47,427 nt of DNA from a bacterium (lineage in GTDB: Bacteria; J088; JAWLBW01). Positions 1-47,427 of this stretch are shown here, one piece after another (the first letter of the stretch is position 1; each line of letters opens with the position of its first letter). The translations under genes and the position numbers were made by a program. Where the stretch lies: positions 62,001-109,427 of the forward strand of contig JAWLHK010000003.1 in assembly GCA_041690355.1 (NCBI GenBank), given 5' to 3'. The notes beneath the pieces are model-generated. The model was not told the origin of the DNA and made no database searches. It worked only from the letters and a program-made list of their open reading frames with translations.

Positions 1-1400
1 CAGACGCCGACGCAGGCGCCGGTCAGATACATCAGGCCCCCGATCATGCGCACCCAGTACAGGGGGACGATCTTGATGACGGTCTCGACGAAATCCGGAT
101 AGACGAGGCGTCCCGATTCGTCGAGCGCCCGCCACATGAGCCCCTGGGTGATGCCCGAGGCCCACATCGACATCATGTAGAAGACGATGCCCAGCGTGCC
201 GAGCCAGAAGTGGATGTTCGAGAGACGGTTACTGTAGATTTCACGGTTCCACAGCTTCGGCACCAGGTAGTAGAGCATGCCGAAGGTCATGAAGCCGTTC
301 CACCCCAGCGCGCCGCCGTGCACGTGGCCGATGATCCAGTCGGTGTAGTGCCCCAGCGAGCTGACTGATTTGATGGAGAGGAGCGGGCCTTCGAACGTCG
401 ACATGCCGTAGAAGGTCAGCCCGGCGACAAAGAACTTCAGAATCGGTTCTGTGCGCACGCGGTGCCAGGCGCCGCGCAGCGTGAGCAGACCGTTCACCAT
501 GCCGCCCCAGCTGGGCGCCCAGAGCATGACGCTGAAGACCATGCCGGTCGTCTGCGCCCATTCGGGGAGCGCGGTGTAGAGCAGATGGTGCGGACCGGCC
601 CAGATGTACATGAAGACGAGCGCCCAGAAATGAATGATCGACAGCCGGTACGAATAGACCGGACGGCCGACCGCCTTGGGCACGAAGTAGTACATCAGAC
701 CGAGAAACGGCGTCGTGAGAAAGAAGGCCACCGCATTGTGGCCGTACCACCACTGCACCAGGGCGTCCTGCGCGCCGCCGAAAATCGAGTAGGACTTGAA
801 GAGCCCGACCGGAATGGCCAGCGAGTTGATGACGTGCAGCAGGGCCACGGTCAGAATGGTCGCGATGTAGAACCAGACGGCGACGTAGATGTGCTTCTCA
901 CGCCGCCGGGCCAGCGTTCCGAAGAAGTTGACGGCAAAGACGACCCAGACCGCCGTGATGGCGAGGTCGATGGGCCACTCCAGTTCCGCATACTCCTTGC
1001 TGGTCGTGATCCCCAGCGGCAGGGTGACGGCGGCCGCCACGATGATCAGCTGCCATCCCCAGAAGTGAATGGAGCTGAGCGTCTCCGAGAATGTGCGCGC
1101 CTTCACGAGCCGCTGGGTCGAGTAGTAGATGGCCGCGAAGATGGCGTTGCCGGCGAAGGCGAAGATGGCGGCGTTCGTGTGCAGCGGCCGCAGGCGGCCG
1201 AAGGTCAGCCACGAGATCCCCAGGTTCAGCCGCCAGTCGGCAAGCTGCGAGGCGATGGTGACGCCGAGAAGAAACGCCACCAGGCCCCAGACCATCGTGG
1301 CGAGAATGAACTTCTTGACCACCCGATCGTCGTAGGTAAACGTCTCCGCCTTGTGCGGAACCGTTTTGACGTCGAGCGTGCCCTGAACGGCTTGACTCAT
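1..1400 (-). CDS. ccoN: cbb3-type cytochrome c oxidase subunit I, running off the left edge (possibly a CcoN-CcoO fusion)
   Basis: Missing from the ORF track because it has no stop in the window. Hand translation from ATG 1400 (GGAG upstream): MSQAVQ...[11 protein letters not shown]...[16 protein letters not shown]...[11 protein letters not shown]...[14 protein letters not shown]...[10 protein letters not shown]...[15 protein letters not shown]. These are the heme/CuB His motifs of CcoN. Confidence 0.97.
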
Positions 1401-1561
1401 GTGCGTTCTCCAGTCGGTTCGTGTTCGTCGTCGATCAGCATGCGGTGCGCCGGCGTCTCAAGGTCGTCCCACTGACCCGACAGCGTCGAGACGATGAAGA
1501 CGACGATGACCCCCAGCGCGAACAAGAGAGAAATCGGAAGGATGAAATAGAGTACGTTCAT
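1397..1561 (-). CDS. ccoS: cbb3 oxidase maturation protein CcoS/FixS (54 aa)
   Basis: [54 protein letters not shown]: one TM helix plus the GQ(W/F)DD..PA.R.L.DD signature. ATGA overlaps with both ccoI and ccoN. Confidence 0.93.
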
Positions 1562-3966
1562 CGGAATGACCTCGCGCCAAGTACGGATGATCCGAGGATG
1601 GTGAAGGAGCTGAGGGGCATGAGCACGGCGGCCCCCAGCGGGCTCATGATGCCGGCAACGGCCAGCCCCGCCCCGATCAGGTTGTAAACGAGCGAAAAGA
1701 GAAGGTTGCGCCGGATGACCTGCATCGTCTCGCGCGAACCGCGCACCAGCGTGGCGATGCCTGCGAGCCCGGGGCGGGTCAGAAAGACATCGGCCGCCCG
1801 CAGGCTGATTTCCATGCCGCCGTGCACGGCGATCCCGACGGCCGCGGTGGCCAGGGCGCCGCTGTCGTTGGCCCCGTCGCCGACCATGACTGACCCGGCA
1901 TCGGCCGCAAGGCGCGCCTGCTTCGACTCGGGCGTCTCTCCGGCAAGCCGATCCTCGGCGACGATCCCCACCTGCCCGGCAATGGCCGCCACGTACGCCG
2001 CCGAGTCACCCGAAAGAATGCGGGGCCGCATGCCGGCTTCGCGCAAGCGCTCGATCATCGCGCCCGCATCGTCGCGCAGCCGGTCGCCGAGGCGAATGCG
2101 CGCCACCACACGTTCGTCTGCCAGGAGCGCGACGCCGCTCTCGACGGCGCCGTCTGTGCCGGCCGCGTCATCGCGCCGCAGGGCGTAGCAGACGCCGTCG
2201 ACCTCGCCATACACCCCTTCCCCAATCCGCTCTCCGGCGCCGGTGACGGGCACGGGCGCGCCCATCGGCGGCGAGCCCGGGGCAAGCAGATCTTCGAGCA
2301 GCGCCCGGGCTACCGGATGGTTCGACCGCCGTTCGAGCTCATACGCAATACGGCGAAGGCGCGGCTCCTCGTCCGGCTCGCTGAATTCCCAGCGCAGAAC
2401 CCGGTAGGCCCCCTGGGTCAACGTTCCCGTCTTGTCGAGGTACAGCGTGCGGGCCGCGGCCAGCTTCTCGAAGACGTCGGGCCCTTTGATGATCATGCCC
2501 AGGCGCGCGGCGCGGCCCATGCTCACGAGCATCGCAACGGGGGCCGACATCGCCAGCGCACAGGGGCAGGTGACGATGAAGAGCGCCATGACGTGGTTGA
2601 GCGCCCGGTCTGCGCCCGAGGGAATCCAGAAGAGAAATGTGGCGGCGCCGACGACCAGCACCGCGAGGGTGAACCAGCCTGCAATCCGATCGGCGACGGC
2701 CGCCGTGCGGGGGCGCCTGTGCTGCGCTTCTTCGACCATGGCCACGATCTGCCCGACGCGCGTCTCGGCCCCCGAAGCGAGCACCTCGACTTCGACGGCC
2801 GCCCCTTCGTTGACCGTTCCGCTGAACACAGGCGTGTTCTCGCCCGCTTCCTGCAGGCGGCTTTCGCCGGTGAGCACGGCAGCGTTGATCCGCGTGCGCC
2901 CGGCCACGATGCGGCCGTCGACCGGAAAGACTTCGCCCACCCTGACCTCGACCCGGTCGCCGCGCCGCACCGACTCGACCGGAACGCTGACAAAGCCGCC
3001 GGCATCGGCCGACCAGCGCCGCACCGAGGCGGGCAGCATGTTGTGCAGCACCCCCGCCCGCGCCAGGGCTGATTCCTGCGCGCGCCGCATCAGGTAGCGG
3101 CTGCCGAGCAGCAGAAAGACGAGCGTCGCCAGGGAGTCAAAGTAGACGTGCTCACGCGTGGCCGGCGCAAGCAGGTTCCAGTAGCTCACCGCAGCGCCGA
3201 TGGCGATGCCCAGCACGACCGGCACGTCGATCGACATCTTCAGGCTGCGCGCCGCGCCCCAGGCACTGCGATAAAACGGAACCGCGCTGTAGAACAGCAC
3301 CGGTAGAAACAGAATCGCACTCAGGTACGTGAAGATATCCGCCAGCTCGCCGGCGACGCCCGCATACAGGGCGATGGCCAGAAGCATGAGGTTCATGGTC
3401 ACCGTCGCCGCGACGCCGATGCGCATCAGCAGACGGCGGTTTTCGGCCTGCTGCAGCCGCGCCGCCTCGTCTTCGCGCACGGCGTGCGGCCGGTAGCCGA
3501 GACGATCGAGCTGCGCGGCGACCTGCGCGAATGATCCGGCCTCGCCCAGGCGCACCGTGGCGCGCGCGCGGCCGAGATCCAGGCGCGCATCGTCGACGCC
3601 GGGAACCATGGAGGGAAGCTTCTCGACCAGCCAGACACACGCGGCGCAATGCACCCCTTCGAGGTAGAAGTCCATCGTGCGCCCGTCGTGGCGCGCCTGC
3701 GCGGCCCGGAACGCCGGGTCGTCCAGATACCCGAAATCGACCCCCGACGGCGTAACGGGAACGGGCTTCTCGTCGCCCGAAGCGAGAAGCGCGTAGTAGG
3801 AGTCGAGGCCGTTGGCGTGAAGAATCTCCCAAGCCGCCGCGCAGCCGCCGCAGCAGAAATCGGCTTCGCTGAAAGAACGCGGCATGGCCGAGCCGCAATG
3901 AAGGCAGACACGAGAATGCGTGGAGGCCGGGAACGAAGAATTCGCTGTCAGCGTCAGGGAGCTCAT
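1558..3966 (-). CDS. ccoI: Heavy-metal (Cu) translocating P1B ATPase, CcoI/FixI type
   Basis: N-terminal CLHCG..FCCGGC domain, HMA HCAAC, TGES, CPC, DKTGT, GDGAND, YN..MPLSS. Coupled to ccoS/ccoN. Start placed at ATG 3966 because the longer TTG start lies inside the -24/-12 promoter. Confidence 0.93.
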   Translation of the reverse strand: MSSLTLTANSSFPASTHSRVCLHCGSAMPRSFSEADFCCGGCAAAWEILHANGLDSYYALLASGDEKPVPVTPSGVDFGYLDDPAFRAAQARHDGRTMDFYLEGVHCAACVWLVEKLPSMVPGVDDARLDLGRARATVRLGEAGSFAQVAAQLDRLGYRPHAVREDEAARLQQAENRRLLMRIGVAATVTMNLMLLAIALYAGVAGELADIFTYLSAILFLPVLFYSAVPFYRSAWGAARSLKMSIDVPVVLGIAIGAAVSYWNLLAPATREHVYFDSLATLVFLLLGSRYLMRRAQESALARAGVLHNMLPASVRRWSADAGGFVSVPVESVRRGDRVEVRVGEVFPVDGRIVAGRTRINAAVLTGESRLQEAGENTPVFSGTVNEGAAVEVEVLASGAETRVGQIVAMVEEAQHRRPRTAAVADRIAGWFTLAVLVVGAATFLFWIPSGADRALNHVMALFIVTCPCALAMSAPVAMLVSMGRAARLGMIIKGPDVFEKLAAARTLYLDKTGTLTQGAYRVLRWEFSEPDEEPRLRRIAYELERRSNHPVARALLEDLLAPGSPPMGAPVPVTGAGERIGEGVYGEVDGVCYALRRDDAAGTDGAVESGVALLADERVVARIRLGDRLRDDAGAMIERLREAGMRPRILSGDSAAYVAAIAGQVGIVAEDRLAGETPESKQARLAADAGSVMVGDGANDSGALATAAVGIAVHGGMEISLRAADVFLTRPGLAGIATLVRGSRETMQVIRRNLLFSLVYNLIGAGLAVAGIMSPLGAAVLMPLSSFTILGSSVLGARSFR

Positions 3967-3982
3967 GCTGCCCGCACCCGGG

Positions 3983-3998
3983 AGCACGAAGCGTGCCA
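3983..3998 (-). promoter_or_regulatory. Sigma-54 (-24/-12) promoter for ccoI-ccoS-ccoN
   Basis: Minus strand TGGCACGCTTCGTGCT; exact GG-N10-GC spacing, one mismatch to TGGCACG-N4-TTGCW. Confidence 0.75.
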
Positions 3999-4063
3999 AA
4001 GCGACGAATGCCGGGCATTTTCGCCCCGGCGCTGTAGCGGAATGACGGGCGATGCCGTGCGCA

Positions 4064-4082
4064 GTGTATCCTAACGATACAC
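4064..4082. promoter_or_regulatory. Perfect palindrome, candidate upstream activator sequence for an enhancer-binding protein
   Basis: GTGTATC-ctaac-GATACAC, about 90-110 bp upstream of the predicted sigma-54 start (about 3972). A TGTAGC half-site lies at 4033-4038. Confidence 0.65.
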
Positions 4083-4090
4083 CCGGAAGG

Positions 4091-4510
4091 TCAAACGCCG
4101 GTCGTCAATCGACTGCGCAGCAGGCGGGCCAGATCGACCATGGAGACGATGCCGAGAAGGTTCCCGTCCTCATCCACGACAGGCACGGCACTCACGTGGG
4201 CAGCCAGCATCCGGTCGATGACCTCGGCCAGCGGCTCGGCCTCGCGCGCCGTGAGGGCCGCGCGAGTCATGACGTCTTCCAACGGGAAATGCAGCGGCTC
4301 GTAGTCTCCTTCGCGTTCGTCATCGGTTCCGATGCGCGGTGACAGCCAGCGCAGGACATCCCTGTCCGAGACGATGCCCACCAGGCGCCGCCCTTCGAGA
4401 ACGGGCAGGTGGCGAAACCCATGTTTGCGGAAAAGGAAGACGGCGTCGGACACCGGCGCATCGGCGCGCACGGTGACGACGGTGCGGTTCATGACCTCGC
4501 TGACCAACAT
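4091..4510 (-). CDS. CBS-pair domain protein (AcuB-like)
   Basis: MLVSEVMNRTVVTV...FRHLPVLEGRRLVGIVSDRD...DVMT...SAVPVVDEDGNLLGIVS. ATG 4510 overlaps the upstream stop (TGATG). Confidence 0.9.
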   Translation of the reverse strand: MLVSEVMNRTVVTVRADAPVSDAVFLFRKHGFRHLPVLEGRRLVGIVSDRDVLRWLSPRIGTDDEREGDYEPLHFPLEDVMTRAALTAREAEPLAEVIDRMLAAHVSAVPVVDEDGNLLGIVSMVDLARLLRSRLTTGV

Positions 4511-5799
4511 CAGGACTCTCCTGTCGCGCGCTGATAGGCATGCAGTCCCGCACGCAGAGACTCCCGGTGGGCGGGATGCGCCACGGCGATGAGGGCCGCG
4601 GCGCGCTGCCGAAGATTTTTTCCATGAAGTTCGGCCACGCCGTACTCCGTCACCACGAAATGGACGTGCCCGCGGGTCGTCACGACGCCGCCCCCCGGCT
4701 GCAGGCAACAGACGATGCGGCTCTGGTCCCTGGCCGTAGACGGCAGCGCGATGATCGGCCGCCCGCCTGGCGACAGGGCGGCACCCCGCATGAAATCCAT
4801 CTGCCCGCCAATCCCCGAAAAAACGCGGCTGCCGATCGAATCGCTCACGACCTGGCCGGTGACGTCGACTTCGATGGCCGAGTTGATGGCCACCATGTTC
4901 GCGTTGCGCCGGATGATGTCGCCGTCGTTGACCCAGTTCGACGGATGAAACTCGACCATCGGGTTGTCGTGGACGAAATCATACAGTGTCTGGCTGCCCA
5001 CCACGAAGCTCGTGACGATCTTACGCGGGTGGTAGGTCTTGCGGGCCCCCGTGACCACCCCTCGTTCCACCAGATCGACCACGCCGTCGGAGAACATCTC
5101 GGTATGAATACCGAGATCCCGGTGGTCGCGCAGGGCCTCGAGCACGGCGTTGGGGATGCCGCCGATGCCCATCTGCAGCGTGTCGCCGTCGCGCACGAGT
5201 TCGGCGACATACTTCCCGATCCGCCGTTCGACGTCGGAAATGGGCTTGACGTGCGCCGTCGGCAGCGGACTGTCGCCATCGACCAGCGAAGTGAACCGGG
5301 AGACGTGAACGAAGGAATTCCCCAACGTCCTCGGCATCCGCCGGTTCACGAAGCCGACGAGATATTTTGCGGTTTCGGCCGCCGCGAGCGCACAGTCGAC
5401 GCTCGTCCCCAGGCTGACGTATCCATGGGCATCGGGCGGGCTCACGCTGAGCAGGGCGACGTCAATCGGCAAGACGCCCTGGCGGAACAGGAGCGGAATT
5501 TCGCTCAGGAAAACCGGCATGTAGTCGGCACGCCCGGCATTGACCGCTTCCCGCGTATTCGGTCCCAGAAACAGGGCATTCAGCCGGAAGTGTCCCTGAA
5601 ACTCCGGCCGTACGTATGGCGCGTCCCCCTCGGTGTGCAGATGGGTGATCTCGACCTTCTCGAGTTCGGGCGCGCGCCGCATGAGCGCATCGATCAGGAC
5701 ATGGGGCGTCGCCGCCGCGCCGTGAACGAAGACCCGCATGCCCGAACGGACGACGGATACGGCTTCGTCGGCCGTGGCCCATGGTATCGCGGTTGGCAT
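4510..5799 (-). CDS. Acetyl-CoA hydrolase/transferase family protein (4-hydroxybutyrate CoA-transferase-like)
   Basis: LQMGIGGIP, LGIHTEMFSDG, AINSAIEVDVTGQV, SGIGGQMDF, VVTEYGVAELHGK motifs. Start at ATG 5799. Confidence 0.93.
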   Translation of the reverse strand: MPTAIPWATADEAVSVVRSGMRVFVHGAAATPHVLIDALMRRAPELEKVEITHLHTEGDAPYVRPEFQGHFRLNALFLGPNTREAVNAGRADYMPVFLSEIPLLFRQGVLPIDVALLSVSPPDAHGYVSLGTSVDCALAAAETAKYLVGFVNRRMPRTLGNSFVHVSRFTSLVDGDSPLPTAHVKPISDVERRIGKYVAELVRDGDTLQMGIGGIPNAVLEALRDHRDLGIHTEMFSDGVVDLVERGVVTGARKTYHPRKIVTSFVVGSQTLYDFVHDNPMVEFHPSNWVNDGDIIRRNANMVAINSAIEVDVTGQVVSDSIGSRVFSGIGGQMDFMRGAALSPGGRPIIALPSTARDQSRIVCCLQPGGGVVTTRGHVHFVVTEYGVAELHGKNLRQRAAALIAVAHPAHRESLRAGLHAYQRATGES

Positions 5800-5949
5800 A
5801 CCCGTGAATGTACGGAATTCCGCTCGTCGGAGCAAGCCCCTGCGGTATCGGAGGTCGTAATACAGGCTCCCTTCCCTCCCGTTTCGGGCGGAACGGATCT
5901 TGCGACCGGTAGAGAGCGGAAGATTTCCCGGCATACAGGCCGACGCAGT

Positions 5950-5966
5950 TGTAGCGTCCCGGTACA
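5950..5966. promoter_or_regulatory. Second copy of the TGTAnC-N5-GnYACA palindrome, overlapping a TACAAT -10-like hexamer
   Basis: TGTAGC-gtccc-GGTACA in the divergent intergenic region; TACAAT at 5963-5968. Confidence 0.5.
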
Positions 5967-5989
5967 ATATGACCGAAGGAGTGCACGAA

Positions 5990-7384
5990 ATGACGACATC
6001 CCCCTGGCTCAGATTCTACGGCGCCGCCGGAACCGTTACCGGCAGCAAGACGCTGCTGTCTTCCGGCACGAACCGCGTTCTCGTCGACTGCGGGATGTTT
6101 CAGGGGATGACTTCTCTGCGACGCCAGAACTGGGCCCCCATGGGCTTCGATCTGAACCAGCTCGACGCCATTCTGATTACCCACGCGCACCTCGATCACA
6201 GCGGCTCGCTGCCGCTCGCCGGGAAACAGGGATTCCGCGGTCCCATCTACTGCACCGAAGGCACCGCAGAGCTTCTGGAGATCATGCTGCGCGACGCCGG
6301 GAAACTTCAGGAAGAAGAGGCCGGATACCGCAATAAGCGCGGCTGGTCGAAACACCAACCTGCCCTGCCCCTCTATACGATCGCCGAAGTCGAAGAAGTG
6401 CTACGCCTTCTCCATCCGGTCCCTTTTGACCGGGAGGCACGGGTGGGAAACCTCCATATCACCTTTCATCCGGCCGAACACATCATCGGTTCCGCGCATA
6501 TTCTCATCCGGGACGAAGACGCCGTCATGCCGAGCGTCCTCTTCTCGGGCGATATCGGGCGCGGCGCGACGCACATCCTGTTCGGCGAGCCCTCGCACCG
6601 GCCCGAGGCCGACGTGATCGTCATGGAAAGCACCTACGGCGATCGGAGGCACCCGGTGTTCAGCCCTTCCGAAGAGTTGCGCACGGCCTTGAAGCCGGTG
6701 CTGCGGCGCGGGGGTACCGCCTTGATACCGGCGTTCGCGGTCGGGCGCGCGCAGGAGATTCTGGCGTCGCTCGAAGAGATCTTCGCCGCCGACGGACTGC
6801 CGCGCGTCCCCGTCTATCTCGACAGCCCCATGGCGGCCTCTGCGCTTCGCATTACGCATGCCTGCCGGGACGAGTTGAGCGAAGCCGGACTGCGCCTGCT
6901 CGAGTCGGCCTGCCGACACACGAAGGTGATTCATGACGCCAACGAATCCAAAGCCCTGAATCTGGTCAACGGACCGGCCATCATCGTCTCGGCATCGGGG
7001 ATGCTCGACGGCGGGCGGATTCTGCATCACCTCATGGCCCGGGCCGACCGGCCGAACGACGCCCTGATCCTCGGCGGCTATCAGGCCCCCGGCACGCGCG
7101 GAAGACGACTGCTCGACGGAGAATCGGCCATCAAGATTTTCGGCCAGCTGATCGAACCGCGTCTCGAAATCGCCAATCTGACGGCGTTTTCGGCCCATGC
7201 CGATCAGGAGGGGCTCATCAACTGGATCGCCGAGCGAAAGCCCCCCGAACGCCTGTTTCTCAACCATGGTGAGCCCAAGGCCATGAGCGCGCTGTTGCAG
7301 GCCATTCGCACGCGCCTCGAAGACGTACCGATCGAAATCGCCAAACCGGGAGTACGCTATGATCTGGCGGTTGCACGCGCGTAA
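5990..7384 (+). CDS. Beta-CASP metallo-beta-lactamase-fold ribonuclease/hydrolase
   Basis: GAAGTVTGS, LVDCGMFQG, THAHLDHSG, HIIGSA, FSGDIG, MESTYG, FSAHAD, NHGE. AAGGAG upstream of ATG 5990. Confidence 0.93.
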   Translation: MTTSPWLRFYGAAGTVTGSKTLLSSGTNRVLVDCGMFQGMTSLRRQNWAPMGFDLNQLDAILITHAHLDHSGSLPLAGKQGFRGPIYCTEGTAELLEIMLRDAGKLQEEEAGYRNKRGWSKHQPALPLYTIAEVEEVLRLLHPVPFDREARVGNLHITFHPAEHIIGSAHILIRDEDAVMPSVLFSGDIGRGATHILFGEPSHRPEADVIVMESTYGDRRHPVFSPSEELRTALKPVLRRGGTALIPAFAVGRAQEILASLEEIFAADGLPRVPVYLDSPMAASALRITHACRDELSEAGLRLLESACRHTKVIHDANESKALNLVNGPAIIVSASGMLDGGRILHHLMARADRPNDALILGGYQAPGTRGRRLLDGESAIKIFGQLIEPRLEIANLTAFSAHADQEGLINWIAERKPPERLFLNHGEPKAMSALLQAIRTRLEDVPIEIAKPGVRYDLAVARA

Positions 7385-7760
7385 CCTCGCCTTCGTGGTC
7401 GCATTGCTTGGCGGGTGCGAACCCCGGGCCGGCTCGGCACCGCAGGCGGGCTCCGGGTCGCAGACGGCGGTCACGACCGAGGCCGGCGATGAAGTCGAGA
7501 TTCGCCTTGCGGGACGCCCGAAGAAACTCGAACCGGTCGAGATCACCGTGGTCGCGCCGGAAAACGTGGCTGCCGCGCAGGCGCATATCGACATGCCCGC
7601 CATGCCCATGCATGTGGCCCCGACCACACTGGAGCCGCAAGGAAATGGACGATTCAAGGGCATCCTGGTCTTCACCATGAGCGGCGAATGGGTTCTTCAG
7701 CTGCGCCTCTCGGACCCCAAGGGAACGACGGTGGTCGAACGCCGCTATGATATCGACTGA
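7359..7760 (+). CDS. YtkA/FixH-like lipoprotein with a Met/His-rich motif
   Basis: Lipobox LLGG-C; DMPAMPMH; GRFKGILVFTMSGEWVLQL. Overlaps both neighbours. Confidence 0.7.
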   Translation: MIWRLHARNLAFVVALLGGCEPRAGSAPQAGSGSQTAVTTEAGDEVEIRLAGRPKKLEPVEITVVAPENVAAAQAHIDMPAMPMHVAPTTLEPQGNGRFKGILVFTMSGEWVLQLRLSDPKGTTVVERRYDID

Positions 7761-8412
7761 CCTGGGGCTCTTCGCCGCATTCCTGATCGGTCTCTTCGGC
7801 AGCGTCTCGCATTGCGGAGCCATGTGTGGAGGCTTCGCCGTGGGGGTGTCGGCGACATCGCCCGACCGGACGCTGCGTCGCAAACGCACGGCAGCTTACC
7901 ACGCGGGCCGGCTGGTCACCTATACCGGCATCGGGGCATTCGCCGGCGCCGCGGGGTCGATGGTCGATCTGCTTGGCGATCAGATGCGCATGTTGCAGTC
8001 GCTCGCGCAGATCATGGGGTCCATCGTGCTCGTGCTGACGGGCATTGCTCTGCTGCTGGGCGCCACGCCGCTGAATCTGGAACGCCGCCTCCCCTTCTGG
8101 CGCATTTCGGCCCGGGCGAGCCGCTTCGCCGGGCGCGCCGGATGGCCTGCCGCTTTTCAGTTCGGACTTCTTCTCGGATTTCTCCCCTGCGGCCTCATCT
8201 ACGGCGCCGCCACCTATGCCTTCGCGACGGGCGATCCGCTTCGCGGCGCGTTCACGCTGGCGGCGTTCGGCCTCGGCACCGTGCCGGCGCTCGTCGGCAT
8301 TGCGTCGCTGGCCGGACATCTCCGGGACCTGAGCGCCTGGTTTCGCGTGGGTGCGGGGAGCGTCATGCTCCTTTCGGGCATTCTGTTTCTCTGGATCGGA
8401 TTTCCCGGTTGA
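7747..8412 (+). CDS. DsbD-like / TauE-SafE-like membrane protein of cbb3 biogenesis clusters
   Basis: GLFGSVSHCGAMCGG, YHAGRLVTYTGIG, GFLPCGLIY, FGLGTVP motifs; multiple TM helices. Confidence 0.88.
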   Translation: MISTDLGLFAAFLIGLFGSVSHCGAMCGGFAVGVSATSPDRTLRRKRTAAYHAGRLVTYTGIGAFAGAAGSMVDLLGDQMRMLQSLAQIMGSIVLVLTGIALLLGATPLNLERRLPFWRISARASRFAGRAGWPAAFQFGLLLGFLPCGLIYGAATYAFATGDPLRGAFTLAAFGLGTVPALVGIASLAGHLRDLSAWFRVGAGSVMLLSGILFLWIGFPG

Positions 8413-8434
8413 CGCCTGGCCGAATTGAGACACA

Positions 8435-8451
8435 TGTAACGATATGGCACA
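8435..8451. promoter_or_regulatory. Third copy of the TGTAnC-N5-GnYACA palindrome, upstream of the kinase/regulator pair
   Basis: TGTAAC-gatat-GGCACA. A weaker GG-N10-GC element (TGGCATGATACCGGCA) lies at 8486-8501. Confidence 0.45.
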
Positions 8452-8514
8452 CTATTCGGGATGACGAAGACAGATTCCTGCGTGCTGGCATGATACCGGC
8501 ACAGACACCGGGCC

Positions 8515-9612
8515 ATGGATGCCCGTGCAGGAAATCGACTTTTCGGTGCGGTCGTCGCCCTTCATCCGGATCCGCTGCTCGTCTGCCGGCCCGACGGTCT
8601 CATCGTCGAGGCCAATCAGGCGGCGCGGCGTTGTTTCGGTTCGGCGACGAACGTTCGCCTTGCCGTATGGCCCACCGGCGTTGCACTCTTCGACGAGGCA
8701 TGGCGGCGGGCGGCCTCGGGAGATGGAATCGTGCAGCAGGCCCTCGAGTGGAAACTGGTTGACGGCGCGCGCCTCTTCACGCAGTCGTCGCTGCTCGGCG
8801 TCGATGAGGGGGGAGAGAAGTTCGTGCTCTGCGCGCTGCGCGATGCATCGGAGTACCGCCGCCTCTTCTCCCAGCTGGTACAGGCTGAAAAACTCGCCAG
8901 CATGGGCCGCCTCGCCGGGGGGATTGCGCACCAGTTGAACACTCCCCTGGGCTCCATCCTGCTCACGGCCGAGATGCTCCTTGACGATACGCAGAGTGCC
9001 GACGCACAGCGCGACATCCAGAAGATCATCCGTCAGGTGAACCAGTGCCGGGATGTCATCCGGCAGCTGCTGCGTTTCAGCCAACCCGGCAACACTGAGG
9101 TTCACGAGAGCTGCAGCCTGACCGACATCATCGGTGAAGTTACGGACCTGCTGGCCAAGCCGCTCGAAAACCAGGGCGTACAGGTCGAACAGAACCTGCG
9201 CTGCCGGGATTGCCGTATCTTCGGCAACCATTCGATGCTGCACCAGCTTTTCATGCACCTGTTCTCGAACGCCCGTGACGCCATGCCCGACGGGGGCACG
9301 CTGCGCATCGGCAGCGAGTGCACCCCCGGCACCGTGCGCGTCACGCTGTCCGACACGGGCCAGGGCATTCCCGAAGGTCAGGAAAACAATATCTTCGATC
9401 CCTTCTTCACGACCAAGGCCGTGGGCGATGGGACGGGACTCGGGCTTTATATTTCGCGACGCATCGCGCAGGAGCACGGGGGTAATCTCGAGCTGGCCGC
9501 CACCGGGCCCGAGGGAACCTCGTTCGTGCTGACCCTGCCGCACGCGTGTGCCGTTCACACTCTTCCCTCAGGGAGCTCACCGCATGCAGCAAGCCCTCGT
9601 CCTGGTCGTTGA
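8515..9612 (+). CDS. Soluble PAS-domain sensor histidine kinase
   Basis: PAS-like N-terminus (PDPLLVC..DGLIVEANQAA); QLVQAEKLASMGRLAGGIAHQLNTPL H-box; NARDAM, DTGQGI, FDPFFTTK, GTGLGL. No TM segment. Confidence 0.92.
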   Translation: MDARAGNRLFGAVVALHPDPLLVCRPDGLIVEANQAARRCFGSATNVRLAVWPTGVALFDEAWRRAASGDGIVQQALEWKLVDGARLFTQSSLLGVDEGGEKFVLCALRDASEYRRLFSQLVQAEKLASMGRLAGGIAHQLNTPLGSILLTAEMLLDDTQSADAQRDIQKIIRQVNQCRDVIRQLLRFSQPGNTEVHESCSLTDIIGEVTDLLAKPLENQGVQVEQNLRCRDCRIFGNHSMLHQLFMHLFSNARDAMPDGGTLRIGSECTPGTVRVTLSDTGQGIPEGQENNIFDPFFTTKAVGDGTGLGLYISRRIAQEHGGNLELAATGPEGTSFVLTLPHACAVHTLPSGSSPHAASPRPGR

Positions 9613-10957
9613 CGACGACGTGGACATGGCAGACACGTGTCGTCGTCTGCTTGAAAAGCAAGGTTATCAGGTGCGAACCGCGCAGAGCGGGGCCGTCGCG
9701 CTTGAAGTCATCGCCGAGGAGTCTCCCGACGTCGTGCTCACCGACGTACGCATGCCCGGCATGGAAGGAGACGAGCTGCTCAAGCAGGTGAAGAAGCGCC
9801 GCCCCGATCTTCCCGTCATCATGATGACCGGCTTCGGCTCCATTCAGGACGCGGTTGCCGCCCTCAAGATCGGCGCCACCGACTACATTACCAAGCCGTT
9901 CACCCGCGAACAGCTGATCGCCAGCGTCGACCGCGCCTTCGAGGTGAAGAACCTGCGCGGCGAAGTCGTCCGTCTGCGCAACGCGCTCCAGGACAAGTAC
10001 TCGCCGGCGAACATCATCGGCAACAGCAAGTCGATGCAGGGGGTCTTTCAGCGCATCCGCGCCACCGCCTCGAACGACGCGACCGTGCTCATCACGGGCG
10101 AGAACGGAACCGGTAAGGATCTGGTAGCCCAGGCCATCCACTATGGCAGCAGCCGGGCGAACAAGCCGTTCATCCCGGTAAACTGCGGCGCCCTGCCCCG
10201 CGACCTGATCGAGTCGGAACTCTTCGGACACAAGAAGGGGGCCTTCACGGGGGCCGCCGCCGACAACCAGGGGATGTTCCGCGCCGCCGACGGGGGCACC
10301 ATTTTCCTCGATGAAATCGGCGATCTGCCGCTCGACCTTCAGGTCAAGCTTCTGCGCGTTCTGCAGGACCGGCGGGTGCGTCCGGTCGGCGACACGAACG
10401 AGTACCCGGTCAACGTGCGCGTCATCGCCGCCACGAACCGTCCGCTTTCAGACATGATGCGCGACGGCTCGTTCCGCCAGGACCTCTTCTATCGCCTCAG
10501 CGTCGTGACCATCGAGGTGCCGGCCCTGCGCGAGCGCATCGACGACATCCCGCTTCTGCTGCACTTCTTTCTCAAGAAGCACGGCGACGGGCGCAAGCGC
10601 CTGTTCACCAAAGGGGCCATTCAGGTGCTCGAGCGGTATGCCTGGCCGGGTAACGTGCGCGAACTCGAAAACATGGTCGAGGGGCTCATCGCCCTCGGGG
10701 CCGGCGACTCGATCGACGTCGACGATCTGGGAGACCGGTTTCACGCCGGTGCCGCCGAACCCATGCGGACGCAGGGCAACGGTGCGACCCCTTCGCTGGC
10801 ATATGAGAGCCTCCCGACCCTCGAGCAGGCCGAGCGCGATCTGATCGACGCCGCCATCGAGCGCTGCGGCGGAAACAAGTCCAAGGCAGCCGCAATCCTC
10901 GGCATCAGCCGGACCCGGCTCTACCGCAAGCTGCGGGAGATGGGCGTTCCCGTCTGA
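9584..10957 (+). CDS. Sigma-54-dependent response regulator (REC-AAA+-Fis HTH, NtrC/AtoC family)
   Basis: VVDDD, LTDVRMP, ITKPF, GENGTGKD, ESELFGHKKGAFTGA, FLDEIG, WPGNVRELEN, GNKSKAAAILGISRTRLYRKL. GGGAG before ATG 9584. Confidence 0.95.
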   Translation: MQQALVLVVDDDVDMADTCRRLLEKQGYQVRTAQSGAVALEVIAEESPDVVLTDVRMPGMEGDELLKQVKKRRPDLPVIMMTGFGSIQDAVAALKIGATDYITKPFTREQLIASVDRAFEVKNLRGEVVRLRNALQDKYSPANIIGNSKSMQGVFQRIRATASNDATVLITGENGTGKDLVAQAIHYGSSRANKPFIPVNCGALPRDLIESELFGHKKGAFTGAAADNQGMFRAADGGTIFLDEIGDLPLDLQVKLLRVLQDRRVRPVGDTNEYPVNVRVIAATNRPLSDMMRDGSFRQDLFYRLSVVTIEVPALRERIDDIPLLLHFFLKKHGDGRKRLFTKGAIQVLERYAWPGNVRELENMVEGLIALGAGDSIDVDDLGDRFHAGAAEPMRTQGNGATPSLAYESLPTLEQAERDLIDAAIERCGGNKSKAAAILGISRTRLYRKLREMGVPV

Positions 10958-10963
10958 ACGCAG

Positions 10964-10995
10964 AAAGGGTCCGGCGCTCTTCAGACGCCGGACCC
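10964..10995 (-). terminator. Intrinsic terminator hairpin between convergent genes
   Basis: GGGTCCGGCG (10967-76) / CGCCGGACCC (10986-95), a perfect 10-bp stem, followed by TTTC on the minus strand. Confidence 0.7.
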
Positions 10996-11017
10996 GTCTA
11001 AGAAAACGTCCCGTGAT

Positions 11018-14000
11018 TTACTGGGCCGCGACCTGGTTCTCCGTAATCACGAACTCGACGCGCCGGTTCGTCGCGCGTCCTTCGGCGGTGTCGTTGGGCG
11101 CGATCGGCTGGACGTCGCCCAGCCCGACGTATTCGAGGCGGCGCCCGTCAATCCCCTTCGCAACCAGGTAGTCGCGCACGGCCATCGCCCGCTTCTCGCT
11201 CAACTTGCGGTTCACGGCAGAACGACCGACGTTGTCGGTGTGCCCCTCGATGCGCACCTTTGCGACCTGCGGGTTCTCGCGGATGACGTTGGCAATTTCG
11301 TCGAGCAGCGGGTAACTGTCGAATTTGATCGTCGCCTTGCCGCTGGCGAAATGAACCTGATCGCGGATCACGATCTTTTCGCGGGTCATCTCGACCCGGA
11401 CGGGCGCCTTGGCCTCGACCTTGGGCGGAATGCGCGCCAGAACCATGCCGGCCGACACCTGGCGCCCGGCGCGAATGGAAACTTCAGTCGCCGCAGTCTC
11501 GTAACCCTCGGCCACCGCCACGACCCGGTAGCGCCCCGGCTTCAAGGTCGCTTCGGCCAACGGTTGCTTCCCGCTGACCGCGAGCTTGAGATTTTCAGGC
11601 CGGATGACGACATGGGCGTCGAGCAGTTTACCCTCGGCGTCGCGTACCGTGACCGAGAGAAATCCCTCAACCGCCTTCGCAAGAAGTGGCACCTGCCACC
11701 GGTGCGCCGGCTTGGCGAGCACGATGGCGTGTTGCGCTTCGCCGTGCTCCGGAGCCGAAGCCCGCAGCACATAGGTGCCCGTCGCCAGCCGGACGCGGAA
11801 GGTGCCCCGGGCATCCGTCGTCCCGGTGGTTACGGCTTTGCCGGCTTCCAGCACCTCGACCACGGCGCCGGCGATCGGCTTCTTTTCCCGATCGATGACG
11901 AGAAACTCGTTGGCCGACAGGAAGCGCTCATCCGGACATCCGTCGCCGTCCTGGAATCCGTCCTGATCTTCGGCCTCGAGCGGGCACTCGTCTGAAGTAT
12001 CGGCCAGACCATCGGCGTCGTTGTCCAGCTCGGGGCACCCGTCGTCGTCGGCATAGCCGTCCCTGTCTTCGGCCTCGGCGGGGCACCTATCGACCGCGTC
12101 GGCAAGACCGTCGCCGTCGGTGTCGGTGTCGACGACCCGCGCCGGCTGCATCTCAGGCGTCCACCGCACGCCGGCAAAGGCGCGAAAGGCGGGGCTGCCG
12201 TAGCCATTGGTGAGGCCGCGGCCCAGACCGAACTCGGCCCGGAAAGGCCCGGCAAAGCGCTGGTGCATGCTGAGCAGTACTTCGAGCGGCGATTCGGCCG
12301 AAGCAAAGACGTCGGCAGCCGGCGTCGTCCCGAAGAACTCGAGCGAGTAGAAGCGGGTGTTCTCGGGAATGCCCGCGCCGATGCCGTAGAGGATTTCATC
12401 GCGGAAGTCCAGGTTGACGTACTCGACCGACTGGCTGCGCACTTTATATCCCAGGTTGCCGAGCAGCGCGACCGGCCCGACGTGGCGCCCGAAGGCCGCC
12501 GTGAGTTGACCGGTCCAGGCGTCGTCGCCCATGAACGCCTCGGCCTTGCCCGAGGGAAACTTGAGGGCGCCGACGAGCGCCAGCGAGAAGGGGCCACCCT
12601 GTTCGGTGAGAAGGCGCCCCTTGGCCCAGAGGCTCATGTCTCCCAGGCCCGCGCTCTGCGCGTTGCCGCGCAGCGCGTCCTGGTTCAGGCGAAACGGGAC
12701 GTAGGCGCCCACGGCAAGCGCTTCCAGAATGCCGTAGGCCCCCGTCAGATGCCCGCCGACGATTCGTCCGACGACGTCGTATTCGGTCCCCGAGACCCCC
12801 TCGGCGACGAGGGGGTCGTGTGCGTAGTCGAAGTAGGCCGCGGCCGAGGGGGTGCCGGCCTCGAGCGAGGCGGCCCCTTCGAGCACGGTCAGACCCTGGC
12901 CGTCGGGTGTCGGATGAAAGGTCTGCGGGTCGACCTTGGCATCCTGCGCGCGAGCCGCGCCGGCCGTCGTCACGAGAACGGCCGCCGCCGCCAGGGCCGC
13001 CACGCCGCGGCGCCGCCGCAGCAGGAGCAGCCCGAGCGCGCCCAGCACCGGAATTACCGATCCAGCATCCGCCCCGGCGGTGTTGCAGCCGCCGCCGCCT
13101 TGCACCCGGACCCGCTCGGCCGCGAGGTAGTCGTCGTCGCCATCGAAGGGATCGGTACCCGCATCCCGTTCCAGGTCATCGGCGACGCCGCCGCGGTCGG
13201 TATCGATGCCGATGGTACCCGTGTGGTCGCTCTGCAGCGGGTTTCCATCTTCGCCGTCGGGGATACCGTCGCCGTCGGTATCGGCGAGCGTCGGGTCGGT
13301 TTCACCCGCATCCAGGCGCCCGTTACGGTTGCGGTCTTCGGTGGAGTCGAAGAGCCCGTCGCCATCGGTGTCGATGTTACGCGGATCGGTCTTGCGGCAG
13401 TCGGTATAGCAGCTGGTGAGCTCCAACCCGTCGCTCAGCCGGTCACCGTCGGTATCGGCTTTGACAGGATGGGTTTCGGCCGCCCCGATGATGCCGTCGG
13501 CATTGGCATCTTCTTCGCCGTCGCGCAGCCCGTCACCATCGGTGTCGGGGTTCAGCGGGTTCGTGAAGAGATTACCTTCGTACCGCATGGTCACCTCGTG
13601 TCCGTCGGACAATCCATCGTCGTCCGTGTCGGCATCCGTCGGATCGGTTTCGCCCGGATCGCGGCGGCCATCGAGGGATGCGTCTTCCAGACCGTCCCAC
13701 AACCCGTCGCCGTCGCTGTCGGGGTTCAGCGGGTCGGTTTTGCGACCGCCGCCGTAGTTGCTGTTGACCTCGATGCCGTCGAGCAAGCCGTCCAGATCGG
13801 TATCCGGATTCAGCGGATCGGTGCCGTTGACGATTTCGTCTCCGTCCGAGAGTCCGTCCCCATCCGTATCAGGATTTTCCGGGTCGGTACCGAGGTCTAC
13901 TTCTTCACCATCAGTGAGGCCGTCGCCGTCTCCGTCGGGGTTCGTCGGATACGGATCCTCGCCGTCAGGAATTCCGTCGCCGTCGGTATCGGCCATCGTC

Positions 14001-17000
14001 GGATCCGTTTCGCCGGCATCGCGGCTGCCATTGGCGTCGGCATCCTCCGCTCCATCGCTCAGGCCGTCGCCGTCGGTATCGGCATTCAGCGGATCGGTCT
14101 TGCCGTTCCCGTAGCTGCCGACGATGACCTCAAGGTAGTCTCCCAGGCCGTCGCCGTCGCTGTCGGAGGCCAGCGGGTTCGTTCCCCACGTATGAACTTC
14201 GGCGCCGTCGAGCAGACCGTCGCCGTCGGTATCGGGATTCAACGGGTCAGTACCATAGACATAGACCTCTTCACCATCGAGAAGGCCGTCGCCGTCGGTG
14301 TCGGGGTTCAGCGGATCGGTGCCGTTTGCGATCTCATCCCCGTCCGAGAGGCCGTCACCGTCCGTGTCGGGATTCGTCGGGTCAGTTCCCAGCTCGCCTT
14401 CTTCAGCGTCGTTGAGTCCGTCGCCATCGCCGTCAGGATTCGTCGGATACGGGTCTTCGCCATCAGGGATTCCGTCGCCATCGGTATCGGCCAGCGTCGG
14501 GTCGGTCTCTCCGGCGTCGACGGCACCGTTTGCGTTTGCGTCCTCGACGCCATCGGCCAGGCCGTCGCCATCAGTATCCGCATTCAGCGGATCGGTCTTA
14601 CCGTTGCCATAGGAGCCGAGCACGGCCTCGAGGTAATCGTTGAGTCCGTCGGCATCCGTATCCGGATTCAGCGGATCGGTTCCATACTGGTTCACTTCGG
14701 CGCCGTCATTCAGGCCATCGCCATCCGTATCGGCGAGGAGTGGATTGGTGCCGCGCTGGACTTCATTGCCATCCTGCAGACCGTCACTGTCGGTATCCGG
14801 GTTGAGCGGATCGGTTCCCCGAGCAAGCTCATCCGGATCGCTGAGTCCGTCGCCGTCGCTGTCGACCCGAGTGGGATCGGTTTCGCCGGCATCGACCCGC
14901 CCGTTCAGGTTCGCATCCTCGCTGCCGTCGGCCAGGCCGTCACCGTCGGTGTCGTTGCTCACTGGATTCGTGGTCGAGGCCGGATCGCTGTCTTCGGCGA
15001 ACAGTGCGCACGAGCTGTTCGTATTGGCAGCCGTCTTTCCCAATTCAAGCCCGTCGGGGAGACCGTCGCCATCGGTGTCAGGGTCGTACGGGTCGGTGCC
15101 CATGTTCAGCTCTTCGGCGTCGGTCAGGCCGTCACAATCGGCATCGCCGTTTCCGATTTCGATCACCGCACCGCGAGCCCGGCGAAGAATGGAATTGCCT
15201 GCCCAGAGGGTCGCAGCATTGATGATCCGCGTACCGTCGGGCAGGCCAAAGTCCACCTGGGCGTCGAACTGGAGGGAGAAGGTTTCTCCTGGTTTCAGCT
15301 CTTGAAACGAGAGCTTCAGCAGCCGCTCGGCCCCGACGTATTCGCCTTCAATTTCGCCACCGTCATCGTTCGAACCGTCGGCAAGCGGCACCGCGCCTCC
15401 GTTTCCGGCGAAGACCATCGATCCGGGCACATAGGAAATTCCGGAAGGAAGATAGTCGCGCAGGCTCAGCCCGTGGGCGGTGGCCGAACCGGCATTTCCG
15501 AAGCGCAGCGTATACCGGACGATGTCGCCGGAGTGCACGTTCGCCACGGAGACCGATTTTTCTAGCCAGAGCCGCGGCGCCGCGATGGAAATCTCGACTA
15601 CGTTTGAACGTGCCGAGTTTCCTGCGTTGTCCCAGGCGAGCCCCTCGTTGGAAACCACGGTCGAATCGATCCCGTTCTTGACGATGGTGTCGAACGACAC
15701 CGAGACCATCTCTCCCGGGAGCACGGCGCCGACGTTCCAGCGCAGGGTGCGGGCGATGACATCGTACTCACAGCTGCCGCAGCTGCCTTCTACGAAACGG
15801 ACATCCGGCGGCACCATGTCTTCGATGACCGCATCGGTCACGGGCGAGGGGTCGATGTTCGTGAGCACGAGATACCACCGCACGGTCGAACCCGGAACGG
15901 AGGTGGTCGCATTGCTGTACTTCGCGAGATGCAGGGCCCCTTTGGAGAGCCGCATGGAGCTCTCGGGTCGCAATTCGACCCCGTGCCAAAGGCCCGTGGC
16001 AACCGCGCGCACGCTGAATTCTCCGCGCGGCAAGCTGCCATCGACACGCAGGGCAAGTTCAACTTGCCAACTGTCATCATGGAGCAGGACAGGAAGATAC
16101 TGAGATACGTCGATCGAAATGATGGCACCGTCGATCACCGGATTGACCTCGTGTGTCACTCCGCCGGGAAGATGCAGAGTGGCCGAGCCGGGGGCGACGG
16201 AGACGCCTGGCGGAAGCTCGATTTCAAGCCCAGGAGACCCGATGTCACCGGCATGCGCTGTTGCCGTAAACACCGTATGAATGTCGCCGCCGGCGCTGGG
16301 CACCGAGCGGGTATCGGCGTCGAGCCGGAGCGAATAGACCACGTCGAGCCAGGGACGAATCACGGGTAGCAAGGTATACCCCCAGTCCGGACTTCCCGAG
16401 CGCTCGTTTGAATTGTCGTCATACTGGCCGTAGGCCAGTGAGATCGGTTTATCGGCAACCACCCGGGCGCCTGTCATGTCCTGATCGGCATGGTCAAAGG
16501 CCATGATCGGGTGCAGCACATCGACCAGGTAATAGGGGTCGCCCGACGGCCCGTCCGCGGGATCGGCGCTGCCGTCTCGGGTCATGTCAACGAGGTCCCA
16601 TATGCCGTCACCATTGAGATCGAACCGGACCTTGGTCTCCTGCTGGATTGCGGAGACCCAAATGGCGTTGTTGTTGCTCCCTGCCCGGTTTCCCGGGGCG
16701 TACGGAACAGGCATCTCCGTGCCCAGATAGTAGGAGGGCACCAGCGTGTAGCCCCAGTCGAAATCACGGTCCGTATCATAGGCGGCGAGTGCGTAGAACG
16801 GCTCGTCGCTCATGAGTCGCGCACCACTACCCTGCGGCAGATAATGGCCTACCACATCCGAGTACGCGACACTTTTTCCCGGGGGGATCTGAAATTCAGT
16901 TCCCCCGAGGCTCATAGCGTCGTATGCCGTGACCTCGATTGGGCGGCCCCAGGGGTTGAAGAGGTAGAGTTGGGTCGGGGCCGCCGAGGTTCCGCGTGTC

Positions 17001-17899
17001 TGCGTGACGTAATCGGTGCCGTAGATGGAGTCCGGGACGCTGTTGTAGAAGCGGCTCTGATACGCGCCGGAGCCGTACGTGTGCATGCCAAGCTGTACGG
17101 GGTTATTGGCTACGATGGTCGACCCTTCATATATGGTGCGCTGCGTTCCCGCGGCTGCCTGCCCGTTGATGTAACCCATCGACGAGTAGCTTTCACCCCG
17201 ATCGAGAACGATGATCGCGTCGGGATCCTGACCATTACCGACCGTAATCTGCGTATTGTCTTCGAGGGCCTGCACCTCGATGAAGACGTACTTGAATGCC
17301 GCATAGGACCCTGCGTCGCCCCCTGTCTCCGTATAGGAATCGACGCCGACCGGGATGGTGTAATACAGTGCGGTTTCGAGCGCCTTCACCGGCCGCAATT
17401 CCCAGGAATCGCCGATTTCGATGGTCTTCAGCGGCCACATCAGATGCACGGCACTCACCGGGCCGCCGATCGACAGAATGCGATCGCCGCCGTCATACCG
17501 AATGGCCGTGCCACGCGGGCCGATCGGAACCCAGGCAGCCGTTTCTTCTGTGCTCTGGAGGGTCAGGGGCTCACCGCGGCGCAGCTCGAAGCGTTGCGTC
17601 GTGGGGCCCGGCTGATTGATCGGATCGTCGTCAAAGCCATCTTCCCAATGGTCGTATACGATCACCTGGCGGTCGAGTGAAGCCGCAAGAGTGATGACGC
17701 TTTCCATTCCCCGTGTGGCAGGGTTGAGCGGCTTGCCCTCAGCGGCGGCGACCGCCTCGAAGCTGCGATACATATTCTCTTCGTTCCCGAGAACGAAGTA
17801 TTCCTGGATGCCGGACGGAATTTCGGCCGCCTGGGCCGCTCCCGCCATCCAGAGAACCCACCCCGCCAGGAGTAACCCCAGGCCCCTCGCCTTGTGCAT
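11018..17899 (-). CDS. Giant 2293-aa surface protein: IgGFc-binding-like and DUF11 domains, Ca-binding repeats, internal MYXO-CTERM-like tag, beta-barrel, TSP3 repeats, carboxypeptidase-regulatory-like domains, OmpA domain
   Basis: Signal peptide ending AQA. IEVQALEDNTQITV and VVADKPISLAYGQ (IgGFc-binding-like); DUF11-type LAKYS..PGSTVRWYL..N..DMVP and LEKSV..GDIVRYTLRFGN..DYLP; many DTDGDGLxD repeats; VQGGGGC-TM-RRRR; C-terminal VHFASGKATI..IEGHTDNVG..LSEKRA..NRRVEF (OmpA). Confidence 0.9.
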   Translation of the reverse strand: MHKARGLGLLLAGWVLWMAGAAQAAEIPSGIQEYFVLGNEENMYRSFEAVAAAEGKPLNPATRGMESVITLAASLDRQVIVYDHWEDGFDDDPINQPGPTTQRFELRRGEPLTLQSTEETAAWVPIGPRGTAIRYDGGDRILSIGGPVSAVHLMWPLKTIEIGDSWELRPVKALETALYYTIPVGVDSYTETGGDAGSYAAFKYVFIEVQALEDNTQITVGNGQDPDAIIVLDRGESYSSMGYINGQAAAGTQRTIYEGSTIVANNPVQLGMHTYGSGAYQSRFYNSVPDSIYGTDYVTQTRGTSAAPTQLYLFNPWGRPIEVTAYDAMSLGGTEFQIPPGKSVAYSDVVGHYLPQGSGARLMSDEPFYALAAYDTDRDFDWGYTLVPSYYLGTEMPVPYAPGNRAGSNNNAIWVSAIQQETKVRFDLNGDGIWDLVDMTRDGSADPADGPSGDPYYLVDVLHPIMAFDHADQDMTGARVVADKPISLAYGQYDDNSNERSGSPDWGYTLLPVIRPWLDVVYSLRLDADTRSVPSAGGDIHTVFTATAHAGDIGSPGLEIELPPGVSVAPGSATLHLPGGVTHEVNPVIDGAIISIDVSQYLPVLLHDDSWQVELALRVDGSLPRGEFSVRAVATGLWHGVELRPESSMRLSKGALHLAKYSNATTSVPGSTVRWYLVLTNIDPSPVTDAVIEDMVPPDVRFVEGSCGSCEYDVIARTLRWNVGAVLPGEMVSVSFDTIVKNGIDSTVVSNEGLAWDNAGNSARSNVVEISIAAPRLWLEKSVSVANVHSGDIVRYTLRFGNAGSATAHGLSLRDYLPSGISYVPGSMVFAGNGGAVPLADGSNDDGGEIEGEYVGAERLLKLSFQELKPGETFSLQFDAQVDFGLPDGTRIINAATLWAGNSILRRARGAVIEIGNGDADCDGLTDAEELNMGTDPYDPDTDGDGLPDGLELGKTAANTNSSCALFAEDSDPASTTNPVSNDTDGDGLADGSEDANLNGRVDAGETDPTRVDSDGDGLSDPDELARGTDPLNPDTDSDGLQDGNEVQRGTNPLLADTDGDGLNDGAEVNQYGTDPLNPDTDADGLNDYLEAVLGSYGNGKTDPLNADTDGDGLADGVEDANANGAVDAGETDPTLADTDGDGIPDGEDPYPTNPDGDGDGLNDAEEGELGTDPTNPDTDGDGLSDGDEIANGTDPLNPDTDGDGLLDGEEVYVYGTDPLNPDTDGDGLLDGAEVHTWGTNPLASDSDGDGLGDYLEVIVGSYGNGKTDPLNADTDGDGLSDGAEDADANGSRDAGETDPTMADTDGDGIPDGEDPYPTNPDGDGDGLTDGEEVDLGTDPENPDTDGDGLSDGDEIVNGTDPLNPDTDLDGLLDGIEVNSNYGGGRKTDPLNPDSDGDGLWDGLEDASLDGRRDPGETDPTDADTDDDGLSDGHEVTMRYEGNLFTNPLNPDTDGDGLRDGEEDANADGIIGAAETHPVKADTDGDRLSDGLELTSCYTDCRKTDPRNIDTDGDGLFDSTEDRNRNGRLDAGETDPTLADTDGDGIPDGEDGNPLQSDHTGTIGIDTDRGGVADDLERDAGTDPFDGDDDYLAAERVRVQGGGGCNTAGADAGSVIPVLGALGLLLLRRRRGVAALAAAAVLVTTAGAARAQDAKVDPQTFHPTPDGQGLTVLEGAASLEAGTPSAAAYFDYAHDPLVAEGVSGTEYDVVGRIVGGHLTGAYGILEALAVGAYVPFRLNQDALRGNAQSAGLGDMSLWAKGRLLTEQGGPFSLALVGALKFPSGKAEAFMGDDAWTGQLTAAFGRHVGPVALLGNLGYKVRSQSVEYVNLDFRDEILYGIGAGIPENTRFYSLEFFGTTPAADVFASAESPLEVLLSMHQRFAGPFRAEFGLGRGLTNGYGSPAFRAFAGVRWTPEMQPARVVDTDTDGDGLADAVDRCPAEAEDRDGYADDDGCPELDNDADGLADTSDECPLEAEDQDGFQDGDGCPDERFLSANEFLVIDREKKPIAGAVVEVLEAGKAVTTGTTDARGTFRVRLATGTYVLRASAPEHGEAQHAIVLAKPAHRWQVPLLAKAVEGFLSVTVRDAEGKLLDAHVVIRPENLKLAVSGKQPLAEATLKPGRYRVVAVAEGYETAATEVSIRAGRQVSAGMVLARIPPKVEAKAPVRVEMTREKIVIRDQVHFASGKATIKFDSYPLLDEIANVIRENPQVAKVRIEGHTDNVGRSAVNRKLSEKRAMAVRDYLVAKGIDGRRLEYVGLGDVQPIAPNDTAEGRATNRRVEFVITENQVAAQ
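13130..15150 (-). repeat. About 26 tandem Ca-binding DxDGDGLxDxxE..GTDPxNP repeats, including a 498-bp internal duplication
   Basis: Units counted in the translation. The block GSYGNGKTDPLNAD...GEDPYPTNPDGDG...DGLLDGxEV occurs twice; matching DNA CATTCAGCGGATCGGTCTT is at 14083 and 14581. Confidence 0.9.
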
Positions 17900-18147
17900 A
17901 GCATCCCCCGCTTGTAAGCGTCATCCCCCGGTACCGGCTTCATGCCGTACCGCCCTATGTTTCGTGCCGTAGACAGCGCCGCGTGCAAAGCAGATCGGAT
18001 ACACGGCGCCCGGCTTCTCTCCATTAGCCGACACACTTGCCGTTTTGTCAAGGCGACCCTCCAGAATGCAAGGGGGCGAAGTCGCAGCCGCGCGCCCCCC
18101 TTGACATTCCGCTTGCGAAGCCTCGGCCGCTCGGATTCAATGACCGC

Positions 18148-19128
18148 GTGAAGCCACTCGTCATTTCCGTCGGCGACCCGTCGGGCATCGGGCCCGAAAT
18201 CACGCTCCGGGCCCTGAGCAGCCTGCGCCTGAAGCGGCCGGTTCTTCTCTATGGTGACCGGGGTGTGCTGACGCGGACGGCGCGCGCGCTCAGCCAGCGC
18301 AACCGCGTGCGGGAAGGTTTTCCGCCGCCGGATTCTTCCGGAGGCATGTACGCGATCCACCTGACGGATCTACCGGAAGCGCAGGTACGCCCCGGCACCC
18401 CTTCACTGCCGGGCGCGCGCTCTACCCTCGCCCATCTCGAGGGGGCCGTCGACATCGTCTCTCGAGGAATCGGTGCAGCCCTGGTGACGGCGCCGATTCA
18501 CAAGGGACAACTGGCGAAGGTGGGCTTCGAATACCCCGGGCATACCGAGTTTCTCGCCGCGCGAACCGGAGCGAAATCGCACGCCATGATGCTGGCCGGG
18601 GGCCGTCTGCGCGTGGTTCTGGCGAGCATCCACGTTCCGCTTGCCCGGGTTTCTTCCGTCCTCACCACGGCGGGAATTCTCGAGAAGATTGTTCTGACGC
18701 GGGATGCGCTTCGGCAATGGTTCGGAATGGAGGATCCGCGAATTGCGGTTCTCGGCCTCAATCCCCACGCCGGCGAAGGGGGCCTGTTCGGTTTGGAGGA
18801 GCGGAAGATCATCACTCCCGCCATCCGGCGAGCGCGGCGGCGGGGCTGGGCGGTTTCAGGGCCGTATCCGGCCGACGGCTTCTTCGGGCGCTACGATCCG
18901 GCGCAGGTCGACGCGGTCATCGCCATGTATCATGACCAGGGCCTGATTCCCCTCAAGCTCCTGCATTTCCGCGACGGCGTCAATATTACGCTCGGACTCC
19001 CCATCATCCGCACGAGCCCCGATCACGGGACCGCCTACGACATCGCGGGAACGGGCAAGGCAGACGCGACCAGCATGCGCGAGGCGATCCGCGCGGCCGA
19101 TCGGTTCGCAACCGCGTCGGGACGCTGA
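18148..19128 (+). CDS. pdxA: 4-hydroxythreonine-4-phosphate dehydrogenase
   Basis: GDPSGIGPEI, LVTAPIHK, GHTEFLA, GLNPHAGEGG, AMYHDQGLIPLK, VNITLGLPIIRTSPDHGTAYDIAG. Start at GTG 18148. Confidence 0.96.
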   Translation: MKPLVISVGDPSGIGPEITLRALSSLRLKRPVLLYGDRGVLTRTARALSQRNRVREGFPPPDSSGGMYAIHLTDLPEAQVRPGTPSLPGARSTLAHLEGAVDIVSRGIGAALVTAPIHKGQLAKVGFEYPGHTEFLAARTGAKSHAMMLAGGRLRVVLASIHVPLARVSSVLTTAGILEKIVLTRDALRQWFGMEDPRIAVLGLNPHAGEGGLFGLEERKIITPAIRRARRRGWAVSGPYPADGFFGRYDPAQVDAVIAMYHDQGLIPLKLLHFRDGVNITLGLPIIRTSPDHGTAYDIAGTGKADATSMREAIRAADRFATASGR

Positions 19129-19133
19129 TCCGG

Positions 19134-20483
<1,350 letters not shown>

Positions 20484-20501
20484 GGCGTTATTGTACCTTG
20501 C

Positions 20502-24894
<4,393 letters not shown>

Positions 24895-24899
24895 ACGGA

Positions 24900-25466
24900 T
24901 TACGGCTTCAGCGCCACATCGGGCCGGCGGCGCGCGTCCTCTTCGGCCTTGAAGAGCGGCTCGTCCTTGAAACCGAGCGGTCCTGAGATCAGGTTGACCG
25001 GCACGACGGCAATCAGCGTGTTGTGGCGCGTGACCGCGTGGTTGTACATCTCGCGCCGATCGGCCAGCAGCTCTTCGAGCTCGCTGATGCGGCGCATGAG
25101 ATCGCGCACGAGGTGGTTCGACTTGAGATCGGGGTAATTTTCGACGGTCGCAAACAGGCGCGTCAGCCCAGACTCGAGGCGCGCGTCCTCACGCGCCTTC
25201 TCGCGAACCGACCGGGCGTCGGCCAGCCGTGTCCGGGCCCGCGTGATTTCGAGCAGAAGCTCTTTTTCGTAGGCCATGTAGTCGCGCACCGCCGCCACCA
25301 GATTGCCGACTTCGTTATGGCGCTGCTGCAGAACGACGTCGACGTTGGCCCAGGCCCGGCCCACTTCGTTTCGCAAGCGTACGAGCGTATTGAAGATGAC
25401 GAGGCCCAGCCCGCCGACGAGCATGATGACGAGCCCCGAGATCCAGAACTGAGCGGCAGCGACCAA
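24900..25466 (-). CDS. lemA: LemA family protein
   Basis: N-terminal TM, FNTLVRLRNEV..AWANVDVVLQQR, ENYPDLKS, RREMYN. TTG start with GAGG upstream. Confidence 0.92.
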   Translation of the reverse strand: MVAAAQFWISGLVIMLVGGLGLVIFNTLVRLRNEVGRAWANVDVVLQQRHNEVGNLVAAVRDYMAYEKELLLEITRARTRLADARSVREKAREDARLESGLTRLFATVENYPDLKSNHLVRDLMRRISELEELLADRREMYNHAVTRHNTLIAVVPVNLISGPLGFKDEPLFKAEEDARRRPDVALKP

Positions 25467-25469
25467 GAG

Positions 25470-27146
25470 TTACCTCGCCAGAGCGCGAAAGAGAAGTTCC
25501 ATTTCGGTACGATAGGGAAACGTGCCCAGCATATAGAAAAACGCGACGGCGATCCAGCCCGCGGCGGCCGCGATGGTCTTCCAGTGGACATGGATACCGC
25601 GGCGGCTCGAGATGATGAGCGGCTCGTCACGGGTGCCCTCGACCACGACGTCCTTGTTCATGGACAGATTTGCCCGATCGGTCCGCAACTGCTCGTCCAG
25701 GGTGCGGCGGGCGAGCAGCTGCTCGGTAGAGTCGAAGACCCCGTCGCGGTTCAGATCGAAACGCGCCGCCGCATCGGTGAGAAACTGGGTCTGCAGGCCG
25801 TCTTTCACCGCCTCGATGGCCGGCGACTGCGTATCTACCTGCGCGAGACCGTAAACGGCGCCATGCACGCCATCGGCGACGACGGACTCAATCATGCGTT
25901 CGTCCGAGCCGATGTTGTGTACGAACGTTTCCATGCCGTGCCATTCGGCGGCACGCACGTCGACGAGCACGCGTCCCGTGCCGTCTTCAATGTAGAAGGG
26001 GAGCAGCGGCGAGACGTTCGTCGAGACCGTGCGCCAGCGCGTATCGCTGACGCGGCCGCGGTGGTGCACGCGGTACTTCTTCTGATGGCGGGTCACATAG
26101 TGAATGCAGCGCAGGCCGCGCATGGGACTTACGAGCAGCATCGCCGCCTTGAATTCCCCTTCGAGGTGCACGGGCCCCATCGCCATGGCCCGCACGCGGG
26201 AGACCGGCCGGGTGCGCAGCCGCAGCCACTGGTTGAAGCTTCGCAGGCCGTGGGCCATGGCAGACAGCGACGCGCCGATGCCGAGGGTCGTTACCACGTC
26301 GGAAGTCGGAGCCGCCGCAAAACCGATCCCCGCGCCGATCGCCGTACCCCAGGCAAGCAGGCGAACCAGGTCGGGCAGGCGAAACTGCCGTTTGACGACC
26401 GCATACGTGCGCACGGGAGCATTGACGTCGGGGAGGCGCATCTCCTGCGTGCGCAACCTGCCGCTTCGCTCGAGCGACCGCAGCATCACGGCATGGGCAA
26501 GCATTTTCGCGTCCTCGGGCTGGCCGCCGACCCGCTCCCAGGCCTTGCGCAGCCGGGCGCCGACGGCGGGGAGATCGTCGGGCCGGTAGCTGTCGTCGAC
26601 CAGCCGCAGGGCATGCGTTCGGACGCACTGATCGAGAAACGAGGCGAGCTCGGGGGCGCTCATGCCCGAGCGCTGCTCGCCGTCGCGCAGCCAGACGACC
26701 CCCAGCGGGCCTTTCGTGCCCCACAGAACGACTCCCGGCTTTTTCGCGAACCGCGTGTACGGCCGGACTTCGGTGCCGTCCCAACGCACGCCGAGCAGTG
26801 TGATGCCGCCGGCCTCCTCCTTACCAAGGCGCAGCGGCTCGCCGTCACCCTCGAGCAGAAATCCGTCCGTGTCGGTCAGGCTCACACGGACGTAGGCGGC
26901 CAACGACTCGACATCGACGGCGTCCTGCGTCGACACGATGCCGGCCTGCATGCCGAGGTCGGCCAGGCGGTCGAGCAGCCCTGCGCCGGCGGCCGCATCC
27001 CGCGAGGGCATCCAGGCCCAGCCGTCGCCGGCGAGAGACCCCGACACCGCTTCAGGCGTCCAGCGCAGAACTTCGGCGAGCGCGCGGCCCTGCGCCTGTG
27101 TGAGCGCCGCGGCAGGCCGCCGGCGGATGACGAGCATGGAACCCAT
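25470..27146 (-). CDS. Membrane protein with a GIDE-like domain and an EF-hand-like loop (LemA partner)
   Basis: Two central TMs; TRPVSRVRAMAMGPVHLEG..LVSPMRGLRCIHY..PFYIEDGTGRVLVD; loop DLNRDGVFDSTE; C-terminal TM. 3-nt gap to lemA. Confidence 0.65.
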   Translation of the reverse strand: MGSMLVIRRRPAAALTQAQGRALAEVLRWTPEAVSGSLAGDGWAWMPSRDAAAGAGLLDRLADLGMQAGIVSTQDAVDVESLAAYVRVSLTDTDGFLLEGDGEPLRLGKEEAGGITLLGVRWDGTEVRPYTRFAKKPGVVLWGTKGPLGVVWLRDGEQRSGMSAPELASFLDQCVRTHALRLVDDSYRPDDLPAVGARLRKAWERVGGQPEDAKMLAHAVMLRSLERSGRLRTQEMRLPDVNAPVRTYAVVKRQFRLPDLVRLLAWGTAIGAGIGFAAAPTSDVVTTLGIGASLSAMAHGLRSFNQWLRLRTRPVSRVRAMAMGPVHLEGEFKAAMLLVSPMRGLRCIHYVTRHQKKYRVHHRGRVSDTRWRTVSTNVSPLLPFYIEDGTGRVLVDVRAAEWHGMETFVHNIGSDERMIESVVADGVHGAVYGLAQVDTQSPAIEAVKDGLQTQFLTDAAARFDLNRDGVFDSTEQLLARRTLDEQLRTDRANLSMNKDVVVEGTRDEPLIISSRRGIHVHWKTIAAAAGWIAVAFFYMLGTFPYRTEMELLFRALAR

Positions 27147-27215
27147 GGCAACAGTTTAGCGTTCCGGCTCCTCGCTGACCACTCCGGCGTGCGGCGCGTG
27201 GTATTCTATGAAGTG

Positions 27216-27791
27216 ATGATTTCCATCGACGACCACCCGTCGCCGCTCCTTGCCTTCGACCGCGCGATTGCCGGCCAGATGCGTTCCGGAGCGCCGGCCA
27301 CGCGGATTCTTTCGGCCTCCGAGACTCTGTTTACGGCGCTGCTCGCTTCTCCCGGCGTCGACCTCGATGCATACGAAAGCCGGTCGGCAAATCCCTACGC
27401 CCGCTATCTGCTTTCGGACCCCGCGCACCCGCATCAGCTGGTGCTCGCGTTCTGGCGTCCGGGTGCCGACAGTCCCATCCACAACCACCAGGGGCTCGCC
27501 GGCATGGTCGGCGCCCTGCGCGGAAGCGTGGTCGAAGAGAAAATCGAGCTGCGCCCGGAGGGTTCCCATTTTCGCGCCGTTCGAAGCGAGCACCGGCCGA
27601 TGGAGCCCGGGCGCCCAAGCCTCATTCTGCCGGAGGGCATCGAGCAGGTGCACCGCATGTACAACCCGGGGAGGGAGCTGGGGGTGACGATGCACCTCTA
27701 CCTGGGACGCCTCGAGCGCATTCAGCGCTTCCTTCCAGCCGGCGACGGGCTCTACCGGGCCGAAGACCGCACGCTCTGGTTCGATTCCTGA
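27216..27791 (+). CDS. Cysteine/thiol dioxygenase family cupin
   Basis: The real gene is the C-terminal part of ORF 25023..27791: YARYLL, WRPGADSPIHNH, VHRMYN, TMHLY. Confidence 0.85.
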   Translation: MISIDDHPSPLLAFDRAIAGQMRSGAPATRILSASETLFTALLASPGVDLDAYESRSANPYARYLLSDPAHPHQLVLAFWRPGADSPIHNHQGLAGMVGALRGSVVEEKIELRPEGSHFRAVRSEHRPMEPGRPSLILPEGIEQVHRMYNPGRELGVTMHLYLGRLERIQRFLPAGDGLYRAEDRTLWFDS

Positions 27792-29074
27792 AAGCCAGCC
27801 GCCCGCTTCAGAATCCGATCGCCCAACGCGCGCACGCCTCGGATAGCGATGTGGATATCGGCGACGTTGCTCCCGGTCGGACCGCCCGGAAAGGTTCGGC
27901 CATGTTCAGCACACCACGTTCCAGAGTCGAACCGCGCCAGGTGGCGTGCAATGCCGGCCGCATCCCGGCGGGCGCTCGCGGCATCGGTCCACCCGCCGGC
28001 CGCGTGTGAGTTTCCGTCCATTCCGTCGGTCGCGATGCTGAGGAAAAGCCAGTCGTCGACAGTGGCGAGCCGCGCCGCGACCGAAAGGGCGAGGTGCTGG
28101 TTGCGTCCTCCGATCCCCTCCCCCGCGAGGCGCACCGTGGGCTCGCCGCCGGCGATGAAGACCGAGGGGCTGTCGCTCGCACGGATTCGTTCTGCCCAGT
28201 CTGCGGCCACGACCTCCACATCCCCCACGCGCGGCGGCAGAAGCCCCGGCCCCAACTCGCCGAGCGCATCGGACAGTTCCAGAACCACGGTGCGATTGGA
28301 GAGTACGATACGCCACTGCGTGCGGGCGAACGCCTGATCGGCGGCGGCCGGATTGGGCGGAATCTCGCCGCGCACGCCTGCCCGCAGATGGCGCAGGACC
28401 GCCGGGGGGAGCGGATGGACGCGGTCGAGGGCATCCGCGACGGCAAGCGCCTCCGCGAATCCGGAGGGCTCGGGCACCGTCGGCCCGGAGCCGATGGCAG
28501 CGGGATCGTCGTCGAGCACGTCGCTCACGATCAGCGTCTCGATCGCCCGTCGTGCCCGTTGCGCGAATTTCCCTCCGCCCCAGCGCAGCACGTGGCGCCG
28601 AAGGGTATTCATGGCATGGATGTCGAGCCCGCCTGCGAGAAGCGCACGGGAGAGTCCGCGCAGATCCTCCAACGACAGGCCCGCCACCGGTGCCCCGAGC
28701 ATGGCCGACGCCCCTCCGCTCAGTAGAAAGAGCACCGGGTCGGTCGATTGCGCGAGCAGTCGCTCCTGTGCATCGACCACGGCCAGCGACCCGGCATCCG
28801 GCAGCGGATGCCCGGCGGCAAGCAGCCGGATGGCGCCCTGGGGCGATGCGTGCCCTCCGGGAGCGGCCAACGCGCCGTGCAGGCCGTCCGGGAACCGATC
28901 GAGCGCCCCCAGCCCCATGGCCCGTGCGGCTTTACCGCCCCCCAGAACGAGAAACGGCTGCTTCGGCCGGTCTGCCAGGGCATCGGCTACCGCGGCGCGC
29001 GGGTCGGCCATCGACAGGACGAGTCTGAACAGCGACCGGGCCAGCGAGGCGGTCGGATGGTCTTCTGTTACCAT
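27752..29074 (-). CDS. Glycerate 2-kinase, MOFRL/DUF4147 family
   Basis: GGGKAA, AGHPLPD, LLSGGASA, IVSDVLDDD..IGSGPT, GGEPTV, GGRNQH, ATDGMDGNS, GPTGSNVADI. Start at ATG 29074; convergent 40-bp overlap with the dioxygenase gene. Confidence 0.92.
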   Translation of the reverse strand: MVTEDHPTASLARSLFRLVLSMADPRAAVADALADRPKQPFLVLGGGKAARAMGLGALDRFPDGLHGALAAPGGHASPQGAIRLLAAGHPLPDAGSLAVVDAQERLLAQSTDPVLFLLSGGASAMLGAPVAGLSLEDLRGLSRALLAGGLDIHAMNTLRRHVLRWGGGKFAQRARRAIETLIVSDVLDDDPAAIGSGPTVPEPSGFAEALAVADALDRVHPLPPAVLRHLRAGVRGEIPPNPAAADQAFARTQWRIVLSNRTVVLELSDALGELGPGLLPPRVGDVEVVAADWAERIRASDSPSVFIAGGEPTVRLAGEGIGGRNQHLALSVAARLATVDDWLFLSIATDGMDGNSHAAGGWTDAASARRDAAGIARHLARFDSGTWCAEHGRTFPGGPTGSNVADIHIAIRGVRALGDRILKRAAGFQESNQSVRSSAR

Positions 29075-29104
29075 GACGTTTACCCGATTGATTGTAGCCC
29101 ACCG

Positions 29105-29908
29105 ATGCGCGAATCCCACGCCGGCCTGACCCGCCTGAATCTCCCCGGTTCGACCCTGAAGCGGGGCGAGCGGGTCAATGTATTCTGGCTCGACACCGAA
29201 GGGGGCATCCTCTTCGATGCCGGTTGGGACACCGACGAATCGTTCGAAGCCCTCACCGGGATGCTCCCCCACCGTCCGCGCCATGTACTGCTCACCCACC
29301 TGCATCCCGACCATGCCGGGGGTGCGCGCCGACTGCGCGAGTGGTGTGATGCCGAGATCTGGCTCCCCGCAGAGGATTTCTCCGTCGCCGAGTTTCCCCT
29401 GCCCGCCGACACGCACGCCTTTCGGAGCGAAGAGCCCCTCGTCATCGGCGCACAGCAGATCGACGTGCTGCTGACGCCCGGACACACGCCGGGACACCGC
29501 TGTTTCCACATCCGCGAATGCGGCGGGCTCGTGACGGGCGACATGGTGCTGGGCGAAGGCTCGACCTGGGTGGGACCGCCCCACGGCGACATGGCGCTCT
29601 ACATGGCATCGCTCGAGCGCCTGCTGGCCGCCGGGCATCGTTTTCTCGCCCCCGGTCACGGCCCCCTGCAATCCGATCCGCTTTTGAAGATCGAAGAATT
29701 TCTCGTGCACCGCCGGATGCGCGAGCATCAGGTGCTCGAGGCGCTCGAAGCGGGCCTCGGCGATCCGGCGGCCATCGTCCGGCGCAATTACGCCGATACC
29801 CCCGAGTATCTGCACCCGCTGGCCGAGATCGTGGTGCGCGCCCATCTGGCCAAGCTGTGCGACGAAGGGCGCGTGCTGCGCCGCGACGACCGGTTCAGCG
29901 TCGCCTGA
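29105..29908 (+). CDS. MBL-fold metallo-hydrolase (LACTB2-like, C-terminal winged helix)
   Basis: LLTHLHPDHAGG, TPGHTPGH, TGDMVLG, YMASLERL, PGHG, AHLAKL. Start at ATG 29105. Confidence 0.9.
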   Translation: MRESHAGLTRLNLPGSTLKRGERVNVFWLDTEGGILFDAGWDTDESFEALTGMLPHRPRHVLLTHLHPDHAGGARRLREWCDAEIWLPAEDFSVAEFPLPADTHAFRSEEPLVIGAQQIDVLLTPGHTPGHRCFHIRECGGLVTGDMVLGEGSTWVGPPHGDMALYMASLERLLAAGHRFLAPGHGPLQSDPLLKIEEFLVHRRMREHQVLEALEAGLGDPAAIVRRNYADTPEYLHPLAEIVVRAHLAKLCDEGRVLRRDDRFSVA

Positions 29909-29921
29909 AGCGGTTGCCGAT

Positions 29922-29950
29922 TTGCATTTCAAGGGGTCGGCGACTACAGT
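29922..29950 (+). promoter_or_regulatory. Sigma-70-type promoter for the lipase-fold/FadL pair
   Basis: TTGCAT-N17-TACAGT, followed by a GGAGG SD. Confidence 0.5.
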
Positions 29951-29982
29951 ATTGCACTGGGGAACCGGGGAGGCAACTCATC

Positions 29983-31899
29983 ATGAAACGCCTGCAGGCG
30001 CTCGTCATCTCGAGCCTTTTCATAGTCGCCGCATGCGACGCACGTGACGCCGCTACGCTCACGGTCGAGCCCACCGTCCTTCGCTATGCGTTGACCGAGC
30101 CGGTTGAACTGCCGTGGCCCAACATGCCGGGCCCCGCGGGCGAGCTTGCCGGGTTTCCGGCCACACACCCGATCGTGGCTGCAGCCGACGGCAGCGGATC
30201 GCTCCCGGTCATCACGTTCTCGTTCAGCCGCCCCGTCTCTTCTGAAACGCTCGCCCCGGGCATCAATCTGGTCGTACTCGACGCCGCGGCGCTGCCGGTC
30301 ACCTTCACCGTCGAAACGGTCGACGCCCGGCATTTCCGCCTGCATCCCATGGCGCCCCTCGCTCCGGCGGCCCGCTATACGGTGCTCGCGACGAAATCCA
30401 TTCTTGACCTGGATCGCCGGCCCGTCGAAGAGGACATCCTTTTCCGCCTGCTCCGCGGCGAGGCCCCGCTCATCGATCGCGGCCGCGTGCAGAGCGAAAT
30501 CCTGCTGTTCGAAGGCTACTCGCCCGCGATGGCGTCGCTGGCCGAATCCCTGCGCCGGTCGGTTCGCAGAGCCTGGTATGGCTCGGATGCCACCGCGGCG
30601 GCGCTCCAGCGCCTGGCGCGCGAAGACCTGGCTCGGTTTCGGCATACGTCCCCCGGCGCTCCGGAAGCGCGTGACGTCGAAGCCCACGTTGCGGCAGTCT
30701 GGCAGTTTGCGACGGGCAACGGCGCCTCCGTCGCGACAATGGACGCCGCACGCGCGCAGACCGTCGCCCACGCCGAGAGCGGCGGCGTCACGCTCGATTC
30801 CGTTCTGGACACCCCGGCCGCCGTCGGGGAGCTGTTCGCCCGCTTCGGCGACGACCGCAAGCACGGCTACGTCCACACCGTCATACGCGGACGCATCCGT
30901 TCGCTCGCGCTCTTCACGGGCGCGCGCCGAGACGGCGCACCGGAAAGCGGGACGGTCGTGGAGCGGCCGTTCTATCTCGCCTATCCGCCGGCGGTAACCG
31001 CCGGCCCCGTTCCGGTCGTCCTGCTGGCGCACGACTTCGGCGGCTGCGCCCTGGACGCGCTCACCGGCCTCGCCAACGTGCTCGCCTCCCGGGGTATGGC
31101 CTCCCTGGCGCTCGAACTGCCCGCGCATGGATTGCGCGCATCCGTGAATTCCGCCGGGGAAAACGACTTCGATCCGATCGGCCCCTGCGACGGCAAGACG
31201 CCGCAGGAAGAACGCATCGCCTCCGGCGAAGGCTTCCCCACCGCCGCCAGTCCTCTCCTGCTGCGGGACGCCCTGCGCCAGACGGCGCTCGATTTCATCG
31301 CGGCCGTCGAAACGGCGCAACGCGGCTCGCTCAACCGGTTCCACGCCGGCGGCGACCTGTCAGACGTCCGGTTTGCCGGCGTGGGCCTGGGTGCGAGCGT
31401 GGGAATATCTCTGCTCGCCGCCGAGCCGCGCATCGGCGCAGCTGCCCTGCATGGCCCGGGCGCTTCGCTGGCGCGCATGCTCGACGCCTCTACCCCATGG
31501 CGCCCCGCCCTGCTCGCGCCGGGGCTTGCCGGCGCCGAGGACGCGGCGCACCGGCTGCTTCCCATGCTGCAAGCAGCGCTCGATCCGGCCGAGCCCGCGC
31601 TCTTCGCACCGCGCCTTCGTGGCCGCCCCGTCCTGCTTCAGGAAATCGAAGCCGACACGGTCGTCGGCGACTTCGGCGCCGCGCTGGTCGCGGATCTCGC
31701 CGGCATCCCCGAGCGCTTCGGCCCGGTGTACGCCGGCGCCGGACCCAGCCGGGTACTCTTCGGCGACGAGGCTTTTCACGGTCTGCTGATCGCGCTCGGC
31801 GACACCGACGATCCGCAGGGGCACCTTGCGGCGGCCCGTACGGCCATGCAGGGGCAGCTGGCCACCTATCTCGAAACCGACGGCGACGTACTCGAATGA
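29983..31899 (+). CDS. Lipoprotein with an Ig-like domain and a lipase-like alpha/beta-hydrolase fold, nucleophile Ser absent
   Basis: Lipobox IVAA-C; ITFSFSRPV..LHPMAPLAPAARYTVL (Big_5-like); PVVLLAHDFGG, ALELPAHG, RDALRQTALD, elbow FAGVGLGA, DPA, DTVV, FHGLL. Confidence 0.75.
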   Translation: MKRLQALVISSLFIVAACDARDAATLTVEPTVLRYALTEPVELPWPNMPGPAGELAGFPATHPIVAAADGSGSLPVITFSFSRPVSSETLAPGINLVVLDAAALPVTFTVETVDARHFRLHPMAPLAPAARYTVLATKSILDLDRRPVEEDILFRLLRGEAPLIDRGRVQSEILLFEGYSPAMASLAESLRRSVRRAWYGSDATAAALQRLAREDLARFRHTSPGAPEARDVEAHVAAVWQFATGNGASVATMDAARAQTVAHAESGGVTLDSVLDTPAAVGELFARFGDDRKHGYVHTVIRGRIRSLALFTGARRDGAPESGTVVERPFYLAYPPAVTAGPVPVVLLAHDFGGCALDALTGLANVLASRGMASLALELPAHGLRASVNSAGENDFDPIGPCDGKTPQEERIASGEGFPTAASPLLLRDALRQTALDFIAAVETAQRGSLNRFHAGGDLSDVRFAGVGLGASVGISLLAAEPRIGAAALHGPGASLARMLDASTPWRPALLAPGLAGAEDAAHRLLPMLQAALDPAEPALFAPRLRGRPVLLQEIEADTVVGDFGAALVADLAGIPERFGPVYAGAGPSRVLFGDEAFHGLLIALGDTDDPQGHLAAARTAMQGQLATYLETDGDVLE

Positions 31900-33158
31900 T
31901 AAGGCGGGCGCTCATGCCGGCCCTCCTGGCCGGCCTCGTGTTCACACCCGCGGCCCACGCCGCCGGTCTGGCAGGAGAATCGCCGTCGGCGGCGGCCCTC
32001 GGCATGGCGGGAGCCCGCGTCGCCGAGGACGGCGCAGCAGACGCGCTCCCAGACAACCCGGCATCCCTCGGCGGGGTCGAATTCACGACCGTGAGCGCAG
32101 GCCTGCGCACCGGCGCCGGATCGCACCGGTTCACCGCAGCGGAATCGATCGTGCGCGCCGACGGAAATGGAGAGCTGCGGACGGGACAGAGCATAGCGAC
32201 CGAGTCGCACGGTGCCTCTGCCCCGTATCTGTTCGCGGCGCACCCCATACCCGATGTTCCCCTCGTCATCGGGATCGCCGCCTACGATCCGCACGGCATC
32301 GCGTTCGAATGGCCTGATCGGTGGGCGGGGCGCAACGCCGGCACCGCGTTCTCGCTGCGCACCATGGCCCTTCATCCTGCCTTGGCGTGGAAGATCTCTG
32401 ACACCCTGCAGGTCGGCGCGGGGTTTCGCGTTGCCCAGCACTGGCTGGGCATCGAGCGCACCGTGCGCGGCAACCTGGCCGATCGCAGCGACGACGTTCC
32501 CTATGCGATCGCGCTCGACGGCCAATCGGTGTCCGTCGACGGGGGGGTCCTGTGGAAGCCGCGTCAAGACGTGCGCATCGGCCTGCACCTCGTGTCGGGA
32601 GCCGCCGCCGACGTGCGCGGCACGGCCGATTTCGACCTCCCCTCGGCCTCGCTGGCCGGCCTTTTTCCTGACCAGGCGGCGACGGCCAGCCTCCGTTTCC
32701 CCGCGCGCCTGCAGGCCGGGGGCGCATGGCTCGTCGGTTCTTCGTGGAAGATTGCGGCCGAGGTGGAGTGGATCGGCCACGGCGCGGCCGAAGACGTCGA
32801 CATCCGCCTGGCAGAATCGCGCCCGCGTGGCATCCTGCCCATCGACACCGGATTCCGCAACACGCTTGCCGCACGCCTCGGCGGCGCATGGGCCGCGAAC
32901 GAACAATGGGGCGTACTGAGCGGTCTCGCCTGGGAGCCCGCGGCGACGGGGGCCGATGCGCGTTCGCCCCTTTTCCCCGAAACCGACACACTCGCCGCCG
33001 CGGTGGGCGGCCGGTTCACCTACGGCCGGCTGAGCGCCGACGCGGGGCTTCAGTGGCGTGCGGCGCTTGGCGGTTCATCGTTCGACCCGGCCCTGACGGG
33101 CCGCTACGACGGGGGCATGCTCGCCTTCGCGATCGGGATGCACGCCCTGTTTCCCTGA
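31896..33158 (+). CDS. FadL/OmpP1-family outer-membrane hydrophobic-substrate channel
   Basis: Signal peptide ending AHA; hatch region SAAALGMAGA..DNPASL; LHPALAWKISDTLQVGAG and further amphipathic strands. ATGA overlap with the upstream gene. Confidence 0.82.
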   Translation: MIRRALMPALLAGLVFTPAAHAAGLAGESPSAAALGMAGARVAEDGAADALPDNPASLGGVEFTTVSAGLRTGAGSHRFTAAESIVRADGNGELRTGQSIATESHGASAPYLFAAHPIPDVPLVIGIAAYDPHGIAFEWPDRWAGRNAGTAFSLRTMALHPALAWKISDTLQVGAGFRVAQHWLGIERTVRGNLADRSDDVPYAIALDGQSVSVDGGVLWKPRQDVRIGLHLVSGAAADVRGTADFDLPSASLAGLFPDQAATASLRFPARLQAGGAWLVGSSWKIAAEVEWIGHGAAEDVDIRLAESRPRGILPIDTGFRNTLAARLGGAWAANEQWGVLSGLAWEPAATGADARSPLFPETDTLAAAVGGRFTYGRLSADAGLQWRAALGGSSFDPALTGRYDGGMLAFAIGMHALFP

Positions 33159-33175
33159 GCCTGCCCGCACAGGCC

Positions 33176-34573
33176 TCAGCTCTCACCCGTCGTCGCGGCA
33201 ACCGGCGTTGCCAGCGGCTGGCCTACCCCCTGAAAATCCCCATCGGGGCTCGTCTGCAGAAAGAGGCGGGCGGGCCCCGTCGCCTTGATGAAGACCGGCG
33301 CCGAGCGGGCCGCCTTGACGTCGAGTTCGAAGTTCGGCGGCAGCGTCTCCATCCGCAGCGTTCTGGCGTATCGTGCAAAGATGTTCTGCGTCCACTCGCG
33401 CAGCAGATCCGCGAAAGCCTTTCCGGTCGCCCGTTCGACGTTCGCGACGCCGCGGGCATCGCTGCGCACGAGGCGTCGGAGAAAGTCGGGCTCACCGCGA
33501 TGGCTGTCGACGAGGTACTTCACGAAAAGATATGCGGCGCCCCGTTCGGCAAGGGTTCCGCCCCTGCCCACCAGTGGCGTCGAACCGGGCGATTCGAGAA
33601 AGTAGCGGGCGCGAATCCGGTTGCTGCGTGTGTAGCCGAAGTACTCTTCGGCCCAGTGACTCAGCCCTTCGTTGAGCCAGGACTCCTCCGACGTGTCGGC
33701 CCCCGCGAGACGCCGGTTGTGCCAGCTGATCATGTGCTGCAGCTCATGGACGATGACCTCGCCCAGCAGGGCCAGATAGTCGTCGGGATGCTCGTAGACG
33801 CCCCCCTCCTCCTTCGGCAGCGGAAGATAGAGATAGAGCATGTCGGCACGATTGCTCCCCGCGGTTCCGGCCAGATCCTTGGAGGCGAAGAATCCGCCGG
33901 TGAAGGCGTTCTCGTCGTCGCTGAACCGATTGACCCGCTCGGTCATGAGCAGAATGACGCGTCCGTTCTCATCCACGTCGGGCACGGCCCCGAACAGCTC
34001 GGTCGACTTCGGAAAGATTGTGCTGTCGAACTGGTCGAGCAGCGGGCGCGCCATTTCGTCGACGATGCCGTTGCGGCGCTCGGCATAGAGCACCGCGAAC
34101 CGGCTTTCGAGGACCTTGGTCGCCTGCACGGTGACGTTCCCGGGCCGGTTACGTCCGGCAGGAACTTGAAACGCGCGCGTAGCCGGCAGCTCGGCCGCCC
34201 CAGTCCAGGCCTCGCCCGCCACCGACGCGTCGGGCCGGGTCGCGGTTTTCTTAACGCTTTTACGCGCCAGCACGGCGCTCGCCGTCACCGCATCGGCCAC
34301 CCATGCGGTGCCCGTGACCCGCAGGCTGTAGGAACCGGCCGCGTCGGCCAGCGGAAAAAAGGCCAGCATGACGTCGCCGGCCGGAATGCGGACCTCAGCA
34401 CGTCCGTCGGCGCCGGGAATGATCGGTACGATTCCCGAAGACAAGTCGAAGACCGGCAGACGCGTTTCGCGCGGCGACGCAGACCGCTCGGAATCATCGG
34501 GGCTGCCGCACGCGAAGAGGGGCAGCGATGCACAGGCAAGCACGAACAGAAAAGACCGGCAGGATTGCCGCAT
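33176..34573 (-). CDS. Lipoprotein zinc metallopeptidase (HEXXH...E, M30-like)
   Basis: Lipobox LFA-C; FG..PDVDENGRVILL, GGFFASKDL, SNRADMLY, IVHELQHMI, WLNEGLS. GGAG SD. Confidence 0.85.
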   Translation of the reverse strand: MRQSCRSFLFVLACASLPLFACGSPDDSERSASPRETRLPVFDLSSGIVPIIPGADGRAEVRIPAGDVMLAFFPLADAAGSYSLRVTGTAWVADAVTASAVLARKSVKKTATRPDASVAGEAWTGAAELPATRAFQVPAGRNRPGNVTVQATKVLESRFAVLYAERRNGIVDEMARPLLDQFDSTIFPKSTELFGAVPDVDENGRVILLMTERVNRFSDDENAFTGGFFASKDLAGTAGSNRADMLYLYLPLPKEEGGVYEHPDDYLALLGEVIVHELQHMISWHNRRLAGADTSEESWLNEGLSHWAEEYFGYTRSNRIRARYFLESPGSTPLVGRGGTLAERGAAYLFVKYLVDSHRGEPDFLRRLVRSDARGVANVERATGKAFADLLREWTQNIFARYARTLRMETLPPNFELDVKAARSAPVFIKATGPARLFLQTSPDGDFQGVGQPLATPVAATTGES

Positions 34574-34616
34574 GGGACCGCACTCCGGAGAATTGTTCAA
34601 GGGCGCTCCGGAAGTG

Positions 34617-34632
34617 AGCAAGCTCTATGCCA
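34617..34632 (-). promoter_or_regulatory. Sigma-54 (-24/-12) promoter of the metallopeptidase gene
   Basis: Minus strand TGGCATAGAGCTTGCT; near-consensus, ending 43 nt before the ATG. Confidence 0.8.
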
Positions 34633-34693
34633 GCCCGTCTGCGCGTGGCAGTAGAAGGGAATTCATGCACCAGAGATCGATGAAACGAACCGC

Positions 34694-34718
34694 CTCCGGG
34701 GTCGAAAAGTACCCGGAG
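34694..34718 (-). terminator. Possible terminator hairpin after the WYL gene
   Basis: CTCCGGG / CCCGGAG stem; only a weak T-tract follows. Confidence 0.35.
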
Positions 34719-34738
34719 AGGGTGCAGAAAGGTTCAAC

Positions 34739-35776
34739 TCAACCCGGATAACGTTCGATAGCCGCGCGGTGCTGAGCGGCAACCCTGGCGCGCAGCTCGT
34801 CGGGCGCAAGCACTTCGACGCCCGGACCGAATCCGAGAATCCAGCTCACCAGGTCGGCGTCGAACGACGCGCGAAGGCTCAAGCGCAGGGAGCCGTCGGG
34901 ATCAACGGCCACCCGCTGCGAAGCGTGCCAGCGGCGGCTGCGCACCCAGTCGGCCAGTTCGGGCACGAACCGAAGCTCGACGGCCTGCGGCGTGCCCTGG
35001 AACAGGCCGAACGCGTCACGCCGGAAGCGGTTCGGATCATAGTCGTCGGGATAGGAAAAATGGTCGTCGGTGCGCTCGACGCCACGGATACGGTCGACCG
35101 CCAGCGTGAACCGGTGCTTGCCCCCCCGCTTCTGCCCGATCAGATACAGCGCCTCCTGATACGCGGCGAGCGTCAACGGCTGAAAGGCCGGGTAGCGCTT
35201 CTCCTTGCCCTGCGCGTCGACATAGCGGATGTCGAGCTCCCACTCGCCGATCAGCGCCTCAACGATGGTGTCGAGCGCCGTGCGGTGCAGTCGGAGATCC
35301 TTCGGCGCGCGCGGGAAGAAGGTGAACTTGTTTGCAAGATGATTGAGGGGCAGATCGTTTTTCTGCGTGAGCCGCGCTTCGAGCCGCTTGAGCGTGTGCG
35401 CGAACTCATCCTGAAGGCGCGTACCCTGCACCCAGTTGAGAAACTGGCCGGCGAAGAAGGCCGCCGCAAAGGGAAAGAGGCCAAGCTGCGACACCGAACC
35501 GTCTTCGCGCCGGAACCGGATGCGCCGCTGCGCGCCCGTGCCCTCGCGATCGATCTGTCCCGGAAACTCCTCGGCGATCGCGTTCAGATACCGCTCGAAG
35601 CTCTTCTGGCTCACCCCGAGCTGATCGGCCAGGGACTCGACACTCGCCCCGGCCGGCTGGGTGAGCAGCGCCGCCGTCAGACGGGCAATCCGGCGCCCGC
35701 TGGCATACGTCGGGGCAAGCCCCGGGGGCTCTGCGCTGCGCCCCTTGCGAGCGGCGGATGTCTTCTTCGGCGGCAT
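34739..35776 (-). CDS. HTH-WYL-WCX transcriptional regulator
   Basis: LADQLGVSQKSFERYL (HTH); LDIRY..QPLTL..ALYLIG..FTLAVDRI (WYL); ADWVRSRRWHASQ..LVSWILGFGPGVEVLAPDELR (WCX). Confidence 0.92.
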   Translation of the reverse strand: MPPKKTSAARKGRSAEPPGLAPTYASGRRIARLTAALLTQPAGASVESLADQLGVSQKSFERYLNAIAEEFPGQIDREGTGAQRRIRFRREDGSVSQLGLFPFAAAFFAGQFLNWVQGTRLQDEFAHTLKRLEARLTQKNDLPLNHLANKFTFFPRAPKDLRLHRTALDTIVEALIGEWELDIRYVDAQGKEKRYPAFQPLTLAAYQEALYLIGQKRGGKHRFTLAVDRIRGVERTDDHFSYPDDYDPNRFRRDAFGLFQGTPQAVELRFVPELADWVRSRRWHASQRVAVDPDGSLRLSLRASFDADLVSWILGFGPGVEVLAPDELRARVAAQHRAAIERYPG

Positions 35777-35818
35777 ATCGACAGGCAATCAGGGCGTAAG
35801 GGGCGGGATCCGACCTGT

Positions 35819-35847
35819 ATCTTAGCAGGGCGCCCGATTCGTGTCGA
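35819..35847 (-). promoter_or_regulatory. Sigma-70 promoter for the WYL gene
   Basis: TCGACA-N17-TAAGAT with a TGn extended -10. Confidence 0.55.
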
Positions 35848-35929
35848 ATGCGCCGCGCGGCGGGAGGGGCGGTGAAGCGAGCTCCGCCGGGTTATCGCCC
35901 CGCGCTCCGGTTTTTCCGTTGCAACCTGC

Positions 35930-35957
35930 TTGACCGAGCGCTCCGGTTAGGTATAAT
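35930..35957 (+). promoter_or_regulatory. Sigma-70 promoter for the GxxExxY gene
   Basis: TTGACC-N16-TATAAT; AGGAG SD downstream. Confidence 0.65.
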
Positions 35958-35989
35958 GTGCCATCTTTTTCCGCAGGAGACGGGAACGC

Positions 35990-36511
35990 ATGAAGCCCCC
36001 CGCCTCAGAAGACAGGCCGTTCATGGATCAGGACGCACGCCAGGACTTTCGTACTGACAACCGCGACCGCGACGAAAGCCGCGATCTCGCCTATGACGTG
36101 ATCGGCTCGGCCATCGAGGTCCACAACTACCTCGGGGCCGGCCTGGCCGAAGATCTGTACCGCAACGCGCTCGAACGCGAGCTGTCCCTGCGCCGGCTCT
36201 CTTTCGAGCCGCGCGCCGAACTCACGGTCATGTTCAAAGGACGCGAGGTCGGGCGCTTCCGGGCCGATCTGCTCGTCGACGACAGGATCGTCGTGCTCGT
36301 TCGCTGCACCGGCGATCCGGCCGTACACCGGCTCGAGGCGCAGAGTTACCTCAAGGCGTCACGGCGCGCGCTCGCCATCGTTCTCAACTTCAACGCCGAA
36401 CGCCTCCAGTTCGATCGGGTTTCGCTCAGTCCCCGCTTGACGGGAGAGCAGCCGCGCCGCCTGCGCGAGGAAGAGACCGAACCGGCGCGCGACCCGCGCG
36501 AGCCGGCCTGA
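35990..36511 (+). CDS. GxxExxY protein (PD-(D/E)XK-like fold), degenerate active site
   Basis: VIGSAIEVHNYLGAGLAEDLYRNAL..FKGREVGRFRADLLVD..SYLKAS..VLNF. Confidence 0.85.
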   Translation: MKPPASEDRPFMDQDARQDFRTDNRDRDESRDLAYDVIGSAIEVHNYLGAGLAEDLYRNALERELSLRRLSFEPRAELTVMFKGREVGRFRADLLVDDRIVVLVRCTGDPAVHRLEAQSYLKASRRALAIVLNFNAERLQFDRVSLSPRLTGEQPRRLREEETEPARDPREPA

Positions 36512-36516
36512 TCCGG

Positions 36517-37632
36517 TTACGTCGCCTCTTCCAGCGCCCGCCTGACCTCGCGCTCCAGGCCGCCGACCAGGGCACGGGTAATTGTCTCGATGGCCACCGT
36601 GGCCATCGCTTCGGTCAGTCCGGGATAGGGCTGTTCGAAGCGGCCGGCGACTTCGATTCTTGCGGCGCGGGCGCGTTCGGGCGTCGAGATTTCGGGAAGA
36701 CGGAGTCCCCGCTGCTCGAGCCAGCGCTGCAGGCGCCCGGCCGGGGCGTCCTCGCGCAGCCGGAATGCGCGCACGTCTTCGAATACCGGGCGCACGAAAC
36801 CGCCGTAGGCCCCATCGGCCGACTCGACCTGGCCGAACAGGTCCAGCGTCCCCCCCTCGACATCCAGGTTGCCGAACCCGCGCAGAAAAGGGCTCAGCTC
36901 AGCAAGCGCCAGATCGGTCGCGCGCAGATCGAGCGAAAAAGTGGGGGCCGCCGAAAACGGATTCATGGTCGCATTCACGCGCAGACTGCCCGACTCCATG
37001 ACCTTGCCCCGGAGTTCGAGCACGGCCGGCTGTGCGCTCGCCAGTTGCCGGGAGTTGGCGACATTGCGGGCGACAGCCTCGATGTCGGTGATCGACACGG
37101 TGGTGTCGGCGCGCCCCGCCCATTCGAGCGTCCCCTCATGTACGGCGATCCGATCGAGACGGAAGGGAAGAAAGGTCTGGAGCCGTTCCATCCAGTGTCG
37201 TTCATCGGCGGCCTCCTCGGCCTCCTCAGCCTCGGGGCGAAGATGCAGTACGGGCTGCCGCAACGCGGCTTCGGCGACGACGGTCCCCCGGAAAAGACTG
37301 CCCCATGCCAGCGAAAGATCGAGACTGCGGATACGCACCCAGTCAGGCTCTCCCTCCGGGGCGCCGGCGTGCCGGATGCGGATCCCCTCGACCTGATAGG
37401 CGCCGCGCCAAAGCTTGAGGTCGACGTCGTCGACCGCAGCCACGTACCGTCCGTCGGCAGCCAGAGCGGCTTCGAGGCGGTTCTGGACTACCCAGGGGAG
37501 CGCCAGCCGAATCGCAACGAGCAGGAGGAGAAGTACGAGCAGCACCCGGAGTCCGGTGCGACGAGGCCTGCGCCGATAAGAGGAATCCAGTTGCACCTCC
37601 TCATTCCAGCGGATAACCCCCTCGCCCGCCAT
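36517..37632 (-). CDS. DUF748 / AsmA-like envelope protein
   Basis: N-terminal anchor LLLVAIRLALPWVV; VDDVDLKLWRGAY, DLSLAWGSLFRG, NLDVEGGTL, GFVRPVF. Start uncertain; the upstream ORF extension is antisense to the SDR gene. Confidence 0.7.
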   Translation of the reverse strand: MAGEGVIRWNEEVQLDSSYRRRPRRTGLRVLLVLLLLLVAIRLALPWVVQNRLEAALAADGRYVAAVDDVDLKLWRGAYQVEGIRIRHAGAPEGEPDWVRIRSLDLSLAWGSLFRGTVVAEAALRQPVLHLRPEAEEAEEAADERHWMERLQTFLPFRLDRIAVHEGTLEWAGRADTTVSITDIEAVARNVANSRQLASAQPAVLELRGKVMESGSLRVNATMNPFSAAPTFSLDLRATDLALAELSPFLRGFGNLDVEGGTLDLFGQVESADGAYGGFVRPVFEDVRAFRLREDAPAGRLQRWLEQRGLRLPEISTPERARAARIEVAGRFEQPYPGLTEAMATVAIETITRALVGGLEREVRRALEEAT

Positions 37633-37696
37633 CTTTGACGCTTGCCCCCCAACCGGCGTCTCTGTTAGCGTATCTGTTTCTGCCGTGAGCTTTGCC

Positions 37697-38515
37697 ATGC
37701 GTTTTCCCTCTTCACCCCGGGCCGTCGTGACGGGCGGCGGCAGCGGTCTCGGCCGCGAGTTCTGCCTCGCGCTCGCCGACCGCGGGGCGCGGGTTCTCGT
37801 CGCCGACATCCGGCGCGAACGGGCCGATGAAACCGCCGGTCTGGTGCGCGCCCGCGGCGCTACGGCCGAGGCCATCCAGACCGACGTGACCGAACCGGCC
37901 CAGGTCGAGGCGCTCGCCCGGCAGGTTGACGCCCTGTGGGGGGGCACCGACATCCTCATCAACAATGCCGGCGTCGGCGCCGGCGGAAATGTAGGCGAGT
38001 TTTCGCTCGAAGACTGGGCCTGGGTCGTGCGCATCAACCAGTGGGGGGTGATTCACGGCTGTCACGTCTTCGTGCCGCGCATGAAGGCGCAGCGCAGCGG
38101 GTTCATCCTCAACGTCGCCTCGGCCGCCGGGCTCGCATCACTGCCCGAAATGGCCGCCTACAACGTCACGAAAGCGGCCGTCATCGCGCTGACCGAAACC
38201 CTGCATACCGAGCTGCAGCCGTTCGGCATCCATGCGACGGCCCTCTGCCCGACCTTCTTTCCCACGAATCTGATGGACTCGTTCCGCTCGGCAACGCCGC
38301 GCCAGCGTAAGTTTGCCGAAACGATGTTCAAGCATGCCCGGGCGACCGCAGCCGAGATCGCCGCCGAGGGGCTCGCAGGGCTCGAGCGCAATGACTTGTA
38401 CGTAATACCGCAGGCCGACGGCAAGAAGCTCTGGCGCATGAAGCGGCTTTCACCGCGCCTCTACTTCAAGGGTGTTCTCGAAACATACCGAAGAAGTCTG
38501 CAGCCGAAGCCCTGA
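37697..38515 (+). CDS. Short-chain dehydrogenase/reductase
   Basis: VVTGGGSGLG, NNAG, NVASAAG, YNVTK. Confidence 0.95.
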   Translation: MRFPSSPRAVVTGGGSGLGREFCLALADRGARVLVADIRRERADETAGLVRARGATAEAIQTDVTEPAQVEALARQVDALWGGTDILINNAGVGAGGNVGEFSLEDWAWVVRINQWGVIHGCHVFVPRMKAQRSGFILNVASAAGLASLPEMAAYNVTKAAVIALTETLHTELQPFGIHATALCPTFFPTNLMDSFRSATPRQRKFAETMFKHARATAAEIAAEGLAGLERNDLYVIPQADGKKLWRMKRLSPRLYFKGVLETYRRSLQPKP

Positions 38516-38608
38516 TCGCGGCGATCGTCGAGCCGAGCGCTGCGTGGTATGATTCTTTTTTCTCTGCCGGAACCGCCGGCGCTTATCTGCGATGGGGAGA
38601 CCTGACCG

Positions 38609-39790
38609 ATGGATCTTTCATATACGCCCGAAGAAGTTGCCTTTCGCGAAGAGGTGCGCGCCTGGATCACAGGCGCCATGCCCCCCGAGATTCGACGCAA
38701 GGCTGAGACGGGCGGCTACTTCGAACACGCCGAAACGATGCAGTGGCACCGCATCCTCCATGAAAAAGGATGGATCGCCCCACACTGGCCCAAGGAATAC
38801 GGCGGCACCGGCTGGGACGTCGCCCGGCAGTCGATTTTCCAGGAAGAACTCGTCCGCGCGAATGCGCCGACGATCCCCCCGTTTGCCATCTACATGATCG
38901 GTCCCCTGCTGATCCAGTTCGGCAGCGACGAACAGAAGCAGCGCTTTCTGCCGAAGATCCTCTCCGGCGATGAATACTGGTGCCAGGGATACAGCGAGCC
39001 GAACGCCGGCTCGGACCTGGCCGCCCTGCAGACGAAGGCAGAGATCGACGGCGATCACTTCGTCATCAACGGCCAGAAGACCTGGACGTCGCACGGACAG
39101 TACGCCGACTGGATCTTCTGCCTCGTTCGCACCGACCCGTCGGCCAAGAAGCAGGCCGGTATCAGCTTCGTGCTCATCGATATCAAGAACACTCCGGGCG
39201 TCAAGGTCGTTCCCTTTCTGACCACCGGCGGCCTGCCGAGCTTCTGCGATACCTACTTCGAGGATGCCCGCGTGCCGATGGAAAACCTGGTGGGCGAGCT
39301 GCACCAGGGATGGACAGTCGCCAAGGCGCTGCTCGGATACGAACGGTTCGCCATCTCGGGGATCAACGAAACGGGGCGCATGATTCGCTGGCTCAAGGAG
39401 CAGGCCGCCGCAACCCGCGTGGGCGACCACCGGCTGATCGACGAACCTGGTTTCCGCAACCGCATCGCCGCCCTCGAAATCCGCCAGCGGGCCGCCCTCA
39501 TGGCCCAGCTGCGCACGGTCGCGGCCTCGCAGCACGGCAAGGCGCCCGGGCCCGAGTCGTCGATTCTGAAGCTGCGCGGCTCCGAACTCTTCCAGCAGAG
39601 CTACGAGCTCGGCATGGAGCTGATGGCCTACAACTCGATCAGCTGGTTCAACGACGACGACGTCATCCCCGCGCCGCAGCACATGGTGCCGTCGAATTTC
39701 AATTACCTGCGGGCCACGACTATCTACGGCGGCAGCAGCGAAATCCAGAAAAACATCATCGCCAAGTGGATTCTCGGCCTGCCCGGCTGA
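38609..39790 (+). CDS. Acyl-CoA dehydrogenase, PimC-like large subunit
   Basis: WCQGYSEPNAGSDLA, NGQKTWTS, GWTVAKALLGYER, TTIYGGSSEIQKNII. TGnTATGAT and an SD upstream. Confidence 0.93.
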   Translation: MDLSYTPEEVAFREEVRAWITGAMPPEIRRKAETGGYFEHAETMQWHRILHEKGWIAPHWPKEYGGTGWDVARQSIFQEELVRANAPTIPPFAIYMIGPLLIQFGSDEQKQRFLPKILSGDEYWCQGYSEPNAGSDLAALQTKAEIDGDHFVINGQKTWTSHGQYADWIFCLVRTDPSAKKQAGISFVLIDIKNTPGVKVVPFLTTGGLPSFCDTYFEDARVPMENLVGELHQGWTVAKALLGYERFAISGINETGRMIRWLKEQAAATRVGDHRLIDEPGFRNRIAALEIRQRAALMAQLRTVAASQHGKAPGPESSILKLRGSELFQQSYELGMELMAYNSISWFNDDDVIPAPQHMVPSNFNYLRATTIYGGSSEIQKNIIAKWILGLPG

Positions 39791-39803
39791 GCAAGGACGC
39801 GCC

Positions 39804-40955
39804 ATGAATTTCGAATTGACTCAGGATCAGCAGATGCTGGCGGAATCGATCCGCCAGTTCGTCCGTAAGGAATCTCCGGTTTCGCGCCTGCGCGCCCTGC
39901 GCAAGGACGAGCGCGGCTGGGAACCCGCCATGTGGAAGCGCATGGGCGAGCAGGGCTGGCTCGGCATCCCGTTTCCCGAAGAAGTCGGGGGGATCGGCGG
40001 CACGTTCGTCGACATGATGCTGCTGCTCGAAGCCATGGGCACCCAGCTGGTTCCCGAACCGGTCATCGGCTCGGTCGTTCTCGGCGGCCTGCCGATCAGC
40101 TTTGCCGGCAACGCCGAACAGCAGCGCCGCTGGCTCGAACCGCTCGTCGCCGGCGAACGCTCGCTGGCCTTGGCCCACATCGAGCGCGAAACCCGCTATT
40201 CTCCGCAATGGATTGCCACGCGGGCCAACCGCGACGGCGCCGGATGGAAGCTGAGCGGCGAGAAGATCTTCGTTCTGAACGGCCACGCCGCCGATACGCT
40301 CGTCGTCGCCGCCCGCACCGGCGGCGCCCCTGGTGAGAGCAAGGGCATTTCGCTGTTCGTCGTCGACGGCGACGCCGCCGGCCTGCACCGCCGCGCGGTC
40401 AAGGGGATGGACGGCCACCACTACGGGCTCATCCGCCTCGAGAACGTGGCCGTCGGTGCCGAAGCCCTCCTCGGCGCCGAGGGCGAAGCCTGCCCCGTGC
40501 TCGAGCGGGTGCTCGATTACGGCGCCGCCGCGGCGGTCTGCGAGGGGTACGGCATCGCGCAGACGATGCTTGACATGACGGTGGAATATCTGAAGACGCG
40601 CAAGCAGTTCGGCGTCTTCATCGGCGCCTTCCAGGGTCTGCAGCACCGCGCAGTCGACATGTTCGTCGAAACCGAGCTCTGCAGGTCCATGGCCATCCTG
40701 GCCGCCATCGAGGTCGACAACGCCGAGCCTCACGTGCGCGCCCAGGCGGTCTCGGCCGCGAAGGTGCAACTGGCCACCGGCGGCAAACAGGTGAGCCAGC
40801 AGTCGATTCAGCTGCACGGCGGCATCGGCGTGACCGACGAACATGACATCGGCCTGTATTTCAAGCGCATGCACGTGCTCAACACGATCTGCGGCGACGA
40901 GCGCCACCACACGTCGCGCTATGCCGACTCGCCCGCCTTTCTGGCGGCCCGCTGA
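39804..40955 (+). CDS. Acyl-CoA dehydrogenase, PimD-like small subunit
   Basis: EYLKTRKQFGVFIGAFQGLQHR, IQLHGGIGVTDE; lacks the GSD and IYGGxxE motifs, as partner subunits typically do. Confidence 0.9.
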   Translation: MNFELTQDQQMLAESIRQFVRKESPVSRLRALRKDERGWEPAMWKRMGEQGWLGIPFPEEVGGIGGTFVDMMLLLEAMGTQLVPEPVIGSVVLGGLPISFAGNAEQQRRWLEPLVAGERSLALAHIERETRYSPQWIATRANRDGAGWKLSGEKIFVLNGHAADTLVVAARTGGAPGESKGISLFVVDGDAAGLHRRAVKGMDGHHYGLIRLENVAVGAEALLGAEGEACPVLERVLDYGAAAAVCEGYGIAQTMLDMTVEYLKTRKQFGVFIGAFQGLQHRAVDMFVETELCRSMAILAAIEVDNAEPHVRAQAVSAAKVQLATGGKQVSQQSIQLHGGIGVTDEHDIGLYFKRMHVLNTICGDERHHTSRYADSPAFLAAR

Positions 40956-40983
40956 TCGCGACCGGCGTTCCGGTCTCCGCCCG

Positions 40984-41018
40984 AAACGAAACGGGCCTCT
41001 CGAAAGCCGGGAGGCCCG
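40984..41018. terminator. Terminator hairpin between convergent operons
   Basis: CGGGCCTCTCG / CGGGAGGCCCG stem (40992-41018); TTTCGTTT tail on the minus strand. Confidence 0.6.
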
Positions 41019-41047
41019 CTTCCCTTGCGCGCGGTCGCGACGCGGAA

Positions 41048-42355
41048 TCAGGGAACGAGTGAACGGTTGGCCGATTCGTCGGTGAGCGCGCGCAGAAAAG
41101 CTACCAGATCGGCCTGCTCCTTGTCGGTAAGGCCCAGGGATACCAGCAGCTCCTCGCGGTGACCGGCCGGCGCCGTGCCCGGCAGGTCGCTATAGAAGCG
41201 CACAACATCTTCAAGGCTCGCAAAACGCCCGTCGTGCATGTACGGGGCCGTGCGCGCGACATTGCGCAGCGTGGGGGTCTTCATCTGACCGAGCTGCTCT
41301 TCGTTCTGCGCGAGATAGAGCAGTCTTCTGGCTACCGGGCCGGTCGTGTCGTCGCTGTAACGGCCGCGGGCGTTGAACTCGTCGCCCCGGAGGCGGCTGA
41401 CGCCGGCATGCCGTGCGGTGTCCGAAACGGCCGAGGCGAGGCCCAGATTGTGAAATTCACGGTCGGTCAGGTTCGGGCCCGAGTGGCAGAGAAAGCAGTT
41501 GCCGCGTCCGACGAAAATGCGCAGACCGTGCCTCTCGGCGGCCGAGAGCGCGGCCATCCCCTTGGGATCCTGATTGCGGACACCCTCTACGAAAATATCA
41601 AAGCGCGAACGGGTCGAGACGATCGTGCGCTCGAAGGCGGCGATTGCTTTCGTCACGTTCGTCAGCACGCGGTTGACCGCGTCGCGATCGGCTTCGTTCA
41701 TCCCCGTCCATGCCTGGTGCAGGGGGTCTGACGAATCGGTGGCGACCGGACGGCCGCGTGGCGGAAACCGCGCCCCGTCTTCGAGCGGCGGGAGCGGGCC
41801 GAACAGGTCGACGTACGCATTGCGCAGCTCGGCGCGGCGCGCCACCGCATGGGCCACGAAGAGCCGGTCGCTGGCCATCTCGGCGGGGCTTTCGATAGGC
41901 TGCACGGCCTGCGACCAGAGGCTGTCAGCGCGGCCGTCCCAGAAATACCAGCGGTTCCAGGCCACGTTCCACAGCGTCGGCGCGTGCCGATCCGTGATTC
42001 CCGCCGCCTGCGAGAGAGCGAGCCCGTCGCCCCATCCCCGCTCGGGATCGTGGCAGGTCGAGCATGCAAACCGGCCCGAGGGAGAGAGCAGCGGATCGAA
42101 GAACAGCGTGCGCCCGAACGCCGCGGCCCGCGGATCGTCAGCCACACGGTTCGTTTCGTCGGGCGGAGGCGGGGGCACGGGCGACATCGAGACGATACGC
42201 CGCATTTCGCTCTCGTGAAACTGGTGGCCGATCTGCGGCCCCAAGTGCGCGGCGGGGCCCCCCTCGCCGTTCATGCAGGCCGCGGCCGAACCCATGAGTG
42301 CGAACAGAACGGTCGCGAAGGGGGCCTTGGCCAACCTCGCCCGCGAGAGCTTCAT
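41048..42355 (-). CDS. Di-heme cytochrome c peroxidase family protein (CcP/MauG/MbnH superfamily)
   Basis: GRTLFFDPLLS..CSTCH, FWDGRADSL..QPIESPAEM, CFLCHSGP, KTPTLRNVARTAPYMHDG; probable lipoprotein signal (AAA-C). Confidence 0.92.
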   Translation of the reverse strand: MKLSRARLAKAPFATVLFALMGSAAACMNGEGGPAAHLGPQIGHQFHESEMRRIVSMSPVPPPPPDETNRVADDPRAAAFGRTLFFDPLLSPSGRFACSTCHDPERGWGDGLALSQAAGITDRHAPTLWNVAWNRWYFWDGRADSLWSQAVQPIESPAEMASDRLFVAHAVARRAELRNAYVDLFGPLPPLEDGARFPPRGRPVATDSSDPLHQAWTGMNEADRDAVNRVLTNVTKAIAAFERTIVSTRSRFDIFVEGVRNQDPKGMAALSAAERHGLRIFVGRGNCFLCHSGPNLTDREFHNLGLASAVSDTARHAGVSRLRGDEFNARGRYSDDTTGPVARRLLYLAQNEEQLGQMKTPTLRNVARTAPYMHDGRFASLEDVVRFYSDLPGTAPAGHREELLVSLGLTDKEQADLVAFLRALTDESANRSLVP

Positions 42356-42789
42356 GGCTCGAGCCGGAGGGGAAAGGTGGCGCGCTGCACGGTCTCGCCC
42401 GCGCGGACGTCGAGGAGCAGCTCCCAGTCGCCGGCCATGTGCAGCTGCATGCCTTCGACGCGGAAGCGTCCGTCGCCCTCGGCAAACGTGCGCGGCACGA
42501 CGTTCATGCCATGGCTGTGCGTCGGCATGACGGCGTCTACGGCCACGGTGCCGTCGGCGGGAAACGGGCTCCCGTCGGCGGGTTTCACCTCGATGCGCAT
42601 GCGGAAGGGTTCGTTCAGCGGGATGGGCGCGGGTTCAGTTTCATAGCGCACCGACCAGCGGCCGCCCAGGGTTTCGCCGACGTTCGCGGGAGTCTCACTC
42701 CGGGTGTCGGCGGGGCGTGCACAGGCGCTGAGAAGAACGGTCGCCAGCAGGGCCGGCAGAAAACGCATCGAGAACATCGCCGTCCACAA
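42352..42789 (-). CDS. YtkA/FixH-like lipoprotein
   Basis: Lipobox LSA-C; DAVMPTHSHGM, GMQLHMAGDWEL. ATGA overlap with the peroxidase gene; exact start uncertain. Confidence 0.78.
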   Translation of the reverse strand: MWTAMFSMRFLPALLATVLLSACARPADTRSETPANVGETLGGRWSVRYETEPAPIPLNEPFRMRIEVKPADGSPFPADGTVAVDAVMPTHSHGMNVVPRTFAEGDGRFRVEGMQLHMAGDWELLLDVRAGETVQRATFPLRLEP

Positions 42790-42798
42790 ACGAGAGGG

Positions 42799-43263
42799 TC
42801 AGGGAATCCGGCGCAGCGAAAAACGGGTCGCCTCCGTCGTGAACACCGACGAGACCGTCCCCTCGGCCGCACTGCGCCCTGAATTTACGCGGCCCGCAAA
42901 GGTAATTTTATCAGCTGCATGCAGGGGATACCACGCCGCCGGAGCGCTTTCGGTCGCCTGAGTCGCGGGTTTCTGCAACGCGAGGGTAGCGAGCAGCAGC
43001 TCCTCATCGCGGGACGGCAGGAGTACGAGCACGAATTCCTCGGCAGAAGTCCACTCGCCGGAAAACGACCAGATCGGCTCGGCGACATTCAGCGTGCCCA
43101 GAAGCTCGCCCGCCGCCGTCTCCAGAATCTCGACGCGCCCTTCTCCGCCGGCAAAGGTCGCCGCGTAGCTGCCTGAGAAACGCGGCCCCGCCCGGTCGAC
43201 GTCCGGATCACCGCAGGCCGCGGCCGCCACCAGCGCCAGAACCAGTGCGAACGCGCGGGTCAC
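42799..43263 (-). CDS. Hypothetical beta-rich lipoprotein
   Basis: MTRAFALVLALVAAAA-C; GTGA overlap with the TetR stop. Confidence 0.65.
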   Translation of the reverse strand: MTRAFALVLALVAAAACGDPDVDRAGPRFSGSYAATFAGGEGRVEILETAAGELLGTLNVAEPIWSFSGEWTSAEEFVLVLLPSRDEELLLATLALQKPATQATESAPAAWYPLHAADKITFAGRVNSGRSAAEGTVSSVFTTEATRFSLRRIP

Positions 43264-43964
43264 GCCTCTTCGGGCGCCTTGCGGGCGGGCGTCATGAAAA
43301 GCGAAACGAACTGGGCCATGAACGACTTCCAGTTCTCGGGCTGCAGCATGTCATGATCGTCCTCGTCCGGCGGCAGAATGACGTCGAGGACCGGGGCGGC
43401 CACGGGGGGGAACATGGTGAGCATCTGGATGAGAAAGACGAAGGAATGCGGATCGCCGATCGGCAGCCCGAACTCATCACGTCCGCGCTCGAGAAGCTTC
43501 ACGGCCGCCTGCTTCGTGAGCCAGAAGTCGGGAATCGATTCGATGACGGCCCGCAGATCGGCCCCCCCGTCGAGGGTCTCGCGCAGAAGCAGCCGCGCCC
43601 ATTGGGGATTGCGGACATAGATGTCGTGCAACGTGTTGATGACCGTGAGCAGAAGGCGGCCGTCGCCCACCCGATCCGACGATTGCAGCCGGGGCATCAG
43701 CAGCTCGAGCATGCGTTCGCGCGACTGCTCGAGAATGTGCCGCAGCACCGCCTGGTAAAGGCCGTGCTTGCTCGAGAAGATGTAGTAGATCATGCTGCGG
43801 TTGACCCCGCCCGATCGCACCACCAGATCGTCGATGCGGGTGCCGGCAAGGCCCTTCTCGGCGAACACGTCGGCGCCGGCGTCAAGCAGGATCTGCCGCG
43901 TATGATTCAGGTCGCGTACCGACTCGTACTGGGCTACCACGGCTTCATTTTTTGCGGTCAACAC
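43260..43964 (-). CDS. TetR/AcrR-family regulator
   Basis: TRQILLDAGADVFAEKGLAGTRIDDLV..VNRSMIYYIFSSKHGLYQAVL. Confidence 0.92.
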   Translation of the reverse strand: MLTAKNEAVVAQYESVRDLNHTRQILLDAGADVFAEKGLAGTRIDDLVVRSGGVNRSMIYYIFSSKHGLYQAVLRHILEQSRERMLELLMPRLQSSDRVGDGRLLLTVINTLHDIYVRNPQWARLLLRETLDGGADLRAVIESIPDFWLTKQAAVKLLERGRDEFGLPIGDPHSFVFLIQMLTMFPPVAAPVLDVILPPDEDDHDMLQPENWKSFMAQFVSLFMTPARKAPEEA

Positions 43965-44032
43965 GTCACCTGGCGCACTTCCAGACCGGTTTGCGGGGCA
44001 GGCCCCCGAAGAACCCGGACGCGGAATTAACC

Positions 44033-44085
44033 GGACATTTAAAATGTCCTCCCCGTTATTATAGCGCCCGGGGAAGTACGGTCAA
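44033..44085 (-). promoter_or_regulatory. Sigma-70 promoter plus perfect 17-bp operator of the TetR operon
   Basis: TTGACC (44085-80)-N16-TATAAT (44063-58); GGACATTT-A-AAATGTCC at 44033-44049, just after the predicted +1. Confidence 0.8.
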
Positions 44086-44101
44086 ATCCTTAACAGCCGT
44101 G

Positions 44102-44929
44102 TCACCGTTTCGCATGCACGAAAAACGACCGGGGGATGCCCGGCCGCGAGCGCGGAGCCACCCGCAGGGGCCACCGTCCGAACGGCAATTCGCCCGGCTG
44201 CACCGCCTCTGCCCGCCAGCCGAACCCGGCGAGCCACTGCTCGGGTTCATCGACGCCGTGGCGCCAGGCGGCCCCCTGCCCCGCCATGTACTGCACCAGC
44301 GCGCTTACCCTGGGCGACTGGAGAAATTCTGCATTGAAAAGGTCAAGCACCAGTCGGCTGCCGGGCGCCGAGAGCGACGAGACCGTCTCGGTGAGCGCAT
44401 CGGCGGCCTGCGTGTCGAGGTACATGAAGAGCCCTTCGATGAGCCACGCCGTGGGGATGCGCGGGTCGAACCCGAGCTGGCGCAGCGCGGGGGTCCACGC
44501 CTCCCTGAGATCCATGGCCAGCGTCACCCGGGCGCACCGGGGCTCGGCGCGCACCTCGGCCAGAAGCCGCGATTTCACGGCATGAACTTCGGGGACGTCG
44601 ACCTCAAAAACGGTCGTTCCCTCGGGCCACGGCATGCGAAAGGCCCGCGCATCCATGCCCGATGCGAGGATGACGATCTGACGGATGCCGGCTTCGTGGG
44701 CAGCCGCATGCAGCAGATCGTCGAAGTGCCGGGTGCGGTGGACCAGGTAGGCCAGATGCACGTCGGGCCGGCCGTCAGGTTGATCGCGAACCATGCGGTC
44801 AAGATAGGCGAAGCCCTCGGGTCCCGCCAGCTGGGCGGCCAGGGGATCCTCGAACAGCCGGTCTTCCCGTTCGGTTTCGCGCGCCCGGACGGCGGCGATC
44901 CAGCGACTCGTCAACGCAACCTGGTCCAT
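44102..44929 (-). CDS. SAM-dependent methyltransferase (LCM / ML2640-like family)
   Basis: TSRWIAAVRARE..LFEDPLA, RTRHFDD, QIVILASGMDARAFR, FEVD, AWLIEGLFMYL. Confidence 0.92.
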   Translation of the reverse strand: MDQVALTSRWIAAVRARETEREDRLFEDPLAAQLAGPEGFAYLDRMVRDQPDGRPDVHLAYLVHRTRHFDDLLHAAAHEAGIRQIVILASGMDARAFRMPWPEGTTVFEVDVPEVHAVKSRLLAEVRAEPRCARVTLAMDLREAWTPALRQLGFDPRIPTAWLIEGLFMYLDTQAADALTETVSSLSAPGSRLVLDLFNAEFLQSPRVSALVQYMAGQGAAWRHGVDEPEQWLAGFGWRAEAVQPGELPFGRWPLRVAPRSRPGIPRSFFVHAKR

Positions 44930-44933
44930 GTCT

Positions 44934-46352
44934 TCACCCCATGAGATAGAGCAGTCCCGACACCTGAATACCCATCAGGACGCAGACGATCGCCGTGTAG
45001 GCGATGATGTCGCGCGCCTGCAACCCCATGATCCCGAGCAGCGGCAGCGCCCAGAACGGCTGGAGCAGATTCGTCCACGCGTCGCCGTAGGAAAAGGCCA
45101 TGACGACGCTCGCCGGCTCAACGCCCAGGCTCTTGCCCGCCCCGAGCAGAATGTTCGCCTGCACGGCCCATTGCCCGCCGCCCGAGGGCACGAACAGGTT
45201 CACGAGGCCGGCCGACCAGAAGGCGAGCACCGGAAACGTGTCGGCGGTCGAGATCGCAATCAGCCCCTCGCTGATCCATTCGATGAGGCCGCCGGCCCGC
45301 ATGACGCCGAGTATCCCGAAGTAGAAGGGGAACTGGAGAATGATGGCGCCCGCACCGCCCGCCCCCTCGGCAATCCGATCGACGTAACGCCCGAGCGAGC
45401 CCACGAGCAGAATCCCGAGAAACAGAAAGAAGAGAATGACCGAGGGCAGGTCCAGCGCGAGCCGTCCGGTGAACACGGCCGCCAGAAGCACCGTAAGCCC
45501 CAGCGCGCCGACCGCGCGGCCGCCCCAGGGGTTCGTCTGCAGACGCGCGATCAGGCTGTCCTGCGCGGCCGGCGGCATGGCCGGGGTCTCCTTACCGAGC
45601 CGGCCGGCATCCGGCAGAATACAGGCCGCGGCGCTGCGTGGCGTGAGCAGGTAGAAAAGGAACGGAATCGTGACGAGCAGCGAGCCGGTAATGACGACGT
45701 TCAGCGAAGAAAAGAGCGTCTGCGAGAGCGGAATCAACCCGACCAGCGGTTCTGCAAAGTTGCCCGCCTCGGCCGCCTTGAGGGGCGCGCTGCCGCTCAG
45801 GCCGCCGTGCCAGACGGCGAAACCCGCGTAGGCGGCCGCGCCGAGCAGCGGGTAGTGCATCGGCGTGCCGTTGCGGAGCCCATGCCTGGCGACCTCGCGG
45901 GCAAGCAAGGCGCCCGCGATGGCCCCAAGACCCCAGTGCAGGGTCGCCGCAAGGCAGGAAAACAGTGCCACAAGGGTCGATGCCGAGGCGGGCCCCCGCG
46001 GCAGCCGGGCCACCCTGGCAATGAGCGCCTGAACCGGAGGGCTCAGCGCCAGCGCATGTCCGGTGACCAGAATGAGACTCATCTGCAGGGCAAAGGCCAG
46101 CCCCCCCGCCCCCGAGAACCCTTCGAACCAGCCGAGCATGAGCGGCCAGAAGATTCCCCTCCCGTCGGCCTCGGGCGCGGCACCGGTGCGCAGCGCCGCC
46201 AGCGCGAAAACGAGCACGGTGAGCCCCAGCGCGAGAATGAACGGATCGGGAACCGTTCGTGCGGCAATGCGCTGCAGCAGATCGCCCAATCGGGCCAGAC
46301 GGCTTTCGGCGGCGGGCCGGGGGGGCTCCGTCCGCCCGGGAGAAGAGGACAT
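44934..46352 (-). CDS. Short-chain fatty acid transporter (AtoE family)
   Basis: PDPFIL, FALQMSLILVTGH, HYPLLGAAAY..WHGGLSGSAPL, LQFPFYFGI, NLFVPSGGGQWAVQ, GDAWTNLLQPFWALP. Confidence 0.93.
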   Translation of the reverse strand: MSSSPGRTEPPRPAAESRLARLGDLLQRIAARTVPDPFILALGLTVLVFALAALRTGAAPEADGRGIFWPLMLGWFEGFSGAGGLAFALQMSLILVTGHALALSPPVQALIARVARLPRGPASASTLVALFSCLAATLHWGLGAIAGALLAREVARHGLRNGTPMHYPLLGAAAYAGFAVWHGGLSGSAPLKAAEAGNFAEPLVGLIPLSQTLFSSLNVVITGSLLVTIPFLFYLLTPRSAAACILPDAGRLGKETPAMPPAAQDSLIARLQTNPWGGRAVGALGLTVLLAAVFTGRLALDLPSVILFFLFLGILLVGSLGRYVDRIAEGAGGAGAIILQFPFYFGILGVMRAGGLIEWISEGLIAISTADTFPVLAFWSAGLVNLFVPSGGGQWAVQANILLGAGKSLGVEPASVVMAFSYGDAWTNLLQPFWALPLLGIMGLQARDIIAYTAIVCVLMGIQVSGLLYLMG

Positions 46353-46500
46353 ACGTGCTCCGCGGGGTGACCGGTAAATCAGGGAACCATTCTAACGTAC
46401 CGGCACGTTCGTGCAACACAGGCAAGCCCCCCGCGCCGGTTTAGGCGGCCAGGGTTCGGAACTGCCCGGCTTCCCCCTATCATGAGACTGAGGGGGACTC

Positions 46501-47427
46501 ATGAAGTCACGCCATCTCCACGACCCCGCGCGTCTTGCCATCGCCGCTTCTGCCCTGCTGCACCTCGGCGTCACGGCCTGGGCCATCGGCCTGCGCTGGG
46601 AACATCTGGCCGGCAACGGCCTCTGGGTGGCGATTGCCTTTTCGGGCCGCCGCGGGCGGCAGCTTGCCCTGCTGCTGCTGCCGATGTGGCTCGCGGGGGT
46701 CGCCTACGAGTACTTCAAGTTCCTCGAAATCTATCGCGGGTCCATCCGGGTCTCTGAACTCTACGAGCTCGAGCAGCGGTGGTTCGGCATCGAAACGGCC
46801 GACGGACTGCGCATCCCAGCCGAGCTCCTGGCCGAGCGTACGAACGCGACGCTCGATTTCGTTACCGGCCTCGCCTACATCATCTATCTCTGGGTGCCGA
46901 TCGCGATGGCCTTCGTGCTCTACTTCATCGATCCGGTGCGCATGTCGCGCCTGACCTGGTCATTGTTCCTGGTGAGTCTCATGGGAATGGCCACCTACCT
47001 GGCGTATCCGGCCGCCCCTCCATGGTATGTGGCCGACTACGGACTGGGGCCGGCCGATCCGGCCGCGCTGCCGAGTGCAGCCGGCGCGGCGCGCTTCGAT
47101 GCCCTGACCGGCTGGGACTACTTTGCCGGATTCTACAGCCGCAGCGCCAACGTATTCGGGGCCATGCCGTCGCTGCATGTCTCCTTTCCGCTGATCGTCG
47201 TCGGCGCCGTCTGGGGGATGGGGCCGCGCTGGACGCTGTCGACTTTCGGCTTCACGGTCCTGGTCGCCTTCTCGGCCATCTACCTGCAGCATCATTACCT
47301 GGCCGATGTGGTCGCCGGCTTTCTCTACGGCGTCGCGGCTTCGGTCATCGTCGCCCGCTTTCACGGCCAACCGGTCGTCGTCGGCGAGACTACCCTCTTA
47401 CGCCGCCGTCGCCTGCGGGGGCGACCG
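46501..47427 (+). CDS. PAP2-superfamily AUR1 / inositol-phosphorylceramide-synthase-like membrane protein, running off the right edge
   Basis: Missing from the ORF track because it has no stop in the window. ATG 46501 with GAGGGGG SD: MKSRHLHD..LRWEH..YPAAPPWY..AARFD..FYSRSANVFGAMPSLH..AIYLQHHYLADVVAG. Confidence 0.88.
   Translation, partial: MKSRHLHDPARLAIAASALLHLGVTAWAIGLRWEHLAGNGLWVAIAFSGRRGRQLALLLLPMWLAGVAYEYFKFLEIYRGSIRVSELYELEQRWFGIETADGLRIPAELLAERTNATLDFVTGLAYIIYLWVPIAMAFVLYFIDPVRMSRLTWSLFLVSLMGMATYLAYPAAPPWYVADYGLGPADPAALPSAAGAARFDALTGWDYFAGFYSRSANVFGAMPSLHVSFPLIVVGAVWGMGPRWTLSTFGFTVLVAFSAIYLQHHYLADVVAGFLYGVAASVIVARFHGQPVVVGETTLLRRRRLRGRP

Follow-up and report, generated by a model that had tools for sequence, protein, structure and literature searches.

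A MYXO-CTERM-tagged surface protein and a TraB-like barrel in one reading frame, joined by an internal tag and a predicted second signal peptide

The product of MXAN_5598 from Myxococcus xanthus has been described as an adhesin with an internal MYXO-CTERM, a barrel, and an OmpA domain, and it was likened to TraA plus TraB by Guo, Haft and Wall, who suggested that it arose by gene fusion and that its N-terminal part is processed (Guo, Haft and Wall 2025, PMC11980579). Internal MYXO-CTERM tags are presented in the same paper as an exception to the usual C-terminal position, and the action of myxosortase on an internal tag is so far only proposed in print; the passages on MXAN_5598 are silent on a second signal peptide, on any freeing of the barrel, and on a docking strand (PMC11980579). 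The protein is also listed among those of outer-membrane vesicles, where one low-abundance peptide was found in all three preparations (PMC4158809). According to the supplement of that study the peptide covers residues 741-755 of 2699, which lies in the N-terminal half because the tag of the ortholog sits 619 residues from the end. TraA and TraB occur in a 1:1 ratio, and an AlphaFold model places the TraA head on the TraB barrel (PMC12045341). In TraB, TSP3 repeats take the same post-barrel position as in the protein discussed here (PMC6372800), and further background is available (PMC3325183; Haft preprint 10.1101/2023.06.07.544157).

The window, by which we mean the whole 47,427-nucleotide stretch analyzed, contains a single open frame on the minus strand (11018-17899) encoding a 2293-residue precursor, P0001. 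Like MXAN_5598, P0001 carries a surface region, an internal MYXO-CTERM, an outer-membrane barrel, and an OmpA domain in one frame, and it is a further member of that published kind; an initial sequence-only reading had rated it the best candidate for an undescribed system, a claim that falls since the layout is already in the Discussion of PMC11980579. The two proteins differ in cargo, in lineage (a different phylum, from which five genomes were examined), and in two extra beta-sandwich spacers in P0001. Its features are as follows.

17828..17899, minus strand: predicted N-terminal Sec signal peptide, residues 1-24, ending AQA/A (sequence and hydropathy)
16340..17827, minus strand: surface domain at the N-terminal end, residues 25-520 approximately, with a weak IgGFc-binding-like match (PF17517, 27.3 bits, cut-off 25.6)
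15155..16339, minus strand: Ig-like stalk, about residues 521-915, two DUF11 repeats (PF01345, 64.6 bits; TIGR01451)
13130..15154, minus strand: bacterial TSP3-type Asp-rich repeat stalk, residues 916-1590 (PF18884, 251 bits)
13088..13111, minus strand: predicted docking strand, residues 1597-1604, immediately before the tag Cys (complex model interface; motif counts)
13007..13105, minus strand: internal MYXO-CTERM tag, residues 1599-1631 (TIGR03382 above cut-off, TIGR03901 borderline), with Cys1605 at 13085-13087, helix 1 at 13019-13060, and RRRR at 13007-13018
12947..13018, minus strand: predicted second (internal) signal peptide, residues 1628-1651, with RRRR as n-region, helix 2, and ARA/Q
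12161..12946, minus strand: predicted 12-stranded outer-membrane beta-barrel, residues 1652-1913, TraB-like, FapF/COG4313 fold (model; NF033763, E 1.2e-10)
11930..12136, minus strand: periplasmic TSP3-type repeats downstream of the barrel (read from sequence)
11432..11911, minus strand: two carboxypeptidase-regulatory-like/PEGA beta-sandwich spacers (PF13620, 58.2 bits; PF08308, 22.9 bits)
11042..11389, minus strand: OmpA-like peptidoglycan-binding domain (PF00691, 81.6 bits)
10967..10995, no strand assigned: GC-rich, terminator-like hairpin, 10 bp with a 9-base loop

The likeness to TraA/TraB is uneven along the protein. As in that pair, a tagged surface protein is combined with a barrel-TSP3-OmpA partner whose barrel is homologous to that of TraB; traA and traB, however, are two genes overlapping by four bases, whereas P0001 is one gene, and nothing points to membrane exchange. 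The sequence-only reading of a TraA/TraB-like fusion stood for the C-terminal part, which is TraB-like even though it scores 171 bits against a curated cut-off of 700 for the TraB model NF033763, and failed for the N-terminal part, which is no TraA homolog: it lacks a PA14-like variable domain and Cys-rich repeats, and Pfam and NCBIfam return IgGFc-binding-like, DUF11, and TSP3 matches. The stalk at residues 916-1590 has 24 DxDxDG motifs and internal DNA duplications, and is rich in Asp rather than in Cys as in TraA. Residues of about 25-520 are probably a ligand-binding head; they reach an Atlas score of 0.95 to clusters in which PF17517 occurs in 12-51% of members, a result of low recognition value, and residues 25-533 returned no NCBIfam match. 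The N-terminal cargo has 69 homologs, many with C-termini resembling sorting signals. That P0001 is an adhesin and is cleavable, as the first reading put it, we infer, and its interpretation as a whole is partly supported.

At the junction itself that reading proved accurate. The segment V1599-A1651 (13105-12947) has Cys1605 after a Gly run that begins at 1601, then a 14-residue helix, RRRR at 1628-1631, and a second helix ending at ARA/Q (1651/1652). Outside the N-terminal signal peptide, no 15-residue window but those of the two helices exceeds a mean hydropathy of 1.6. The junction piece scores 26.6 bits with the MYXO-CTERM model TIGR03382 (cut-off 15.85), in keeping with a complete internal sorting tag, and is borderline with TIGR03901 (19 for the piece or 20.1 in the genome search, cut-off 20). 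All three parts of the MYXO-CTERM pattern are present (Cys motif, hydrophobic helix, Arg cluster), but the tag is not C-terminal, as 662 residues follow RRRR. Other attributes expected of a substrate were also found: an N-terminal signal peptide, several tagged proteins in the genome, and genes for myxosortase and a type II secretion system. Cleavage or modification at Cys1605 is a prediction from sequence. The predicted internal signal peptide occupies the very spot where stand-alone barrels bear a signal peptide of their own.

The conservation of this junction was assessed with the barrel alone as query, so the junction was unable to bias the hits. The search returned 2898 representatives at E ≤0.001, the best 150 of which, P0001 included, were examined; 46 have at least 90 residues ahead of the barrel and 104 have fewer than 90. 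Among these best 150 of 2898, the helix-basic loop-helix hairpin is found in 45 of the 46 long relatives, and hairpin plus Cys in 42. The remaining three hairpin fusions lack the Cys and have a CFI-box-CTERM domain, another sorting domain, in its place. The same hairpin test gave 0/602 at control positions in the cargo, 3/1206 at downstream positions, and 1/104 in the short hits, the single case being a truncated fused protein. The Cys is invariant in alignment A3 (51 rows). Ala-x-Ala follows the last helix in 40/46 fused and 56/79 stand-alone proteins versus 142/1125 barrel windows of roughly similar length, and median h-region hydropathies are 2.74 (fused) and 2.52 (stand-alone), a pattern consistent with RRRR doubling as the n-region of a second AxA signal peptide, as had been suggested. 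Fusion at this very point is also seen in P0002, 54% identical over the region, and in locus L007 of G001, a genome of the same family, which means that no stop codon was lost in this assembly. Judged by its homologs, the P0001 junction is real and conserved, again in line with the earlier reading. A barrel-only scan of metagenome contigs gave no confirmed relative among 179 pattern matches, and alignment A1 offered no segment of sufficient conservation for scanning loci.

The two-gene homologs that the earlier reading pointed to as a check were also found, and fused and split versions turn out to be interleaved. All three barrels found in the source genome are fused at the same junction. One of these paralogs, L005, is fused in G002 as well and has a split counterpart in G001 (L017), in which the tag is followed by a stop and then by a barrel gene with its own Met and signal peptide; the L017 barrel is 63% identical to the fused one. 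At the DNA level adjacent split pairs were seen at L015, L016, L017, L125, L129, L208, L216, and L250. In L015 the genes share an ATGA overlap, as in traAB, and in L016 and L125 one in-frame stop parts the halves. The five closest cargo homologs after P0002 (P0167-P0171) end in a terminal tag, no barrel adjoins the homologs of the cargo at L207, L211, and L224, and in L227 a cargo head of the P0001 type is fused to a distant barrel. On a FastTree phylogeny of 168 barrels, from which P0013 was left out for an apparent frameshift at the junction and in which seven rows carry no label, the label of fused versus stand-alone has to change 35 times. This number leans high, since some genes called as stand-alone could be truncated fusions; for the fused label, the starred branches require 17 changes or more. 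Comparison of the first 500 residues sorts the 27 long cargoes into 16 groups. Split and fused forms together with varied cargoes indicate that the barrel is a reusable module on many cargoes. Genes at the ftsA-ftsZ position, the site of MXAN_5598, have a P0001-type barrel and the tag-plus-signal-peptide junction, with FtsZ downstream in 36/78 loci. P0001 itself is not an MXAN_5598 ortholog, as it does not lie between ftsA and ftsZ and has no AgmC-type N-terminus.

A barrel had been suspected in residues 1652-1915, and modeling bears this out. AlphaFold2 with 103 sequences folded residues 1652-1916 into 12 predicted strands with a pLDDT of 95.4 and a pTM of 0.91; the single-sequence fold reached a pLDDT of 33, and the alignment-based fold was used. 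By VIA-align the model matches FapF (5o65) at Z 23.7, rmsd 3.1, and 228 aligned residues, then the COG4313 channel 4rl8 at Z 21.6, rmsd 3.3, and 237 aligned residues, with KdgM (Z 19.7) and autotransporter barrels (at most 19.2) below these. The 12 strands and an N-terminal segment before strand 1 would place it in the FapF/COG4313 superfamily. Compared with FapF and the COG4313 channel Pput2725 (5o65, 4rl8), the modeled fold is the same over about 230 aligned residues, but identity is 15-16%, a C-terminal TSP3-OmpA tail is present, and there is no evidence of transport. The barrel-TSP3-OmpA architecture is that of TraB. A type V autotransporter was considered and rejected: about 380 residues come after the barrel, and a double hydrophobic hairpin takes the place of a soluble linker.

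The two halves are also predicted to meet again. Modeled together with residues 1540-1605, the barrel gave a complex score of 0.82, with 0.27 for the best of three controls, although one alignment covered both chains in the complex and the controls had no such alignment. The score mark is reached by 116/157 solved and 2/215 mismatched pairs, counts that serve as a rough guide here because our complex used its own alignment and included calcium. The complex runs share at least 68% of contacts, with a partner pLDDT of at least 68. The tightest modeled contacts are made by residues 1597-1602 on barrel loops 1695-1703 and 1894-1904, the first and last outer loops by strand order, which have nearly invariant Pro, Leu, and Gly. 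A contact on outer loops would place the Cys at the outer leaflet. As modeled, this complex supports 1:1 binding of the surface half to the barrel, in agreement with the earlier suggestion of 1:1 halves. A pre-Cys motif (hydrophobic, any, Gly, small or basic, at most 11 residues before the Cys), defined post hoc from the fused sequences, occurs in 31/43 fused tags, which are related rows and whose misses include at least three wrong-Cys picks by the script, and in 2/46 tags with no barrel in at least 900 downstream bases. These 46 come from 58 loci after exclusion of three without a tag, two with a short flank, and seven with a barrel. Of seven barrel-linked cases unseen when the motif was set, six are positive (L168, L188, L208, L216, L227, L250); the seventh, L173, probably TraA, lacks the motif. 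It is also absent from the L017/L195 tag and, by eye, from L005, and it is present in L207, L224, L162, and L176 even though no barrel follows.

The reading that we consider probable, with room for doubt, is that P0001 is a secretory polyprotein from which myxosortase and signal peptidase I generate a surface protein with a lipid anchor and a wall-tethered docking barrel, which then re-dock; the predicted placement of the Cys at the outer leaflet is what this polyprotein model needs. Sec would export the N-terminal part, and signal peptidase I would take off residues 1-24, as their sequence suggests. Helix 1 would then act as a stop-transfer sequence, leaving RRRR in the cytoplasm in the predicted topology, and helix 2 would restart export of the barrel half. 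Cys1605 would be lipidated, myxosortase would cut just downstream of it, and the 1580-residue product would reach the surface through type II secretion, in analogy to TraA. A presumed signal peptidase I cut at ARA/Q (1651) would free the barrel, which would insert in the outer membrane and, given its modeled fold, hold peptidoglycan through OmpA. The pre-Cys strand would pair with the first outer loop of the barrel and pack on the last, as the model and sequence patterns suggest, so that the surface protein would be kept on a wall-anchored post. The arrangement probably serves to attach the cell under load to surfaces or to other cells, adhesion being suggested by the domain type. The fusion itself may have arisen when a tagged gene lost the stop that set it apart from its barrel gene, which would fix 1:1 synthesis.

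The source genome has the machinery: the myxosortase core (NF040914) scores 124 bits against a cut-off of 100, below the cut-off of every named subtype, and GspD scores 575 bits against 351. The myxosortase cut-off is passed in three of the four other genomes of the source phylum; G002 scores 87.8, below it. In G033, a genome of another phylum with a fused gene, there was no NF040914 match and only generic CPBP proteases were found, which counts against universal processing by myxosortase. The same genome favors an alternative that we regard as unlikely, in which signal peptidase I alone cuts, the tag escapes myxosortase, and the N-terminal part stays on helix 1 or the hairpin or is shed. In the account of PMC11980579, the work on MrtX dealt with terminal tags only and part of the TraA is surface-exposed without it, which also speaks for this alternative. 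The persistence of the Cys in A3 and in the 42 fused relatives nevertheless fits continued use of the tag, and the three fusions without it bear another sorting domain.

Translation of the barrel from an internal in-frame start, which would make the long frame resemble two overlapping genes, is improbable and has been weakened by the junction DNA. An ATG, GTG, or TTG does stand ahead of a basic residue in 52/72 fused junctions with DNA, L018 has a plausible Met-led signal peptide, and P0001 has GTG at V1618 and V1633; yet the tested span has no start codon before a basic residue in 20/72, including P0001 and the M. xanthus locus L040, ATG is found in only 16/72, and Met in 7/45 loops. Initiation at V1633 would leave no basic n-region, and a full-length chain would need both cuts anyway. 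The ribosome-binding-site threshold was reached in 0/72 fused junctions and also in 0/5 positive controls, which are genuine barrel starts. We give similarly little credence to the barrel as transporter of its cargo in the style of an autotransporter or FapF, with the modeled contact as a translocation intermediate. The best fold match is indeed the polypeptide transporter FapF, with autotransporter barrels such as NalP (Z 19.2) close. The two hydrophobic helices around RRRR indicate inner-membrane insertion instead, periplasmic TSP3 and OmpA domains come after the barrel, and the modeled contact sits on outer loops. TraA, moreover, leaves through type II secretion (PMC11980579), GspD is present in the source genome, and the cargo homologs that lack a neighboring barrel also speak against a dedicated transporter. 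Still harder to credit is an uncleaved bridge from inner to outer membrane with helix 2 intact: Ala-x-Ala is conserved, split genes carry an ordinary signal peptide at this position, and the roughly 30 residues modeled between helix 2 and the first strand would probably be short for spanning the periplasm. An assembly or sequencing error that erased a stop between two genes is effectively refuted, even though the split pairs L016 and L125 differ by as little as one in-frame stop, by independent fused copies in P0002, G001, G002, five genomes of another phylum, and 66 myxobacterial frames, including complete chromosomes.

If the polyprotein reading holds, the mechanism and not the layout would be the news. 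The cytochrome b-c1 precursor FbcH of Bradyrhizobium japonicum is reportedly split into two proteins at an internal signal peptide; both products, unlike those predicted for P0001, stay in the inner membrane, with no sorting tag and no outer-membrane partner. The literature searched gave no confirmation of this FbcH precedent. To our knowledge, there are few descriptions of bacterial precursors that an internal signal peptide divides into a surface and an outer-membrane protein. The literature searched, with Sah, Cao and Wall 2020 outside it, held nothing beyond PMC11980579 on an internal MYXO-CTERM with a second signal peptide, and nothing relevant beyond that paper on bacterial outer-membrane polyproteins with internal signal peptides, on CFI-box-CTERM, or on a link between TraB and FapF/COG4313. 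In that literature, the conserved second signal peptide, the repeated fusion and fission on the barrel tree, and the predicted docking contact with its motif were not found. MXAN_5598 makes every step testable in M. xanthus, where a myxosortase deletion exists, and the predicted docking strand is a defined contact that can be mutated to ask how TraB-type barrels serve their tagged partners. A broader proposal, possible but tentatively held, is that TraB-like barrels of the FapF fold could be a receptor class for the pre-Cys strand of tagged surface proteins, tying them to the wall, with cargo-barrel pairs that have repeatedly joined and separated, involving at least two tags (MYXO-CTERM and CFI-box-CTERM), to yield bacterial secretory polyproteins processed by a pair of membrane proteases. 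In that case the pre-Cys motif would serve as an address from which barrel-anchored tagged proteins can be read off.

A match to CglD (NF033765, 416.8 bits, above the cut-off of 400) was set aside because it is driven by repeats and is not full-length, being made of six stretches with the best in the TSP3 repeats; no lipobox was seen. The promoter scan listed no site, and for 12400-13800 no sequencing run is on record. No cell-division cluster adjoins the P0001 gene, whose neighbors are pdxA and sigma-54 two-component genes. The hairpin at 10967..10995 is absent from the hairpin scan, which had a loop limit of 8, and was read from the sequence; it lies between the P0001 gene and a convergent regulator gene.

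The source genome (G000) holds two further genes, in addition to the one in the window, in which the MYXO-CTERM sorting tag, a second signal peptide and the TraB-like outer-membrane barrel are fused in one frame.

G000:C8:102296-108064, plus strand: fused tag-signal peptide-barrel gene (L005)
G000:C4:292921-295761, plus strand: fused tag-signal peptide-barrel gene (L006)

The frame of L005 lacks OmpA, and directly 3′ of it lies a gene that starts with a LysM-like motif, as read by eye. A similar gene (L106) also lies downstream of the split counterpart in G001, a genome of the same family. The gene next to L005 may be the source of the wall anchor.

In other genomes the junction appears in several forms. 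A tandem pair of tag-signal peptide-barrel genes occupies L043:2899-11823, with ftsA on one side and ftsZ on the other. Six Corallococcus barrel genes (L079, L080, L082, L086, L093 and L097) have long N-termini with a basic cluster and a signal peptide and without a tag; these extensions resemble a decayed junction, and the genes perhaps arose by recent fission of a fused gene. In the split pair L114 (genome G049), the upstream tag is interrupted by a stop just ahead of its Cys, possibly reflecting a broken gene or a sequencing error. The closest ortholog, L007 (G001:C83), has an apparent frameshift within its barrel; a real break was rejected because the frameshift sits at a run of 10 N, which is an assembly gap.

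The tag itself can also differ. In P0030, P0067 and P0130, a CFI-box-CTERM domain (NF041770, about 105 bits against a cut-off of 40) is followed by a helix, a basic loop and a signal peptide, and then by a same-family barrel that has no OmpA tail. One cluster member of P0130 is labeled candidate division TA06. A literature search for the CFI-box-CTERM tag found no paper.

At the other end of the fused gene is a domain that is paired with many C-termini in related proteins, including C25 peptidase domains, LPXTG-like tails and "YLPxxxR" tails.

Window 16340-17827: N-terminal domain (related proteins P0172-P0233)

It had no match in NCBIfam and a weak match to PF17517, and it looks like a portable surface domain that is so far undescribed. 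Within the TSP3 stalk, window 13766-14065 and 14264-14563 form a 300-base duplication (77% identical), showing that stalk length has changed through recombination.

Sensor kinase and sigma-54 response regulator pairs lie on both sides of the fused gene, and a promoter-like site was found by eye upstream of it, in overlap with the 5′ end of the divergent pdxA frame.

Window 8515-10957, plus strand: sensor kinase and sigma-54 response regulator pair
Window 18023-18051, minus strand: promoter-like TTGACA and GCTAAT, 17 bases apart (not listed by the promoter scan)
Window 19134-22763, minus strand: sensor kinase and sigma-54 response regulator pair
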